The notes beneath the pieces are model-generated. The model saw only the letters and a program-made list of their open reading frames with translations, had not been told where the DNA came from and made no database searches. From a bacterium (GTDB taxonomy: Bacteria; Zhuqueibacterota; Zhuqueibacteria; Residuimicrobiales; Krinioviventaceae), in assembly GCA_963674595.2 (NCBI GenBank), contig CAXXFV010000027.1, positions 64,001 to 128,000 on the forward strand: a stretch of DNA of 64,000 nt, given 5' to 3'. Positions 1 to 64,000 of this stretch are shown here, piece by piece. How positions within the stretch are numbered: position 1 is the stretch's first letter; each line of letters opens with the position of its first letter. The translations under genes were made by a program, and so were the position numbers.

Positions 1-2
1 CC

Positions 3-245
3 TATTATCAAATTCCATATCGATGTTTGCTGCCGTTAAATATCGATAACTGTATTGTTGCATCCAGATGTATTTCCGCCACTCATGAAGCACATTCTTC
101 TTTACGTGTTCAACCGATTGTTTGGGCATTGGGGCAGGCAGCAGGAATTGCTGCCGCCATTTGTATGCAAAGAAATATAATTCCTAAAAATGTAGATATA
201 AACGAATTACAAAAAACATTAACAGATCAGGGAGCGTTTTTATAA
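3..245 (+). CDS. FAD-dependent oxidoreductase (FAD_oxidored family), C-terminal part; begins before the window
   Basis: Frame open from base 3: YYQIPYRCLLP..NCIVASRCISATHEAHSSLRV..GQAAGIAAA, the typical C-terminus of this family. Confidence 0.85.
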   Translation, partial: YYQIPYRCLLPLNIDNCIVASRCISATHEAHSSLRVQPIVWALGQAAGIAAAICMQRNIIPKNVDINELQKTLTDQGAFL

Positions 246-253
246 ATAAATAT

Positions 254-2347
254 TTACTCATAGACCACAACAGAACAGGCTTCGTTTTGCTTAACACTTT
301 TGATATTGTTTTCTATGGCATTGAATAATATTTCTTTCCGTATCGGTTTTGTTATATAATCATCCATTCCGGCATCCAGACATTTTTCACGGTCACCTGT
401 CATAGCGTGTGCCGTCATGGCAATTATGGGCAGATGTTTATTCTTTTGTTTCATAATCTCCCGGATGATCCGGGTTGCTTCCAATCCGTCCATTTCCGGC
501 ATTTGAACGTCCATGAGAACAAGATCAACATCATTTTTTTGTGAAGCTTTGACAGCTTCCAACCCATTATTTACAGAAAGTACGGAATAACCTCTTTTTG
601 TCAAGAGTGTTTCCGCCAGCTTTTTATTTATAGCATTATCTTCTGCTAATAAAATTTTAATATTTTTTGAATTTGTTTCAAAATTTGATTCCGTTTTTTC
701 CATTAGCCTGGAATTTGACTGAATTTTATGAAATTGATTGGAATTTGTTTTATCTTTACTAATTTTGATAATATGCTTGAATAATTCCGTCCTGCAAAAT
801 GGTTTTTCGATATAATAATTCAAATTATATCGTGAACATTTGTAAATTTCTGATTTCCGTTTCGAAGAAGCAAGCATTAATAAGATAGGATAATTCCAAC
901 CATATTTTTTGCGCAATAAATTTGTTAAATGGAAACCATCAAGACCTGCCATAGTAGAATCAATCAGTGCCAAATTATACTTTTTAAAAGCTTCGGTGTC
1001 GGATTCAAAAAAGTCAATGGCTTCCTGATAATTTTTAAGGATTTTATTTTTAATGCCAAAACTATTCAAATGTTTTTCAATGAGACATGAATGCATTTCA
1101 TGATCATCAATAATGAGAGCAGAAATAAACCCCATATCAAAATATGGGGTTTGTGAAAATACAAATTTTTGCTTTTTCATTCGGCATGGAATTGTAAAAG
1201 AAAAACGTGTGCCGGGACCATCCTGGCTGTTATCAAAAACAGGACTTTTTACATAGATTTTTCCATTCATCATATTTACAAGCTTGTTGCAGATCGTTAA
1301 ACCCAGCCCTGTTCCGCCAAATTTACGGGTTGTAGAGTTGTCACCCTGATTAAATGCCGAAAAAATATTTTCCTGTTTTTCTTTGGGTATACCAATTCCT
1401 GTATCTGTAACAGAATATTTAAGAGTAACACGGTTCCCGTCATGAGATTCTTTTTTCAATCTCAGTATAACATAACCATTCGTCGTAAACTTTATCGCAT
1501 TACTCAATAAATTAAGAATAATTTGTCTGGTCCTGCTCGGGTCTCCGATAATGAGGTCAGGGACATCAGAATCTATATCAACCAACAGTTCAATGCCTTT
1601 TGCGGCCGCTGAGAGCCCGACAATTTTTAAAGCGCCGTTTGTAATACTGCGAATACTGAAATCTATAGTTTCAAGATGTAATTTGCCGGCCTCAATTTTT
1701 GAAAAATCCAAAATATCATTAATTACAGTCAATAATGCATCGGCAGACACGTTTATGGCATCCAGATATTTATATTGATTTTGTGTCAATTGCGTTTCAG
1801 CCATTAAATCTGCCATACCAATAATACCATTAAGAGGCGTGCGTATTTCATGGCTCATATTGGCCAAAAATTCACTTTTAGCCTTATTGGCGTATAATGC
1901 TTCATCTTTGATTTTTTCAATCTCAACACTCGTTTTTTTAATATCCTGTATTTTGCAAGTCAATTCTGTTACATCTTCAACAGTGCATAATGCATTAAAT
2001 TCGCCATTATTATTTCCCGGGATTGACGTTAAAGTAACATTTTGATATCGTTGTTGCCCATTAAATAATAGTGAAGGGAACAAATATTTATGTAAATGAG
2101 AAGAAAAAGTAAGCGGAGGACCGCCGGCCAAAACAGTTTCTATTCGGCTTGTATATTTTAGTTTTCCCAGGTGTGGAAATTTTTCACGAATATCTGTATT
2201 TAAAATTTCCTCTTTATAGATTCCTGTCCAATGTTCCAGACATCTGTTCCAAAAAAGTACTTTAAAATCCTGACCTATTACACACATTCCAATTGGAGAA
2301 TAATCAAGGATAGAGTATTGATTTTCCAGCAAATTTTTATCATCCAT
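254..2347 (-). CDS. PAS-domain hybrid sensor histidine kinase with two receiver domains
   Basis: H-box FLANMSHEIRTPLNG, N-box NLLSNAIKFT, G boxes DTGIG and GGTGLGL, C-terminal REC LVLMDVQMPEMDG. Confidence 0.95.
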   Translation of the reverse strand: MDDKNLLENQYSILDYSPIGMCVIGQDFKVLFWNRCLEHWTGIYKEEILNTDIREKFPHLGKLKYTSRIETVLAGGPPLTFSSHLHKYLFPSLLFNGQQRYQNVTLTSIPGNNNGEFNALCTVEDVTELTCKIQDIKKTSVEIEKIKDEALYANKAKSEFLANMSHEIRTPLNGIIGMADLMAETQLTQNQYKYLDAINVSADALLTVINDILDFSKIEAGKLHLETIDFSIRSITNGALKIVGLSAAAKGIELLVDIDSDVPDLIIGDPSRTRQIILNLLSNAIKFTTNGYVILRLKKESHDGNRVTLKYSVTDTGIGIPKEKQENIFSAFNQGDNSTTRKFGGTGLGLTICNKLVNMMNGKIYVKSPVFDNSQDGPGTRFSFTIPCRMKKQKFVFSQTPYFDMGFISALIIDDHEMHSCLIEKHLNSFGIKNKILKNYQEAIDFFESDTEAFKKYNLALIDSTMAGLDGFHLTNLLRKKYGWNYPILLMLASSKRKSEIYKCSRYNLNYYIEKPFCRTELFKHIIKISKDKTNSNQFHKIQSNSRLMEKTESNFETNSKNIKILLAEDNAINKKLAETLLTKRGYSVLSVNNGLEAVKASQKNDVDLVLMDVQMPEMDGLEATRIIREIMKQKNKHLPIIAMTAHAMTGDREKCLDAGMDDYITKPIRKEILFNAIENNIKSVKQNEACSVVVYE

Positions 2348-2359
2348 TTGATTAAGCTC

Positions 2360-2962
2360 CTAATTCATATCAAAAATATCGACAGCTTCCAATAGCTTAT
2401 CAAATGATCCGACTTCAAGAAAAAGTACGATATCTCCATTAACAGCCAGTTTTTCAATTTTAAATTGGGCCCTGGCCATTATAATTCTCACATTTGAAAA
2501 ATTTTTGCTCGAAGGCAATATTTCTCTTATAAAACCATCTATATAATTTGGAACAGTATAATTTAAATTAAATTTAAGCAGATTGCTTAGAGATCCCATA
2601 ACAGCATTTAAAACCACATTGCCAATTTCACAAAGAGCTCCTGCACGAATAGAATCCATATCTTCGCTATCTGATTCTTCACCCGCAAAAATATCAATAA
2701 GTTTAACAGCGCTTTCCGAGGGGAAAATAAGCTGTGCATTCCCTGTTAAATTTCCCTTAAAAGGAAGATTAACTGTGGATAATTTTTTTCCATCGTGAAT
2801 GCCGATTTCTTCTTCCAATTGTAGAGGTGTTAATATTTTAATAAAAGGTACGGTCAATATAATAGGAGAGTCAATCATTGTGTTAAGAACACTTGCCCCT
2901 TTTCCGATTCCAATGTTTATTAATTCTGTAATAATATCCAGCTGTTTCAGAGTAGGTATCAT
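2360..2962 (-). CDS. cheC: CheC-family phosphatase
   Basis: Two E-x-x-N motifs (ELINIG, EIGNVV) with the CheC pattern. Confidence 0.85.
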   Translation of the reverse strand: MIPTLKQLDIITELINIGIGKGASVLNTMIDSPIILTVPFIKILTPLQLEEEIGIHDGKKLSTVNLPFKGNLTGNAQLIFPSESAVKLIDIFAGEESDSEDMDSIRAGALCEIGNVVLNAVMGSLSNLLKFNLNYTVPNYIDGFIREILPSSKNFSNVRIIMARAQFKIEKLAVNGDIVLFLEVGSFDKLLEAVDIFDMN

Positions 2963-2975
2963 AGGTCACAATCCA

Positions 2976-3341
2976 TTATTTTGAATTAAAAACACCATTA
3001 ATTATGTCCAGCAAACTGCTTAGAGGTTTTAAAGGCTTGTTTAGAAATATCCTGGCCCCTAAATTAAGGCATTTCTCTTTTGTCGATTCTTGAATATCAG
3101 CCGATAAAACAATAACAGGTGTTTTTAAATCCTTTTCTTGAATTGTTTCCAATACTTGAAAACCATCCATTTCAGGCATTAGTAAATCCAGGACAATCAA
3201 GTCAATTTGATTTTTATTTATCGTTTCTAATACTTGATAACCATTTGCAGCTTCCAGGATGTTATAGTTGTTCTTTCGTAATAGGTCGCTCACCGCAAGT
3301 CGAGTCGTACGTGAGTCATCTGCCACAAGTATGGATTTCAT
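2976..3341 (-). CDS. Single-domain response regulator (CheY-like)
   Basis: MKSILVADD..LDLLMPEMDG..KP; ATG at 3341 preceded by an AGGAG RBS. Confidence 0.9.
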   Translation of the reverse strand: MKSILVADDSRTTRLAVSDLLRKNNYNILEAANGYQVLETINKNQIDLIVLDLLMPEMDGFQVLETIQEKDLKTPVIVLSADIQESTKEKCLNLGARIFLNKPLKPLSSLLDIINGVFNSK

Positions 3342-3571
3342 TCTGTCTCCTATTTTTATGCGTTTGAGAATATGCTTGGTAGTAGCAAAAATTTTGCCAG
3401 CGAAAATACTGTTAAACAAGCTGAAAAAATTCAAATTTTTTGTTTTTTGTGGCGTATTTTACACTATTTGTACCCATTATGTATCACAGGACGGACTTGA
3501 ATTTTACAGTTTACATTTGTATTAATTTTAATTATTTTTAATCCTATAATAAACGTGAAAGGTTTCATTCC

Positions 3572-4618
3572 ATGAGAATCATTGCTTATTTAATGCCGTT
3601 CGTTATTCTTTGCAGTTGTGTAAAAGGAGAAAAAATGAAAAATCCCTCAAATATAACCCCCAAAACGATGAATGAAATATATAATGAAATCAAAACACCA
3701 TATAAATATGGTGTCGTATTAAAAGCTAAAGAACAAAAAATGCTTGATTGTCCATCGGTATTTCGTTATAACGATAAATGGTATATGACATATATTATTT
3801 TTGACAGCAAAGGATATGAAACAGCTCTTGCGGTAAGTGATGATTTATTGAATTGGGAGCCGCTCGGAAAAATTTTATCTTACACAGAGGGAACCTGGGA
3901 TGCCTGGCAGGCAGCCGGGTATGTGGCTTTACAGGATTATCAGTGGGGAGGTTCATATACCCTGCAAAAGTATGATGAAAAATACTGGCTTTCCTATATC
4001 GGAGGTGCTTTACAGGGTTACGAAACAGACCCTCTGGCAATCGGGCTGGCATGGACAGAAGCACCAAATCATGCAAACGAATGGAACCGCATTCCAGAAA
4101 ATCCTATATTATCAGTTGATCAACCGGGTGTACGGGATTTTGAAAAAAAGACCCTTTATAAAAGCCATATTTTTCATGATCCTCAAAAACTGTTGGGGTC
4201 CGAATTTGTCATGTTTTACAATGGCAAGCAGGAAGGCGACTGGATTGAAAGAATTGGAATGGCTGTTTCCGATGATATGGTCCATTGGAAAAGGTATTTG
4301 GACCATGCCGTTATTGATAATCAGACTGGAATTTCCGGGGATCCACAAATAACAAAAATTAATGATGTTTGGGTCATGTTTTATTTTGGTCATAAATGGA
4401 AACCAAAAGCATTTGATACTTTTGCATGTTCCAGCGATCTTGTAAACTGGACAAAATGGGAAGGCCCTCATCTAGTAGAGCCATCAGAACCCTGGGATGA
4501 AAAATACGCACATAAACCCTGGGTTATTAAACATGATGGTGTTGTATACCATTATTATTGTGCTGTTGGTGATCAGGGTCGTGTTATTGCCCTGGCCACA
4601 TCTAAAGATTTGAAATAA
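3572..4618 (+). CDS. Five-bladed beta-propeller glycosidase (GH32/43/130-like), probably a lipoprotein
   Basis: Repeated S-D-D-L-x-x-W blade motifs, DCPSVF, GDPQI; N-terminal hydrophobic segment ending LCSC. Confidence 0.75.
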   Translation: MRIIAYLMPFVILCSCVKGEKMKNPSNITPKTMNEIYNEIKTPYKYGVVLKAKEQKMLDCPSVFRYNDKWYMTYIIFDSKGYETALAVSDDLLNWEPLGKILSYTEGTWDAWQAAGYVALQDYQWGGSYTLQKYDEKYWLSYIGGALQGYETDPLAIGLAWTEAPNHANEWNRIPENPILSVDQPGVRDFEKKTLYKSHIFHDPQKLLGSEFVMFYNGKQEGDWIERIGMAVSDDMVHWKRYLDHAVIDNQTGISGDPQITKINDVWVMFYFGHKWKPKAFDTFACSSDLVNWTKWEGPHLVEPSEPWDEKYAHKPWVIKHDGVVYHYYCAVGDQGRVIALATSKDLK

Positions 4619-4666
4619 AAATTTATCCTTAATATCTTTGCAACCATTGAATCGGAGGATTCCCCA

Positions 4667-5857
4667 ATGTATGGAAAAATGAAAGAATATCTGCAAAATC
4701 AAATTGATGAAATTAAAAATCAGGGACTTTATAAAAACGAACGTATCATCATGGGGCCGCAAGGTGCGGAAATACGTGTTAAAAATGGTGACCAGGTGCT
4801 AAATTTTTGTGCGAATAACTATCTTGGTTTATCGGGGCATCCCGAAGTTATAAAAGCCGCCCACAAAACTCTTGATGAATGGGGTTTTGGAATGTCATCC
4901 GTACGTTTTATTTGTGGTACCCAGGATATTCATAAAACTCTGGAAGCCAAAGTCTCTCAATTTCTCGGAACAGAAGATACCATTCTATATGCGGCCTGTT
5001 TTGATGCAAACGGCGGTGTGTTTGAGCCGTTTTTAGATAATGATTGCGCTATTTTAACGGATTCATTAAATCATGCCTCTATAATCGATGGAATCAGGCT
5101 GACAAAAGCGCAGCGATTTATTTATCAGCACAATGATATGCAGGACCTGGAAGCCAAATTAAAAGAATCAGCTCACTGTAAATTTCGTATTATTGCCACA
5201 GATGGTGTCTTTTCCATGGATGGGGAAATAGCACAATTGGCGAAAATTTGTGATTTGGCTGAACAATACGACGCGATTGTCCTTGTTGACGACAGCCATG
5301 CAACCGGTTTCATCGGAAAACAGGGTAAAGGCACCCATGAATATTGTGACGTGATGGGTCGAATTGATTTAATAACAACAACTTTTGGAAAAGCGCTTGG
5401 TGGTGCGTCCGGTGGTTGTGTTTCCGGTAAAAAGGAAATGATTGAATTTTTACGTCAAAAAAGCCGTCCCTATTTGTTTTCCAACACATTGGCGCCGGTT
5501 GTGGTTGGTGTAACCATTGCTGTTCTCGACATGCTGTCTGAAACAAGCGCTCTTCGTGATAAGCTGGAGGATAATACAAAATATTTTCGTTCTGAAATTC
5601 AAAAAATGGGATTTGATGTAAAAAAAGGTGTTCATCCGATAGTTCCGATCATGTTATATGATGAAAAGTTGGCGCATTTGATGGCAGATAAACTCCTGGA
5701 AAAGGGAATATACGTTATTGGTTTTAGTTTTCCTGTTGTGCCGAGAGGTCAGGCGCGTATTCGTGTTCAAATTTCCGCAGGTCATGACAAAAGCCATATT
5801 GATAAAGCATTAAAAGCGTTTAATGAGGTAGGAAAAGAGCTGAAAATTATTTCATAA
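4667..5857 (+). CDS. kbl: Glycine C-acetyltransferase (2-amino-3-ketobutyrate CoA ligase)
   Basis: [31 protein letters not shown] lysine in [15 protein letters not shown]. Confidence 0.95.
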
Positions 5858-5979
5858 TTTAGATTAATTCAATTTTGTAATACAAATTATTCAATCATAT
5901 AGAAAATTCAATTATAAGGCATAAAGACAAGTTGATTGATTTTTAATAAGTTAAGTTCATTTCATCGATAAAAATAATA

Positions 5980-5996
5980 CTGGCATGGCAGTTGCG
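5980..5996 (+). promoter_or_regulatory. Candidate sigma54 (-24/-12) promoter
   Basis: CTGGCATGGCAGTTGCG has exact GG-N10-GC spacing and ends 43 nt before the CDS at 6040. Confidence 0.65.
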
Positions 5997-6039
5997 TTAG
6001 TACTTGTAAAGTTGATTACTAACCAAATACGAGAGTTTT

Positions 6040-6486
6040 ATGAAAAAGTACTTGACGACCTGCTGCCTTTTGCTGGTATTATGCTCTTTTGCACATAGCG
6101 AACCGGATATATTAATACGTGTGGAAAAGAGCCAGATGTATGGCGAAATTACCGCCATAGCTGATGATTATCTGGAATTTAAAAAACAGGTATCTCCCGG
6201 CGAATATGAATGGATTAAAGTGCCAAAACAAGAGCTGTTGGCTGTAATTTCCAACAAGGGTAATATTTTATATCCACGTGATAAATATGACGAAAATGCT
6301 CTTAATTATGGACGAATAAAGGTTAAAAGCAGTCAGGATAAAAAGAAATACCTGGAAAGAAAAAAGAACAATAAACAAATACAAAGTAAACTGGAACATG
6401 GTGAAAAAAACAGATATAAAACGGCATTTATAGCTGCCGGAACGAGTTGTTTGGTTATTTGGGCAGTTATAAATAAAAATAGATAG
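6040..6486 (+). CDS. Hypothetical exported protein with a C-terminal hydrophobic segment
   Basis: Signal peptide MKKYL..AHS; C-terminal TM-like segment followed by KNR. Confidence 0.7.
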   Translation: MKKYLTTCCLLLVLCSFAHSEPDILIRVEKSQMYGEITAIADDYLEFKKQVSPGEYEWIKVPKQELLAVISNKGNILYPRDKYDENALNYGRIKVKSSQDKKKYLERKKNNKQIQSKLEHGEKNRYKTAFIAAGTSCLVIWAVINKNR

Positions 6487-6494
6487 GGGGAAAA

Positions 6495-6842
6495 ATGATA
6501 GAATATATTTCTTCAAAACAGTTATCATTATGGAACTATACCATGCTTTCAAAAGACTTGCAAGATGATGAGGACGATTACATCCCGGGATATTATATTG
6601 TAACGGATGTGCTGGATTTACACGGTGTCAATCCGAAATTAGTTAAAGAAATGATTGAAGAGTTTATTGAAAATGCATTAATATTAGAACTTGAAGAGTT
6701 GAGAATTATCCACGGTAAGGGCAAAAGCAAATTAAAGTATCTGACCTATAAAGCTTTGGAAAATAACAAATATGTTGAATCGTTTTTTGATGCCCCTCCT
6801 GAACGCGGTGGTTGGGGAGCGACAATTGTATTATTAAAATAG
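6495..6842 (+). CDS. Smr/MutS2 C-terminal domain protein
   Basis: LDLHG, RIIHGKG, GGWGATIV. Confidence 0.9.
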   Translation: MIEYISSKQLSLWNYTMLSKDLQDDEDDYIPGYYIVTDVLDLHGVNPKLVKEMIEEFIENALILELEELRIIHGKGKSKLKYLTYKALENNKYVESFFDAPPERGGWGATIVLLK

Positions 6843-6883
6843 TATTAAACGTTGTATATGGGGATATACCTTCCAGAAAAGTC

Positions 6884-6912
6884 TTGACTTTACTTCTTTA
6901 AATATTTAAAAT
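6884..6912 (+). promoter_or_regulatory. Sigma70-type promoter of ispG
   Basis: TTGACT-N17-TAAAAT. Confidence 0.6.
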
Positions 6913-6963
6913 TATACCCAATTAAAATATTTATATCATTCTAAAATATGGTACGTTATATAT

Positions 6964-8022
6964 ATGTCGTCAAAATTTAAAGTTTTTGTAGGAAGCGTAC
7001 AGATCGGAGGAAATGCTCCTGTATCTGTTCAATCAATGACAAATACAAAAACATGGGATATTCCCAAAACACTTGAGCAGATTCGAAACCTTGAAAATGT
7101 CGGTTGTGACATTATAAGATTAGCGGTTCCGGATGAAAAATCAGCCAAAGCCTTTGGAGAAATTAAAAAACAGGTTAAAACACCTCTGGTTGCTGATATC
7201 CATTTTGACTATAAATTAGCATTAATGGCAATGGACCAGGGTGCGGATAAAATCCGAATCAATCCGGGAAACATCGGCAGTAAGGAAAAAGTTAAAGAGG
7301 TAGTTAAAAAATCCGTTCATTATAATATACCGATTCGAATCGGCGTCAACTCCGGTTCCATTGAAAAAAAAATAGCACAAGAGGAGGGAGGAGCAACTGT
7401 AAGTGCCCTTGTTAAAAGCGCCTTAAATAACATTCAGTTATGTCGTGATTTAGGTGCTGAGCAGCTTGTTCTTTCTCTCAAATCTTCGGATGTTTTAAAA
7501 ACAATACAGGCTTATACTCTGGTATCCTCACAAACTGATGTGCCGCTTCATTTGGGCGTTACCGAAGCCGGAACCGTTAAATCCGGGACCATTCGATCTG
7601 CTGTTGCCCTGGGCACGCTTTTGTATAATGGAATTGGCGATACAATAAGGGTATCACTTACCGGTGATCCGGTTGATGAAGTTATTGTCGGTAAGGAGAT
7701 TTTAAAAAGTTTGGAATTGAGAACAGGGGGGATTCGAATCATCTCCTGTCCCACTTGTGGTCGCACCGAAGTTGATCTTGTAAGTATTGTAGAAGAAGTT
7801 GAAAAGAGATTATCCTTATTTCCCTTAAATATAACGGTGGCTATTATGGGTTGTGTTGTTAATGGTCCCGGTGAAGCAAAAGAAGCGGATATTGGTGTTG
7901 CCTGTGGTAAAAATAGCGGCGTCCTTTTTAAAAAAGGTCAGGTTATTAAAAAGATCAAAGAGCCTGAAATTGCCGATGTGCTTGTTAATGAAATTAAAAA
8001 CTGGTCCGGGGCAACCCTTTAA
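6964..8022 (+). CDS. ispG: (E)-4-hydroxy-3-methylbut-2-enyl-diphosphate synthase
   Basis: VQSMTNT, ADIHF, RINPGN, HLGVTEAG, SCPTCGR, MGCVVNGPGE. Confidence 0.97.
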   Translation: MSSKFKVFVGSVQIGGNAPVSVQSMTNTKTWDIPKTLEQIRNLENVGCDIIRLAVPDEKSAKAFGEIKKQVKTPLVADIHFDYKLALMAMDQGADKIRINPGNIGSKEKVKEVVKKSVHYNIPIRIGVNSGSIEKKIAQEEGGATVSALVKSALNNIQLCRDLGAEQLVLSLKSSDVLKTIQAYTLVSSQTDVPLHLGVTEAGTVKSGTIRSAVALGTLLYNGIGDTIRVSLTGDPVDEVIVGKEILKSLELRTGGIRIISCPTCGRTEVDLVSIVEEVEKRLSLFPLNITVAIMGCVVNGPGEAKEADIGVACGKNSGVLFKKGQVIKKIKEPEIADVLVNEIKNWSGATL

Positions 8023-8046
8023 TAGTATTCACGAAAAGGAGCAAAT

Positions 8047-9738
8047 ATGAAAATCATCGAATGTGTTCCAAATTTTAGTGAAGGACGAAATAAAGCTGTT
8101 ATAGATAAAATTGCCGATGCCATCAGTCAAACACCAGGTGTTAAGTTACTCAATGTGGATCCTGGATATGATACAAACCGAACCGTAATGACATTTGTAG
8201 GTGAGCCGGATGCTGTTTTGGAGGGTGCGTTTCAGGGTATAAAAACAGCCGCAGAATTAATTGATATGAAAAACCATAAAGGTGAACATGCACGACTGGG
8301 TGCAACGGATGTTTGTCCCTTTATTCCTATAAGTAATACTTTAATTAAAGACTGTATCCGGTTGTCTCAAAAACTCGGAAAAAGAGTTGCCGAGGAACTA
8401 AAAATACCTGTTTATTTATATGAAGCGTCTGCATCCCGGTCTGAGAGAATAAACCTTTCTGATATTCGTTCCGGCGAATATGAAGGTTTGTCTGAGAAAA
8501 TAAAACAACCGGAATGGCTGCCGGATTTTGGTGAGCCTGTTTTCAATGCAAAATCAGGAGCAACAGTTATCGGCGCACGAAAATTTTTAATTGCCTATAA
8601 TATAAATTTGAATACATCTGATCGAAAACTGGCCCATGAAATAGCCTTAAATATTCGTGAAGCCGGACGCGCTAAAAGAGATGGCTCCGGTGCAATTATT
8701 CGTGATGAGAACGGTGTTGCCGTCAAAGAACCGGGTTTATTGAAAAACTGCAAAGCTGTCGGCTGGTATATCGATGAATATAAAAAAGCCCAGGTTTCAA
8801 TGAACTTGACGGATTTTGATGTCACGTCGGTTCATACAGCTTTTGATACAGTTGTTCAGCAAGCTGAAAAATTAGGCCTTCGGGTTACCGGAAGCGAACT
8901 TGTCGGTTTAATGCCGCTTCGCGCCATACTTGAATGCGGAGCTCATTATTATAAAAAGCAGGGAAAATCAGCCGGCCAACCGGAAGCAAAATTAATTGAA
9001 ATGGCCATTCAATCTTTGGGATTGAATGATATTTCCAAATTTAATCCTGAAGAAAAGATAATAGAATACCTTATACAATCACCGGATTATGATATTTTAA
9101 ACTCGATGCCGGTAAAAGATTTTCTCGATGAATTATCAATTGATTCACCGGCCCCCGGCGGCGGTAGTGTTGCTGCATTAACAGGAGCACTGGCAGCCTC
9201 CCTGGGCAGCATGGTTTCAAATTTATCAGTAGGCAATAAAAAATGTGCTGAACATAAGGATGTACTTGACAGCTATGCCGTCGATTTACAGCGAATAAAA
9301 AAACAACTGGCTGAGGCCATTGATAAAGACACGCAAGCCTTTAACATGATCATGGCTGCAATGAGACTGCCGAAAGAAACAGAACAACAAAAAGAATTAC
9401 GAAACAAGGCTGTGCAGGAAGCGACAATTAAAGCCATTAATGTTCCGTTAAGCGTTGCCGAAACAAGCCTCGATTGTTTAAAAATTTTACAAAAATTACC
9501 TGAAAGTGGCTTATCTGCAGCCATGAGCGATATAGCCGTTGCTGTACATTGTGCTATGACAGCTATTCATGGAGCTATTTATAATATAATAATAAATTTA
9601 CCCGGACTGGAGGACAAGGCCCGCATTCAGGAATATTTGGAAAAAGCCAAATCTATAAGAAACAATGCTGAAAAAATTAAAACAAAAACTTGCACAAACA
9701 TTGATGCTTTTCTTGAAAATAACTTAAATAATTCTTAA
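8047..9738 (+). CDS. ftcd: Bifunctional glutamate formimidoyltransferase/cyclodeaminase
   Basis: IECVPNFSEG, NRTV, HARLGATDVCPF; cyclodeaminase part APGGGSVAA. Confidence 0.93.
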   Translation: MKIIECVPNFSEGRNKAVIDKIADAISQTPGVKLLNVDPGYDTNRTVMTFVGEPDAVLEGAFQGIKTAAELIDMKNHKGEHARLGATDVCPFIPISNTLIKDCIRLSQKLGKRVAEELKIPVYLYEASASRSERINLSDIRSGEYEGLSEKIKQPEWLPDFGEPVFNAKSGATVIGARKFLIAYNINLNTSDRKLAHEIALNIREAGRAKRDGSGAIIRDENGVAVKEPGLLKNCKAVGWYIDEYKKAQVSMNLTDFDVTSVHTAFDTVVQQAEKLGLRVTGSELVGLMPLRAILECGAHYYKKQGKSAGQPEAKLIEMAIQSLGLNDISKFNPEEKIIEYLIQSPDYDILNSMPVKDFLDELSIDSPAPGGGSVAALTGALAASLGSMVSNLSVGNKKCAEHKDVLDSYAVDLQRIKKQLAEAIDKDTQAFNMIMAAMRLPKETEQQKELRNKAVQEATIKAINVPLSVAETSLDCLKILQKLPESGLSAAMSDIAVAVHCAMTAIHGAIYNIIINLPGLEDKARIQEYLEKAKSIRNNAEKIKTKTCTNIDAFLENNLNNS

Positions 9739-9808
9739 ATTGTGTGTCAAAAATAAAATTCCAGGTGATAAACAATATAAATATTTCCCTGTTAGGAGGT
9801 CCTGTTTC

Positions 9809-10349
9809 ATGAAATCTGTAATAATCAAACTTTTTGTGGTTTTGTTTAGTTTAAGCTTATTTGTATCCAATGTTATGGCACAAAGAGTGGCAAAAAAAGC
9901 ATATATAAATGTTGCCGAAGAAAATATCAGGGATGTTCCCAAAGGCAAAAAACTCGGCAGTATCCTGGAAGGAACCCAACTTTATGTATTAGAAGAAAAA
10001 GATAATTGGGTCAAGGTTTCATTTACAGGCTGGATTTGGAAAGAATCTCTGGCTGAATTTAAAATCGGCACAACCAAAGGTGAATTCCATGCCTTGCATA
10101 TTCTCGTAAAAACCAGGGCAGAAGCGGAAGATATTTTAAAAAAATTAAATGCCGGTGCAAAGTTTGAGGACCTTGCTAAAGCCAAAATCCATTTCACCGA
10201 GTGCTGCAAAAGGCGGTGATTTGGGATTTTTTGACAGTGGCGATTTTGGTAGTGAAATAGAAAATGCTATCTCTGCTTTAAAAGTTGGTCAAATCAGCGG
10301 CGTTATACAAACATCACATGGATACAATATTTTTAAAAGACTAAAATAA
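9809..10349 (+). CDS. Exported SH3-like + parvulin peptidyl-prolyl isomerase (frameshift near 10185)
   Basis: HILVKT..FEDLAKAK joins SISPSAAKGGDLGFF after removing one A from GCCAAAATCC; AGGAGG RBS. Confidence 0.85.
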
Positions 10350-10357
10350 AAATGTTC

Positions 10358-10386
10358 TTGCAATTTATAAGAATTTTTAATATAAT
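10358..10386 (+). promoter_or_regulatory. Sigma70-type promoter
   Basis: TTGCAA-N17-TATAAT. Confidence 0.6.
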
Positions 10387-10400
10387 TGGTACTTTGGCGA

Positions 10401-11082
10401 ATGAATAATATCTTGATCGCCATCCCTGTTTATAATGAAGATGAATATATTCATCATGTTCTTTCACAAATTCTTGATCAAAATTTGCCGGTTGATGTAC
10501 TTTGTTGTAGATGACGGATCAACTGATAATACTTGTCAGGTTGTAAAAAAAATTTCCAATGTTCGCATTTTAACACATTCTCAAAATGCGGGCAAAGGAA
10601 AAGCGTTATTATCAGCTATTAATTATGCGCAAAAACAAAAATTCAGATGGATTATAACAATGGATGGTGATGGTCAGCATTCACCAAAGCATTTAAAAGA
10701 TTTTATACATCTGATAGAAAAAGGCGGTGCAAATCTGATTTTGGGAAACCGAATCAGCCGAAATAGCAGCATGCCGTTTCACCGACAACTAAGCAATGGA
10801 ATTACATCCATAATTATTTCATTATTTAACGGCAGTAAAAGAATTCGTGACAGTCAGTGTGGTTATCGCGCTATTGATCTGAATTATATAAAACCATCTT
10901 TATATATTGAACCAGGATTTCAGTTTGAGTCGGAAATCCTGCTGAATTTAAGTAAAACTGATTGTAAAATAATAGAGTTGGATATTGAGACAAAATACGG
11001 TAAAGAATCCAGTTCTATTCATCTTTTTAAAGATACATTGAAATTTATACGGCTTATATTTCGTCATTTATTGCGGTTATAA
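10401..11082 (+). CDS. Glycosyltransferase family 2 (DPM1-like; frameshift near 10502)
   Basis: MNNILIAIPVYNE from ATG 10401 joins VVDDGSTD after removing one T; GKGKA, MDGDGQH, DSQCGYRA. Confidence 0.88.
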
Positions 11083-11104
11083 GTTCATCAGAAGCGGAGC
11101 AGTA

Positions 11105-11617
11105 ATGACAGGTGAAATTGCATCGTTCTTTGGAAATTTGCCAAAAGAATTAATTACAGTAATAATTGCCATGATACCGATTGCTGAATTACGTGGAGCT
11201 ATTCCATGGGCCGTTGCAAATCCACCCATAGGTGGAGGGTTGAGCTGGCAAACAGCATATATATATGCCGTAATAGGAAATTTAATTCCTGTTTTTCCTA
11301 TTTTAATATTCTTTGACAAAGCATATAACCTGCTAAATCGATTCAAATTTTTTAACCGATTGTTCGAGTGGTTATTTGCACGCACCAGGAAAAAAGGTAA
11401 ATTAATAGAACGATATGAAATAATCGGTCTTGTTCTGTTTGTTGGAATTCCGTTACCTGTAACCGGTGCATGGACAGGTGCTTTGGCCGCATTTTTATTT
11501 GGTATTTCTTTGAAAAAATCGATTCCTGCAATTACCATGGGAGTATTAATTGCCGGAGTTATAGTTACGCTTGCTTCATTAGGTGTTATAAACATCTTGC
11601 AAATATTCGTCAAATAA
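11105..11617 (+). CDS. Small multidrug export family membrane protein (COG2426)
   Basis: [24 protein letters not shown]. Confidence 0.88.
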
Positions 11618-11618
11618 T

Positions 11619-11692
11619 CGGGGCGTAGCGCAGCCCGGTAGCGCGCCTGCTTCGGGAGTAGGAGGCCGGAGGTTCAAATCCTCTCGCCCCGA
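11619..11692 (+). tRNA. tRNA-Pro (anticodon CGG); CCA not encoded
   Basis: Acceptor CGGGGCG/CGCCCCG, D-arm GCGC/GCGC, anticodon stem CCTGC/GTAGG with loop TTCGGGA, T-arm GGAGG-TTCAAAT-CCTCT. Confidence 0.96.
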
Positions 11693-11694
11693 CT

Positions 11695-11725
11695 AAAAAG
11701 CCAATACAAATGTATTGGCTTTTTT
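11695..11725 (+). terminator. Intrinsic terminator after tRNA-Pro
   Basis: AAAAAGCCAATACA-AA-TGTATTGGCTTTTTT. Confidence 0.85.
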
Positions 11726-11825
11726 AATTAATATAAAATTCTATTTTTAACATTGCTTTTTTAAGAGTATTTAACTAATTTTTAGTGATTTATGATTCAC
11801 TTTTAAATAAAGTAAGGACCTTCTT

Positions 11826-14297
<2,472 letters not shown>

Positions 14298-14323
14298 AAT
14301 TCAATTATATTTTTTGTTAAAAG

Positions 14324-14356
14324 AAAAAGGCATCTAAATTTTTAGATGCCTTTTTT
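14324..14356. terminator. Bidirectional intrinsic terminator
   Basis: AAAAAGGCATCTAAA-TT-TTTAGATGCCTTTTTT between convergent genes. Confidence 0.85.
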
Positions 14357-14484
14357 ATTTTCATATAGATAAGAATAACAGGGAAGAACAAGTATCGAAT
14401 TAAAATTCCAACCCAATCTCCATGTTAACATAACTAATATTATGCATAAACAGGTTTATTATTCCCAATAAGCAATGGTCTGTT

Positions 14485-15444
14485 TTAGCTTAATTTGGAC
14501 TCGATTTCCTTTAAAACCTTCATAGACTCTTTTGCTATTACTTGTCCGCCTGGTGAAAAATCAAATACTTCCAGCGAAACCCATTTGTCATAATTCATAA
14601 TCTTTAAGTAACTGAAACGTCCCGACAAATTCCTCGTTAGCTTTTCCGGTACCAAGATAATTGCCGTCCATTTCCTGAACATGCACATGTAGAATATTGC
14701 CATAATATCGTTTTACAAGTGTTTCAAATGATTCGGTTTCATCTGCGGTATTGTGAAAATCAAACATCATATCAATAGCCGGATGATTAACAGCTTTTAC
14801 AATATCCATTGCTTCAGCCAATGTATTGACAACATCGGTTTGTGAATGATCCAAATGTTCGACAAGTATTTTAACATTACGCTGTTGTGCATGGTCTGCT
14901 ACAGCGGCCCAATCCGTCAGCAAAGTATTTTTTTGCTTCATCAACAGAAATTCCCAAAGTATTACGTTGTTTTGGTGAACCGAAAATCATAACCGTGCCG
15001 CCAAGATCGCCGCAAAAATCAATTAAATCATCGAGATAAGATACTGTCTTTTGTCGAATTGCAGCATCAGGCGCCGTAAAGTGTAATCCTTTTGGCGGCG
15101 GCGCCAACAACCAGTGCAGACCAACACATTCCCAGACCATGATCTTTCATAACCTGGACCATTTGACTGCGCTGGGCCTGATCAAGGTCATTTATACTTT
15201 CAGTTACCAGTGTAAATGCAGCAATTTCAATACCTTTGAAGCCTGCATCACTAACGATTTTGCATTGTTCAGCCCAGGTCAAATCTTTCATACTTTCATT
15301 ACACATCGCATATTTAAATCCGGGCCAGGTCTTTTCAGTCTTTTCTTTTTTCGAACATCCTGCAGTCATTGTTCCCAAAGCGGCCATGCTTAAAATTGAT
15401 CCTGAAGCCTTTATAAATTTTCGACGATTATATATTCCATGCAT
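14485..15444 (-). CDS. Sugar phosphate isomerase/epimerase (xylose-isomerase-like TIM barrel) with Tat-lipoprotein signal; about 3 frameshifts
   Basis: NRRKFIK and TAGC lipobox; GFKGIE, FGSPKQR, EHL, DFHN, HVHVQE, SLEVF spread over four overlapping ORFs. Confidence 0.8.
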
Positions 15445-15457
15445 GCATAAACTCCTT

Positions 15458-16615
15458 TCAACCTATTGTCTTTTCAAATATTGTATATGTTTTTGACGAT
15501 GTCACGTTATACATTTCAATTATCCGGTTGATCATCGTATTATCTTCCAAAACCCAGCCAAGATCGCAGTAATCATAACCTTTTTTCTGAGAATAAAGTT
15601 TTTGCTGATGCAGCATTACACCATCAAGCCCGAATCTTCTGAATTTTTTCTTAACGCCCAAATATCCAAGCCGAAATCCCTGAACACTGTTTTTATACAA
15701 TAGCATTTTTACAGCGCGAATTAAATCACAACGGCGACATATTTTTCCGGGCTTTAATTTTTCAAAAATATTCGGAACACCTCCAAAAAAGGCGGCCGGT
15801 TCTCCGTCGACATAAAGAAATATAAACAAGCCCTTGTCCATAACTAGCATCATATCATTCACAATTGAATAAAACTCTTTTTGCTCAAAAGGCACAAATC
15901 CGAAATTATCATTCCATGCATCATTATAAATTTCGTGCATTTCTTTTTTTCTTACATCCAAAGGTCTTTGGTCCCACGTTTCAAGTGTTACTTTATATCG
16001 TTTTATAATTTTATCATATAGTCTTTCAAGTTTTGGCTCCATGGGATCATTAACCGGCACTTCCCAGGACTTTACTCGTTTAATTCCTTCAAATCCTGCA
16101 GAACGTACCAGGTTTTCATAATATGGTTTGTTATAGTGATAATAAATAACCGGCCGTGTATCAAAACCTTCCGTTAACAGTCCCGGCGTTGCTTCGTTTA
16201 CAGGTAAATTTTGCGGACCGCGTATTCTCTGCATTCCCTGTTGAGACAACCAATCAGCAGCCGCAGTGAACAAATCATTTGCCACGTTTTGATCATCAAT
16301 ACATTCAAATTGACCGAAAAAACCGGTCTTTTCGTTCCAATGTTTGTTAAAGTTATGGTTTACAAAAGCGTTACAACGCCCAACCACTTTACCATCCTGA
16401 TAAGCTAAAAAGAACTTCATGTCCGCATGATTGAAAAAATTGTTTTGTGGTTCAAAAAAACCGGTCATGCCGATAAGATGAAACCCCAAATATTCATAAT
16501 CCAGTAATGGAATATATTGTGCATCCTGTTTGTAATGTTCCCAATGAAAATCAACAAACTCTTTTAACAGTTTTTTATCTGCTGCCGTCTGGTTGGAAAA
16601 ACTTTTTACACCCAT
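15458..16615 (-). CDS. YghO-like tandem GNAT protein (family of bacterial ceramide synthase)
   Basis: GKVVGR..GFFGQFECIDD..IRGP, YNKPYY, YNDAWNDNFGFVP, LGV, GWVLEDN; GGAG RBS before ATG 16615. Confidence 0.75.
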   Translation of the reverse strand: MGVKSFSNQTAADKKLLKEFVDFHWEHYKQDAQYIPLLDYEYLGFHLIGMTGFFEPQNNFFNHADMKFFLAYQDGKVVGRCNAFVNHNFNKHWNEKTGFFGQFECIDDQNVANDLFTAAADWLSQQGMQRIRGPQNLPVNEATPGLLTEGFDTRPVIYYHYNKPYYENLVRSAGFEGIKRVKSWEVPVNDPMEPKLERLYDKIIKRYKVTLETWDQRPLDVRKKEMHEIYNDAWNDNFGFVPFEQKEFYSIVNDMMLVMDKGLFIFLYVDGEPAAFFGGVPNIFEKLKPGKICRRCDLIRAVKMLLYKNSVQGFRLGYLGVKKKFRRFGLDGVMLHQQKLYSQKKGYDYCDLGWVLEDNTMINRIIEMYNVTSSKTYTIFEKTIG

Positions 16616-16683
16616 ACTATCTCCGAATAAAATCAAGAATATATTAAAAATAGATACAAAAGTTTTTAATTAAAATCAAGTTA

Positions 16684-17849
16684 TTACGCGGCTTTTCCCA
16701 AAAATATTGCATGCTCGCCAAACCGGTCACGGATCTTGTCCATAGCCTCTGTCAGCGCTGCTTTTTTTGAATTTTTGGGTTCCGTAAACAGGGACAATTG
16801 CGGTGATTCCTGTACGAGATCACACAATTTTAGCGTTAATTTTCGGACGCGCACCCTCCTGCTTAACGCTTTTTTCAACGTTTCATCAACATACAGACCC
16901 AGAGCATAGTCATCATGGGTCGGCAAAAAACCGTTTTTGTGCAATGTCGGTTTTGTCGTCGGAATAGTTTACCTGGACCAGCAATCGTTGACAAAACAGT
17001 TTTTGATTCCGCAAACGCCGTGTTCCCTGCGTTAATAAACGAAAAAGAATTGCATATAAAACCTGGTGATCATTGCAGTCCTGCGTCAGCGTTTGATTTT
17101 CAACGATCTCGGGAGCACGTTTTGGCGGCTGAACAGGCCGGTTATCAATACCGTGCGCGCGCTGGTAAAGCACCAGTCCCAGCTTGCCAAAGACCATTTG
17201 TAAATTTTCCGCAGAAACAAACGAAAGTTGGCGAATAATGTGAATGTTAAGGTCCCACAGATGTTGCCGCACGTCCTTTTTTACGCCGGGTAAAAAGCCG
17301 ATCTTTAGCGGGGCCAAAAAATTCTGTTCATTTCCATGGGGAACATCACATAAACTGTTGAGCTCGCCGGCATTCGTCACAACATCAGAGGCGACTTTGC
17401 TGACCATTTTGTTGCCGGCAATACCGGCATTTGCTTTCAAACGCAAACTTTCCCGTATCTCTCTTTGGGCTTTTGCCGCCGCATCTTTTATAGGTCCAAA
17501 AAGTTTTCCCGAACCGGACATATCAAGATAGGCATGACCAAAACGCAACGGCTCAATAATCGGAGAGAACCGGCCGAGAATTTTAAGCATTGCTGTTGTC
17601 GCCCGCACATACAATTCTTCATTGGGTGTCAATACCACCAGGTCCGGGCAATATCGTTTGGCCTGCGTCAGCGGCATGCCGGAAAAAACATGATTGCTGC
17701 GGGCCTCTTGTGAGGCCGACGAAATAATTGAACGTGTTGCGGTTTGTACGGCAATAGCAACCGCGCCGTTGCCGTAGTTTCGGCTCCAATACACGTTCAA
17801 CGGCAATATAAAAGTCTGTAATATCAATATGTATGACGGTTCTGTTCAT
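16684..17849 (-). CDS. Y-family polymerase (DinB/ImuB-like; 2 frameshifts; catalytic DE motif replaced)
   Basis: HIDITDFYIAVE, ASQEAR..GMPL, NKMVSKVAS; EPLRFGHAYLD instead of SxDEAYLD; clamp motif QLSLF. Confidence 0.85.
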
Positions 17850-17873
17850 TTGTTAATAAATCTCGTTATTTCC

Positions 17874-17900
17874 TTATATTTTCTGCAAAGGTGCCGATAA
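17874..17900 (+). promoter_or_regulatory. Candidate sigma28 (FliA) promoter
   Basis: Perfect -10 GCCGATAA at 17893-17900; TTATATTT 11 nt upstream matches 5 of 8 positions of TAAAGTTT. Confidence 0.55.
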
Positions 17901-17922
17901 TAATAAAAACAATGGAGGAAAC

Positions 17923-18753
17923 ATGTCTTTATCGACAACTTTGAACACAGCGTCCGGGTTGGCCGGACAACAGATTACGCAGCAACTTTCAAAACAACCC
18001 CGTACCAACACGCCGACCTCCCTCCTTTCGGCTGATTCAAAACAAATGGATGCCGCATCTTTTTCAGAACTGGGCCAATGGGCGTTACAAAATCATTTAA
18101 ATATTGAACAATCATCGGTTACGTCCGGATTTTCCGGTTATAATTTTGATTTACAATTTGATCAGGAACACCTGCAAAGCATCCACACACAAGGCTTTCT
18201 GGATATACAGCAGCAGAAACTTGAATTTGATTTATCTTTTGAACTAAACGCTTCTTCTTTTGAACAGTATCGCGGTAAAAATCAGCAGCTTCGTTTTGAC
18301 TTGCATTTTTCTATGGAAAACGTCCGGGTTCAGCAAGCTCAGGTCCATGAAAAAAAAGAAGATATTTTTCATTTTGTCAGGCGTATTGTTAAACATATCG
18401 CAGATTTTGCCGCCAGTGAGGATTTTGAGCTGGCAGAGTTAATACTAGATGATAAAGATGCTGTGGAAATCGCAGGTCTTGACAACGGAAAAATTCTGAA
18501 AGATATTGCGGCCCTTGTGACAATTCTTTATGCGGCCAACAAATTTCTCGGCAGAGACAAAACAGATGTTTCCATGTATTTAAAACGCGATTCCGAAACA
18601 GAATTACAATTTTCTTCAACCTGGCAGCAAAAGTTAAATTTTTCAGTCAGTGTAACAGCGATTCCGGATTCAGGGACGCCGGAAAAGACCGCAACCGATA
18701 CCGATACGGAACCGACGACTGATGACACAAACACGGAAAAAGACAATAACTAG
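17923..18753 (+). CDS. Hypothetical protein
   Basis: 276 aa ORF with GGAGG RBS, S/T/Q-rich N-terminus and acidic T/D-rich tail. Confidence 0.75.
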   Translation: MSLSTTLNTASGLAGQQITQQLSKQPRTNTPTSLLSADSKQMDAASFSELGQWALQNHLNIEQSSVTSGFSGYNFDLQFDQEHLQSIHTQGFLDIQQQKLEFDLSFELNASSFEQYRGKNQQLRFDLHFSMENVRVQQAQVHEKKEDIFHFVRRIVKHIADFAASEDFELAELILDDKDAVEIAGLDNGKILKDIAALVTILYAANKFLGRDKTDVSMYLKRDSETELQFSSTWQQKLNFSVSVTAIPDSGTPEKTATDTDTEPTTDDTNTEKDNN

Positions 18754-18756
18754 TTA

Positions 18757-19387
18757 TTATTTAATGCTTTCCCGAACCAGGGCAACAACTTTTCCCTGAA
18801 TGGTCCATTCGTCTGTCGGATGAATATCCGGATATTCTGCGTTTTCCGCCTTTAGGTACGCATGGGCGCCGTCTTTTTGTGCAAGCCGTTTTACCGTCGT
18901 TTCACTTCCACCAATCAGAGCAACCACAATGTCACCCCAATTGGCCGTATTTTGTGACCGCACAATAACCAGGTCCTCGTCCAGGATGCCCGCATTTTTC
19001 ATACTTTCTCCCTGCACGCGCAGTAAAAAATGCCGGTCTCCGGAACGGACCAAATAACGCGGTACGGCAATCTCCCGTTCAATTGTTTTCTTCAGCCAGC
19101 ATGGGAAGTCCGGCGGTAACAGCGCCTACAAGCGGCAAACTGATCTTGCTTTCTTCAATGCCCGGCGTTTCATAAGAATTCATCAGTTTTATGCCTCTGG
19201 CCTTGTTTTTTTCCCAAACAATAAAGCCTTTTTTGGCCAGGGCCGTTAAATGTTTCACCGACGAATTTTGAGAGGATACTCCCAACTCTTTTGCCAATTC
19301 CTTTAACGTTGGTGGATATCCTCGATCACTTATCAATTTGGAAATAATATCCAAAACTGTTTTCTGACGTTGTGTTAGTTTTTTCAT
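18757..19387 (-). CDS. lexA: SOS repressor LexA (frameshift near 19082)
   Basis: LTQRQ..GYPPTLKEL wHTH, cleavage site VTAGLP, catalytic GESM and TVKR. Confidence 0.93.
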
Positions 19388-19396
19388 GCAGTTCTC

Positions 19397-19453
19397 ATAA
19401 AAGGTGTAATTATATCCACCTTTTATTGTACAAATTCCCCAGGAAAAAGTCAA
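19397..19453 (-). promoter_or_regulatory. lexA promoter with overlapping inverted repeat (candidate LexA operator)
   Basis: Minus strand TTGACT(19453-19448)-N17-TACAAT(19430-19425); IR ATAAAAGGTG-N10-CACCTTTTAT at 19397-19426. Confidence 0.7.
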
Positions 19454-19477
19454 TAATATTATTCAAAAATAATATTA

Positions 19478-19711
19478 TTATGTTGTTTCCGGAATGTTTA
19501 AAAGTTTAACAAGTCGTTCATGAATATTTTGTGGTACTTGTTTTTCCTTTAAACATTGGTATAAATTAACAGTTGTGCGCATAGAGTTTACCTGATTGCG
19601 GCAGTCCGGGCAGATTTCAAGATGTTCTTTAATTTTGTGACAAAGCTCAGAATTCATATCTTCTGCAAGCTCGTCACATATTTGCTCTAATATTTTACTA
19701 CAGGCCATCAA
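19478..19711 (-). CDS. Zinc-binding anti-sigma (zf-HC2/ZAS) domain protein, soluble
   Basis: HLEICPDC = HxxxCxxC. Confidence 0.85.
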   Translation of the reverse strand: MMACSKILEQICDELAEDMNSELCHKIKEHLEICPDCRNQVNSMRTTVNLYQCLKEKQVPQNIHERLVKLLNIPETT

Positions 19712-19907
19712 AACCTCAATGAATTAAATAAATAACTAGGTTTAAATCATACTAAAAATTTATCCAAAATGCAAGATCATTATTTCTGCTTATTAATTAT
19801 TAGATGCTTAAAAAATAAATATTATTCAAATTAAAACCATTATTTGCAAAATTAAACAAAAATCCTTACATTTGGGCTTTAAAAATAGGATTAAACTGAG
19901 GAATATA

Positions 19908-20738
19908 ATGAAATTATACGAAATTTTAACCAAAGAAGAAATCGCGCCAAATGTAACACGGCTCACGATCTATGTTCCTGAAATTGCGTTAAAACGCAAA
20001 GCAGGTCAATTTGTAATTATTCGAATTTGTGAAGATGGTGAACGTATACCGTTGACGATTGCAGATGCAGATGAAAATAAAGGTACAATTACACTGATAT
20101 CACAAAGTGTGGGCAAGACAACATTTCAGTTGGCTTCTCTTAACACGGGTGATCAATTACAGGACGTTGTAGGTCCTTTGGGTACGCCGACGCATATTGA
20201 AAAACTGGGAACAGTTGTTTGTATTGGCGGCGGGATTGGGGCTGCTCCGCTCTACCCGATTACCCAGGCAATGCAAAAAGCAGGAAACCATATTATTACA
20301 ATACTTGGCGCACGCACGAAAGAACTTTTAATATTAGAAGATGAAATGCGTGGTGTCAGTGATCAGCTTGTCATTAACACAGATGACGGAAGTTACGGCC
20401 AAAAAGGTTTTGTTACAAATTCGTTAACTGACCTTATTGAGCAAAATATTAAAATAGACCAGGTCATTGCGATTGGTCCGTCAATAATGATGAAAATGGT
20501 TTCGGAAACAACACGAGCTCACGAAATTCCTACAGTTGTCAGTTTAAACACCATTATGATTGATGGAACCGGTATGTGCGGCGGCTGCCGGGTAAGTGTT
20601 GCGAATAAAACAAAATTTGTTTGTGTGGATGGCCCTGAATTTGATGGTCATCAGGTTGATTGGGATGAAATGATGAAAAGGTTAAATACATATAAAGAAC
20701 ATGAATGTAAAGCGATGAAACAATATACGGAAAAATAA
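19908..20738 (+). CDS. nfnA: Electron-bifurcating transhydrogenase small subunit NfnA (SudB-like)
   Basis: GQFV, ERIPLTIAD, GPLG, IGGGIG, DGTGMCGGCRV, CVDGPEF. Confidence 0.9.
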   Translation: MKLYEILTKEEIAPNVTRLTIYVPEIALKRKAGQFVIIRICEDGERIPLTIADADENKGTITLISQSVGKTTFQLASLNTGDQLQDVVGPLGTPTHIEKLGTVVCIGGGIGAAPLYPITQAMQKAGNHIITILGARTKELLILEDEMRGVSDQLVINTDDGSYGQKGFVTNSLTDLIEQNIKIDQVIAIGPSIMMKMVSETTRAHEIPTVVSLNTIMIDGTGMCGGCRVSVANKTKFVCVDGPEFDGHQVDWDEMMKRLNTYKEHECKAMKQYTEK

Positions 20739-20753
20739 AAATTTAGGTATAAT

Positions 20754-22168
<1,415 letters not shown>

Positions 22169-22192
22169 TATTTTGGCGTAAAAATTATATAT

Positions 22193-22228
22193 AAAAAAAG
22201 CTCTGCAATTTTGTAGAGCTTTTTTTTT
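22193..22228. terminator. Bidirectional intrinsic terminator
   Basis: A7-GCTCTGCAA-TT-TTGTAGAGC-T9 between convergent genes. Confidence 0.85.
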
Positions 22229-22231
22229 ATT

Positions 22232-23371
22232 CTATTCTGCCACTTTTATTAAAAGTTGTTTAATGAGTTTTGCCTGTTTAAATTCCTCGTCTTCAATTCC
22301 AAGTTTTTTCAACAATGGTGGTGGCGCCAGTCGATATGTCAATGTCGTTTCCAGATAAACGACATTAGAATCCGGTATCAAGTATGTTAAGAGCCGTTTT
22401 TCATCTGGAAGCAGGCGTTGGTCAAATTTTTCCGTAACAGCTTCCCAGGGGGGAACCGGGGCATCACCGTTTTCATTTGCCAAAAGTTTCATAAATATTG
22501 CCTGGGGATCTTCTTTTATTGGATTGATATAGTAATTTTTCCAGACCGGATTTTTGTCAGCATCCTGCGCTTCAATATTAAAAATTACCATTCGCATCGG
22601 AGAACCGGTCGGCAGAGCATGCCCAACAGCGTGATTTTGAATTTCGACCGCCACATCCAAAAGACTGTCTTTTCGTACATACTTAACTTTAATGTCGGCG
22701 CAATTGGTTAAAATTTCATCTGAATAACCGCCAAAAAAGGAATGAGAATGGATTTCATCTCGGACTTTACCCAATGGTGCAGCTTTGCCTTCTTTGGAGG
22801 GCATGTGGCAATCCTGACAGGAAACACCCTGTCTGGCAAAACGGCTGTTCTCCCATTCTGATTTTGTTGAACAAAAGGAAATACCATGAGGATTTTTTTC
22901 ATTACCATGACAGGTAAAACAAAATTCCGAAGTCGTTATACTTGCCGAGAATTCAGATTCATGCACATTTGAAATAGGATCTTTAATTGGCCCGTATTTT
23001 AAATTACCGGGACCAAGTTGAATCCAGTCATAGTTATCCACAACAGCTAGTTGTGTTGCATGGCAAATATCACAGCTAACGCCCTGTTCAAAAACCGCTC
23101 TTGTTTGCTCCGTATCCGGAATCAAAGTTCTGGCAGGTTCATGACATTTACGACAGGTTTCATCCAGAGAATTTTGGGATGATTTATTGGCCCAGTCAAG
23201 CATTTTTTGGAAAAATACATTCTGTGCTTCGGATGAATGTGCATGGCGAGAACTTTTCCACTCGGTATATATTTGTTGATGACAATCACTGCACTCTTCC
23301 GCCGGACTAATTGTTTGAGACCACCCATTTTGAATAAATAAAGTTAATACCAGGAAAAAATAATTTCTCAT
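22232..23371 (-). CDS. Exported pentaheme c-type cytochrome (c554-like N-terminus)
   Basis: Five CxxCH motifs (CSDCH, CRKCH, CDICH, CFTCH, CQDCH), signal peptide, GHALPTG. Confidence 0.9.
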   Translation of the reverse strand: MRNYFFLVLTLFIQNGWSQTISPAEECSDCHQQIYTEWKSSRHAHSSEAQNVFFQKMLDWANKSSQNSLDETCRKCHEPARTLIPDTEQTRAVFEQGVSCDICHATQLAVVDNYDWIQLGPGNLKYGPIKDPISNVHESEFSASITTSEFCFTCHGNEKNPHGISFCSTKSEWENSRFARQGVSCQDCHMPSKEGKAAPLGKVRDEIHSHSFFGGYSDEILTNCADIKVKYVRKDSLLDVAVEIQNHAVGHALPTGSPMRMVIFNIEAQDADKNPVWKNYYINPIKEDPQAIFMKLLANENGDAPVPPWEAVTEKFDQRLLPDEKRLLTYLIPDSNVVYLETTLTYRLAPPPLLKKLGIEDEEFKQAKLIKQLLIKVAE

Positions 23372-23568
23372 TCTTTCTCCTTGTTAACTTTTTTCTTGCC
23401 CCCTCCTACTGTTAAAATAAAACCAATAACAGCACCATAGCCTGTGCTGATATAACCATTAGATGTAATCGGACACGTACCGGATTGACAGCCGATAAAA
23501 TGATAATAGGCGTATCCCAATAAAGCTCCAATGACAATGCCGAGAGCTAATTTCAAATATTTATTCAT
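23368..23568 (-). CDS. DUF6132-type small membrane protein
   Basis: Two TM helices flanking GCQSGTCPITS; ATGA overlap with the cytochrome gene. Confidence 0.85.
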   Translation of the reverse strand: MNKYLKLALGIVIGALLGYAYYHFIGCQSGTCPITSNGYISTGYGAVIGFILTVGGGKKKVNKEKE

Positions 23569-23580
23569 ATATTACCTTTC

Positions 23581-24936
23581 TTACCTGCTGGCAACACTGG
23601 CAGCAATATGTATTGGGTCCCACATATTGTTAACAGCAGGCGTATATCCTAAATCAAGTTGTGCTAAATCATTTACAGTCATCTTTGCCGTAACGGCAGT
23701 GGCTAATATATTAATTCGTTGAGCAGCTTCCACTTTACCGCATATTTGTGCTCCCAAAACTTTATTTGATTTTTTATCATAAACCAACGTCAACGTCGTT
23801 TTTGAATCAGTATTCCCGATAAAAGGCGGACGGGCGTTTTGTGTTATTGTAACCTGTTCCGGAGAAAATCCGGAATCTTTGGCCTGATTGAACGACAATC
23901 CTGTTTTACCGACTTCCATGTCAAACAATCTGACCATTGACGTAGCAACAGAACCATTAAAAATTGAACGTTCACCGGCCGCATTACCTCCGGCAACCCG
24001 ACCTTGCCGTGCTGCAACACCGGCAAAAGGAATCCATTGGTTCTGACTGGTTACGATATTAGTTGTTTCACAACAATCACCGGCCGCATAAACATTCATG
24101 CGTTTTGTTTCCTGGTTTTTGTTAACGATAATAGCGCCGCCAGGACCCATTGGAATGCCCGCTTTTTTAGCAAGTTCCGTGTTTGGTTGCATGCCGGCAG
24201 CCAGAATCAAAACATCACATTCGACCTGCTGCTGATCCTCAAAATTTAATTGTCGAACGGAATTATTTTGTATTGCTGCATTAACTATTTTTTTGTTTAA
24301 CAGGATGTTAATACCGGAATTTTTCAAATGTTCAAAAATGTTATCCGCAATTTCTTTGGAAAAACCATCCAAAATCGAGTCTTTTTGTTCTATAACCGTT
24401 ACCTGCAATCCCCGATTGAGTAACGCTTCTGCAATTTCCAGTCCCAGATACCCACTGCCGACAATAACAGCTTTGCGGGGTTGTTTATTTAAAAAGGAAT
24501 TGAGATGTTCCGCGTCAGCAAAATTTCGAACAGTAAACATGTTGGCAGCATTTTCCGGGAAAACAGACGGAATAACAGGAACAGCACCGGTTGCAAAAAT
24601 CAATTTGTCATACTGATAGCTGTCAACACTGCCTGATGTCAAATTTTCAACCAGCACAGTCCGTTTAACAAGGCTAACTTCTTTTACACTGGAAGACAAA
24701 AGGACGTCATAGCCTCTTTTTTGTTTAACCGATTGAACATCATACCCGGAAACCTTGTCGGCTGAAAGCTGATTTGCCAGATAAAAAGGCAAACTACAGG
24801 AAGCATAACCAAAATGAGGTGATTTTTCTATGACAGTAACCTCGGCATCAGGATTAATACGTTTTGCTTTCCCGGCAGCAGCCAAACCGGCATCATTACC
24901 GCCTATAATCAATATTCTTTGTCGTTTTTTATACAA
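23581..24936 (-). CDS. CoA-disulfide reductase / NADH oxidase family flavoprotein
   Basis: IIGGNDAG, redox Cys in YASCSLP, ATGA, GSGYLGLE, YAAGDC, DLGYTP. Confidence 0.88.
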   Translation of the reverse strand: MYKKRQRILIIGGNDAGLAAAGKAKRINPDAEVTVIEKSPHFGYASCSLPFYLANQLSADKVSGYDVQSVKQKRGYDVLLSSSVKEVSLVKRTVLVENLTSGSVDSYQYDKLIFATGAVPVIPSVFPENAANMFTVRNFADAEHLNSFLNKQPRKAVIVGSGYLGLEIAEALLNRGLQVTVIEQKDSILDGFSKEIADNIFEHLKNSGINILLNKKIVNAAIQNNSVRQLNFEDQQQVECDVLILAAGMQPNTELAKKAGIPMGPGGAIIVNKNQETKRMNVYAAGDCCETTNIVTSQNQWIPFAGVAARQGRVAGGNAAGERSIFNGSVATSMVRLFDMEVGKTGLSFNQAKDSGFSPEQVTITQNARPPFIGNTDSKTTLTLVYDKKSNKVLGAQICGKVEAAQRINILATAVTAKMTVNDLAQLDLGYTPAVNNMWDPIHIAASVASR

Positions 24937-24969
24937 TGTTTACTCTCACAACTAAGCTTAATAAACCAG

Positions 24970-25000
24970 AAAAAGGCAAGTAACACATATTACTTGCCTT
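24970..25000 (-). terminator. Intrinsic terminator downstream of the FmdB gene
   Basis: Perfect 11-bp stem AAGGCAAGTAA/TTACTTGCCTT ending in a T tract on the minus strand. Confidence 0.75.
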
Positions 25001-25068
25001 GCAAAAATATAAATATGGGGAATTAGAATCAAGCTAAAAATAAAGACATACAGTCTTTTTTATATTCC

Positions 25069-25284
25069 TCAGCCAAATCCGCTTGTTCCGCAACTGCCAC
25101 CGGACGAACCAGAAGAAACTGAAGCACTTCCTCCACTACCGCCTGATGCAAAAGCTGAAAATATTTTCTCGGGTTTTGCCGCACCACAAGCAGGGCAATT
25201 CAAGTTTGTTCCATCTTCACCAACCCGTTGAAAACTATCGAAAATATGCTGACACTCTATACATCGGTACTCATATATGGGCAT
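25069..25284 (-). CDS. FmdB-family zinc ribbon protein; the terminal TGA may be Sec, extending the gene to 25060
   Basis: MPIYEYRCIEC..CPACG, Gly/Ser tail SCGTSGFG then TGA GGA ATA TAA. Confidence 0.9.
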   Translation of the reverse strand: MPIYEYRCIECQHIFDSFQRVGEDGTNLNCPACGAAKPEKIFSAFASGGSGGSASVSSGSSGGSCGTSGFG

Positions 25285-25286
25285 TT

Positions 25287-25457
25287 TTACTCTTTCTCCT
25301 TTTCTGAATCTAAATCCTGTACTTTATTTTTTTTCTTATCTTCACCCGGAAGATCACATGCACCGGACATTCAAGTAGGCACCCCAAATTTGGGTAAAAC
25401 AAATTTCATTAAAACAAACCACGCAATAAAAATTAATATTATACCTAGATTGTCCAT
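25287..25457 (-). CDS. Candidate small membrane selenoprotein (56 aa, Sec29; not in the ORF track)
   Basis: AAGGA RBS and ATG at 25457; MDNLGIILIFIAWFVLMKFVLPKFGVPT-TGA-MSGACDLPGEDKKKNKVQDLDSEKEKE-TAA; stop lies 2 nt before the FmdB ATG. Confidence 0.7.
25338..25354 (-). other. Candidate bacterial SECIS hairpin
   Basis: ATCTTC-CGGGT-GAAGAT; 22 nt between the UGA and the loop, with G at loop position 2. Confidence 0.55.
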
Positions 25458-25518
25458 TCTGGTTCCTTGATATTTTTCATGTCCATTTATATTTTGATGC
25501 AATTAAAGGAAAAAGTAT

Positions 25519-26412
25519 TCAAAAAAGTTCAAAATTTTCATTATTTCCGACAGATTGCATGTGAGCAAGAGAGGGATAAAATCTTTTTAAATGGGCAGGC
25601 ACTATAGGAGGTTGCTGATAAAGCATTTCCTGGCATTCAAAACCATTAACAATGGCTTGTCCTTTAAAATGATTGTTAAAAACGACAAATGTTTGATTTG
25701 TTGTATTAGAAATTTCCCGGATGTTAGTTATCCAGTCTGTCATTTCATCTTTATTGTATAAATAATTATAACGTTCATCACGCCCGCTTTTTTCGTTAAA
25801 CCAGTTGGAATAGTTGCGTCCATGTAGTCTAACGTAACCGATATCAGAAGTGACGATTTTATCAGGTTTTACAGATTTACCGATGACAGGCTGATCAACA
25901 TTGACAAAACCTATTTTTTGTGACTCTAAGTATTTATAGATTTTTGAATCATTCCAGCTTGAATGCCGAAACTCCACGACCAGGGGAAAGTCAAATTGAT
26001 TTCGGATATTATCTATTTTTTCCAAAGAAGTTTTATTATTTTTAAAACTCCAGGGAAATTGCACCAAAACAGCCCCTAGTAAATTTGCTTTAGTCAGGAT
26101 AGAAAATATAATTTGAAAATCCTGAACATCAGATTCAGTCGGCTTTTCATTAGAATGAGTAAATTTTTGCCACAATTTGACTGTAAATTTAAACCGGTCG
26201 CTTCCTTTTACCAATGACACCCATCTTTCAATGGTCCCCGGATCAATTTTTCGATAAAAGGTAGAGTTAATTTCTACAAGATTAAAATAGTCCTTGAGAA
26301 ATTGCAGCTCGTTAAAATTTTTGGATCTTTTGGGAGGATAAACAATTCCATTCCAGTCTTTATAACTCCAGCCTGCCGGTCCGATATAAATATTTGATTT
26401 TTCGTCGCTCAT
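25519..26412 (-). CDS. DUF72 family protein
   Basis: IGPAGWSY, VEINSTFY, LVQFP, VEFRH, YVRLHGRN, FNNH. Confidence 0.92.
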   Translation of the reverse strand: MSDEKSNIYIGPAGWSYKDWNGIVYPPKRSKNFNELQFLKDYFNLVEINSTFYRKIDPGTIERWVSLVKGSDRFKFTVKLWQKFTHSNEKPTESDVQDFQIIFSILTKANLLGAVLVQFPWSFKNNKTSLEKIDNIRNQFDFPLVVEFRHSSWNDSKIYKYLESQKIGFVNVDQPVIGKSVKPDKIVTSDIGYVRLHGRNYSNWFNEKSGRDERYNYLYNKDEMTDWITNIREISNTTNQTFVVFNNHFKGQAIVNGFECQEMLYQQPPIVPAHLKRFYPSLAHMQSVGNNENFELF

Positions 26413-27680
26413 TAGATAAATATATCAATACCGCACAAAATGTTAAAACGGGAATGTTTCAGTTCGACCTTTGTATTTGCTATATCAAATGGTAACTCAT
26501 CTGTCTGATATTGAAGTATTTGATACCTTAATGCAATATTTATTGAAAATGAAGATTTAACAAGTCCCACTCCCGTTGTTATAAAATGGGATGAAACCTG
26601 CTTGCCCCGGTCAAGATTATCATTGTCAGTCGGCTCAAATATTTGCTCCAGTTGAGAAAGAAATCCGAATCGATAAGGCAACAAGTAGCTTTTTTTACGG
26701 ATTGTATATTCCACACCCATTCGAAATGAATTTGCTTTTTCAAAAATCCGATCTGTTTTTTGCTCGTCTATACTGACAACAGCTTTATGCAACGGCTTTT
26801 GCTGAAAATCAAACACAAAGATAAAGTCAGACATTAGTTGAACAGATAATCCATAGGAGACTTGCAAAGGCATTTCGATATAAGGCTCAATATCATACTC
26901 TGTAACGTTATTGTCCGAATCTTTAAAATTTATTTTTGAATAATAAAGTTTGTAGGGAAACGAAACTTTACTGCCCAAGGAAAACACGCGTGATATTTTT
27001 AATAAAACGCCGGCATCCACAGAAAAACCGGAAAACTTGTTTTCCCAGTTGGATGAATTTTTAGAAACAGCCTCATCTTCATAATCCGTATAATTGTCGT
27101 TTTTTTTATAATTACCGGTGATAAAATTCAACGATGAACCGATATATAAATTTTTAAACAAACAATACCCGAACCCGCCAGACAGGGAATAAATACCTCC
27201 ATTGTACTTTTCTTCTATTTCCCTTTCAAATTGGGTGGTTTCATCCAGTCGGGACCAGGTAATATTATTATTAAAATTACTCATCTGTTTAACAGCGAGT
27301 GCAAATGTTAACGGATTGTTCTTTAGCGGAACAGGAATTGTAAAACCGATAAAAGACAAACCTATATTTCCGTTTATCCGGGCTTTAAATTTTTGGTCCA
27401 GTGAAAGTAAGGTCGGTGTTTTTATTGCAAGGTTACCAAATCCAATATTTGACAAGAGTGTAAATGTTGTTTTTGAATTTTGTGCCAATCCGGCAGGATT
27501 CCAAACAAGTGCCTCTGCATTATCAGCTAATCCGGTGTAAGCATTTCCCATTCCTGCAGCCCGAATACCGGCAGGTGGTTCATTAAATATAATCGGACTA
27601 ATGGAAAATGGTTCGTCCTTACTTTGAGCAGCAACAACAGCAAGTAACAGAATGATAAGAGCAAATCGTAAATGTTTCAT
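26412..27680 (-). CDS. FadL/PorV-like outer-membrane beta-barrel protein
   Basis: Signal peptide; RAAGMGNAYTGLADNAEALVWNPAGLA; alternating strands and terminal GIDIFI. Confidence 0.8.
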   Translation of the reverse strand: MKHLRFALIILLLAVVAAQSKDEPFSISPIIFNEPPAGIRAAGMGNAYTGLADNAEALVWNPAGLAQNSKTTFTLLSNIGFGNLAIKTPTLLSLDQKFKARINGNIGLSFIGFTIPVPLKNNPLTFALAVKQMSNFNNNITWSRLDETTQFEREIEEKYNGGIYSLSGGFGYCLFKNLYIGSSLNFITGNYKKNDNYTDYEDEAVSKNSSNWENKFSGFSVDAGVLLKISRVFSLGSKVSFPYKLYYSKINFKDSDNNVTEYDIEPYIEMPLQVSYGLSVQLMSDFIFVFDFQQKPLHKAVVSIDEQKTDRIFEKANSFRMGVEYTIRKKSYLLPYRFGFLSQLEQIFEPTDNDNLDRGKQVSSHFITTGVGLVKSSFSINIALRYQILQYQTDELPFDIANTKVELKHSRFNILCGIDIFI

Positions 27681-27752
27681 AAAATTCAGATATCCGGTAA
27701 AATTATAAAAAGAATGGGAGAATGAAATCATTCGCCCATTCAAGTGGTATAT

Positions 27753-28502
27753 TTATTTATCTCTTTTTAAAAAGGGTTCCAGCAAATCAATAGGAATTGG
27801 AAAAATTGTTGTTGAATTGTTTTCAGAGGCAATTTCATTCAGAGTTTGCAGGTAACGCAATTGCAATGCCTGTGGATGTTTTGCCATAATTTCTGCAGCA
27901 TTTGCCAATGTTTGAGACGCCTGAAACTCACCCTCAGCATGAATAACCTTGGCGCGTCGTTCTCTTTCAGCTTCTGCCTGACGTGCCATAGCGCGCTGCA
28001 TTTCAACCGGTAAATCAACATGTTTTACCTCAACAAGACTTACTTTAATGCCCCATGGGTCTGTGTGGTTGTCAATAATTCGCTGTAATTCCTGGTTTAT
28101 TTTTTCGCGTGCTGATAAAAGGTCATCAAGTTCTGCTTGTCCCAAAATACTTCTCAAAGTTGTTTGTGAAAGTTGGGATGTTGCAAAAAGATAATCTTCT
28201 ACCTCGACAATGGCTTTACTGGGATCAAGAACACGAAAATATAAAACAGCGTTAACTTTGACTGAAACATTGTCTTTCGTAATGATATCCTGAGGAGGAA
28301 CATCCATCGCGATGGTACGCAAACTGACTTTGACCATACGATCGATAATCGGGATGATAAAAATAATTCCAGGACCTTTTGAGCCGGCCAACCGGCCAAG
28401 ACGAAAAATAACACCTCTTTCATATTCTCTTAAAACTTTGACAGCGCTGGCTAACAATAAAACCAACAGAATAATGACAACGGATAAAGGATTTATGACC
28501 AT
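27753..28502 (-). CDS. SPFH/slipin (stomatin-like) protein
   Basis: [38 protein letters not shown]. Confidence 0.95.
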
Positions 28503-28533
28503 GTTAAACCTCCTGTACGAAAAATTTCCAATT

Positions 28534-29811
28534 TTAACATTTTCTGACTTTTATAACAAGTCCATCAACTCTGGTAATTTGTACATCATCACCTTTTTTA
28601 ATAGGTTCGTCACTGAATGCTTTCCAAATTTCACCATGAATTTGTACCTGGCCGTCTTTATCAATTTTTGTTATAGCTGTGCCTATTTCACCAATCAACC
28701 CTTCACGACCGGTCGTAGGTTTAGTAAGACGGGTTTTAACAGCCATGCTCAGGGCAAATACAATAAATAAACCCGTAACAAGCGTAACAGCTATGGCCAC
28801 CTTCCAGTCTACCTGAATGGGAAACCCAGGTGTTTCTTCGAATAGCATAATAGAGCCAAGAAACATTGCCACAATACCTCCTATGGTTAAAACTCCATAA
28901 CTCGTTACTTTAACTTCAAGAATAAATAGAATAATAGCAAATAAAATTAATAATAGTCCGGCACCTCTGACCGGTAAAGTTTGTAATGCAAAAAACGCCA
29001 AAATAATAAATATGCCGCCGGCTACACCGGGTATAACAGCTCCCGGGTTGGAAAATTCAAAAAATAAACCGTAAATACCAAGCATTAACAGAATATAGGC
29101 AATAGTCGGATTTGATATTTTGTAAAGAATTTGTGTCCGCCAGCTCATATTAACAAGAACGATTTTTGCATTTGCAGTATCTAATACCTTTTCATTCCCT
29201 TCCAGCTCAATTTTACGTCCATCAAGCTGCTTAATTAAATCGCTTTCGGTTGGGCAAATCATATCAATGACGTTTATTTCAAGCGCTTCTTTTTCGTTTA
29301 TGGAAACACTTTCACGGACCGCTTTTTCCGCCCAGTCTGCATTTCTGCCTCTTTTTTCTGCAATGCCGCGAATCCATGTTGAAGCATAGTTTGTCACTTT
29401 TTCACCCATTACCTGGGATGTGTCCTGCTTGCCCCCAACACCAACCGGATGGGCCGCACCGATATTTGTTCCTTCAGCCATAGCCGCAACATTGCACGCC
29501 AGAGTGATAAATGTGCCGGCTGACACCGCTCCGGAACCGCTTGGGGCAATATACATCACGACCGGAACCTGAGAGCTGAGTATTTTTTTTACAATAGTTT
29601 TGGTTGATTCCAACAGACCGCCCGGTGTGTCCATCTGGATAATAAGACATTGAAAATTTTCCGTTTCAGCCTTTGTAATGTTATCCACGATAAACTTGGC
29701 AGAAACAGGATTGATGTCGCCTTCGATAACTATTTTAAGTATTTCATCCTGTGCAGAATGAGCGGCAACAGGCAGAATCAAAAAAATTAAAAGAACATAA
29801 AGTCTTTTCAT
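28534..29811 (-). CDS. nfeD: NfeD membrane-bound serine protease
   Basis: [18 protein letters not shown] bundle, C-terminal OB fold GEIWKA; paired with slipin. Confidence 0.92.
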
Positions 29812-30102
29812 TTTAATTCTCATCCATAAATTTATATTTCGATTACACTTTAAATGTATTAAACCGTTTGGCTAAAATCAATATTTTTTACAAAGCAACC
29901 ACTTTAAAAGATTCGTTTTTTACACAACAAAAGAGTTATAACATTAAATTCCGTTATATTGTGACATAAAGTGACTTGTTAATATTACACAACACAAATG
30001 TTGGATTTTAAATAATTTTTGTTTACGTTCCATATTTGAAAAAGCAAAATTTGAGCAACACATTTCTATTTCTTCTTCAAGAAAACTTGCAAAGGACAAT
30101 TT

Positions 30103-31107
30103 TTGACACCTGAAAATCTTGAAATACTATTTTATCAATACTTTAAACAAGAATGTAAAACGGTTATTCAGCTACGCGGAGACGGCTCGGACAGGCGTGT
30201 TTATCGTTTAATAAATGAAAACTTTTCTGTTATTGGCGTTATCGGAAAAGATAAAGCCGAAGATGAGGCATTTGTTTCATTTACTCAACATTTTCATAAA
30301 AATGGTTTACCGGTACCTGAAATATTTATCGCTGATTTGAACAAAAATATATACCTGGAAAAAGATTTGGGAGATTTAACCCTGGCAGAATTTGTTAAGG
30401 AAAATGTAAATAACGTTTCCCAAATAACAGAAATATACCGTAACGTCCTTGAAAACCTGACACATTTTCAAATTACTGCCGGGAAAAGTATAAACTTGAA
30501 AAAGTGTTATCAGCATCCGGTATTCGCTTATGATTCCATGATGTGGGATTTACATTACTTTGAACAACGATTTTTAAATGCTTTTTACAAGGAAAAGTTT
30601 GATATAAATAAATTACACAAAGAATTTGAGGTCCTTGTTGCCCATTTGCAGGAAGAAGAGTCTAATTACTTTATGTATCGTGATTTTCAGTCGCGTAATA
30701 TTATGATCCAAAAAGATAGTCCCTGGTTTTTAGATTACCAGTCCGGGCGCAAAGGTGCACTGGCTTACGACGTCGCTTCACTTTTATACGATCCGTATGT
30801 TGATCTCACCGAGGATTTTCGCTCTGAGATGCTAAACCATTACTTGAACTATACCAACCAATTCATTGCTATTTCAAAAGATAGATTTTTAGGTTATTTC
30901 CCTGGATTTGCGTTTATTCGAATGTTGCAGGCCCTGGCTGCCTATGGATTTTTATCTGTTATAAAGGGGAAAAAAGAATTTTTATCCAGCATAAAACCGG
31001 CTGTAAATAATCTTGTTATCATTATAAATAACGTTGCTGTAAAAAATGAGTTGACTGAACTGGAAAAGATCATTCATAACCTGGGAAAATATAATTTTGA
31101 TTTTTAA
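30103..31107 (+). CDS. APH-family sugar kinase (AmgK-like)
   Basis: GDGSDRRVYR, EKDLGD, YRDFQSRNIM, LDYQ, YDVASLL. Confidence 0.8.
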   Translation: MTPENLEILFYQYFKQECKTVIQLRGDGSDRRVYRLINENFSVIGVIGKDKAEDEAFVSFTQHFHKNGLPVPEIFIADLNKNIYLEKDLGDLTLAEFVKENVNNVSQITEIYRNVLENLTHFQITAGKSINLKKCYQHPVFAYDSMMWDLHYFEQRFLNAFYKEKFDINKLHKEFEVLVAHLQEEESNYFMYRDFQSRNIMIQKDSPWFLDYQSGRKGALAYDVASLLYDPYVDLTEDFRSEMLNHYLNYTNQFIAISKDRFLGYFPGFAFIRMLQALAAYGFLSVIKGKKEFLSSIKPAVNNLVIIINNVAVKNELTELEKIIHNLGKYNFDF

Positions 31108-31248
31108 AAATTGCATACCATTTAGAAAATAAATGTTTTAATGCTTGCTTTTTTAAGTGACATTGTTATCTTTACTGTCGTAACAAAAATAAATACAATA
31201 GAATACTATTAAAACAATATCTATATAAATTTAAAGGAAATTTTATTC

Positions 31249-31989
31249 ATGGACAAAAGAGAGCTTGAACAAACACTTGTGCTCCTTAAACCCGATGCAC
31301 TTAAAAATTCTTTAACGGGTTATTTATTATCGCAATTATCCGAATTTCATACAGGACTCCATTTTTCTGCTGCCAAAGTTTTACATGTGCACAAAATGTT
31401 GGCTGAAGAGCACTATTCCGAACATCGTGAAAAAGCCTTCTTTCCGGCCCTTTTAGAATATATTACCGGCGCTGTTCACTATGCCAAAGAACCGTGGAAA
31501 CAACGCGTTATTGCCATTGTTTATCAGGGAACAGATGCTGTTAAAAAAATTCGTGCCATAGCCGGTCCCACAAATCCACATGTTGCACGTGACGAAAAGC
31601 CGGGCTGTATTCGGGCACTTGGAACTGTCGTTACGATAAAAGACGAAAACGGAAAAGTTATTGGTGACAGATTGGATAACCTTATCCATGCGTCCGCCAG
31701 TATTGAAGAGGGTGAACGGGAAATAAAACTCTGGTTCAAACCCAATGAAATCCCCCCGCTGATGCAGTCTTTTGAAACAGAAATGAGCGACAGTTTCTAT
31801 TATTATAAAGATCACAAATTATACACAGAACGCCAGAAAGACAGTATTTGCATATTGGCCCCTCAGGATATGGCATGGAAATCTGATCTCGAAACATTGC
31901 GTAATATTGCCGACGGTAAACCTGCTGCAGATACACTGGAAACAGTTGTGGCAAAATATCTCATCAATGAAAACCGTGGTATTGAATAA
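31249..31989 (+). CDS. ndk: Nucleoside-diphosphate kinase with C-terminal extension
   Basis: TLVLLKPDA, HYSEH, AGPTNP, NLIHAS, EIKLWF. Confidence 0.88.
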   Translation: MDKRELEQTLVLLKPDALKNSLTGYLLSQLSEFHTGLHFSAAKVLHVHKMLAEEHYSEHREKAFFPALLEYITGAVHYAKEPWKQRVIAIVYQGTDAVKKIRAIAGPTNPHVARDEKPGCIRALGTVVTIKDENGKVIGDRLDNLIHASASIEEGEREIKLWFKPNEIPPLMQSFETEMSDSFYYYKDHKLYTERQKDSICILAPQDMAWKSDLETLRNIADGKPAADTLETVVAKYLINENRGIE

Positions 31990-32011
31990 ATTTTTAACAC
32001 GATATTAAAAT

Positions 32012-32056
32012 AAAAACACCCGGAATTCAATTTATGCTGCTTTTCGGGTGTTTTTT
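32012..32056 (+). terminator. Probable intrinsic terminator
   Basis: AAAAACACCCGGAA...TTTCGGGTGTTTTTT. Confidence 0.65.
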
Positions 32057-32171
32057 ATTTGAATTTTCATTAAATCCTTATTCTTTTATACTTAAAACTT
32101 TTTAAATACAAGCATAATAGTTCTGAAAATAAATATTTTAAAATAGGTACTTTAATCGAGGGAGAGTTCCT

Positions 32172-34415
32172 ATGCAAAAAAGCAGATTATTATTCTTTTC
32201 ATTATTTATTCTTTTTTTTCTCACATTTCATCATACCGTTTTATCGACTGTTAACGACCCGTCTTATCTAGACAAGCCCTTTATTCAGGAATATCACGAA
32301 GCATATATTCCGGGGGAAAACTCTGCGGAAAACGATGTTAAAAGCATTGCTGTTGATCACAAATCCAATATCTGGATTGCTACGGCAGACGGTATTTTTA
32401 CCAAACCCTTTGCTGATAAAAAATGGTTAAAAATCATCCAAGGTGAATCCAGAGGACCTGCCTATGCGGTTGCCGTCGATAAACAAAATGTAGTTTGGCT
32501 GGGTACCTGGGACGGTCTCTATAGCGTTATTGACGGAGAACTGAATAAACTAAACAATATCAATTCTCCAATTTCCGTTATCTGTCCCACAAAAAAAGGT
32601 ACCTATTTCCTTGGACCCAAAGAAACATGGTATTATTCGCAAAATACCTGGCAGCAAAAAAACTATTCAACAGCAAAATCTATTCGGGATGCCGTTTGTG
32701 ATGATAAAGGGGGTTTGTGGATCGCCACAGACATCGGATTATATCATTGTACGGACCAAAACACAGAACTTTATCAGAGTGAAAAAGAGTTAATCAGCGC
32801 CTATATAAGAGGACTGGATTTTGCAAACGATGGACAATTATGGGCCGGAGGTTTAGGCGGTGTGACTATCCGAAAGGGTACACAAAAACTTTTAACGCTT
32901 ACACCCGGTAATGGGATTCCCTCTGTTTTTGTTAACAGTGTTGACTGTTCTCCTGATGGTTTTATGTGGGTCGGAACAGATTGTGGTGTTGTTCGATATG
33001 ACAAATCCGGCAACTCTTCACTTCGTTTTAGCAAACGCTGGCTGGTAGATGATAAAGTGCGAGATGTCACGTTTGATCAGCAGGGCAATGCCTGGATAGC
33101 TACGGCCGGCGGTGTCAGTGCCATTAAACGAAAAAACATGACGTTGGCGGGTAAAGCTGACTACTTTTACAATGTGCTGATGAAAAGACATATTCGTGAA
33201 CCCTGGATTGCGGGTCAATGCCGTTTAGCTGTCCCGGGTGATACAACAACCTGGCAGCCTGAAGATGATGATAATGACGGCGAGTATACAGGCGGTTATT
33301 TGGCCATGGAAAGCTTGCGTTATGCAGTTACAAAAGACCCGGATGCCAAAGAAAAGGCAGCGAAAGCTTTTGCGTTTTTAAAGTTTTTACGTGAGGTGAC
33401 TGGAAGAGACGGCTTGTTTGCCCGCACTATTGTTCCGGCTGACTGGAAACAGGTGCATGACACTAACCGCCGCTATACGGAAAAACAATTAGCAGACGAA
33501 CTTTTACGGGATCCGCGATATAAACCGGTAGAAAACCGTTGGCATCCTTCCAAAGATGGCAAATGGTTATGGAAAGGCGACACCAGCAGTGACGAAATGT
33601 GCGGCCACATGATGGGTTATTTTTATTATTTCAAGTTTGCTGCTGATGAAAATCAAAAGCAGGAAATTCGCCAGCATGTCTGCAAAATTATGGACGATCT
33701 TGTTACAAACAATTATAATCTCATTGGCGTCGACGGCACACAGACCCGTTGGGGTGTCTGGTCACCGGACCAGTTAAATCGTAATCCGGATTGGGCGCCG
33801 GAAAAAGCCCTTAATTCCTTTGAATTGTTGGCCTATTTAAAATTTGTTTATGGTATTACGGGGAATCAAAAATATCAGAACGAATATATGCGTTTAATAA
33901 ATGAAGAACATTATCTTGAAAATGCAAAAAAAATGAATCGTAAAAATCCCGCATGGTATATTTATTTTGATGTCACCATGGCCGGATATCTGTTTCCGAT
34001 TCTGTTGGAATATGAACAGGACCCGGAGATTTTGCACGTTTATGAACAACTTTTTGATGAATGGTTTGAAAAGCAAATTCGTGACAAAAGTGCACTCAAC
34101 AATCTGACCTATTGTTTTGCGCGAAAAACCAACAAAGAAATTCAGGCATCGGTTAATTTTCTTATTGATACGCCCCTGGACCTGGTAGACTGGCCTATTA
34201 ATCACGGCAAACGGGAAGATATTCAGCTTGTGCGAATCCCAACCCTGGAAGAGTGGCAAACAAACAAGCTCGTCCCTCCTTCTATTCGAGCCACAGTACG
34301 TTGGGACAAAAATCCCTGGGCCGCTGTTGCCGGAAATCCTTATCGTGAACGGGAGCCGGTGTTTTGGCTTTTACCCTATTGGATGGGGCGATATATTGGT
34401 GTGATTGTGGAATAA
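32172..34415 (+). CDS. Exported protein: Reg_prop-type beta-propeller plus uncharacterised helical C-terminal domain
   Basis: Signal peptide; repeated D-x-x-G-x-(L/I)-W-x-(A/G)-T blades; DNDGEYT and WKGDTSSDE. Confidence 0.75.
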   Translation: MQKSRLLFFSLFILFFLTFHHTVLSTVNDPSYLDKPFIQEYHEAYIPGENSAENDVKSIAVDHKSNIWIATADGIFTKPFADKKWLKIIQGESRGPAYAVAVDKQNVVWLGTWDGLYSVIDGELNKLNNINSPISVICPTKKGTYFLGPKETWYYSQNTWQQKNYSTAKSIRDAVCDDKGGLWIATDIGLYHCTDQNTELYQSEKELISAYIRGLDFANDGQLWAGGLGGVTIRKGTQKLLTLTPGNGIPSVFVNSVDCSPDGFMWVGTDCGVVRYDKSGNSSLRFSKRWLVDDKVRDVTFDQQGNAWIATAGGVSAIKRKNMTLAGKADYFYNVLMKRHIREPWIAGQCRLAVPGDTTTWQPEDDDNDGEYTGGYLAMESLRYAVTKDPDAKEKAAKAFAFLKFLREVTGRDGLFARTIVPADWKQVHDTNRRYTEKQLADELLRDPRYKPVENRWHPSKDGKWLWKGDTSSDEMCGHMMGYFYYFKFAADENQKQEIRQHVCKIMDDLVTNNYNLIGVDGTQTRWGVWSPDQLNRNPDWAPEKALNSFELLAYLKFVYGITGNQKYQNEYMRLINEEHYLENAKKMNRKNPAWYIYFDVTMAGYLFPILLEYEQDPEILHVYEQLFDEWFEKQIRDKSALNNLTYCFARKTNKEIQASVNFLIDTPLDLVDWPINHGKREDIQLVRIPTLEEWQTNKLVPPSIRATVRWDKNPWAAVAGNPYREREPVFWLLPYWMGRYIGVIVE

Positions 34416-34443
34416 TATAGTTTCCGACATTGAGCTGCTTTAT

Positions 34444-34477
34444 AAAAAAAGGGATTCAAAATATTGAATCCCTTTTT
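34444..34477. terminator. Bidirectional intrinsic terminator
   Basis: A7-GGGATTCAA-AATA-TTGAATCCC-T5 between convergent genes. Confidence 0.85.
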
Positions 34478-34503
34478 AATAATCGCTACAACTTGACAAT
34501 TAC

Positions 34504-35751
34504 TTATCTAGATTCATAGGGCCCAAAAACAGCCTTGATCTTGTATGATTCACTGCTGTCATCAATGATAATTATTTTATAGGTATCTCCACCATCAGCC
34601 ACACGGATGAGAATATGTCCCTGATCGCTTTTTAATTGTTCGAGTCTATCCCCAATAACGGTTTTATTGGCCTGCATCATGTTGGTGGCAAAAATATCCC
34701 GGGGACCGGGATAAATTTTTTCCGATAATAAACGTCTTAAAACACTCAAACACGGATGATCCGCTGACCATACCGGAATAATCTGTACACGCGGTCTTAG
34801 TACACTCAGGAAAAATGCGTTTTGCGAATCAACATAACCATGATGATCAAGGATCATAACATCAACCGGTCCGATAGCCTGGGCAACAGGCGTTTCCTGG
34901 TCATTCCACAGCGGCATACCATAATCCACAACACCGTTTATATCGCCGCCGTTATAAAAGTCAAATTTGCCATAGGACATTCTAAAAACAATACTGCACA
35001 TATTTTCATTGGGATATTCTTCAGGAGACAGGTCTTTTAAATCCGGAAAATGTTTTCGGGTTACATTACCCACACCGGTCCAAATCTCACCATTAACAGC
35101 TACATTACGTATTTCAAAATTATCAAACGCGTCCGGTTCATTTAAAAGCACAATCTGGTCGTTGCGTCCTGCCTGAAACTTTTCAACAGTTATATTGTTG
35201 TTTTTAATCTGCCAGTCCACAAAATCACGATAATTATTTACCATCATCTTGTCTTTTCGAATGGGATAATTATAATTTGGCCAATCGCGGTCAATAATTT
35301 TATCTAACTTGAAATGTTCGGCAACCTCGGTAATACCGCTAAGACGATAACTTTTAGACTTGGAAAATGGGCATTCTTCCGTAATGTCACCCATGTGATC
35401 ATCGTGAAAATGCGTTAACATGGCATAATTTACGGAAGTGATGGATTCATTTCCGGGCAGATTTTTAATATAACGCACTATCCATTCACCGGCCGAACGT
35501 GAAGCATTCGGACAAAGTTGAGTTAATCGCGGGCTTTTTTCCAGCATAGCCCCGGCATCAACAATAAGAGTTGTCCCATCCGGCAAAATAGAAAAAGACG
35601 CCTCTCCCCTGCCGGTATTGATAAAGTGGATGTCCAACCCTCCTTTTTCCCAGGGCGTTATAACCTGTCCGACCTCCTCAGATACGGAAATACCGGCGAT
35701 AATTAACATACTGAAAACAATAACTGTAAAAATTCTTTTCAATTCCATCAT
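34504..35751 (-). CDS. Exported MBL-fold metallohydrolase (ComEC-like)
   Basis: DIHFINTGRG, VDAG, THFHDDH (HxHxDH), GGD, HHG. Confidence 0.85.
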   Translation of the reverse strand: MMELKRIFTVIVFSMLIIAGISVSEEVGQVITPWEKGGLDIHFINTGRGEASFSILPDGTTLIVDAGAMLEKSPRLTQLCPNASRSAGEWIVRYIKNLPGNESITSVNYAMLTHFHDDHMGDITEECPFSKSKSYRLSGITEVAEHFKLDKIIDRDWPNYNYPIRKDKMMVNNYRDFVDWQIKNNNITVEKFQAGRNDQIVLLNEPDAFDNFEIRNVAVNGEIWTGVGNVTRKHFPDLKDLSPEEYPNENMCSIVFRMSYGKFDFYNGGDINGVVDYGMPLWNDQETPVAQAIGPVDVMILDHHGYVDSQNAFFLSVLRPRVQIIPVWSADHPCLSVLRRLLSEKIYPGPRDIFATNMMQANKTVIGDRLEQLKSDQGHILIRVADGGDTYKIIIIDDSSESYKIKAVFGPYESR

Positions 35752-35865
35752 TCACCTCAGCCATAATTAATTCAACAGTTCAAGTATTTGTATAATTGAA
35801 TATACAAATTAAATTATAAAATGAAAGGATTTTCAGATTTTTCTTTTTTAATTTTTAAAAACAAC

Positions 35866-35894
35866 TTGCGGAAATTTCAATTATTTTGTATAAT
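35866..35894 (+). promoter_or_regulatory. Sigma70-type promoter
   Basis: TTGCGG-N17-TATAAT. Confidence 0.6.
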
Positions 35895-35997
35895 TCCCAA
35901 ATCATCTAACGATTTGTTTTTCAATACATTGAATTAATTAACAACTCATCCTTCAAATTCACAACATTCAAAAAATTAAACAAGAGGAAACAGAAAA

Positions 35998-37023
35998 ATG
36001 AAAGCCAGAATTATGATCGTTTTGTTAACATTACTATTTCTTACAATACCGACTTTTGGTCAAATTGCACTGGAATGGGGACTGTTACCGCAAACAGAAG
36101 GCAAAGATTTGTCTGTTCCGTTTGATCAAACCAAAGTAACTGCAAATGATTTCAAAATAAACCTTGGTGTACCTGTTGTATTGTCAACTGTGGATAACGG
36201 CACTGAAAATGAACCATCACTTGTTTTAATTAATAATATTTTCTATGGGAATAAACATTTAGAAGTTAATAATTGGCCCTTTTATTCGCTGGATGAACAG
36301 CAAAATTATAAATTAAACTTTATGGGGTCTTATGATCATCTTGTTTCTTTTGGTTATTCGGCAATGTTGATGAAAAGAGTTTCAGCCAAATGGTCTCTAT
36401 TGGGTATGGGAGGTTTTACCTATGCCGGTGTTAGTCCGGATGAATATAAAACAGAGGATATCGGTTTTAATGGTGGTTTTGCTGCGTTACGTAAATTGAA
36501 ATCAAACTGGTCTTGGGGTATAGGATTGTATTACAGCCGTTTAACCGGTGCAGATGCAATCTTGCCTTTAATCATTATTGAAAAGGAAACTGAAAAAAGC
36601 ACTATAAGTATTACGTTGCCCAGTGATATTAACTATTGGTATCATCTTAATAAAAAGCTGTCTTTAGGATTGCTGGCGCAGCTTGAAGGAGATTTGTACA
36701 CTTTTAGTGAAACATCAAATCAATATGATGAAAACGGACAGCTTGTTTCAACCGATAATAAAGTAGGATTAGCCTATTCTGCGCTCACCTTAGGGCCGGC
36801 ATTCAAGTTTTCGCTTTCCAATGGAATTGCTTTAATTGTACGCACCGGAATGTCTCTTGCCCGGCGGTATCAATATTGGGTCCCGGATGAAAACCAGCCT
36901 TTAAGATATAACGCGAGTCCATATTATCTCTCCCTTACCGGCCACGATTTCAGCGGTGAAGAGATAGACTTTCCCATGAAAAAGACGGCTTTTATAAAGC
37001 TTACGTTGGGATTTGGTATTTAA
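35998..37023 (+). CDS. Outer-membrane beta-barrel protein (DUF6268-like)
   Basis: Signal peptide, amphipathic strands, terminal LTLGFGI. Confidence 0.7.
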   Translation: MKARIMIVLLTLLFLTIPTFGQIALEWGLLPQTEGKDLSVPFDQTKVTANDFKINLGVPVVLSTVDNGTENEPSLVLINNIFYGNKHLEVNNWPFYSLDEQQNYKLNFMGSYDHLVSFGYSAMLMKRVSAKWSLLGMGGFTYAGVSPDEYKTEDIGFNGGFAALRKLKSNWSWGIGLYYSRLTGADAILPLIIIEKETEKSTISITLPSDINYWYHLNKKLSLGLLAQLEGDLYTFSETSNQYDENGQLVSTDNKVGLAYSALTLGPAFKFSLSNGIALIVRTGMSLARRYQYWVPDENQPLRYNASPYYLSLTGHDFSGEEIDFPMKKTAFIKLTLGFGI

Positions 37024-37187
37024 CAATAGATCAATTCCTTAAAAATCCCTTGTTCTGATTTTAAATTATTTGTATAATCCTCCTGCTTATTATTACTCAT
37101 TTAGCAAGAGGCCTTATATTGACAGGATCTGGTAGTCCGCTAAATGTAAACCCACAAAATAAAATAATTTCAGGACATCTAAAAAAT

Positions 37188-37955
37188 ATGGAACAACTAA
37201 TAGAAACATTTAAAACAAAATTACATGCAGGTGAGCCACTTTATGGTTTATTTTCCAAATCAAGCGATCCTGCATTTATAGAAATATCAGGCTATGCAGG
37301 CTTTGACTTTATCATCCTTGATATGGAGCATGGCGCTGTGGGATATGAGTCACTGCAAAATTTGATAAGAGCAACCTTTGCAGGAGGTATTTTACCTGTT
37401 GTTAGAGTTCAAAGTATTGAAGAAACATTAATAGGAAAAGCATTTGATGCAGGTGCACTGGGGGTTCAGATACCACAGGTTACAAATGTCAAAGATGCCG
37501 AATCAGCAATAAAGGCTTCAAAATTTTATCCTTTAGGTGAAAGAGGTGTTTGCAGGTTTGTTAGGGCCGCTAAATATTCATCCCTGGATAAAACCTCGTA
37601 TTTCAGGGAAGCAAATCAATGTCTGGTAATATTACAAGTTGAGGGTCAACAGGCTATAAACGAAATAGACCATATAATTGCTGTTGAAGGATTTGACATT
37701 CTTTTTATCGGTCCATATGATTTATCCCAATCGCTAGGTTTACCGGGAGAAGTAACCCATCCCAAAGTAATTAATCAAATGAAAATGATTGTCGAAAAAG
37801 CCCAAAAAGCCGGCAAAATAGTCGGGACGTTCACAGATACCCCATCACAGGTTAAACTTTGGCGGGATGCCGGGATACAATATATTGCTTACTCAGTTGA
37901 TGTAGGTATATATTATGACGCTTGCACGCAAATACTTGAAAAGATAACTGAATAA
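37188..37955 (+). CDS. HpcH/HpaI-family aldolase
   Basis: DFIILDMEHG, VVRV, QVEG, FIGPYDLS. Confidence 0.92.
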   Translation: MEQLIETFKTKLHAGEPLYGLFSKSSDPAFIEISGYAGFDFIILDMEHGAVGYESLQNLIRATFAGGILPVVRVQSIEETLIGKAFDAGALGVQIPQVTNVKDAESAIKASKFYPLGERGVCRFVRAAKYSSLDKTSYFREANQCLVILQVEGQQAINEIDHIIAVEGFDILFIGPYDLSQSLGLPGEVTHPKVINQMKMIVEKAQKAGKIVGTFTDTPSQVKLWRDAGIQYIAYSVDVGIYYDACTQILEKITE

Positions 37956-37965
37956 AAGGAAACTG

Positions 37966-39213
37966 ATGAAAAATATTTTTACTAAATGCTGGTATTTACT
38001 GCTCTCGGTTGGACCGGGCATTTTTTGTATTGGTTATACTATTGGCACCGGAAGCGTTACTTCAATGATCAAATCAGGCAGTCAATATGGAATGCAGTTA
38101 CTGTGGGTTTTATTCCTTTCAACTTTTTTTGCATGGATATTAATGGAGACCTTTGGGCGCTTTGCCGCTGTTACAGGAGGCACAGCAATTCACAGCTTTA
38201 AAACCAGGCTAAAGTATGGCAAGTTGATAGCAATATTAACAATTATTGGAGTTGTCATCGGGCAGTGGAATTCACTTTCCGGTATACTGGGTTTATCATC
38301 CCATGCAATTTATGAAATGTTACACCTGTTTATTCCCGGCATGGCCAAAGAAAGCTATTGGGGCGTACTGGCTATTGCTGTTGCAATTATCATTATTTTA
38401 TATAGTTTGCTGCTTATCGGCAGATATTCGTTTTTTGAAAAAATTCTCATAATTTTTGTTACTCTAATGGGTTTATCCTTTATCGTGTCTATGTTTATAG
38501 TTATGCCGCCTTTGGAGGTTATCGGCAAAGGATTTATCCCGCGTATTCCTGTTGGTGGCAGTCTCATGGTGGCAGCATTTGTCGGAACAACAATGGCAGC
38601 ACCAACATTTATTGTTCGACCTCTTCTTGTAAAAGAAAAAGGCTGGGGCATAGGAAACCTGCGTGAGCAAAGCCGGGATGCACTAATTTCCTCATTATTT
38701 ATGTTTTTTATCAGCGCATCTATTATGGTGGTTGCAACAGGCGCCTTGTTTTTTAAAGGCAGATCAGTTGAGAATGTACTTGATATGGTCTATTCTCTAG
38801 AACCGATAGCCGGCAAGTTCGCCATTGCCATTTTTATGGTCGGAACGCTTAGTGCGGGACTATCTTCTGTTTTTCCAATTTTAATGGTTGCTCCCCTGCT
38901 CATTGGTGATTACAGAAATGGAGAAATGGATATTAAATCTAAATTATTTAAAATATTAACGGCTTTTGCCTGCTTAATCGGACTCACTGTACCTATACTG
39001 GGGGCAAATCCTATAATAGCACAAATAGCTACACAGGTTGCCAATGTTTTTATTTTACCTTTGATCATTTCAGCTATTCTATTCCTGATTAATAATAAAA
39101 AACTGATGCAGGAACATAAAGCAGGACTTTTTTTGAATATGGGATTAATTTTGGCTTTACTTTTTTCATTAATTATATCATATACAGGAATTATCGGTCT
39201 TTTAGAATTGTAA
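37966..39213 (+). CDS. NRAMP-superfamily membrane transporter lacking the DPGN motif
   Basis: GPG..IGTGSV, GSQYGMQLLW, VGTT; about 11 TM segments. Confidence 0.8.
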   Translation: MKNIFTKCWYLLLSVGPGIFCIGYTIGTGSVTSMIKSGSQYGMQLLWVLFLSTFFAWILMETFGRFAAVTGGTAIHSFKTRLKYGKLIAILTIIGVVIGQWNSLSGILGLSSHAIYEMLHLFIPGMAKESYWGVLAIAVAIIIILYSLLLIGRYSFFEKILIIFVTLMGLSFIVSMFIVMPPLEVIGKGFIPRIPVGGSLMVAAFVGTTMAAPTFIVRPLLVKEKGWGIGNLREQSRDALISSLFMFFISASIMVVATGALFFKGRSVENVLDMVYSLEPIAGKFAIAIFMVGTLSAGLSSVFPILMVAPLLIGDYRNGEMDIKSKLFKILTAFACLIGLTVPILGANPIIAQIATQVANVFILPLIISAILFLINNKKLMQEHKAGLFLNMGLILALLFSLIISYTGIIGLLEL

Positions 39214-39258
39214 GCAGAGAATTGAGTCATTTTTATGAGTTAAATAAAAAAGGATAGT

Positions 39259-39765
39259 ATGAGACGTATTTTACAAATTTCTTTTCTATTTTTATTCTTA
39301 TCTGCAATAATGTTATCTTCATGCAATAATAAAGTTGGGGGTAAATTCTATTCTTTTAAGGTTAAAGCTCTATCCGGTGATGAAATACGGCTGGACGATT
39401 ATCGTGGAAAAATTTTATTAATCAATGTTTGGGATACTATTTGTCCTCCGTGTGTTGCAGAGTTTCCTTCTTTTATTGAATTATACAACACATATAATAA
39501 GGACGGTCTTGAGATATTGGGATTAACTCCAGCACTTTATGCCAATAAAGATGAGGTAAAACAGTTTTTAATAAAGCATGGGATTAATTATCCAAATGCA
39601 ATCGTTTCTAAAAAATTATTATCAAAATTGCCCAAAGGTAAAGGAATACCCATAACATATTTGATTAACCAGGATGGGATACTTTTACATAAATATATTG
39701 GATATCAGGAAAAAGCAACTTTTGAAAATCATATCAAATTGTTATTTGAAAAAAAGCAGCTCTAA
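39259..39765 (+). CDS. TlpA/ResA-like thioredoxin lipoprotein
   Basis: Lipobox LSSC, WDTICPPC, GIPITY. Confidence 0.88.
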   Translation: MRRILQISFLFLFLSAIMLSSCNNKVGGKFYSFKVKALSGDEIRLDDYRGKILLINVWDTICPPCVAEFPSFIELYNTYNKDGLEILGLTPALYANKDEVKQFLIKHGINYPNAIVSKKLLSKLPKGKGIPITYLINQDGILLHKYIGYQEKATFENHIKLLFEKKQL

Positions 39766-39780
39766 ATTATAAAACTCTTT

Positions 39781-42084
39781 TTATTTTAACAATATCATCC
39801 TTTTCATTTGAGTCATGGAACCACAGGTCAGAGTATAAAAATATATTCCACTGGGCATATTTACAGCATTCCATTGGTATTCATAGTTTCCCGGGGAAAG
39901 CTGCTCATCAACTAACGTGGCAACAAGTTGACCTGTTATGTTGTAAATTAAAAGTGTAACATGATTTGCAGCCGGTATTGAAAAACAAATTGTCGTAGCC
40001 GGATTAAAGGGATTGGGATAATTTTGTTCAAGAATAAATTGTGTAGGAATTTCGGTGAATTGATCACTCGCCACGTCAGTCATTCCGTCAACATTTTGAC
40101 TTGAAAAAGTCGGGCTCATTTGTACAAAAGTTCCTGTTCCGTTTGGATATCTGCCTGTTGATATGTCCGATGTTTGTTCGCCAAAACTTGTTTCATCTAC
40201 TATGGTTGTGTCGCTACTAGATAAATATATAGCTTCTCCTGAAGCGGAAAGTTTAAAATTCGCATGTAATCCCTCCTGCTCTTCATCTTTATCGGCCCAC
40301 ACAATTAAATAACTCCTGGCTGCGATAAATGTATCGGGAAATACCCACTGTGTAAGATCGTCAGCATCATCAGATAAAAAATATCCTGATAGCTGTATAT
40401 CATTTTCTGTATTATTGTAAAATTCAATCCAGTCATCATAATCTCCATATGCATCGGTGATTATGGACTCATTACTTGCCATAAATTCGTTAATAACCAA
40501 ATCACCCGAAACTGTTACAGAATAGAATTCAAAAGCAGCGCGTTCAGGTGAAAAAGATGCTGCATTCTCATTTTCCGCATAGATATAATATTGAAAACCA
40601 CTCGTCCCGGTTGCAACCAATGCCCCATAAATTCCATCCCCGGCAGCGTTGTCATTGTTACTACCGTCATCCAACATCTCTATTTTTTTATAATCAGTTG
40701 TTAAACCCGTTCGATAGGCCAATTGTACTGAACTTGCTCCTGATACATTGGCTGTTATATATACTTTTGAATTGGCGGATGGATTTGACGGACTTTTAAT
40801 TTCTGAAATTACCGGTTTCTCCGCCTGAAAATCAGAAAGTGAATTCAAATAGGCAACTCTTGAATCCATTAACTGAGTAATCCCAATGATGGACTCATTT
40901 TGTCCGGGTCTCCCTTCAATGTTGATAGCATTATCAATATTATTTTTAAAATCCGAATATGTATAAAACTTGTTGGGATCGTTCAGTACATCATCGTCAA
41001 TAATTTCCTGAATTTCCAACGCCCGGGTCCGATACAACCCATTTATCAAAAAATCATCCATAATTGTCTTCATGTGTGCTACATACATTTTTTTATATGT
41101 TGGATTGCTCAATATTTTACTAATAATTGGAAAATCACTATTAGTCGAATTTAAGAAAGGATCTAATTGCTGCAAACCGTTAATGCTGAGCTGATCCTCA
41201 TGCAAAAGTCTGGAAAATACTCCAAAATTTTCATTCAGGTCCCAAATAATCGGATTAAAATGTCCGGCATCATCCTGATATAAATAATAATTATGAGCAA
41301 AATTAACAGGTGAATCTAAATTTACGAATAAAATATCAAAGGCCAGCATCCACAAATGGCGGTCAACATTTAATACGTCCTCCACAGATTCAGAGTTATT
41401 ATTCAATACATCGAGAAAGTTGATCAGTTCTCCCCATCCATATTCAGATTCTAATTCATAATAATTTGCATAACTTGATGAATCCTGACCCAAATAATCC
41501 CAAATTATTACATAGGCTTGCGTTCCACCGCTTGCCAACTCGCCTTTAAAAAAAGCATTTTCATCACTACTAAAATGACTCCGTAAAAAGTGCTTGTCAA
41601 CATCCTGAACGCTTGTATAAAGGCCTATATAAGAGTTATTTATGTAAACGTTAGCATAGTTGGCCAAACCAGCAGGCATATATTCTCTGGCAATCTCATA
41701 TCCCAATACTTCCCTTATAAAACTGGGATCTTTATATACATTAGCAAGTTTTAATGTACCGTAATTTTCATGCAACTGGTCTTCTATAATATAATCAAGT
41801 TTTATATTAAGTGGATTTTTATCCTGGTTAGGATTATAGCTGCTGTTTCCTTTATATCTGACACCAACACTATCATATTTAATACCATTCACGACAACCG
41901 TTGCCAACAAACGCTCTTCATTTCCCTCTAAAAACAATTTATCTAATAAATAATCCCAATTTGGTTCTTCAAAAGTCAATTCGATTGTATTAATTGTGTT
42001 AACGTTATAAAAATCCTGACTAAAAATTTTTACAGCGGAAAATAACAAATAAACCATTAATGCCATTGCAGAGACATTTTTCAT
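39781..42084 (-). CDS. Secreted CotH-family kinase with lamin-tail domain and T9SS-type C-terminal domain
   Basis: RYKGNSS, HNYYLY, IIWDLN; INEFMASN..DWIEFYN; QNYPNPFNP..SGIYFY..MILLK. Confidence 0.88.
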   Translation of the reverse strand: MKNVSAMALMVYLLFSAVKIFSQDFYNVNTINTIELTFEEPNWDYLLDKLFLEGNEERLLATVVVNGIKYDSVGVRYKGNSSYNPNQDKNPLNIKLDYIIEDQLHENYGTLKLANVYKDPSFIREVLGYEIAREYMPAGLANYANVYINNSYIGLYTSVQDVDKHFLRSHFSSDENAFFKGELASGGTQAYVIIWDYLGQDSSSYANYYELESEYGWGELINFLDVLNNNSESVEDVLNVDRHLWMLAFDILFVNLDSPVNFAHNYYLYQDDAGHFNPIIWDLNENFGVFSRLLHEDQLSINGLQQLDPFLNSTNSDFPIISKILSNPTYKKMYVAHMKTIMDDFLINGLYRTRALEIQEIIDDDVLNDPNKFYTYSDFKNNIDNAINIEGRPGQNESIIGITQLMDSRVAYLNSLSDFQAEKPVISEIKSPSNPSANSKVYITANVSGASSVQLAYRTGLTTDYKKIEMLDDGSNNDNAAGDGIYGALVATGTSGFQYYIYAENENAASFSPERAAFEFYSVTVSGDLVINEFMASNESIITDAYGDYDDWIEFYNNTENDIQLSGYFLSDDADDLTQWVFPDTFIAARSYLIVWADKDEEQEGLHANFKLSASGEAIYLSSSDTTIVDETSFGEQTSDISTGRYPNGTGTFVQMSPTFSSQNVDGMTDVASDQFTEIPTQFILEQNYPNPFNPATTICFSIPAANHVTLLIYNITGQLVATLVDEQLSPGNYEYQWNAVNMPSGIYFYTLTCGSMTQMKRMILLK

Positions 42085-42402
42085 TATCTACTCCTTTTGC
42101 TTAACATCTTTTTTATATAGTTGAATTGTTTGGCATTTTTTATAAGATTTGTTGCTTACATCTTTAATACCTTTGACTCCTTTTTTTAAAAAAACATGCG
42201 CAGAAATTAAAAATAAATTCAGCTAAATAGAAAAAGATTGTTATAAAAAAATGTATGCAGCATTTAAAAAATAATCAAGAAGCAGGAAATTGATGAGGAA
42301 CAGGTATGTAATAAATCTGACCTAATGACATATATATTTATTTGTTAAGGCAATTCCGACAGAATTTAGGTATTTCCCCCCTGTTGAAAACGTTAAATAA
42401 AT

Positions 42403-43216
42403 TTATTTCAGCGCTCCGGCTGACAATCCTTTCACAAAAGTTTTTTGCATAATTAAAAAGATAAATAAAGGCGGAATACTAAACAAGACGGCGGCTGCGG
42501 ACATTGTGGTTCCACACGTCTGTATATTCACCGACAAACATACCAATACCGACCGGGATAGTTCTCACCGTATCAGAAGTGCTCAGAATTAATGCAAAGA
42601 AAAACTCATTCCAGGAGCCTAAAAAAGCAAATAAAGCTGTTGCGCCCAAACCCGGTAACGCGAGCGGTAAAAGTACTTTGATCAGACACGTCATTTTCGA
42701 ACAGCCGTCGATTAAAGACGCGTCTTCAATTTCCTTGGGGATCGTTTTAAAAAATCCATAAAGCAGCCAGATTACAAATGGCAGCATAACTGCGGTATGG
42801 GTTAAAATTAATCCGATATAGGTATCATACATTCCTGCTTTTCTGATAACCTGAAAAAGAGGTATGATAACCGAAGCGCCGGGAAGCATTTGCGATAATA
42901 AAAAGACCATTAAAAACAACTCTTTTCCTTTAAAATTAAACCGCGAAAAAGAAAATGCCGCCAAACTGCCGATTAATAATGTTAAAAAAGTTGCTGAAAG
43001 AGCAACAACCAAACTATTCACCGTATATTGACCGAAAGGCAAATAGTCAAACATACCTTTATAGGGCTGCAAACTCATATCTTGAGTTACCCATTCCGGC
43101 GGGTATTTATTCACTTGTGGCAATGGTTTTAAAGAGGTGGAAAACATCCACAGAAACGGAAGTAAAACAGCAAAAGCAATTATACTCAATAATATAATCA
43201 ATAACACCTTTTTCAT
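42403..43216 (-). CDS. Carbohydrate ABC transporter permease (frameshift near 42508)
   Basis: EAA-like IEDASLIDG; true C-terminus MSAAAVLFSIPP..QKTFVKGLSAGALK-TAA continues in another frame. Confidence 0.9.
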
Positions 43217-44079
43217 AGCTCTTCCTTTTTGTTCAGAATTTTAAGGTAAACAAAAGAAAGCGAAATCAACACTGTGAACGTTATAATAGAAAGTGCAGAT
43301 CCTTTTCCAAGATCAAAATGAACAAAAGAATATTCACGAACAAGCACAGGCAGTACCATGGAGGCATGAATAGGGCCTCCCCGTGTCATAACAAATACCA
43401 TATTAAAATCGTTAAAACTCCAGATCATTCCCAATAACAACAACACACTGGTAACTGAACTAAGATTAGGCATGGTGATATGAATAAATTTGCCTACGAT
43501 AGAAGCCCCGTCTACATTCGCCGCTTCATACTGTTCACGGGGAATGGATTGAAGTCCGGCATAGAACATAACCATAGCAAAAGGAAAAAACTGCCAGACT
43601 CTTGCAATGATGACACATATTAAAGCTGTTCCGGCGCTGCCCAGCCAGGTAATACCTTCTTTAAGGATTCCCGAACGGGTTAGCCAGTAATTAACCAGAC
43701 CGAAATTGTCGTTTAATATCCATTTCCAGGCAAATCCGGCAACAACCGGTGATACGACCCAGGGAATGGTATACAAAAATTTATAAAAATTATTGACTTT
43801 AAGCTTTGTGTTTAATAACAGGGCTATTCCCAATCCCAAAGATAACGAGACCAACGTCCCTAAAACCGAGTATAATACGGTATTTTTAAGTGAAAGCCAG
43901 AAAACATCATCGTGCAAAACATGAAAATAGTTTTTTAATCCGATCCAGCCATTGGTCCCATCAATGAGGCTGACATGCATAAAACTGTTGATTAAATTTT
44001 GAAAAAGAGGATATACCAACACAAATATAGTAAAAATTAATGCAGGTGCTAATAACAGATAAGGCAAATATTTTTTCAT
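43213..44079 (-). CDS. Carbohydrate ABC transporter permease
   Basis: YEAANVDGA, MTRGGP; ATGA coupling with both neighbours. Confidence 0.92.
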   Translation of the reverse strand: MKKYLPYLLLAPALIFTIFVLVYPLFQNLINSFMHVSLIDGTNGWIGLKNYFHVLHDDVFWLSLKNTVLYSVLGTLVSLSLGLGIALLLNTKLKVNNFYKFLYTIPWVVSPVVAGFAWKWILNDNFGLVNYWLTRSGILKEGITWLGSAGTALICVIIARVWQFFPFAMVMFYAGLQSIPREQYEAANVDGASIVGKFIHITMPNLSSVTSVLLLLGMIWSFNDFNMVFVMTRGGPIHASMVLPVLVREYSFVHFDLGKGSALSIITFTVLISLSFVYLKILNKKEEL

Positions 44080-45368
44080 TTATTGCCCTCAATAATATCC
44101 TGTGCCTCTTTTGCAGCCAATTCCAAAGCTTTTTCAACTGTCAATTCACCAATGATGGCTTTTTGACCATAAGGCGCAATAACATTTCTAACAATAGTGA
44201 TCATTTTAGGATGTGCCGGCCAGGGTTTTGCGTATTGCAATTCATGAACAAATACATCAAAATGCGGGAAAGGTTTTTTCTCCGGACTGTTTATGGCTTT
44301 TAATGTTGTGGGAAATGCGCCCATATCTTGCCGGATCCATTCCATGTCGGCTTCTTCATTTCTTAAATATTTTGTCAGTTGCCATGCCTCATTCAGATGT
44401 TTTGAATGGGCACTTATGGCTATCATAACCATGTCCTGTAATGTAGGCGCTGTATCGTACTGGTCTATTTTATCATCAGGAACCGGGACCGGTACGGACA
44501 TAAATCCCATACCGGGATTTTTCTCTTGTATAACAAAATTCATCCAGGGGCCTTCTATAGCCATCGCTACCTTTTTACCGCAAAAGAGATCATTTATTTC
44601 TGTGTGAGAATAAGCTAAAAATCCCGGTGTTATGGACTTGTCTTTTTGATACATATCCGTAAGAAGCTGAAGCGCGCCGGCACTTATTTCATTGTTAAAT
44701 GTTACTTTGGTCAAATCATCGGACAGAAAGGTCCCCCCTGCTTTTAATATAAAAGGAGCAAGACGGTAGGAAAAACCTCCGCGATCACCTCCCAGTAAAG
44801 TCATACCCCATTGATCAATAGCGCCGTCTCCATCTAAATCTTTAGTCAGCTTTTTTGCCGTAGCGCGAAACTCCGACCATGTTTTAGGAGGTGTCAGACC
44901 TTCTTTATTAAATAACTCTTGATTGCAGACAAGAACAAAAGCCATTCCCGTGCCGGGTAATCCATAATAGTTATCTTTATATCGGCAAGCTTCAAAAAGA
45001 TTCGGTTGGTACCAGGTCCTTACGGAATCAAAATCAGGAAAATTATTGACAGGATATAAATGCCCGGATTCACCAAATTCAGCAGCATAGTTGGCATGGA
45101 TGCGCATAACATCCGGTCCTGTACCTGTGCTAAAGTTGGTATATAAAAGTTCACGAATCATATTCCAACTTTTTTGCCCCTGTATGACTTGAACAACAGG
45201 ATGTTTTTGGTTAAAAGAAGCAACTCTTTCTTTTGTCCATTTCATCATTGTGGGTGAACCGCCAAAGGCCCAAAACTGAATTTTGATAATATTGCTGTCG
45301 GTACCACATGTTAGAAAAAACGCGATTGTTATCACTAAAATTGAACAAATGACCAGCAAACGTTTCAT
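44076..45368 (-). CDS. Sugar ABC transporter substrate-binding lipoprotein
   Basis: Lipobox FLTC, GPDV, YYGLP, PPKTWSEF, AMAIEGPW. Confidence 0.9.
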   Translation of the reverse strand: MKRLLVICSILVITIAFFLTCGTDSNIIKIQFWAFGGSPTMMKWTKERVASFNQKHPVVQVIQGQKSWNMIRELLYTNFSTGTGPDVMRIHANYAAEFGESGHLYPVNNFPDFDSVRTWYQPNLFEACRYKDNYYGLPGTGMAFVLVCNQELFNKEGLTPPKTWSEFRATAKKLTKDLDGDGAIDQWGMTLLGGDRGGFSYRLAPFILKAGGTFLSDDLTKVTFNNEISAGALQLLTDMYQKDKSITPGFLAYSHTEINDLFCGKKVAMAIEGPWMNFVIQEKNPGMGFMSVPVPVPDDKIDQYDTAPTLQDMVMIAISAHSKHLNEAWQLTKYLRNEEADMEWIRQDMGAFPTTLKAINSPEKKPFPHFDVFVHELQYAKPWPAHPKMITIVRNVIAPYGQKAIIGELTVEKALELAAKEAQDIIEGNK

Positions 45369-45523
45369 TGATCCCTCCGAAGCAGTTATATTTACATTTC
45401 AGCTATTCTCCAAATACCCTTTTATTTTAGAACGACAAATAACTTTTTAAATGGCTCGTTAAATTTGAGCTTCTAACCTATTCTTTTGATACCAGTATTT
45501 ATTAACAAAATATTATTTTCCAA

Positions 45524-46627
45524 TTAATCACGATTGGTTAATTCACACGCTGTCTTGATAAATGTAATAAAATTTTCAGGCGGTGTACCGGGTAGGACAG
45601 CATCAGCAGTAGAAATAATATGCTTCCATCCGGCAACATCATTTATCATTTTTTTTGTCGCAGAACGAATTTTATCGGGTGTGCCGCCTCGCAGCAGGTC
45701 TAAATTTAAATTACCTTTAGTGCAAATTTGTGAATCAATAAACTGCCTCGATTCTGCCAAATTATTATCACCTTCCGGAGGGGGAGCAATTGTTTCAATT
45801 ACATCGGCTCCCATTAAATTAAAAGTGCCATCTTTAATCAATTTTTTTGTAAAGCCACAATTATGATACCAAAACAAGCTATTGTGTTCATGAGTATATT
45901 TTGAAAATTCAGTAATATAAGGTAAATCCATTTCATAAAAAAGCTGGGGCGAAGTCATTTCCAGGCCGTAACTGGAGTCACTCATAAAGTCAATACCTTG
46001 CTCCATTGCAATCGACATGACATATTTTGATGCATGAAAAAAGGCATCCATACTTTTTTTAAACGTTTGCGGGAAATCATGCCATTGCAAATAAATTGCT
46101 TGTGGATTGATCTGATAGCCTAACCATGAAGGATGAGGGTGCCCGGCGACAATAACGCCGTCTTCACCGACTCTTTCCCGAAAATTTTGAAAATACCGGC
46201 GGATATCTGTTTCTCTTTCATGAACATGCTCGCAAATGAAAACAAATTTTTCATGATCTTTTTCTGAATGGACCGGGCAATCTGCTGTATCGCTCCAGGG
46301 TATTTCATCTTTAGGAAATTTATGCTGCCACTCGCCATGAGAGGTTTCAATTGTACAAAATTTGTAAAAACTGTCTGATTTTTTTTTATCTTCTTTCCAG
46401 GGAAAAACAAGAGATGAAAATTCCGTCATAAACATTGGCGCGTAATCCAATGCTTTGGCTAGCTTTATTTCATTTTTAATAAAATCATCTCCAGTCTCTA
46501 ATCCCAAAAAATAAAGTGTATTTTTTATAACATCAGGATCAGGTAAAAAAGGGGAAACGATGTGTTGAGATGTTTCTCCCCGAACGTATGATAAAAATTG
46601 TTCTCTTTTTGATCTAGTATTTTTCAT
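45524..46627 (-). CDS. Uroporphyrinogen decarboxylase / MtaA-CmuA superfamily protein
   Basis: SPQLFYEMDLPY, YHNCG, KGNL, GTP, PGTPPENF. Confidence 0.8.
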   Translation of the reverse strand: MKNTRSKREQFLSYVRGETSQHIVSPFLPDPDVIKNTLYFLGLETGDDFIKNEIKLAKALDYAPMFMTEFSSLVFPWKEDKKKSDSFYKFCTIETSHGEWQHKFPKDEIPWSDTADCPVHSEKDHEKFVFICEHVHERETDIRRYFQNFRERVGEDGVIVAGHPHPSWLGYQINPQAIYLQWHDFPQTFKKSMDAFFHASKYVMSIAMEQGIDFMSDSSYGLEMTSPQLFYEMDLPYITEFSKYTHEHNSLFWYHNCGFTKKLIKDGTFNLMGADVIETIAPPPEGDNNLAESRQFIDSQICTKGNLNLDLLRGGTPDKIRSATKKMINDVAGWKHIISTADAVLPGTPPENFITFIKTACELTNRD

Positions 46628-46671
46628 TGTTAACCTATAAAAAATTATACCTGGTTCCAGTATTAAGCGTG

Positions 46672-48903
46672 TTAATTTTCATCAATTATTCGGTTAACAA
46701 CCATTTGCCGCATTTCTTCTGATAGACTGGCAAAATAGGCGCTAAACCCGGTAACCCGAACCACCAAATCCGGAAATTTGGAAGGATCTTTATGTGCCTC
46801 TAAAATTTTCTTTTTATCCACAATATTAAAATTAATTTGTGTTCCGCCCATTTTAAAATGGGTTTGGATCAAACTGGCAACCTGATCAATATTATAGCTG
46901 TTTGTGCCAAATCCCGGATCAAGTTCCATTTGCATCGGTGCGGTATTGCCAAATCCCGGTTGAACCGCTGCAACAATATTTGACAACGCTGTGGGTGCTG
47001 AATCTTTACGGAATCCGGGATCAGGATTCGGGCCATGCGAAATAGGACTTTTATCAAATCTTCCGTTCGGTGTAGCGCCAACATCAAGGCCCATTAACGT
47101 ATGTGCGGCCCAGGAAAAAATGCCGGGAACCATCTTAAATCCATGTGGCGTCTTTTTTTCAGTGGTATATTTAGTAAAAATTTTTGAAACACGTTTACCA
47201 TACTCGTCTGCACGTGAGTTTCCGCTTCCATAACGCGGAATGCTTTTCATCATTAAACGTACCTTTTCACCTTCTGGTGTCTGCCAGTCGGCATCCATTA
47301 TATTTTTAATTTCTTTCCAACTTGCTCTTTTTTCTTTTTCTATCCGTTGTTCCAATGCGGCAAATGAATCTGCAACCGTTGCCAGACCGGCAGCATCTAC
47401 ACAAAGGTTAACGTATTTAACACCGCCGTGAGATGCATCCCGTCCTCTTTCAATTACATCATGACATAATAAATCCAAATGTAATTCAGGGAAAACATTG
47501 AACATGTGGTCAATATGATAATCAAGACTTTGGGCTGTTACATCAACAGCTCTATTTAAATGAAATTCAAAACGGTCCCATAATAAACTTGTACAGGGTT
47601 CAACCGATTCGTTTTCCATCATATCTTTCCATGCAACTTGAAAGACAGCGGCAAGATTGATTTTTACACAATCATTAACCGTATATTCTACACCTGGTAA
47701 GGCACTCCAGTGACATCCTGAATAAGCACGTTGTCGCGCCAATTCAACAGGATACCCATTTTTTGTAAATCCTTCAACAGTTTGATTTACACCTAAAAAT
47801 TTTGGAATACCGGTTTTGTCTTTAAACATGATTTCAAGCCCGCGATGCAAAAGCCTGGGATCACAATTATCACCGACACATACCCCGATATTTGCAGGGA
47901 TTTTTAAACGATGTGCTGCTTCCAAAACTAAAAAAGATAACTCATTTGTTGCATCATTACCATTATTATCCGGTCCGCCAAGCTGCATATAGCTTGTATC
48001 CTGAATCAAGTAGCAGGCAAGGTGAAAAATGGCTTCTTCATCAGTTAGAATCCCCGCATTTTTATCTTGTTGATAAAATGGATACAAAAATTGATCAACG
48101 CGCCCTAATGCACCACCCATATTGTACATTTTTCCGGCCATTTGGTACCAGGCCATCCATTGAGCAGCTTCACGAAATGTTGCCGGCGGATCAGAAACCA
48201 GTTTTGTATTAATTGCCGCGATTTTCAGCAAATTTTGTTTTATTTGCGGATTTTCTTCTGTCCCGGCCATTTCTAATGCGGCCCTGGCCGTTCGACCGAT
48301 CCAGCTTTGGAACCCTAATACCGTATCTTCAAGACCGTCATATAATTCCTGAGCTTCGTCATCCGTATTAACTTTACGATAATGACGGATTTTATTTAAA
48401 ATTCCACCCCATCCTAATTTAAAACCTATTGTTATATCCGGACAGAAATGTTGTACAGCACCAATTCCATGGCTCATTTTATATTTATCGTGATCCGCTT
48501 TAAGGTGTGCATAATCAAAATCCGGGTTCCAAAAGGGATCACGGTGTGATAAAAAGTTGGTCATATAACCACCGGCCAGTGAACTGATGGGATCGATATA
48601 AACCGGATGAATTTCCAAAAGTTTTCTGAAATTTTTGCCACATGATCGTGCTCCGAAAAATCCTCCGCTGGGATGGTTTGCTTCGGGTTCAAATTCCTTT
48701 AACAATACATCGGTTATAGGAACACCGGAACCACTGATAACCTCAACGATATTCCTGGATTCGGGTGGCGGCAAGATAATAGCATGATCATCAAAATCCA
48801 TGGAACCGATAACGTCCCACTTTTCTTTTGTATGCTTTAATTTTGTTTTCCGAAGCGCGTCAATGCGCTCCTGGTATGAGTATTTAACAAGATTGTCCTT
48901 CAT
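46672..48903 (-). CDS. Glycyl radical enzyme (PFL family) of unknown specificity
   Basis: Gly loop LVVRVTGFSAYF; Cys loop SGCHW; LGRVDQFLYPF, GATPNGR. Confidence 0.9.
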   Translation of the reverse strand: MKDNLVKYSYQERIDALRKTKLKHTKEKWDVIGSMDFDDHAIILPPPESRNIVEVISGSGVPITDVLLKEFEPEANHPSGGFFGARSCGKNFRKLLEIHPVYIDPISSLAGGYMTNFLSHRDPFWNPDFDYAHLKADHDKYKMSHGIGAVQHFCPDITIGFKLGWGGILNKIRHYRKVNTDDEAQELYDGLEDTVLGFQSWIGRTARAALEMAGTEENPQIKQNLLKIAAINTKLVSDPPATFREAAQWMAWYQMAGKMYNMGGALGRVDQFLYPFYQQDKNAGILTDEEAIFHLACYLIQDTSYMQLGGPDNNGNDATNELSFLVLEAAHRLKIPANIGVCVGDNCDPRLLHRGLEIMFKDKTGIPKFLGVNQTVEGFTKNGYPVELARQRAYSGCHWSALPGVEYTVNDCVKINLAAVFQVAWKDMMENESVEPCTSLLWDRFEFHLNRAVDVTAQSLDYHIDHMFNVFPELHLDLLCHDVIERGRDASHGGVKYVNLCVDAAGLATVADSFAALEQRIEKEKRASWKEIKNIMDADWQTPEGEKVRLMMKSIPRYGSGNSRADEYGKRVSKIFTKYTTEKKTPHGFKMVPGIFSWAAHTLMGLDVGATPNGRFDKSPISHGPNPDPGFRKDSAPTALSNIVAAVQPGFGNTAPMQMELDPGFGTNSYNIDQVASLIQTHFKMGGTQINFNIVDKKKILEAHKDPSKFPDLVVRVTGFSAYFASLSEEMRQMVVNRIIDEN

Positions 48904-48980
48904 CGAACCTCTCCAAATCGGCTCAATATTAATAAAACTAATGGGAATTATATATTAGAGTATTAATAATTTTTTATAAA

Positions 48981-49922
48981 TTATATTACTAAAACACCAA
49001 AATCACCGGCAATATTTTTTAATTCATCCATTTTATTATTATTCAATAACTGCAAATGTTGGGCTTTATATTCCAATCCCAGACTAGAATATTTATTTGC
49101 AGCTAATTTATGAAAAGATAATAATTCATATTGAATATCACAGCTCTTCGCCCCTGAATAACCGTTATTATTACGCAGTTCCATCAAACTTTTTATAAAG
49201 GAAGCAATTTCACTTATTTCTTCAGGTGTGTCGTTAAAGGTTGGAATAACAGGCGTTCGAAATAATATCGGCTTGTTAGTATGGGCAAGGTTGCGTGCGT
49301 TTTCGATTATTTTCTCATTCGCCTGACCTGTCGCTTGACGGTGCTTTTCAGAATTCATGTGCTTGAGGTCCATCATTACCAAATCTATAAAGGGCAATAG
49401 CCCGGCAAGTTTCTTCCAGTCATAATTCCCACAGGTTTCAATTGCCGTATGTATATTTTCCCTTTTACAGCTTTCCAGTATGGCCTTGGCAAATTCTCCG
49501 CTTAAAACCGGTTCACCTCCTGAGAGAGTTACGCCGCCTTTGGAATCTTTATAATAAGCGGAATCGCTTAAAATTTCATCCATTACCTGCCCGACGGTCC
49601 ACTCTTTGCCTGTCAATTCAAGAGCCCCGGTGTAACAGGTATCGACACAAGCGCCGCATTTTACGCATCTTTCCCTGTTATAAATATGGATGTTGTTACT
49701 CGCTATATGGGCAGCATTAGAACAAGCTTTTACGCACTCCAGGCATCCGATACACCGATCTGCAATGTATTTGATTTGTGAATGGGTTGGTCTTCCCTCA
49801 GGATTATGGCACCAATAACAACTCATGGTACATCCTTGCAAAAATACAGTCGTTCTGATGCCAGGGCCGTCATGAATGGAAAAGCGTTGTATATTAAAAA
49901 GGATTCCCGTTTGTCTCAACAA
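48981..49922 (-). CDS. Glycyl-radical activating enzyme (radical SAM with ferredoxin insert)
   Basis: HDGPGIRTTVF, CTMSCYWC, two CxxCxxCxxxC motifs, SGGEP; start codon uncertain. Confidence 0.94.
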   Translation of the reverse strand: MLRQTGILFNIQRFSIHDGPGIRTTVFLQGCTMSCYWCHNPEGRPTHSQIKYIADRCIGCLECVKACSNAAHIASNNIHIYNRERCVKCGACVDTCYTGALELTGKEWTVGQVMDEILSDSAYYKDSKGGVTLSGGEPVLSGEFAKAILESCKRENIHTAIETCGNYDWKKLAGLLPFIDLVMMDLKHMNSEKHRQATGQANEKIIENARNLAHTNKPILFRTPVIPTFNDTPEEISEIASFIKSLMELRNNNGYSGAKSCDIQYELLSFHKLAANKYSSLGLEYKAQHLQLLNNNKMDELKNIAGDFGVLVI

Positions 49923-50208
49923 ATTACTTTCATATTGACGAATTTGACAAGGTTTAATCAGGATTATTTTGAATTTTTTATCTTTTACAAATATCTAAAA
50001 ATACAGCGAGAAATAATCCTAACTGGTAATGACGGTTAATTTTCAGAATTTAATTTAAAGAAAAACGAAAATCAACATAAAAATATAATATATCTCTTTT
50101 TTTAGCAGGTTAACAGCCAATGTAAATTTTGTAATTATTTTAAATTTATTGCTTTAAAAAAAGACAAATACATTTTTGTAATTATTTTTCAATATTCCCA
50201 AAAACATC

Positions 50209-50237
50209 TTGCGCCATTATTAAATAATTTGTATAAT
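50209..50237 (+). promoter_or_regulatory. Sigma70-type promoter with no adjacent confident CDS
   Basis: TTGCGC-N17-TATAAT. Confidence 0.5.
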
Positions 50238-50771
50238 TATTTTGTCAGTTTTAGTCTGTTTTTCAAAATGATTGGGATTCTACATTTTTATATAAAAGAC
50301 TTGCTGATTTTCCATTTTTAACACGGGATGTTACGGTACTCATGAGGAAGAGATTGCGTCGGATTAAAAATCATATTCCTGCTAACACACTGTCTTACCT
50401 GTTGGGATTGACCAGGTCTGTCTGGTTCTTATTGATTAACACAATTCCTGAATTTTCGTTCACTAATTTAAACTCTCCGTTAATATTTAACAGATTACGC
50501 CTTTTATTTATTATGACATTGTATTGGAGTGTCTATTTAAAACAATGCTGTCACAATGCCTGTGTTACTTTTAAACTTTGATATTTAAAATCAGGCTGTT
50601 GGTATTTTAATTATATATATAATTCTAAATACTGAAAAAGTTTAAGCTGATCGCGATAAATTGGTTACATCAACTTGACAATTACCACATTTCAGTTACC
50701 CGGCTTGATTACAGGTTGCATAGCCCGGGAATAAGGAATGATAGGTACAACGGCAGAAAGAAGGTTCTTCC

Positions 50772-51233
50772 ATGAATAAATACAAGCTCTCAATAACCGG
50801 TCTTTTAGTTTCAGTCATTGTGTACCTCGTTACTCGTTTTACCAAGTATGATTTGTTTGAAAACTTTATTAAAGCTCTTCAGAATTTTGAAAGGCACGAA
50901 ATAGATGAATTTATAATTCCTGTTGTGATCTTTATGATATTTTTGCTAATTGAATTATTTAGGAAAAACCAACATTTATCTGTTGAAAATGAAAAAATTA
51001 AAATATACAAGGCTATGCTGCGTTCAATTCATTATATACTTAATAATTTTCTCAACCAAATGGAGTTGTTTTTAATTACGGCACAGGATATTGAAGAGTT
51101 TCCTGATGATATATTAGCTCTATATGAAGACATTTCAAAAGATGCGAATGCGCAAATTGAAGCATTAAGCAATATCTCTTCAATTAATCCCTCATCTATT
51201 GAAATGTCAATCTTGCCAAAATCAAATGGATAA
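50772..51233 (+). CDS. Hypothetical membrane protein (2 TM plus a HisKA-like helical tail)
   Basis: Two hydrophobic segments, then HYILNNFLN. Confidence 0.7.
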   Translation: MNKYKLSITGLLVSVIVYLVTRFTKYDLFENFIKALQNFERHEIDEFIIPVVIFMIFLLIELFRKNQHLSVENEKIKIYKAMLRSIHYILNNFLNQMELFLITAQDIEEFPDDILALYEDISKDANAQIEALSNISSINPSSIEMSILPKSNG

Positions 51234-51361
51234 TTTATAATAAATAAATGAGGTTGTTAAATAGAGAATTAAGTATAGCAAGTAATAAAACTGGAAATTA
51301 ATTTTTAATATTTTGTAAGATGTAAACTCTCCGTTCATCATCCGATTTGGAGGTGTTCAAA

Positions 51362-51919
51362 ATGGAATTACGTCAAATCGCATATACGGCGCGTCAGCGT
51401 GTCGAAACGACATTCGATGGAATTAAAAGGTTCTCAAAGCTGGAAAGAGTACTCGCACTTGTCTGCATTCTAATTCCTGCATTGCTGATCATATTTGATA
51501 ACGGTCCTGTTCGCCCCAGTATCAGTGCCTATTATGATATGGAAAAGAACCAGGTTTATTACTTTTCTTTAACTGTCGCATCCATGCTATTCATTGTAAA
51601 TGGTATTGTAAAAAGAAAAAAAATATATAATACCATACTGGGTATAATGCTTGCCGGATTAATATTATTTAATCATGAGGATGCATGTGTTTTACATTTT
51701 ATTTTTGCAGCAATATTTTTCAGCGGTAATGCGCTGGTTATGGTTATTTACACACCAAGGAAGGAATTATGGTTTAAAATTCTTTTGGTACTTTGTATTG
51801 TGATTTCAATGCTTGTATTTTTTATTTTCAAGTGGGGCACATTATTTTTTGCGGAATGGCTGTCATTTACAATTATCGCTGTGCATTATGTTCTGGAGTC
51901 ATTAGGTTTAATACATTAA
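51362..51919 (+). CDS. Hypothetical multi-pass membrane protein
   Basis: GGAGG RBS; RPSISAYY; about 6 TM segments. Confidence 0.75.
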   Translation: MELRQIAYTARQRVETTFDGIKRFSKLERVLALVCILIPALLIIFDNGPVRPSISAYYDMEKNQVYYFSLTVASMLFIVNGIVKRKKIYNTILGIMLAGLILFNHEDACVLHFIFAAIFFSGNALVMVIYTPRKELWFKILLVLCIVISMLVFFIFKWGTLFFAEWLSFTIIAVHYVLESLGLIH

Positions 51920-52129
51920 GAGGCGTACATTATTTTTGGGGAATAAATTGCATTCTTTTCTATGATTTATTACATTCCATGTAACAATTTCAATTAGAGA
52001 TTATAAATATTGATCCCGAAAAAGGGTCAAAAAATTGAACATCCGGGAAAACGATGTTATCCTGTTAAATCTCGTAAAATTTTAATAATTAAATATAATT
52101 ATATACCATTTTCCAGGAGCCACCTCTTT

Positions 52130-55003
52130 ATGAACAACTTAATTTCCATTGTACAAAAACAACTGATTCTCCTTTTTGTATTATTCCTGTTACTTCCTGT
52201 TCAAAATATGTTTGCACAAAAAAATCCACAGGACGACAAAATTATCTCTCTGGCCGGAGAGTGGAAAATAAAACTGGACAACAATAATAGCGGTATTCAG
52301 GAAAATTGGTATCTTGAAAATTTTACCGATGTTACAACTTTACCCGGTTCCTGTGTTGAAAATGGTTATGGTAATGATATTTCTTTAGACGCTCAATGGA
52401 CAGGTGATATCATAGATAAATCATGGTATACGGATGCCAAATATGAAAAATACAGAAAACCGGGCACTATCAAAATGCCCTTTTGGCTGAATCCTGTTAA
52501 ACGATATGTCGGACAGGTTTGGTATCAAAAATCGATTCATATTCCGGAAAATTGGCAGGGAAAACGGATCGTGCTTAGTCTTGAAAGATGCCATTGGGAA
52601 ACAAAATTGTGGATTGACGATCACTATGTGGATATGCAAAACAGTCTAAGTACACCGCACTATTTCGACCTGTCCGAATACATAACCAAAGCACATCACA
52701 AAATCACACTGTGTGTGGACAATCGTATAAAAATAAATATTGGCCAAAATTCTCACAGCATCTCCGATCACACACAAACCAACTGGAATGGTGTCATCGG
52801 TAAAATGCAGTTAATAGCGACTGACAAAGTATGGCTGGAAGATGTTCAAATATACCCCGATGTTAAGGGAAAACAAGCTAAAATAACTGTCCGGGTGGGA
52901 AATATAACCGGACATCCTGTAAACGTTCAACTGACTATTAAAGCCCGAACAACAGACACCAGTCCCTCCTCACACGTGGTTTCTGGAGAAACGGTTGACA
53001 TTAATGTTAAAAATAATTTACAAACAACGGATATAATATACTACTTTGGCGATGATGTAAAATTATGGGACGAACTAACTCCGAATCTTTATGATCTGAC
53101 TTTAACATTAAAAAGTGATAAGGCTTTTGATTCAAGGACCATTACATTTGGTATGAGAGACTTTTCCACGCAAGGTACCCAGTTTATTATTAATGGCAGG
53201 AAAACCTTTTTACGCGGGACATTGGAGTGTTGTATTTTTCCACTGACAGGTTATCCTCCTACTGATGTCGAATCATGGATTAACGTTTTAAAAACCGCAA
53301 AAGCCCATGGTTTAAACCACATTCGCTTTCATTCATGGTGCCCGCCGGATGCGGCATTTACAGCAGCCGATCAGCTTGGATTTTTCTATCAAATCGAATG
53401 CGGCGTATGGGCCAACCAGGGAACATCCATAGGAGATGGTCTGGAGGTTGATCGTTTTATCAGAGATGAAAGCGACCGGATTTTAAAAGAATTTGGCAAT
53501 CATCCCTCCTTTTGTTTAATGGCCTATGGGAACGAACCGGCCGGAGAAAATCAAAAAGAGTATTTGGGGGAATTGGTCACCTATTGGAAAAACAAAGATC
53601 CGCGTCATTTGTATACGGGAGCTGCTGCCTGGCCGTTAATTGATGAAAACCAATATCATAACATTCCTGAGCCGAGGATTCAGGCATGGGGCGCCGGATT
53701 AACCAGCAGAGTTAATTCTTCTGCGCATGAAACAGAAACGAATTACAGCGATATTATTGAAAAACACTCCATTCCCGTTATCAGTCATGAAATTGGTCAA
53801 TGGTGTGTCTATCCGGATTTTAGTGAAATTGATCGGTACACCGGCGTATTACGTGCCTATAATTTTGAAATTGCCCGTGACGGCTTGCAAGAAAACGGCA
53901 TGCTGCACCAGGCTGAGGATTTTCTAATGGCTTCCGGTAAACTTCAGGCGCTTTTATACAAAGAGGAAATAGAATCGGCCCTGCGAACGCCGAATTTCGG
54001 TGGATTTCAACTGCTGGATTTACATGACTTTCCCGGTCAGGGCACGGCATTGGTGGGTGTTCTCAACGCATTTTGGGGCGAAAAGGGATATATTACACCT
54101 GAACAATTTCGACAGTTTTGCAGCACAACCGTACCACTTGTAATTTGTGAAAAATTTACATGGACGAATGATGAAAATTTTAAGGCAATTGCCAAAATCG
54201 CCCATTTTGGCGCTCAATCCATATTCAATGCAAAACCAATATGGAGTGTATACAAAGGTAAAGAGCTTGTTTTGTCCGGTGAATTTGAAAAACAGAATAT
54301 TCCAATCGGAAATGAACATGCTCTGGGTGACATCTCTTTCCCTCTCGGTCAGTTGTCGGCACCGTCCAGGTATACACTCTTAATTTCACTGGAAAATACA
54401 ACTATTGAAAATTCATGGGATTTTTGGGTATACCCAAAAACACGTGCACCTATTGATAAAAAAGATATTTACATTTCTCACACTCCTGATAATTTGACAA
54501 AAAACGCCCTGGAAGCCGGAAAAACCGTACTATTATTAATTAATCCGGATAACGTTGCCGGAGATGTGCCTCAAGGGTTTTCTTCAATATTTTGGAATAC
54601 AGCCTGGACAAACAAACAAGCACCACATACATTGGGTATCCTCTGCGATCCCTCACATCCCATATTTGCTGAATTTCCGACCGATTTTCATAGTAACTGG
54701 CAATGGTGGGACATAAATGTTCACTCAAAAAGTATGATTTTATCTCAACTGCCTCATGAATTAACACCTATTATCCAGGTCATTGATGACTGGAACACAA
54801 ACAGAAAACTCGGTCTTTTGTTTGAAGCTCGGATTGGCAAAGGCAAAATTCTAGTTTGTTCAATTGATTTTAACGATAATATCAAAAACAGGCCCGTATC
54901 AAAACAGCTTGAGTATAGTCTATTCAACTATATAAACAGTCCGCAATTTCAACCGAAAACAAATATCTCTTTTGATAAGTTAAAATCATTAATAAAAAGT
55001 TGA
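52130..55003 (+). CDS. Glycoside hydrolase family 2
   Basis: SLAGEW, NHIRFHSW, NHPS..GNE (acid/base), HEIG (nucleophile); AGGAG RBS. Confidence 0.9.
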   Translation: MNNLISIVQKQLILLFVLFLLLPVQNMFAQKNPQDDKIISLAGEWKIKLDNNNSGIQENWYLENFTDVTTLPGSCVENGYGNDISLDAQWTGDIIDKSWYTDAKYEKYRKPGTIKMPFWLNPVKRYVGQVWYQKSIHIPENWQGKRIVLSLERCHWETKLWIDDHYVDMQNSLSTPHYFDLSEYITKAHHKITLCVDNRIKINIGQNSHSISDHTQTNWNGVIGKMQLIATDKVWLEDVQIYPDVKGKQAKITVRVGNITGHPVNVQLTIKARTTDTSPSSHVVSGETVDINVKNNLQTTDIIYYFGDDVKLWDELTPNLYDLTLTLKSDKAFDSRTITFGMRDFSTQGTQFIINGRKTFLRGTLECCIFPLTGYPPTDVESWINVLKTAKAHGLNHIRFHSWCPPDAAFTAADQLGFFYQIECGVWANQGTSIGDGLEVDRFIRDESDRILKEFGNHPSFCLMAYGNEPAGENQKEYLGELVTYWKNKDPRHLYTGAAAWPLIDENQYHNIPEPRIQAWGAGLTSRVNSSAHETETNYSDIIEKHSIPVISHEIGQWCVYPDFSEIDRYTGVLRAYNFEIARDGLQENGMLHQAEDFLMASGKLQALLYKEEIESALRTPNFGGFQLLDLHDFPGQGTALVGVLNAFWGEKGYITPEQFRQFCSTTVPLVICEKFTWTNDENFKAIAKIAHFGAQSIFNAKPIWSVYKGKELVLSGEFEKQNIPIGNEHALGDISFPLGQLSAPSRYTLLISLENTTIENSWDFWVYPKTRAPIDKKDIYISHTPDNLTKNALEAGKTVLLLINPDNVAGDVPQGFSSIFWNTAWTNKQAPHTLGILCDPSHPIFAEFPTDFHSNWQWWDINVHSKSMILSQLPHELTPIIQVIDDWNTNRKLGLLFEARIGKGKILVCSIDFNDNIKNRPVSKQLEYSLFNYINSPQFQPKTNISFDKLKSLIKS

Positions 55004-55124
55004 TCTGTTTTTATAATTATATTACTGTAATCTCCTGATTTTTAAAAAATAAAAACACTTGATTCCTGATAATAGAATTTTTATACTTTTCAAATTATTA
55101 AAATAAAAAAAGAAAAATAGATAT

Positions 55125-55862
55125 ATGCGAGCAATGATCCTTGCGGCTGGTTTTGGTACCCGGCTTGTACCTTTAACAGACTCGGTACCAAAAGCACTTG
55201 TGCAAATTAAAAATAAAACTTTACTGGAAATTCTGGTTGGCCGGCTTGAAAAAGCCGGTTTTTCAGAAATTGTGATAAACGGCCACTATTTATCCCAGCA
55301 AATTGAGGATTATGTCCGATTTTTACAGGAAAGATATGAGTGCAAAATTTCCTATTCTCACGAAAAAGAAATTTTGGATACTGGCGGGGGTATAAAAAAG
55401 ATGCTTGAATATTTTAAAGGTCCGAAACCGATTCTGGTCCATAATGTGGATGTATTAACCGACCTGGATTATAAAAGAATGATTGATTATCATATCGAAA
55501 ATAAATGCCGGGCAACTCTTGCTGTTAAATCGATAACATCTGATAGAAATTTGTGGTTTGATAAATCTATGCATCTATGCGGGAAAAGAGAACCGGGGCA
55601 GTTTCAGGATTTATCCTGCGAACCGGATGGAAAAATAACGCCCTACGAATTTTGTGGAATTCAGGTCATTTCACCCGATCTGTTTAAAGAAAATGATTCA
55701 ATAAAATTTTCCAGCATAACTCTTTATCTGCATCAAGCCAGACAAGGTCAAATCATAAAGGGGTTTCCTATTGATGAATATTATTGGCGGGACGTCGGTA
55801 CCCACTCGGATTTACAACAAGCGGAAACCGACGTTAACGATGGTATATATTTTGTAAATTAA
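55125..55862 (+). CDS. Sugar-phosphate nucleotidyltransferase (MurU-like)
   Basis: AMILAAGFGTRL, PKAL, LDTGGG, HNVD, WRDVGT. Confidence 0.88.
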   Translation: MRAMILAAGFGTRLVPLTDSVPKALVQIKNKTLLEILVGRLEKAGFSEIVINGHYLSQQIEDYVRFLQERYECKISYSHEKEILDTGGGIKKMLEYFKGPKPILVHNVDVLTDLDYKRMIDYHIENKCRATLAVKSITSDRNLWFDKSMHLCGKREPGQFQDLSCEPDGKITPYEFCGIQVISPDLFKENDSIKFSSITLYLHQARQGQIIKGFPIDEYYWRDVGTHSDLQQAETDVNDGIYFVN

Positions 55863-55875
55863 ATGTTCGAAACTA

Positions 55876-57873
55876 TTATGCTTTAAAAACCGGTTTTCCG
55901 TCCATTTCAGCCGGCACATCCAATCCAAATGAGTTTATAATAGACGGGGCCAGGTCCCAGATTGCCGGTTTTGGCGCACCGACTTCTTTATTGGTAATTA
56001 ACGTACCAGGAACGATAGACCAATCCATACAATGATCTGCAGACCATTTATCTATCCGGTCACCCACAACTTCTTTCGGAAACTTGCCGAGAACCGCTTC
56101 ATCTGAAATTCTGTATCCACTTGCATAACCGACAATGATATCCGGCGCAATATCCAAAAACGGGCCTGAATATATTTCATGCGAGTCATATGCTTTTATA
56201 ACCATTCTTTTCCCGGTTTTCGGATCTCGAACGTCTTCAAGTTTCTCAATAATCTCTTTTTTAATTTTGGTGGCTTCACGCGGCATAACAGAACCGTATG
56301 TATCTCTGCCGTATAAATTCAAATAAATCCCGTTGAGTCCCATTGCGTAGGCTTTGGTTTTGCTCCAGTCCACATAATCATAATAACTGCTGTCATACAG
56401 TTTATCTTTATCGGTAGCTGCCATAAAATCATTTTCAGCAAGCCATGTACTCAGGTGAAATTCACGACCAAAAGGCGCAAAACCATGATCTGACATAATC
56501 ATCAGGGTGCTTGAGCTGTCCATTTTTGCCAAGGTTTGTTTGGCAATATCATCCATTTGTTTATAAAAATAATAAACAGCGTCTTTGGCTTCCTTGCTGG
56601 CATCCGGTTCATACAGCGGATGTGACGGGTCCATATCTCTCCACATCATATGCGTATTTTGATCTATACTGGAAAAATAGAAAAAGAAAAATCCTTCATT
56701 AAACTGATTAAATTCATACTCAAAAGCATTTCGTCGCTCTTCCAAAACAAGTTTGGATTGTTTTAAAAATTCTTCGTTGCTGAATATACCGTGAGATAAT
56801 GCTTTGGTATCTTCCGGGAATCCCTGGGTGTAAAACCGTCCGATGGCCTGGGACAATTCTTTGGAATAGGAAGAGTTTCCAGAAATAGGCAATGTCGGGT
56901 CCATTGGATCAATATTAATAGGTGACATGTAAACCTGTAAATAGGGATGGACCTGTTTTACATAAATACGCACCATACCGCTCACACCGGCAAACATGGG
57001 CAAAAGTTCAAATTTTAATGGAACCCATTCCGACCACTCTCCCTGACGCAGCAGAATTTCATGATCCTGAATGGATATTTTTACCGTTTTGTCCCATGGA
57101 TCACGAAATATCGTAAAATCAACAGTCGTATTGCTATTGTCATTACGGAAAGAGTTTATCGGTCCTTCCAGTTTGCTTTTAAAAGTATGGTTCTCTGAAG
57201 ATAGTTTAACGACTCGTCCTCCTGAAAATTTTTCCGCATCGGGAACATCTGTTTGTGAAAAAAACGTAAATGTTCCATAGGAACCGAGTAAATCCGGCGT
57301 ACCCATACCGCTTATCATATTTGCCTTGTGATCAACAACCGGGAAATTAGCCGGAAGTTTAAATAATGAGGCCGGAATGTTGTTGTTTTCCAAAACATTC
57401 CAAAAAGCGGGTCCGCGACGCAATAATTCAACTTTACCACCTTTGAGTGGAATGGACCACTTTCCCATATTTAAACTTTTATCAGAACCGAAACTACGTG
57501 AAGTCGATAAATAAGGTGTAAATGTGGAAACGTCCCGATGGATAAAATCATAAATACCATGACCGCCGGGATTAGTGCCACTGATAAAACTTGACCATGC
57601 TACCGGACTTTGCGGCGGCATAGTTGTTTGTAATGGTCCGAAATATCCTTTTTCAAACAGCTTTTTAAAAGTCGGCATCTCTCCTTTTTGAACAAATTTT
57701 CTCAGCAAAACAGGGTCCATACCGTCTATACCAAGCACGATCACTTTGTTTGCTATTTTTGAATTTTTAATATGCGGTGCGGCGGTTAAATATTGTGATA
57801 CAGGAGACGCAGCAGTCAGAAAAGCTGCTCCCTGCAATGATCTTTTTAAAAATTGTCTTCTGTTATAATCCAT
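55876..57873 (-). CDS. Tat-exported alkaline phosphatase superfamily / type I phosphodiesterase
   Basis: NRRQFLK, VLGIDGMD, SPVAWSS, MSDHGF, WSADH. Confidence 0.88.
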   Translation of the reverse strand: MDYNRRQFLKRSLQGAAFLTAASPVSQYLTAAPHIKNSKIANKVIVLGIDGMDPVLLRKFVQKGEMPTFKKLFEKGYFGPLQTTMPPQSPVAWSSFISGTNPGGHGIYDFIHRDVSTFTPYLSTSRSFGSDKSLNMGKWSIPLKGGKVELLRRGPAFWNVLENNNIPASLFKLPANFPVVDHKANMISGMGTPDLLGSYGTFTFFSQTDVPDAEKFSGGRVVKLSSENHTFKSKLEGPINSFRNDNSNTTVDFTIFRDPWDKTVKISIQDHEILLRQGEWSEWVPLKFELLPMFAGVSGMVRIYVKQVHPYLQVYMSPINIDPMDPTLPISGNSSYSKELSQAIGRFYTQGFPEDTKALSHGIFSNEEFLKQSKLVLEERRNAFEYEFNQFNEGFFFFYFSSIDQNTHMMWRDMDPSHPLYEPDASKEAKDAVYYFYKQMDDIAKQTLAKMDSSSTLMIMSDHGFAPFGREFHLSTWLAENDFMAATDKDKLYDSSYYDYVDWSKTKAYAMGLNGIYLNLYGRDTYGSVMPREATKIKKEIIEKLEDVRDPKTGKRMVIKAYDSHEIYSGPFLDIAPDIIVGYASGYRISDEAVLGKFPKEVVGDRIDKWSADHCMDWSIVPGTLITNKEVGAPKPAIWDLAPSIINSFGLDVPAEMDGKPVFKA

Positions 57874-58015
57874 AATTTATTATTCCGTGTTCGTCAGTAT
57901 TATATATTGATGAAAATATTAACATATCAGTTAAACGGGTTATTCCCGTCTGCATAAGGTTATTAATTTAAAAAATTTCTACGTATAAGGCAATTATTTA
58001 GTTTTTAATAAAATA

Positions 58016-58921
58016 TTAAAAAAAGGCATTGTATAAATAGCCAAGAATAACTGCACCGGAAAGTGTAATTATTAAATAAATTAACAACAATTTTGTTCCA
58101 AGAGTTTGTCTAAAAACAAACAATGTTGACAGTTTTGTCGCCGGGCCGGCAATAAAAAAGGCCAATATAGCCCCGGAAGCCATCCCCATATCAGCAAGAA
58201 CATGCATTACCGGTATGGACGCCCCACCACATGAATAAAACGGCACCCCAAGTCCCACACCTATTAAGACGGAAAAACTCTTGTTCATTCCCACAGTTTT
58301 CACAATCCAGTCAGCAGGAACCAGTACCCGTACCATTGAACTGATAAAAAGGGCAATTAAAAAATATGGAGTGATATATTTGATATGCGCCAAAACTTCA
58401 TTTATAAAGGTTCGTTTTGTCTTAAAAACAACTTTTCCATCGTCAATAATAACATTGGTTAAAGATATTTTCTCATGTAATACTTTAATTAAATATCCAC
58501 CTGTTACGCCTAAAAGCCAGGCGCTGGTTGTTCTTGCCAAAGCGAGCGGCCATCCGAGGACACCGGCTGTTAAAATAATCAAGTTGGGATTGATTAACGG
58601 AGAGGCAATTACAAATGCGATAACTGTCGGCAGGGAAAATCCTCTTTTAATCAACACGGCGCCGATGGGTAAGACAACATAAGTACCAAGTGGTGATAAA
58701 ATTCCTAAAAAAGCGCTGATACAGAGCGATAAAAAATTATTCTTTTTAAATAATTGAATTTTATCAATATGATAAAAGAATCTTGTTAAAAAAGCAGCTA
58801 AAAATATCCCTATCACAAAATATGGAAGCACCAGAAGAAAAAGCTCCCAAAAAGTAACAAAAATTTTCCAGGTAAAGGTTCGTTGAAAAGTGTAATAAAA
58901 ATGCCAAAACCAGTCGGGCAT
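58016..58921 (-). CDS. DUF318/ArsP-family permease
   Basis: Duplicated helical halves, ASPLINP, VPFYSCG, FFIAGP. Confidence 0.85.
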   Translation of the reverse strand: MPDWFWHFYYTFQRTFTWKIFVTFWELFLLVLPYFVIGIFLAAFLTRFFYHIDKIQLFKKNNFLSLCISAFLGILSPLGTYVVLPIGAVLIKRGFSLPTVIAFVIASPLINPNLIILTAGVLGWPLALARTTSAWLLGVTGGYLIKVLHEKISLTNVIIDDGKVVFKTKRTFINEVLAHIKYITPYFLIALFISSMVRVLVPADWIVKTVGMNKSFSVLIGVGLGVPFYSCGGASIPVMHVLADMGMASGAILAFFIAGPATKLSTLFVFRQTLGTKLLLIYLIITLSGAVILGYLYNAFF

Positions 58922-58922
58922 G

Positions 58923-61175
58923 TTAATTTGTAACCTTTTCTTGTAAATTATCAGGTTCAAATACAGGGCGAAATACAACTGTTGCCAAAGGCGGAACGAT
59001 TATATTTATAGAATGGGGTAAATAGTGCCATTCTTTATTCTCACTTGCCAGGCCGCCGCTATTGCCCTTGTTACTTCCACCGTATATTTCCGCATCCGTA
59101 TTTAAAATTTCCTTATAAAAAGCTTTATAGGGAACACCAACACGATAGTTTTCTCTGTAAACAGGTGTAAAATTGCAGACAAATATCAAAATATCATGAG
59201 GATCGTTTGATTTGCGAATAAAGGAAATAATACTGTTCTCGGAATCCTGAAAATCGATCCATTGAAATCCCTTTGAATGCACATCGTTTTCATACAAGGC
59301 CGGTTCCTGCTTATATAGTTTGTTCAAATCAGAAACCAACAGTTGCAAATTTTTATGCGAATCATATTCCACCAAATGCCAGTCAATACTTTTAGCTTCG
59401 TCCCATTCATCCCATTGCCCAAATTCACTGCCCATAAATAACAATTTTTTACCGGGATGACCATACATAAACGCATACAATGTGCGTAAATTAGCAAACT
59501 TTTGCCATATATCTCCGGGCATTTTGTCCAACATGGCCCTTTTACCATGTACCACCTCATCATGGCTGAGAACCAGCGTAAAATTTTCATGAAAAGCATA
59601 TAATAGCGCAAAGGTAATCATGTTGTGATGAAATTTACGATGCACAGGGTCTTTGGAAAAATAGGTCAGAAAATCATGCATCCAGCCCATATTCCATTTT
59701 AAATTAAATCCCAAACCATTTGCATAAGTCGGCTTGGAAACGCCCGGCCAGGCAGTAGATTCTTCGGCAACCATTAAAGCACCGGGAAAATAACTAAAAA
59801 TCAGCTCATTCAATCTTTTTATAAAGTCAATTGCTTCCAGATTTTCACGTCCGCCAAATTTATTGGGCAGCCATTCACCCTGTTCACGGGAATAATCAAG
59901 ATAAAGCATGGAAGCAACGGCATCAACCCGCAATCCGTCAATATGATATTTATCAAACCAGAAAAGAGCATTGGCAATAAGAAAATTTCTGACTTCATTT
60001 CTCCCATAATTAAATATCAATGTGCCCCAGTCCATATGCTCCCCAAGACGGGGATCCGAGTGTTCGTATAAATGACTTCCGTCAAAATAGGCCAATCCAT
60101 GATCATCTTTGGGGAAATGGGCCGGTACCCAGTCCAATATTACGCCAATATCGTTTTTATGACAATGATCAACAAAATATTGAAAATCGGCCGGTGTACC
60201 AAATCGAGATGTCGGCGCAAAATAACCGGTCACCTGATATCCCCATGACGCATCCAGCGGATGTTCGGCTACAGGAAGCAGTTCAACATGGGTAAAATTC
60301 ATATATTTTACATATTCTACAAGATCGTGTGCGAGCTCTCTATAGTTTAAAAACCCGTCTTCATTCTCGTATTTTTTCTTCCATGAGCCCAAATGAACTT
60401 CGTATATAGAAATCGGTTCCTGCAACGTATCCGCATGTCGTCGTTTTTCAAGCCATACCGTATCATTCCATTCATATGAATTTATATCAGCAACAACAGA
60501 TGCTGTTTTCGGACGTTTTTCATACTGAAATCCATAAGGATCAGTTTTGATAAAAAACTTTCCATTCCTGTCTTTAATTTCATATTTATAAGTCTCGCCA
60601 AGACCAATTCCGGGAATGAATAATTCCCATATACCGGATGACCCTAAAACCCGCATTTGGTGTTTACCACCGTGCCATTGATTAAAGTCACCAAGCACAC
60701 TAACATTTCTTGCATTTGGCGCCCATACGGCAAAATAAACCCCTTCAACACCGTCAACGGTACGAACATGTGCTCCAAGCTTTTCATAAATTTTGTGATG
60801 GTCGCCTGCACCGAAAAGATATAAATCAGTATCATCAAGCTGGGGCAGAAAAAAATAAGGATCAAAAATATATCGTTCATGTCCATTATGTGCGATCACA
60901 CGAAAACGATAGTTTTTGAGTTTTTTCCATTCCGGAAGCTGGAGTTCAAAAAAATGTTCGTTAAAAACAGACGGCATTTTGGTTTCTTTTTTGGAATCCA
61001 GTTCTTCAAGGTACACCTGCTTTGCATCCGGCAGCCAGGTACGAATAACCCATACTTTTTTTCGTCCGACTTTAATTTGATGCGGGCCTAAAATTTGAAA
61101 GGGATCGTGATATAGGTTTTGAGCAATTTGCTCAACTTGATCTATCGAAATACTTGGTTCAGGGTTTGTTTTCAT
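58923..61175 (-). CDS. glgB: 1,4-alpha-glucan branching enzyme
   Basis: FAVWAPNA, YEVHLGSW, SWGYQ, DWVPAHFP, RVDAVASM, AEEST, SHDEVVHGK. Confidence 0.97.
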   Translation of the reverse strand: MKTNPEPSISIDQVEQIAQNLYHDPFQILGPHQIKVGRKKVWVIRTWLPDAKQVYLEELDSKKETKMPSVFNEHFFELQLPEWKKLKNYRFRVIAHNGHERYIFDPYFFLPQLDDTDLYLFGAGDHHKIYEKLGAHVRTVDGVEGVYFAVWAPNARNVSVLGDFNQWHGGKHQMRVLGSSGIWELFIPGIGLGETYKYEIKDRNGKFFIKTDPYGFQYEKRPKTASVVADINSYEWNDTVWLEKRRHADTLQEPISIYEVHLGSWKKKYENEDGFLNYRELAHDLVEYVKYMNFTHVELLPVAEHPLDASWGYQVTGYFAPTSRFGTPADFQYFVDHCHKNDIGVILDWVPAHFPKDDHGLAYFDGSHLYEHSDPRLGEHMDWGTLIFNYGRNEVRNFLIANALFWFDKYHIDGLRVDAVASMLYLDYSREQGEWLPNKFGGRENLEAIDFIKRLNELIFSYFPGALMVAEESTAWPGVSKPTYANGLGFNLKWNMGWMHDFLTYFSKDPVHRKFHHNMITFALLYAFHENFTLVLSHDEVVHGKRAMLDKMPGDIWQKFANLRTLYAFMYGHPGKKLLFMGSEFGQWDEWDEAKSIDWHLVEYDSHKNLQLLVSDLNKLYKQEPALYENDVHSKGFQWIDFQDSENSIISFIRKSNDPHDILIFVCNFTPVYRENYRVGVPYKAFYKEILNTDAEIYGGSNKGNSGGLASENKEWHYLPHSINIIVPPLATVVFRPVFEPDNLQEKVTN

Positions 61176-61203
61176 TTAAATACCATTTTATACAATTTTT
61201 TGT

Positions 61204-62176
61204 TTATTTTTTTGGAGATGCTACGACAAGAGCATGGTCTCCTTTCAGGAGTTTTAATTTAACAGCCAGTTTATCAAAATTTTTCAAACATTTTAAAAAA
61301 GCGTATTTTAAAAATCCGGGTAATTTTACATCACCGGCGATTGCTGCCCGATAGCCGATGCCTGTATGGTATGTTATTGATTTAAAATCGAATAAATTGT
61401 TTGCCGTTTCAATTATTGTGCTGGTGTGAATTTCTTCAAAAGGTGAACGGTCCGCCATTTCTTGGTGTATTTTTTGTGCACCTGAAAAGGCGTATTTTGC
61501 TTTTTTGCAATAACTCATAAATGTCGGTAAAATAAAGTATATGCCGCCGCCCAACATACGACCGGACCAGTTGCATTCCCACGTTATCTGAAAAAATAAA
61601 CAATCCATCTGGTTTCAGGGCTTTGTTTATTTGCTGCATAAAACGTTCTAGTAGTAAAATATGGTGCAGTCCGTCCCAGGCAATAACCATATCATAGCTG
61701 TTTTCATCTAATTCGATTTTGTTTAAATCAGCGACTGAATAGTTTAGACTGCCAAAATTATCTTTATATGGGTTTTCCTCTGCAAATTTTTTCGCAATAT
61801 CTATCGCGCCTTTACTAATATCAATACCGTGCACAAGGTGTCCGTTACGGGCCAGTTCCAGACAAAGTCCGCCTGGTCCGCATGTAGGCACTAAAATTCG
61901 ACTGGACGGATATTGGTTTACTGTATGAAAAACAAAGTCATACAGATCGCCATTCATAATACGTTCGGAAACAGGATCATAAATTTGCTGCTGGGGCAGG
62001 CCGTCTCCCCTGTCAACGTGAATTTTCTCAGCACGCCGCATGTCAGCAGAGAAAGGAATACCACTATCCACAGCTTGTTGTATTTCCTGTCCCCAATAAG
62101 CGCTCTCTTTTTCACAAGCCTGGAGATATTTTTCGCTGTTAATATCAAAAAGATTATTTTGTGTTTGATCTTTCAT
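61204..62176 (-). CDS. Class I SAM-dependent methyltransferase (frameshift near 61570)
   Basis: TCGPGG, GIDIS, ADLN, LHHI, LKPDG; continues in the 61204-61608 frame. Confidence 0.8.
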
Positions 62177-62177
62177 T

Positions 62178-62810
62178 CTAATCTTCCGATAGAAAAAATA
62201 CAACACCAATAGTAATATTTATATCTTCAGCATCAGTTTCAAATGTTTGGCCATCATTTTCAGTTTTAACAGCACCGGGAATTTTTTGATATTTGAAACT
62301 TATATCAATATGCGGCCCAAGACCTATATCAACAAGTGTTCCAGCTGTTATTGTGTAACCAAATTTGGTCGAACTTGCCCTTGTTCGAGATACAGCATAG
62401 CCTGTATAGTAATAAAGTTCAGGATTAGAATCAACTGTCCTGTAAATGTAAAGGCCACCCATGGGTGCTAAATATAATGTAAAACGTCCCTTTTTTTGAT
62501 TAATCTGTGGACCGGCTGTGAATTGAAAAGATTCGTTACGTGTCGTTAAAGTAGCACCATAATTATAGTCCGAATATCGTCTTTCTCCATAAGATATATA
62601 AACAATATCAAGACGCGGTTGTAATATATCCGTATTATAAAGTCGGTATAAAACTTTAACACCCAGACCTTCTCCAGTCTTTGAAATAGTTTTCAATTCA
62701 GATTGAGGAAAAGATACAACTGCATGAGGACCGACAGCCCATCGTCCATCCTGAGCCTGTACGAAAGAAAATAAAATAAAAACAAAAAACAGAGTCAAAA
62801 ACCTGGACAT
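62178..62810 (-). CDS. Outer-membrane beta-barrel protein (OmpA/PorT-like)
   Basis: Signal peptide, about 8 amphipathic strands, ITIGVVF near the C-terminus. Confidence 0.75.
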   Translation of the reverse strand: MSRFLTLFFVFILFSFVQAQDGRWAVGPHAVVSFPQSELKTISKTGEGLGVKVLYRLYNTDILQPRLDIVYISYGERRYSDYNYGATLTTRNESFQFTAGPQINQKKGRFTLYLAPMGGLYIYRTVDSNPELYYYTGYAVSRTRASSTKFGYTITAGTLVDIGLGPHIDISFKYQKIPGAVKTENDGQTFETDAEDINITIGVVFFLSED

Positions 62811-63043
62811 TTGAATCTCCTATTCTTAAAAAATCCGGTTGTATTTTCTTAATTTTAAAATAATTGAATTAAAAAATCAATTTATTTAGTAATAACTATA
62901 TCAAGTTACTGAACTAAAAAATAAAAACCGATCATTTTAATTCTTTATTTCCAGATTTTGCAGTTAAGCATATATAATCAAATTAACAAAAAGAAAACAG
63001 TTCTCCAAGTATTAATCTATAACAATATAAATTTTAATAACAG

Positions 63044-63070
63044 AAAAGCCACCACAATAAATGTGGTGGC
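63044..63070 (-). terminator. Intrinsic terminator of the tricorn gene
   Basis: Minus strand GCCACCACA-TTTAT-TGTGGTGGC-TTTT. Confidence 0.8.
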
Positions 63071-63107
63071 CCATTAATTTTAACACTTTTAACTAATAAA
63101 AATTGCG

Positions 63108-64000
63108 TCATTTTTTGGGGAAAGGCGGTATCGGATATATCTTTTTGCCTTGAGTTTTGAGTTCTTCCAAGACAACTTCAATCGCTTTGTTAAGCTGTTG
63201 ATCAATACCTTCGTACTCTTTTGCAGGATCATTGTCAACAACAATATCCGGTTCAACACCAACACCTTCAATGACCCATTCGCTTCCATCAAGACTGTAT
63301 GGGGCAAACTCTGGTTTATATAAATATCCGCCGTCTACCAAAGGCAGCGAACCCCGAATACCAACAACACCGCCCCAGGATCGTTTACCGATTAATTTTC
63401 CCAAACCGAGTTGTTTGAATCTATATGGGAAAATATCCCCATCGGATGCGGAAAATTCATCCATCAAGCATACTTTGGGACCGTATATCAAAGCACCCGG
63501 ATCTGTTCCGGGAGCTGTGTTTCGGGCCATATCCAGCATTACAGCTTCACGTTGCAGCCTTTCAATAATCATTGGCGAAACATTGCCTCCGCCATTTCCA
63601 CGGACATCGATAATAAGGGCTTTTTTACGTAATTGGGGATAAAAATGTTTAACAAATTCGTTTAATCCGTTTCTATCCATATCAGGCACGTGTATGTACC
63701 CAACCTGCCCTTTTGTTGCAACATCAACTTTGTGAATATTGTCCTGTACCCAGTTATAATAATAAAGGTCCAGTTCGTCACCTGTCGGTATAACGACAAT
63801 ATCACGGCTTCCTTCAGTTTGCGGTAAAGAGTTGATTGTAAGTGTCACCTGTGTGCCGACAGTATTGACAAGTTCCGCATAAATATTTAACATTCCTTTT
63901 GTCGACTTGCCGTTGACCGCTAAAATAAAGTCTCCTTCTTTGGCGTCTATACCAATTTCCGTAAGCGGGGAACGACGTGAAGATTTCCAGTTTTCACCTT
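63108..64000 (-). CDS. Tricorn protease (S41 with PDZ), C-terminal part; begins beyond the window
   Basis: GYIHVPDM, DVRGNGGG, SASDGD, SWGGVVG, EGVGVEPD. Confidence 0.93.
   Translation of the reverse strand, partial: GENWKSSRRSPLTEIGIDAKEGDFILAVNGKSTKGMLNIYAELVNTVGTQVTLTINSLPQTEGSRDIVVIPTGDELDLYYYNWVQDNIHKVDVATKGQVGYIHVPDMDRNGLNEFVKHFYPQLRKKALIIDVRGNGGGNVSPMIIERLQREAVMLDMARNTAPGTDPGALIYGPKVCLMDEFSASDGDIFPYRFKQLGLGKLIGKRSWGGVVGIRGSLPLVDGGYLYKPEFAPYSLDGSEWVIEGVGVEPDIVVDNDPAKEYEGIDQQLNKAIEVVLEELKTQGKKIYPIPPFPKK

Follow-up and report, generated by a model that had tools for sequence, protein, structure and literature searches.

A small gene with an in-frame TGA very probably encodes a single-pass membrane selenoprotein of an unnamed bacterial family

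In a window of 64,000 nucleotides (the whole stretch of DNA that was analysed, from contig CAXXFV010000027.1), positions 25287 to 25457 of the minus strand very probably constitute a genuine selenocysteine (Sec)-encoding gene. The selenoprotein reading of this segment, proposed in an earlier note made from the letters of the DNA, is supported by homologues carrying TGA or Cys, by conservation downstream of the TGA, by a covarying hairpin and by the Sec machinery of the genome. Taken as a whole, the locus is explained best, and with good confidence, by a 56-residue single-pass membrane selenoprotein with SECIS-driven recoding and a presumptive thiol/selenol role. The gene and its parts are laid out as follows:

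25287-25457, minus strand: coding sequence of the 56-residue putative selenoprotein, with ATG at 25455-25457 and stop codon TAA at 25287-25289, as read from the sequence and its translation with TGA as U
25464-25468, minus strand: Shine-Dalgarno-like AAGGA, 6 nt 5' of the ATG
25395-25448, minus strand: transmembrane (TM) helix, residues ~4-21 (LGIILIFIAWFVLMKFVL), with W13 invariant
25371-25373, minus strand: TGA read as selenocysteine (residue 29), a codon conserved in relatives and in class loci
25356-25394, minus strand: juxtamembrane motif P22-K-F-G25-V-P27-T28-U29-M30-S31-G-A-C34, conserved in the alignments A2 and A4
25338-25354, minus strand: SECIS-like hairpin AUCUUC/CGGGU/GAAGAU, inside codons 35-40 (DLPGED), with covariation

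The ORF thus runs MDNLGIILIFIAWFVLMKFVLPKFGVPT-TGA(25371-25373)-MSGACDLPGEDKKKNKVQDLDSEKEKE-TAA(25287-25289), and every detail that had been described for it (ribosome-binding site, ATG at 25457, hydrophobic helix, TGA, MSGAC, charged tail, TAA and hairpin) was confirmed on the minus strand. Its TAA lies 2 nt ahead of the ATG, at 25284, of a gene for an FmdB-family protein. ORF calling with Table 11 divides the same ground between one ORF of 43 aa, begun at a TTG further upstream, and another of 27 aa. The TGA also stands in independent assemblies: contigs built from four sequencing runs, each belonging to a different study, are unchanged at 25371-25373, although one run (X1) is possibly the origin of the present assembly. 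The differences within the ORF among these contigs amount to three, one conservative (L8V) and two synonymous. RNA and metatranscriptome runs contained at most 0.08 of the sampled words of the stretch.

The same layout was found in the orthologues of 36 of 40 relatives, and in 35 of them the TGA lies inside the match, with homology extending beyond it. Start codon and TGA are separated by a constant distance of 28 codons, and in most orthologues GGAG or AGGA stands 6-9 nt 5' of the aligned start. As had been predicted, position 29 of the homologues is either TGA or Cys: among the 37 extracted loci, 36 have TGA at the aligned codon and one (L057) has TGC. Class-wide, 98 of 125 searched genomes contained a match to the peptide and 27 did not; the TGA fell within the match in 96 of the 98, and codon 29 was TGA in all 20 further class loci, which came from ten more families. 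Deviations were few: one class genome (G075) carries TAA at the Sec codon, with no matching hairpin, G055 has Tyr in place of Cys34, and G101 and G102 show U-x5-C spacing. The machinery for Sec incorporation, which the earlier note had suggested looking for, was found in full, with selA, selB, selD and tRNA-Sec (selC) each scoring above the curated cut-off; the selD gene of this genome carries an in-frame TGA of its own.

Conservation continues past the TGA at the level of the protein. In alignments A2 (n = 36; 35 Sec forms plus the Cys form L057) and A4 (n = 42), residues P22, G25, T28, U/C29 and C34 are invariant, and in A2 at least 90% of the sequences also keep M30 and S31, so that the x-S-G-x-C stretch expected after the TGA is indeed retained among homologues. 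The codons of conserved residues downstream of the TGA vary synonymously (TGT/TGC; TCC/TCG/TCT/TCA/AGC). The family consensus thus begins with an N-terminal TM helix, continues with the motif P-x-x-G-[VI]-P-T-[U/C]-M-S-G-x-C and closes with a tail of charged residues.

Homologues with Cys at the position of the TGA, which number in the hundreds among distant sequences, are single continuous ORFs, whether in L057, a close relative in the class, or elsewhere (for instance 14 loci in other phyla and 80 metagenome loci). A word-index search with the read-through protein gave no match; a protein profile search that used no word index found the family, with 646 representative clusters at E<=1e-3. 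When 60 library sequences were read, 47 had Cys, 10 had W or G, and 3 ended at the TGA. The ten W/G entries look like code 4 or 25 calls on metagenome contigs and hence like mistranslated TGA codons, and most of them retain the Sec-form-like, SECIS-encoding tail. Together with library fragments of 28-29 aa ending in ...GVPT, they bear out the expectation that annotation pipelines truncate or drop this gene. In two natural fusions the peptide module is joined to thioredoxin. Three Thermomicrobium loci (L075-L077) matched the pattern and were set aside as chance matches because the helix is missing. Judging from the loci recovered, the Sec form predominates in one bacterial class and Cys forms in several other phyla.

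Bacterial SECIS elements, as modelled in bSECISearch, are stem-loops just 3' of the UGA, with roughly 16-37 nt between UGA and apical loop and a G among the first loop positions. The hairpin of the peptide gene agrees with this description, since its loop begins 22 nt past the A of the UGA and has G at position 2; among orthologues the loop reads CGGGU or GGN. It had been suggested that the hairpin would be conserved, and it is retained among homologues with covariation. In 55 sequences, pair 22-34 is CG in 38 and GC in 11, pair 21-35 is UA in 33 and CG in 12, and pair 25-31 is CG in 43 and UA in 9. The covariation score over the same 55 sequences was 0.407, against 0.188 +/- 0.016 after shuffling (none of 500 shuffles reached 0.407) and no more than 0.196 for slid pairings; covariation was also found on a set of 35 sequences. 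The compensatory changes in the stem alter the encoded residues on both arms (P becoming S where E becomes K, for example), and conservation of DLPxED is limited to the Sec forms, not extending to the Cys forms. It is this comparison with other genomes, and not the fold of a single sequence, that places the hairpin beyond chance, as the 71-nt stretch folded alone was nothing special (z = 0.12 versus shuffles). At a single core column (pairs 21-35 to 25-31), up to 7 of the 55 sequences are unpaired, and in L186, L191, L193 and L194 the hairpin region, inspected by eye, folds elsewhere. An Rfam scan of 24000-27000 (E<=10) left both the gene and the hairpin unmatched; its one hit, weak and irrelevant, was to Esr41 (E 0.66; 24966-25030), some 260 nt downstream of the peptide stop.

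The gene immediately downstream has a TGA near its end:

25060-25284, minus strand: FmdB-family zinc ribbon (Pfam PF09723, TIGR02605) with a Gly/Ser-rich tail
25042-25058, minus strand: hairpin AAAGAC/UGUAU/GUCUUU, a candidate 3' SECIS past the FmdB TGA
24973-25000, minus strand: hairpin resembling a terminator, with a run of T; in this genome it closes the peptide-FmdB unit

Its reading frame closes with GFG-TGA(25069-25071)-GGA-ATA-TAA(25060-25062), and FmdB, too, is probably a selenoprotein, its Sec being the antepenultimate residue. Of 32 FmdB orthologues, 29 end in TGA, two codons and a stop, and the 3' hairpin, which is separate from that at 24973-25000, forms a consensus helix across 30 sequences, with compensatory changes. 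Sec has been placed in FmdB-family proteins (TIGR02605) before, within a CxxU motif in the part of the GOS study that we draw on (PMC2398784) and as an entry 'UxxU, 2 Sec' in Table 1 of a 2026 review (PMC13188914). In 13 of the 29 orthologues the tail reads U-x-x-TGA, which fits the latter entry as far as its description goes; the other 16 have TAA or TAG as the second stop, unlike the CxxU site in that part of the GOS report (PMC2398784), and for this reason we describe the pattern as Sec-x-x-stop with a 3' hairpin. FmdB adjoins the Sec-form peptide gene in 34 of 37 loci and in 16 of the 20 further class loci, and it is missing from all 95 Cys-form loci examined, namely the one in the class and 94 elsewhere.

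Such a distribution, the 2-nt gap between the two genes and the apparent need of FmdB itself for Sec would all suit a selenium-sensing leader, in which Sec-tRNA-dependent decoding of the UGA controls FmdB translation and the peptide has no job of its own. We regard it as quite unlikely that this is the chief function of the ORF, for the motif is conserved as protein and the Cys form persists in other phyla without FmdB, in other operons and in thioredoxin fusions, which a mere leader would hardly do. A leader role and a function of the peptide are not mutually exclusive.

A true stop at the TGA, with a TM peptide of 28 residues ending there and translation re-initiating at the adjoining ATG (UGAAUG coupling) to give a second peptide of 27 residues, would account for the ATG that directly follows the TGA here and in most orthologues, for the high conservation of M30, for the 27-aa ORF of Table 11 and for the 28-29-aa truncated library entries. 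It is nevertheless very improbable. The continuous Cys ORFs read ...PT-C-M-SG-C..., so that M30 is an internal residue, and in several Sec forms codon 30 is CTT, CTC, CTG, GTG, GTT or GCA, of which CTT, CTC, GTT and GCA are non-start codons; moreover, the covariation of the hairpin is bought with amino-acid changes, as would be expected of a SECIS. Reading of the TGA as Trp, Gly or Cys, through a near-cognate tRNA or an alternative code, could be argued from the database entries with W or G at this position, and the chances of it appear minimal: these residues are confined to the ten entries taken above as TGA mistranslations, homologues otherwise carry Cys, TGA also terminates ordinary genes in this genome, which has the full Sec machinery, and plain readthrough would leave a covarying hairpin at SECIS distance with no role. 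That the segment between DUF72 and FmdB is no gene at all and only a conserved intergenic RNA or regulatory element, as its shortness, lack of a named family and escape from standard ORF logic might suggest, is scarcely credible given the 646 protein clusters that fit the profile, the occurrence of the family in unrelated gene contexts, the constant start-TGA distance, the ribosome-binding sites and the synonymous variation at conserved residues.

Taking the gene, then, as one for a membrane selenoprotein, the charge bias in A2 predicts an N-out, C-in topology: over the 36 proteins, the N-terminal stub holds no K/R and 33 D/E, and the 12 residues ahead of Sec hold 71 K/R and no D/E. The Sec29/Cys34 pair is accordingly predicted, from this distribution, to sit at the cytoplasmic face of the membrane. 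Further genes of the neighbourhood are:

25519-26412, minus strand: DUF72 gene (Pfam PF01904), upstream of the peptide gene
23581-24936, minus strand: CoA-disulfide-reductase (CoADR)-like flavoprotein (Pfam; TIGR03385), a Cys form with ...GYASCSLPFY...
23368-23568, minus strand: DUF6132 two-helix membrane protein (Pfam PF19628) with G-C-Q-S-G-T-C-P
22232-23371, minus strand: secreted pentahaem cytochrome c with five CxxCH motifs, distantly ExtKL/MccSep-like

In 24 of 37 loci, DUF72 lies upstream of the peptide gene; the flanks of many loci are short. The CoADR-like flavoprotein scores 374.7 bits against TIGR03385, under the cut-off of 578.8; its gene follows FmdB in 10 of 37 loci, and 7 of 80 metagenome loci have a CoADR-like gene directly after the Cys-form peptide gene. 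DUF6132 is a neighbour of Sec and Cys forms alike (26/37 loci, 6/20 class loci, 5/14 distant Cys-form loci and 14/80 metagenome loci). The cytochrome, present in 14 of 37 loci, reaches 74 bits against NF040886, under the cut-off of 250; an MccSep-like TGA readthrough was ruled out for it, as the gene ends at TAA with no open continuation. Around the Cys forms we saw the order MBL-rhodanese (persulfide dioxygenase-rhodanese), peptide gene, TauE, and a DsbD_TM-thioredoxin gene directly downstream of the peptide gene in 13 of the 80 metagenome loci. None of the tested neighbours occurred in 44 of these 80 loci, many of which are just 1-2 kb long, and at four distant loci the flanking genes (Lon, GH31, PGK and ClpB) bear no relation to them.

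From the recurrent neighbours (FmdB, DUF6132, the CoADR-like flavoprotein, MBL-rhodanese/TauE and DsbD_TM-thioredoxin) and the thioredoxin fusions, we infer a functional role: the Sec/Cys pair likely performs thiol/selenol redox or sulfur-transfer chemistry. The same gene neighbourhood hints, more tentatively, at sulfane sulfur specifically as the substrate. In the mechanism that we propose, codon 29 UGA would be recoded to selenocysteine by the host SelB and tRNA-Sec, with the short hairpin in codons 35-40 as the signal, and the helix would insert N-out/C-in, which would bring the Sec29/Cys34 pair to the cytoplasmic face. The selenolate would then attack a disulfide or a sulfane-sulfur (persulfide/polysulfide) substrate, Cys34 would resolve the adduct to yield a selenenylsulfide, and a soluble partner, which may be FmdB with its near-C-terminal Sec, the CoADR-like flavoprotein or a thioredoxin, would re-reduce it.

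Since FmdB adjoins the Sec forms so regularly and none of the Cys-form loci, one may go further and imagine peptide and FmdB as a dedicated two-selenoprotein relay, a selenol/thiol wire across the membrane that would serve sulfur respiration or detoxification, although we consider this unlikely. The flexible Gly/Ser arm of FmdB, ending in Sec-x-x-COOH, would carry reducing equivalents or sulfane sulfur as an Se-Se or Se-S bond and would link the soluble CoADR-like flavoprotein to the membrane-anchored Sec29/Cys34, from which they would pass to the DUF6132 Cys pair in the membrane and on to a periplasmic ExtKL/MccSep-like polysulfide-reducing cytochrome. The wire, if real, would be made of three very small proteins.

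Selenoprotein inventories underpin estimates of selenium use by anaerobic, sulfur-cycling bacteria, and the present family, which occurs in about four-fifths of the sampled genomes of the class, is missing from them. Pfam, NCBIfam and, to judge by its main text, the 2026 catalogue have overlooked it because the gene is tiny and split at the UGA. It would add a rare type, the bacterial single-pass membrane selenoprotein, and it points, beside persulfide, polysulfide and thiol-redox enzymes, to a conserved small-protein module (the peptide, FmdB with a putative near-C-terminal Sec, and DUF6132) that places two domains of unknown function in a context open to experiment. As current annotation leaves 28-residue stubs or W/G mistranslations, the present alignment could seed a corrective family model.

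In family searches, the Sec form had no match in Pfam (E<=10), in NCBIfam release 20 or with PADLOC. Among ten Cys forms compared with Pfam and NCBIfam, the TM-motif module was likewise unmatched and only the thioredoxin domains of the two fusions were recognised; one Cys form tested with PADLOC gave no match. A sequence-profile match in the PDB to a vasopressin receptor (E >= 0.1) was discarded as TM-helix noise. With regard to the FeoB-associated Cys-rich small membrane proteins, the peptide is unmatched in Pfam (E<=10) and the Cys forms returned nothing relevant (E<=1).

The closest counterparts in architecture are SELENOK and SELENOS, which are small, are anchored by one TM helix at the N-terminus and have a cytosolic tail, charged or disordered, that carries a single Sec thought to be redox-active at the membrane surface. 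The likeness is one of architecture only, Pfam showing no sequence relation of the peptide at E<=10, and it has its limits: in the peptide Sec stands ~8 residues past the helix, with Cys at +5, in contrast to a Sec near the C-terminus in SELENOK/SELENOS, and the SECIS is a bacterial hairpin in the coding region instead of a 3'-UTR element. DUF6132 resembles the peptide in having [C/U]-x-[ST]-G-x-C directly after a TM helix, its own version being G-C-x-[ST]-G-x-C-P. Homology between the two is unsupported (no Pfam match at E<=10; hhalign probabilities of 1.9% and 6%), no Sec form occurs among 26 aligned DUF6132 sequences, and, as DUF6132 has two helices, the prediction for its Cys pair is a position within the membrane or on the opposite face. 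The YeeE/YedE (PF04143) thiosulfate-transporter family, for which a Sec form with the motif GUxSG has been predicted (PMC13188914), resembles the peptide in its membrane location, its [C/U]-x-S-G motif and its setting in sulfur handling. A YeeE-like half protein of this genome has G-C-T-S-G, and the genes lie elsewhere in the genome; YeeE/YedE differs, however, in being a multi-helix transporter, and the likeness is confined to a motif of four residues.

[quoted passage not shown] Our literature search likewise returned no description of the family; the deep-Sep, BSepDB, Olavius, GOS and PMC8318568 supplements lay outside its scope and might list it as 'hypothetical protein'. Overall, the peptide represents an unnamed large family, new to Pfam, to NCBIfam and, according to its main text, to the 2026 catalogue, and it is akin to the 119 families gathered there (PMC13188914) in being read as a bacterial selenoprotein that depends on UGA and a SECIS, has homologues with Cys and pairs Sec with Cys.

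The peptide gene lies on the minus strand of the window, where its layout exactly matches the one described in the earlier note (RBS, ATG, TGA, MSGAC, TAA and hairpin). The features are as follows.

25287-25457, minus strand: peptide ORF with the TGA read through, from start ATG 25455-25457 to stop TAA 25287-25289
6 nt 5' of ATG 25455-25457, minus strand: AAGGA in the Shine-Dalgarno position
25371-25373, minus strand: in-frame TGA, codon 29 of the peptide ORF
25338-25354, minus strand: hairpin AUCUUC/CGGGU/GAAGAU, its loop beginning 22 nt past the UGA
24973-25000, minus strand: terminator-like hairpin between FmdB and the CoADR-like gene

The ORF, present as a single copy in the assembly, reads MDNLGIILIFIAWFVLMKFVLPKFGVPT, TGA 25371-25373, MSGACDLPGEDKKKNKVQDLDSEKEKE, TAA 25287-25289, and an FmdB-type zinc-ribbon gene starts 2 nt beyond this TAA; translation with table 11 splits the stretch into a 43-aa and a 27-aa ORF. 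A 71-nt stretch taken alone folded on a par with shuffled sequence (z = 0.12) and an Rfam scan gave no match on the peptide-gene stretch; the case for recoding must therefore rest on cross-genome comparison.

The Sec machinery, which the earlier note had proposed to look for, was found in the assembly (37 contigs, 97.6% complete): selA (574 bits), selB (354 bits), selD (389 bits; an in-frame TGA occurs in this gene as well) and tRNA-Sec (65.9 bits) all score above curated cut-offs. A six-frame search detected the read-through protein in 36 of 40 relatives, 35 of which showed one TGA within the match and homology extending beyond it, while one genome (G009) had no stop within the match. Of 37 extracted loci, 36 had TGA at the aligned Sec codon and the remaining one, L057 (the Cys form in the class), had TGC; in most a start codon stood 28 codons 5' of the TGA, usually preceded by a GGAG-like site. 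Searching 125 genomes of the class with a profile from 36 aligned proteins (35 Sec forms and L057; E<=1e-3) gave matches in 98, with TGA inside the match in 96, none in G009 and only TAA in G075. Elsewhere in the phylum 2 of 42 genomes matched, both with TGA, and TGA occupied the Sec codon in 20 of 20 more loci, which sampled ten additional families of the class. Position 29 of the homologues holds what the earlier note had named, TGA in nearly all class loci and Cys in L057 and distant loci. The codon itself was, as that note had suggested verifying, unaltered in the contigs of four sequencing runs, which come from four studies and may include the assembly's source; across these runs the ORF showed three differences (L8V and two synonymous Lys codons). 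There are exceptions: in G075 (L078, G075:C54:21300-21800) the Sec codon is replaced by TAA, MNPDAC comes next and no matching hairpin is present, so that it is probably a decaying or decayed copy; in G055 Tyr replaces Cys34; G101 and G102 have U-x5-C spacing. At E<=1e-3 the profile found no match in 27 of the 125 class genomes, several of them incomplete and others at least 95% complete.

The hairpin predicted past the TGA is likewise conserved. Pairs were tallied on ungapped alignments beginning at the UGA, with columns 19-26 set against columns 30-37.

Base pairs in the helix, by number of sequences aligned (n = 55, across the class)
Pair 22-34, n = 35: CG 35/35
Pair 23-33, n = 35: UA 32, CG 3
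Pair 24-32, n = 35: UA 27, CG 7, UG 1
Pair 25-31, n = 35: CG 30, UA 5
Pair 21-35, n = 55: UA 33, CG 12, UG 2, GC 1
Pair 22-34, n = 55: CG 38, GC 11
Pair 24-32, n = 55: UA 44, CG 8, UG 1
Pair 25-31, n = 55: CG 43, UA 9, GC 2

Pairs 22-34 to 25-31 were unbroken in 35/35 sequences. The covariation score (n = 55) was 0.407; shuffles gave 0.188 +/- 0.016, and none of the 500 attained it. Double-sided changes filled 60 cells where 18 were expected. Kinship among sequences can outscore shuffles without any structure, but six slid-pairing controls, which retain the relatedness, scored at most 0.196, so that this explanation is disfavoured. Because the compensatory changes alter amino acids on both arms (e.g., P to S with E to K; L to P), and because the stem-encoded DLPxED is conserved in the Sec forms only, the Cys forms having no consensus there, selection at the hairpin is, as judged from the alignments, acting on the RNA. 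The loops are GGN or CGGGU. Within the core (pairs 21-35 to 25-31) a column can have as many as 7 of 55 sequences unpaired, and four (L186, L191, L193 and L194) fold, by eye, elsewhere nearby.

Protein-level conservation also continues past the TGA, as the earlier note had anticipated for xSGxC: W13, P22, G25, T28, U29 and C34 are invariant in the 36 proteins, conservation reaches 90% or more at P27, M30 and S31, and the conserved residues 3' of the UGA have synonymously varying codons (Cys TGT/TGC; Ser TCC/TCG/TCT/TCA/AGC). Cys homologues are unbroken single ORFs (...G-[VI]-P-T-C-M-S-G-x-C...), found within the family (L057), in 14 loci of MAGs labelled Deltaproteobacteria, Polyangia, Acidobacteriia/Bryobacterales, Planctomycetes, Chloroflexota and Cyanobacteriota, and in 80 metagenome loci. 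That the UGA is a stop followed by re-initiation at the adjacent ATG, giving two peptides, is very improbable, since M30 is an internal residue of the Cys forms and several Sec forms have CTT, CTC, CTG, GTG, GTT or GCA at codon 30, of which CTT, CTC, GTT and GCA are not starts. Three Thermomicrobium matches lacked the helix, look like chance and were rejected. A profile search of 1.84 billion protein-library representatives returned 646 clusters at E<=1e-3, of which 34 reached E<=1e-10. In 60 sequences from the 646-cluster result, the Sec site held Cys in 47, W in 8 and G in 2; the W and G entries, most with a tail like that of the Sec forms, appear to be TGA translated under codes 4 or 25. 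The other 3 are stubs of 28-29 residues ending ...GV[PSG]T, the truncation at GVPT that had been forecast. Misannotated public predicted proteins (W or G at the Sec site, or ending ...GV[PSG]T) are P0003, P0007, P0018, P0024, P0027, P0045, P0138, P0148, P0025, P0080, P0129, P0131 and P0132.

Cross-genome comparison thereby identifies a small membrane protein, almost certainly UGA/SECIS-recoded, with an invariant Sec/Cys...Cys pair. The Sec form belongs to no family in Pfam, NCBIfam release 20 or PADLOC, nor do seven Cys forms and the TM-motif module of fusion proteins in Pfam or NCBIfam, and no relative was found among solved structures. In the 36 aligned proteins the N-terminal stub contains 0 K/R vs 33 D/E, and the 12 residues preceding Sec contain 71 K/R vs 0 D/E. 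As the positive-inside rule relates charge bias to helix orientation, the helix is predicted to lie N-out/C-in, so that Sec29 and Cys34 would face the cytoplasm at the membrane surface. In two library proteins (P0075 and P0141) a fused thioredoxin domain follows the TM helix and C-M-S-G-x-C module at the C-terminus.

The minus-strand order in the window is DUF72, peptide gene, FmdB, terminator-like hairpin, CoA-disulfide-reductase-like (CoADR-like) flavoprotein (TIGR03385 at 374.7 bits, under cut-off), DUF6132 and a secreted pentahaem cytochrome c (22232-23371, minus). The best NCBIfam model for the latter is ExtKL multihaem (seleno)protein (74 bits vs a cut-off of 250), and its gene ends at TAA, without TGA read-through; a preprint (bioRxiv 10.1101/2025.11.18.688581) identifies the ExtKL/MccSep family as a polysulfide reductase, an activity reported for its MccSep member.

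Neighbours of the peptide gene in the 37 loci (flanks of only ~500 nt in 17/37)
FmdB, directly downstream: 34/37
DUF6132: 26/37
DUF72: 24/37
Cytochrome: 14/37
CoADR-like: 10/37

Of the 20 additional loci from across the class, 16 had FmdB after the peptide gene and 6 had DUF6132 before it. A 443-residue protein upstream of DUF72 (26412-27743, minus), kept there in eight relatives' loci, has no Pfam match and weakly matches BamG and PorV/PorQ outer-membrane beta-barrel models. On the plus strand (20754-22168), the reading frame of a GltD/SudA-like oxidoreductase (Fer4_20 + Pyr_redox_2) is broken: two ORFs that overlap in different frames cover it, and the shift, near a G run (~21475-21480) between the GTGA and MRIPGE motifs, reflects either a real frameshift or a fault in the assembly.

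FmdB was beside none of the Cys-form genes (0/14 genome loci, 0/80 metagenome loci and absent at L057; 0/95 in total), which showed three layouts. The first is DUF6132, peptide gene and a DsbD_TM-thioredoxin fusion (metagenome loci: DUF6132 in 14/80, DsbD-Trx in 13/80), with a sigma-54/GAF activator upstream in L062, L063 and L100. In the second (7/80) a CoADR-like gene directly follows the peptide gene; in four of these (L101, L103, L105 and L115) a rhodanese domain comes next, an order that we take to resemble CoA-persulfide-reductase-type enzymes. The third, seen also in L070, L072 and L073, comprises rhodanese/YgaP, an MBL-fold protein with two rhodanese domains (a persulfide-dioxygenase-type fusion), peptide gene, TauE/SafE and a Pyr_redox_2 enzyme (metagenome loci: PDO-rhodanese 10/80, TauE 6/80, rhodanese 15/80). 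At least one neighbour from these layouts occurs in 36/80 metagenome loci; of the remaining 44, most span 1-2 kb and others lie among unrelated genes, as L061, L065, L066 and L069 do.

We consider it likely that the peptide carries out redox or sulfur-transfer chemistry in general; that its substrate is specifically sulfane sulfur is a more tentative proposal, a little short of an even chance. A selenol/thiol centre on the inner membrane face would act on disulfides or sulfane sulfur, with FmdB, the CoADR-like enzyme or thioredoxin as its possible recycling partner.

The adjacent FmdB protein is probably a second selenoprotein, whose Sec would be the third residue from the C-terminus. The window gene (25042-25284 including its hairpin, minus) ends GFG-TGA-GGA-ATA-TAA. 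In 32/32 orthologues located by pattern within L024-L060 the first stop is TGA, followed in 29 by exactly two conserved codons (G-I/V/F, A-S or A-H) and a second stop (TAA or TAG in 16, TGA in 13). This ending is followed by a hairpin that carries G in the loop, is separate from the terminator at 24973-25000 and shows compensatory changes across 30 aligned sequences.

Table 1 of a 2026 review (PMC13188914) lists 119 selenoprotein families/subfamilies, and none of its rows is a small TM protein or has a U-x4-C motif. Nothing resembling the peptide family came up in term searches of the main texts of deep-Sep, BSepDB, the Olavius paper, the GOS paper (PMC2398784) and PMC8318568, and further literature text searches yielded no description of it; the NCBIfam library scanned takes in the Tso-family models of Haft & Tolstoy. 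The peptide thus represents a new selenoprotein family, which may sit in a supplementary list, main texts having been compared. It resembles DUF6132, where G-C-x-[ST]-G-x-C-P directly follows the first helix with a spacing equal to that of U-M-S-G-A-C; homology was not supported by profile comparison (probability 6%). A YeeE/YedE-like half protein of the same genome (L168, G000:C23:5630-6097) carries G-C-T-S-G, with the C-x-S-G core of the peptide and DUF6132, a likeness at motif level only. As for FmdB, the 'UxxU, 2 Sec' entry in the review's Table 1 may be the same ending read through a second TGA, whereas the CxxU Sec site given for FmdB in the GOS paper differs from the TGA, two codons and stop of the window gene.
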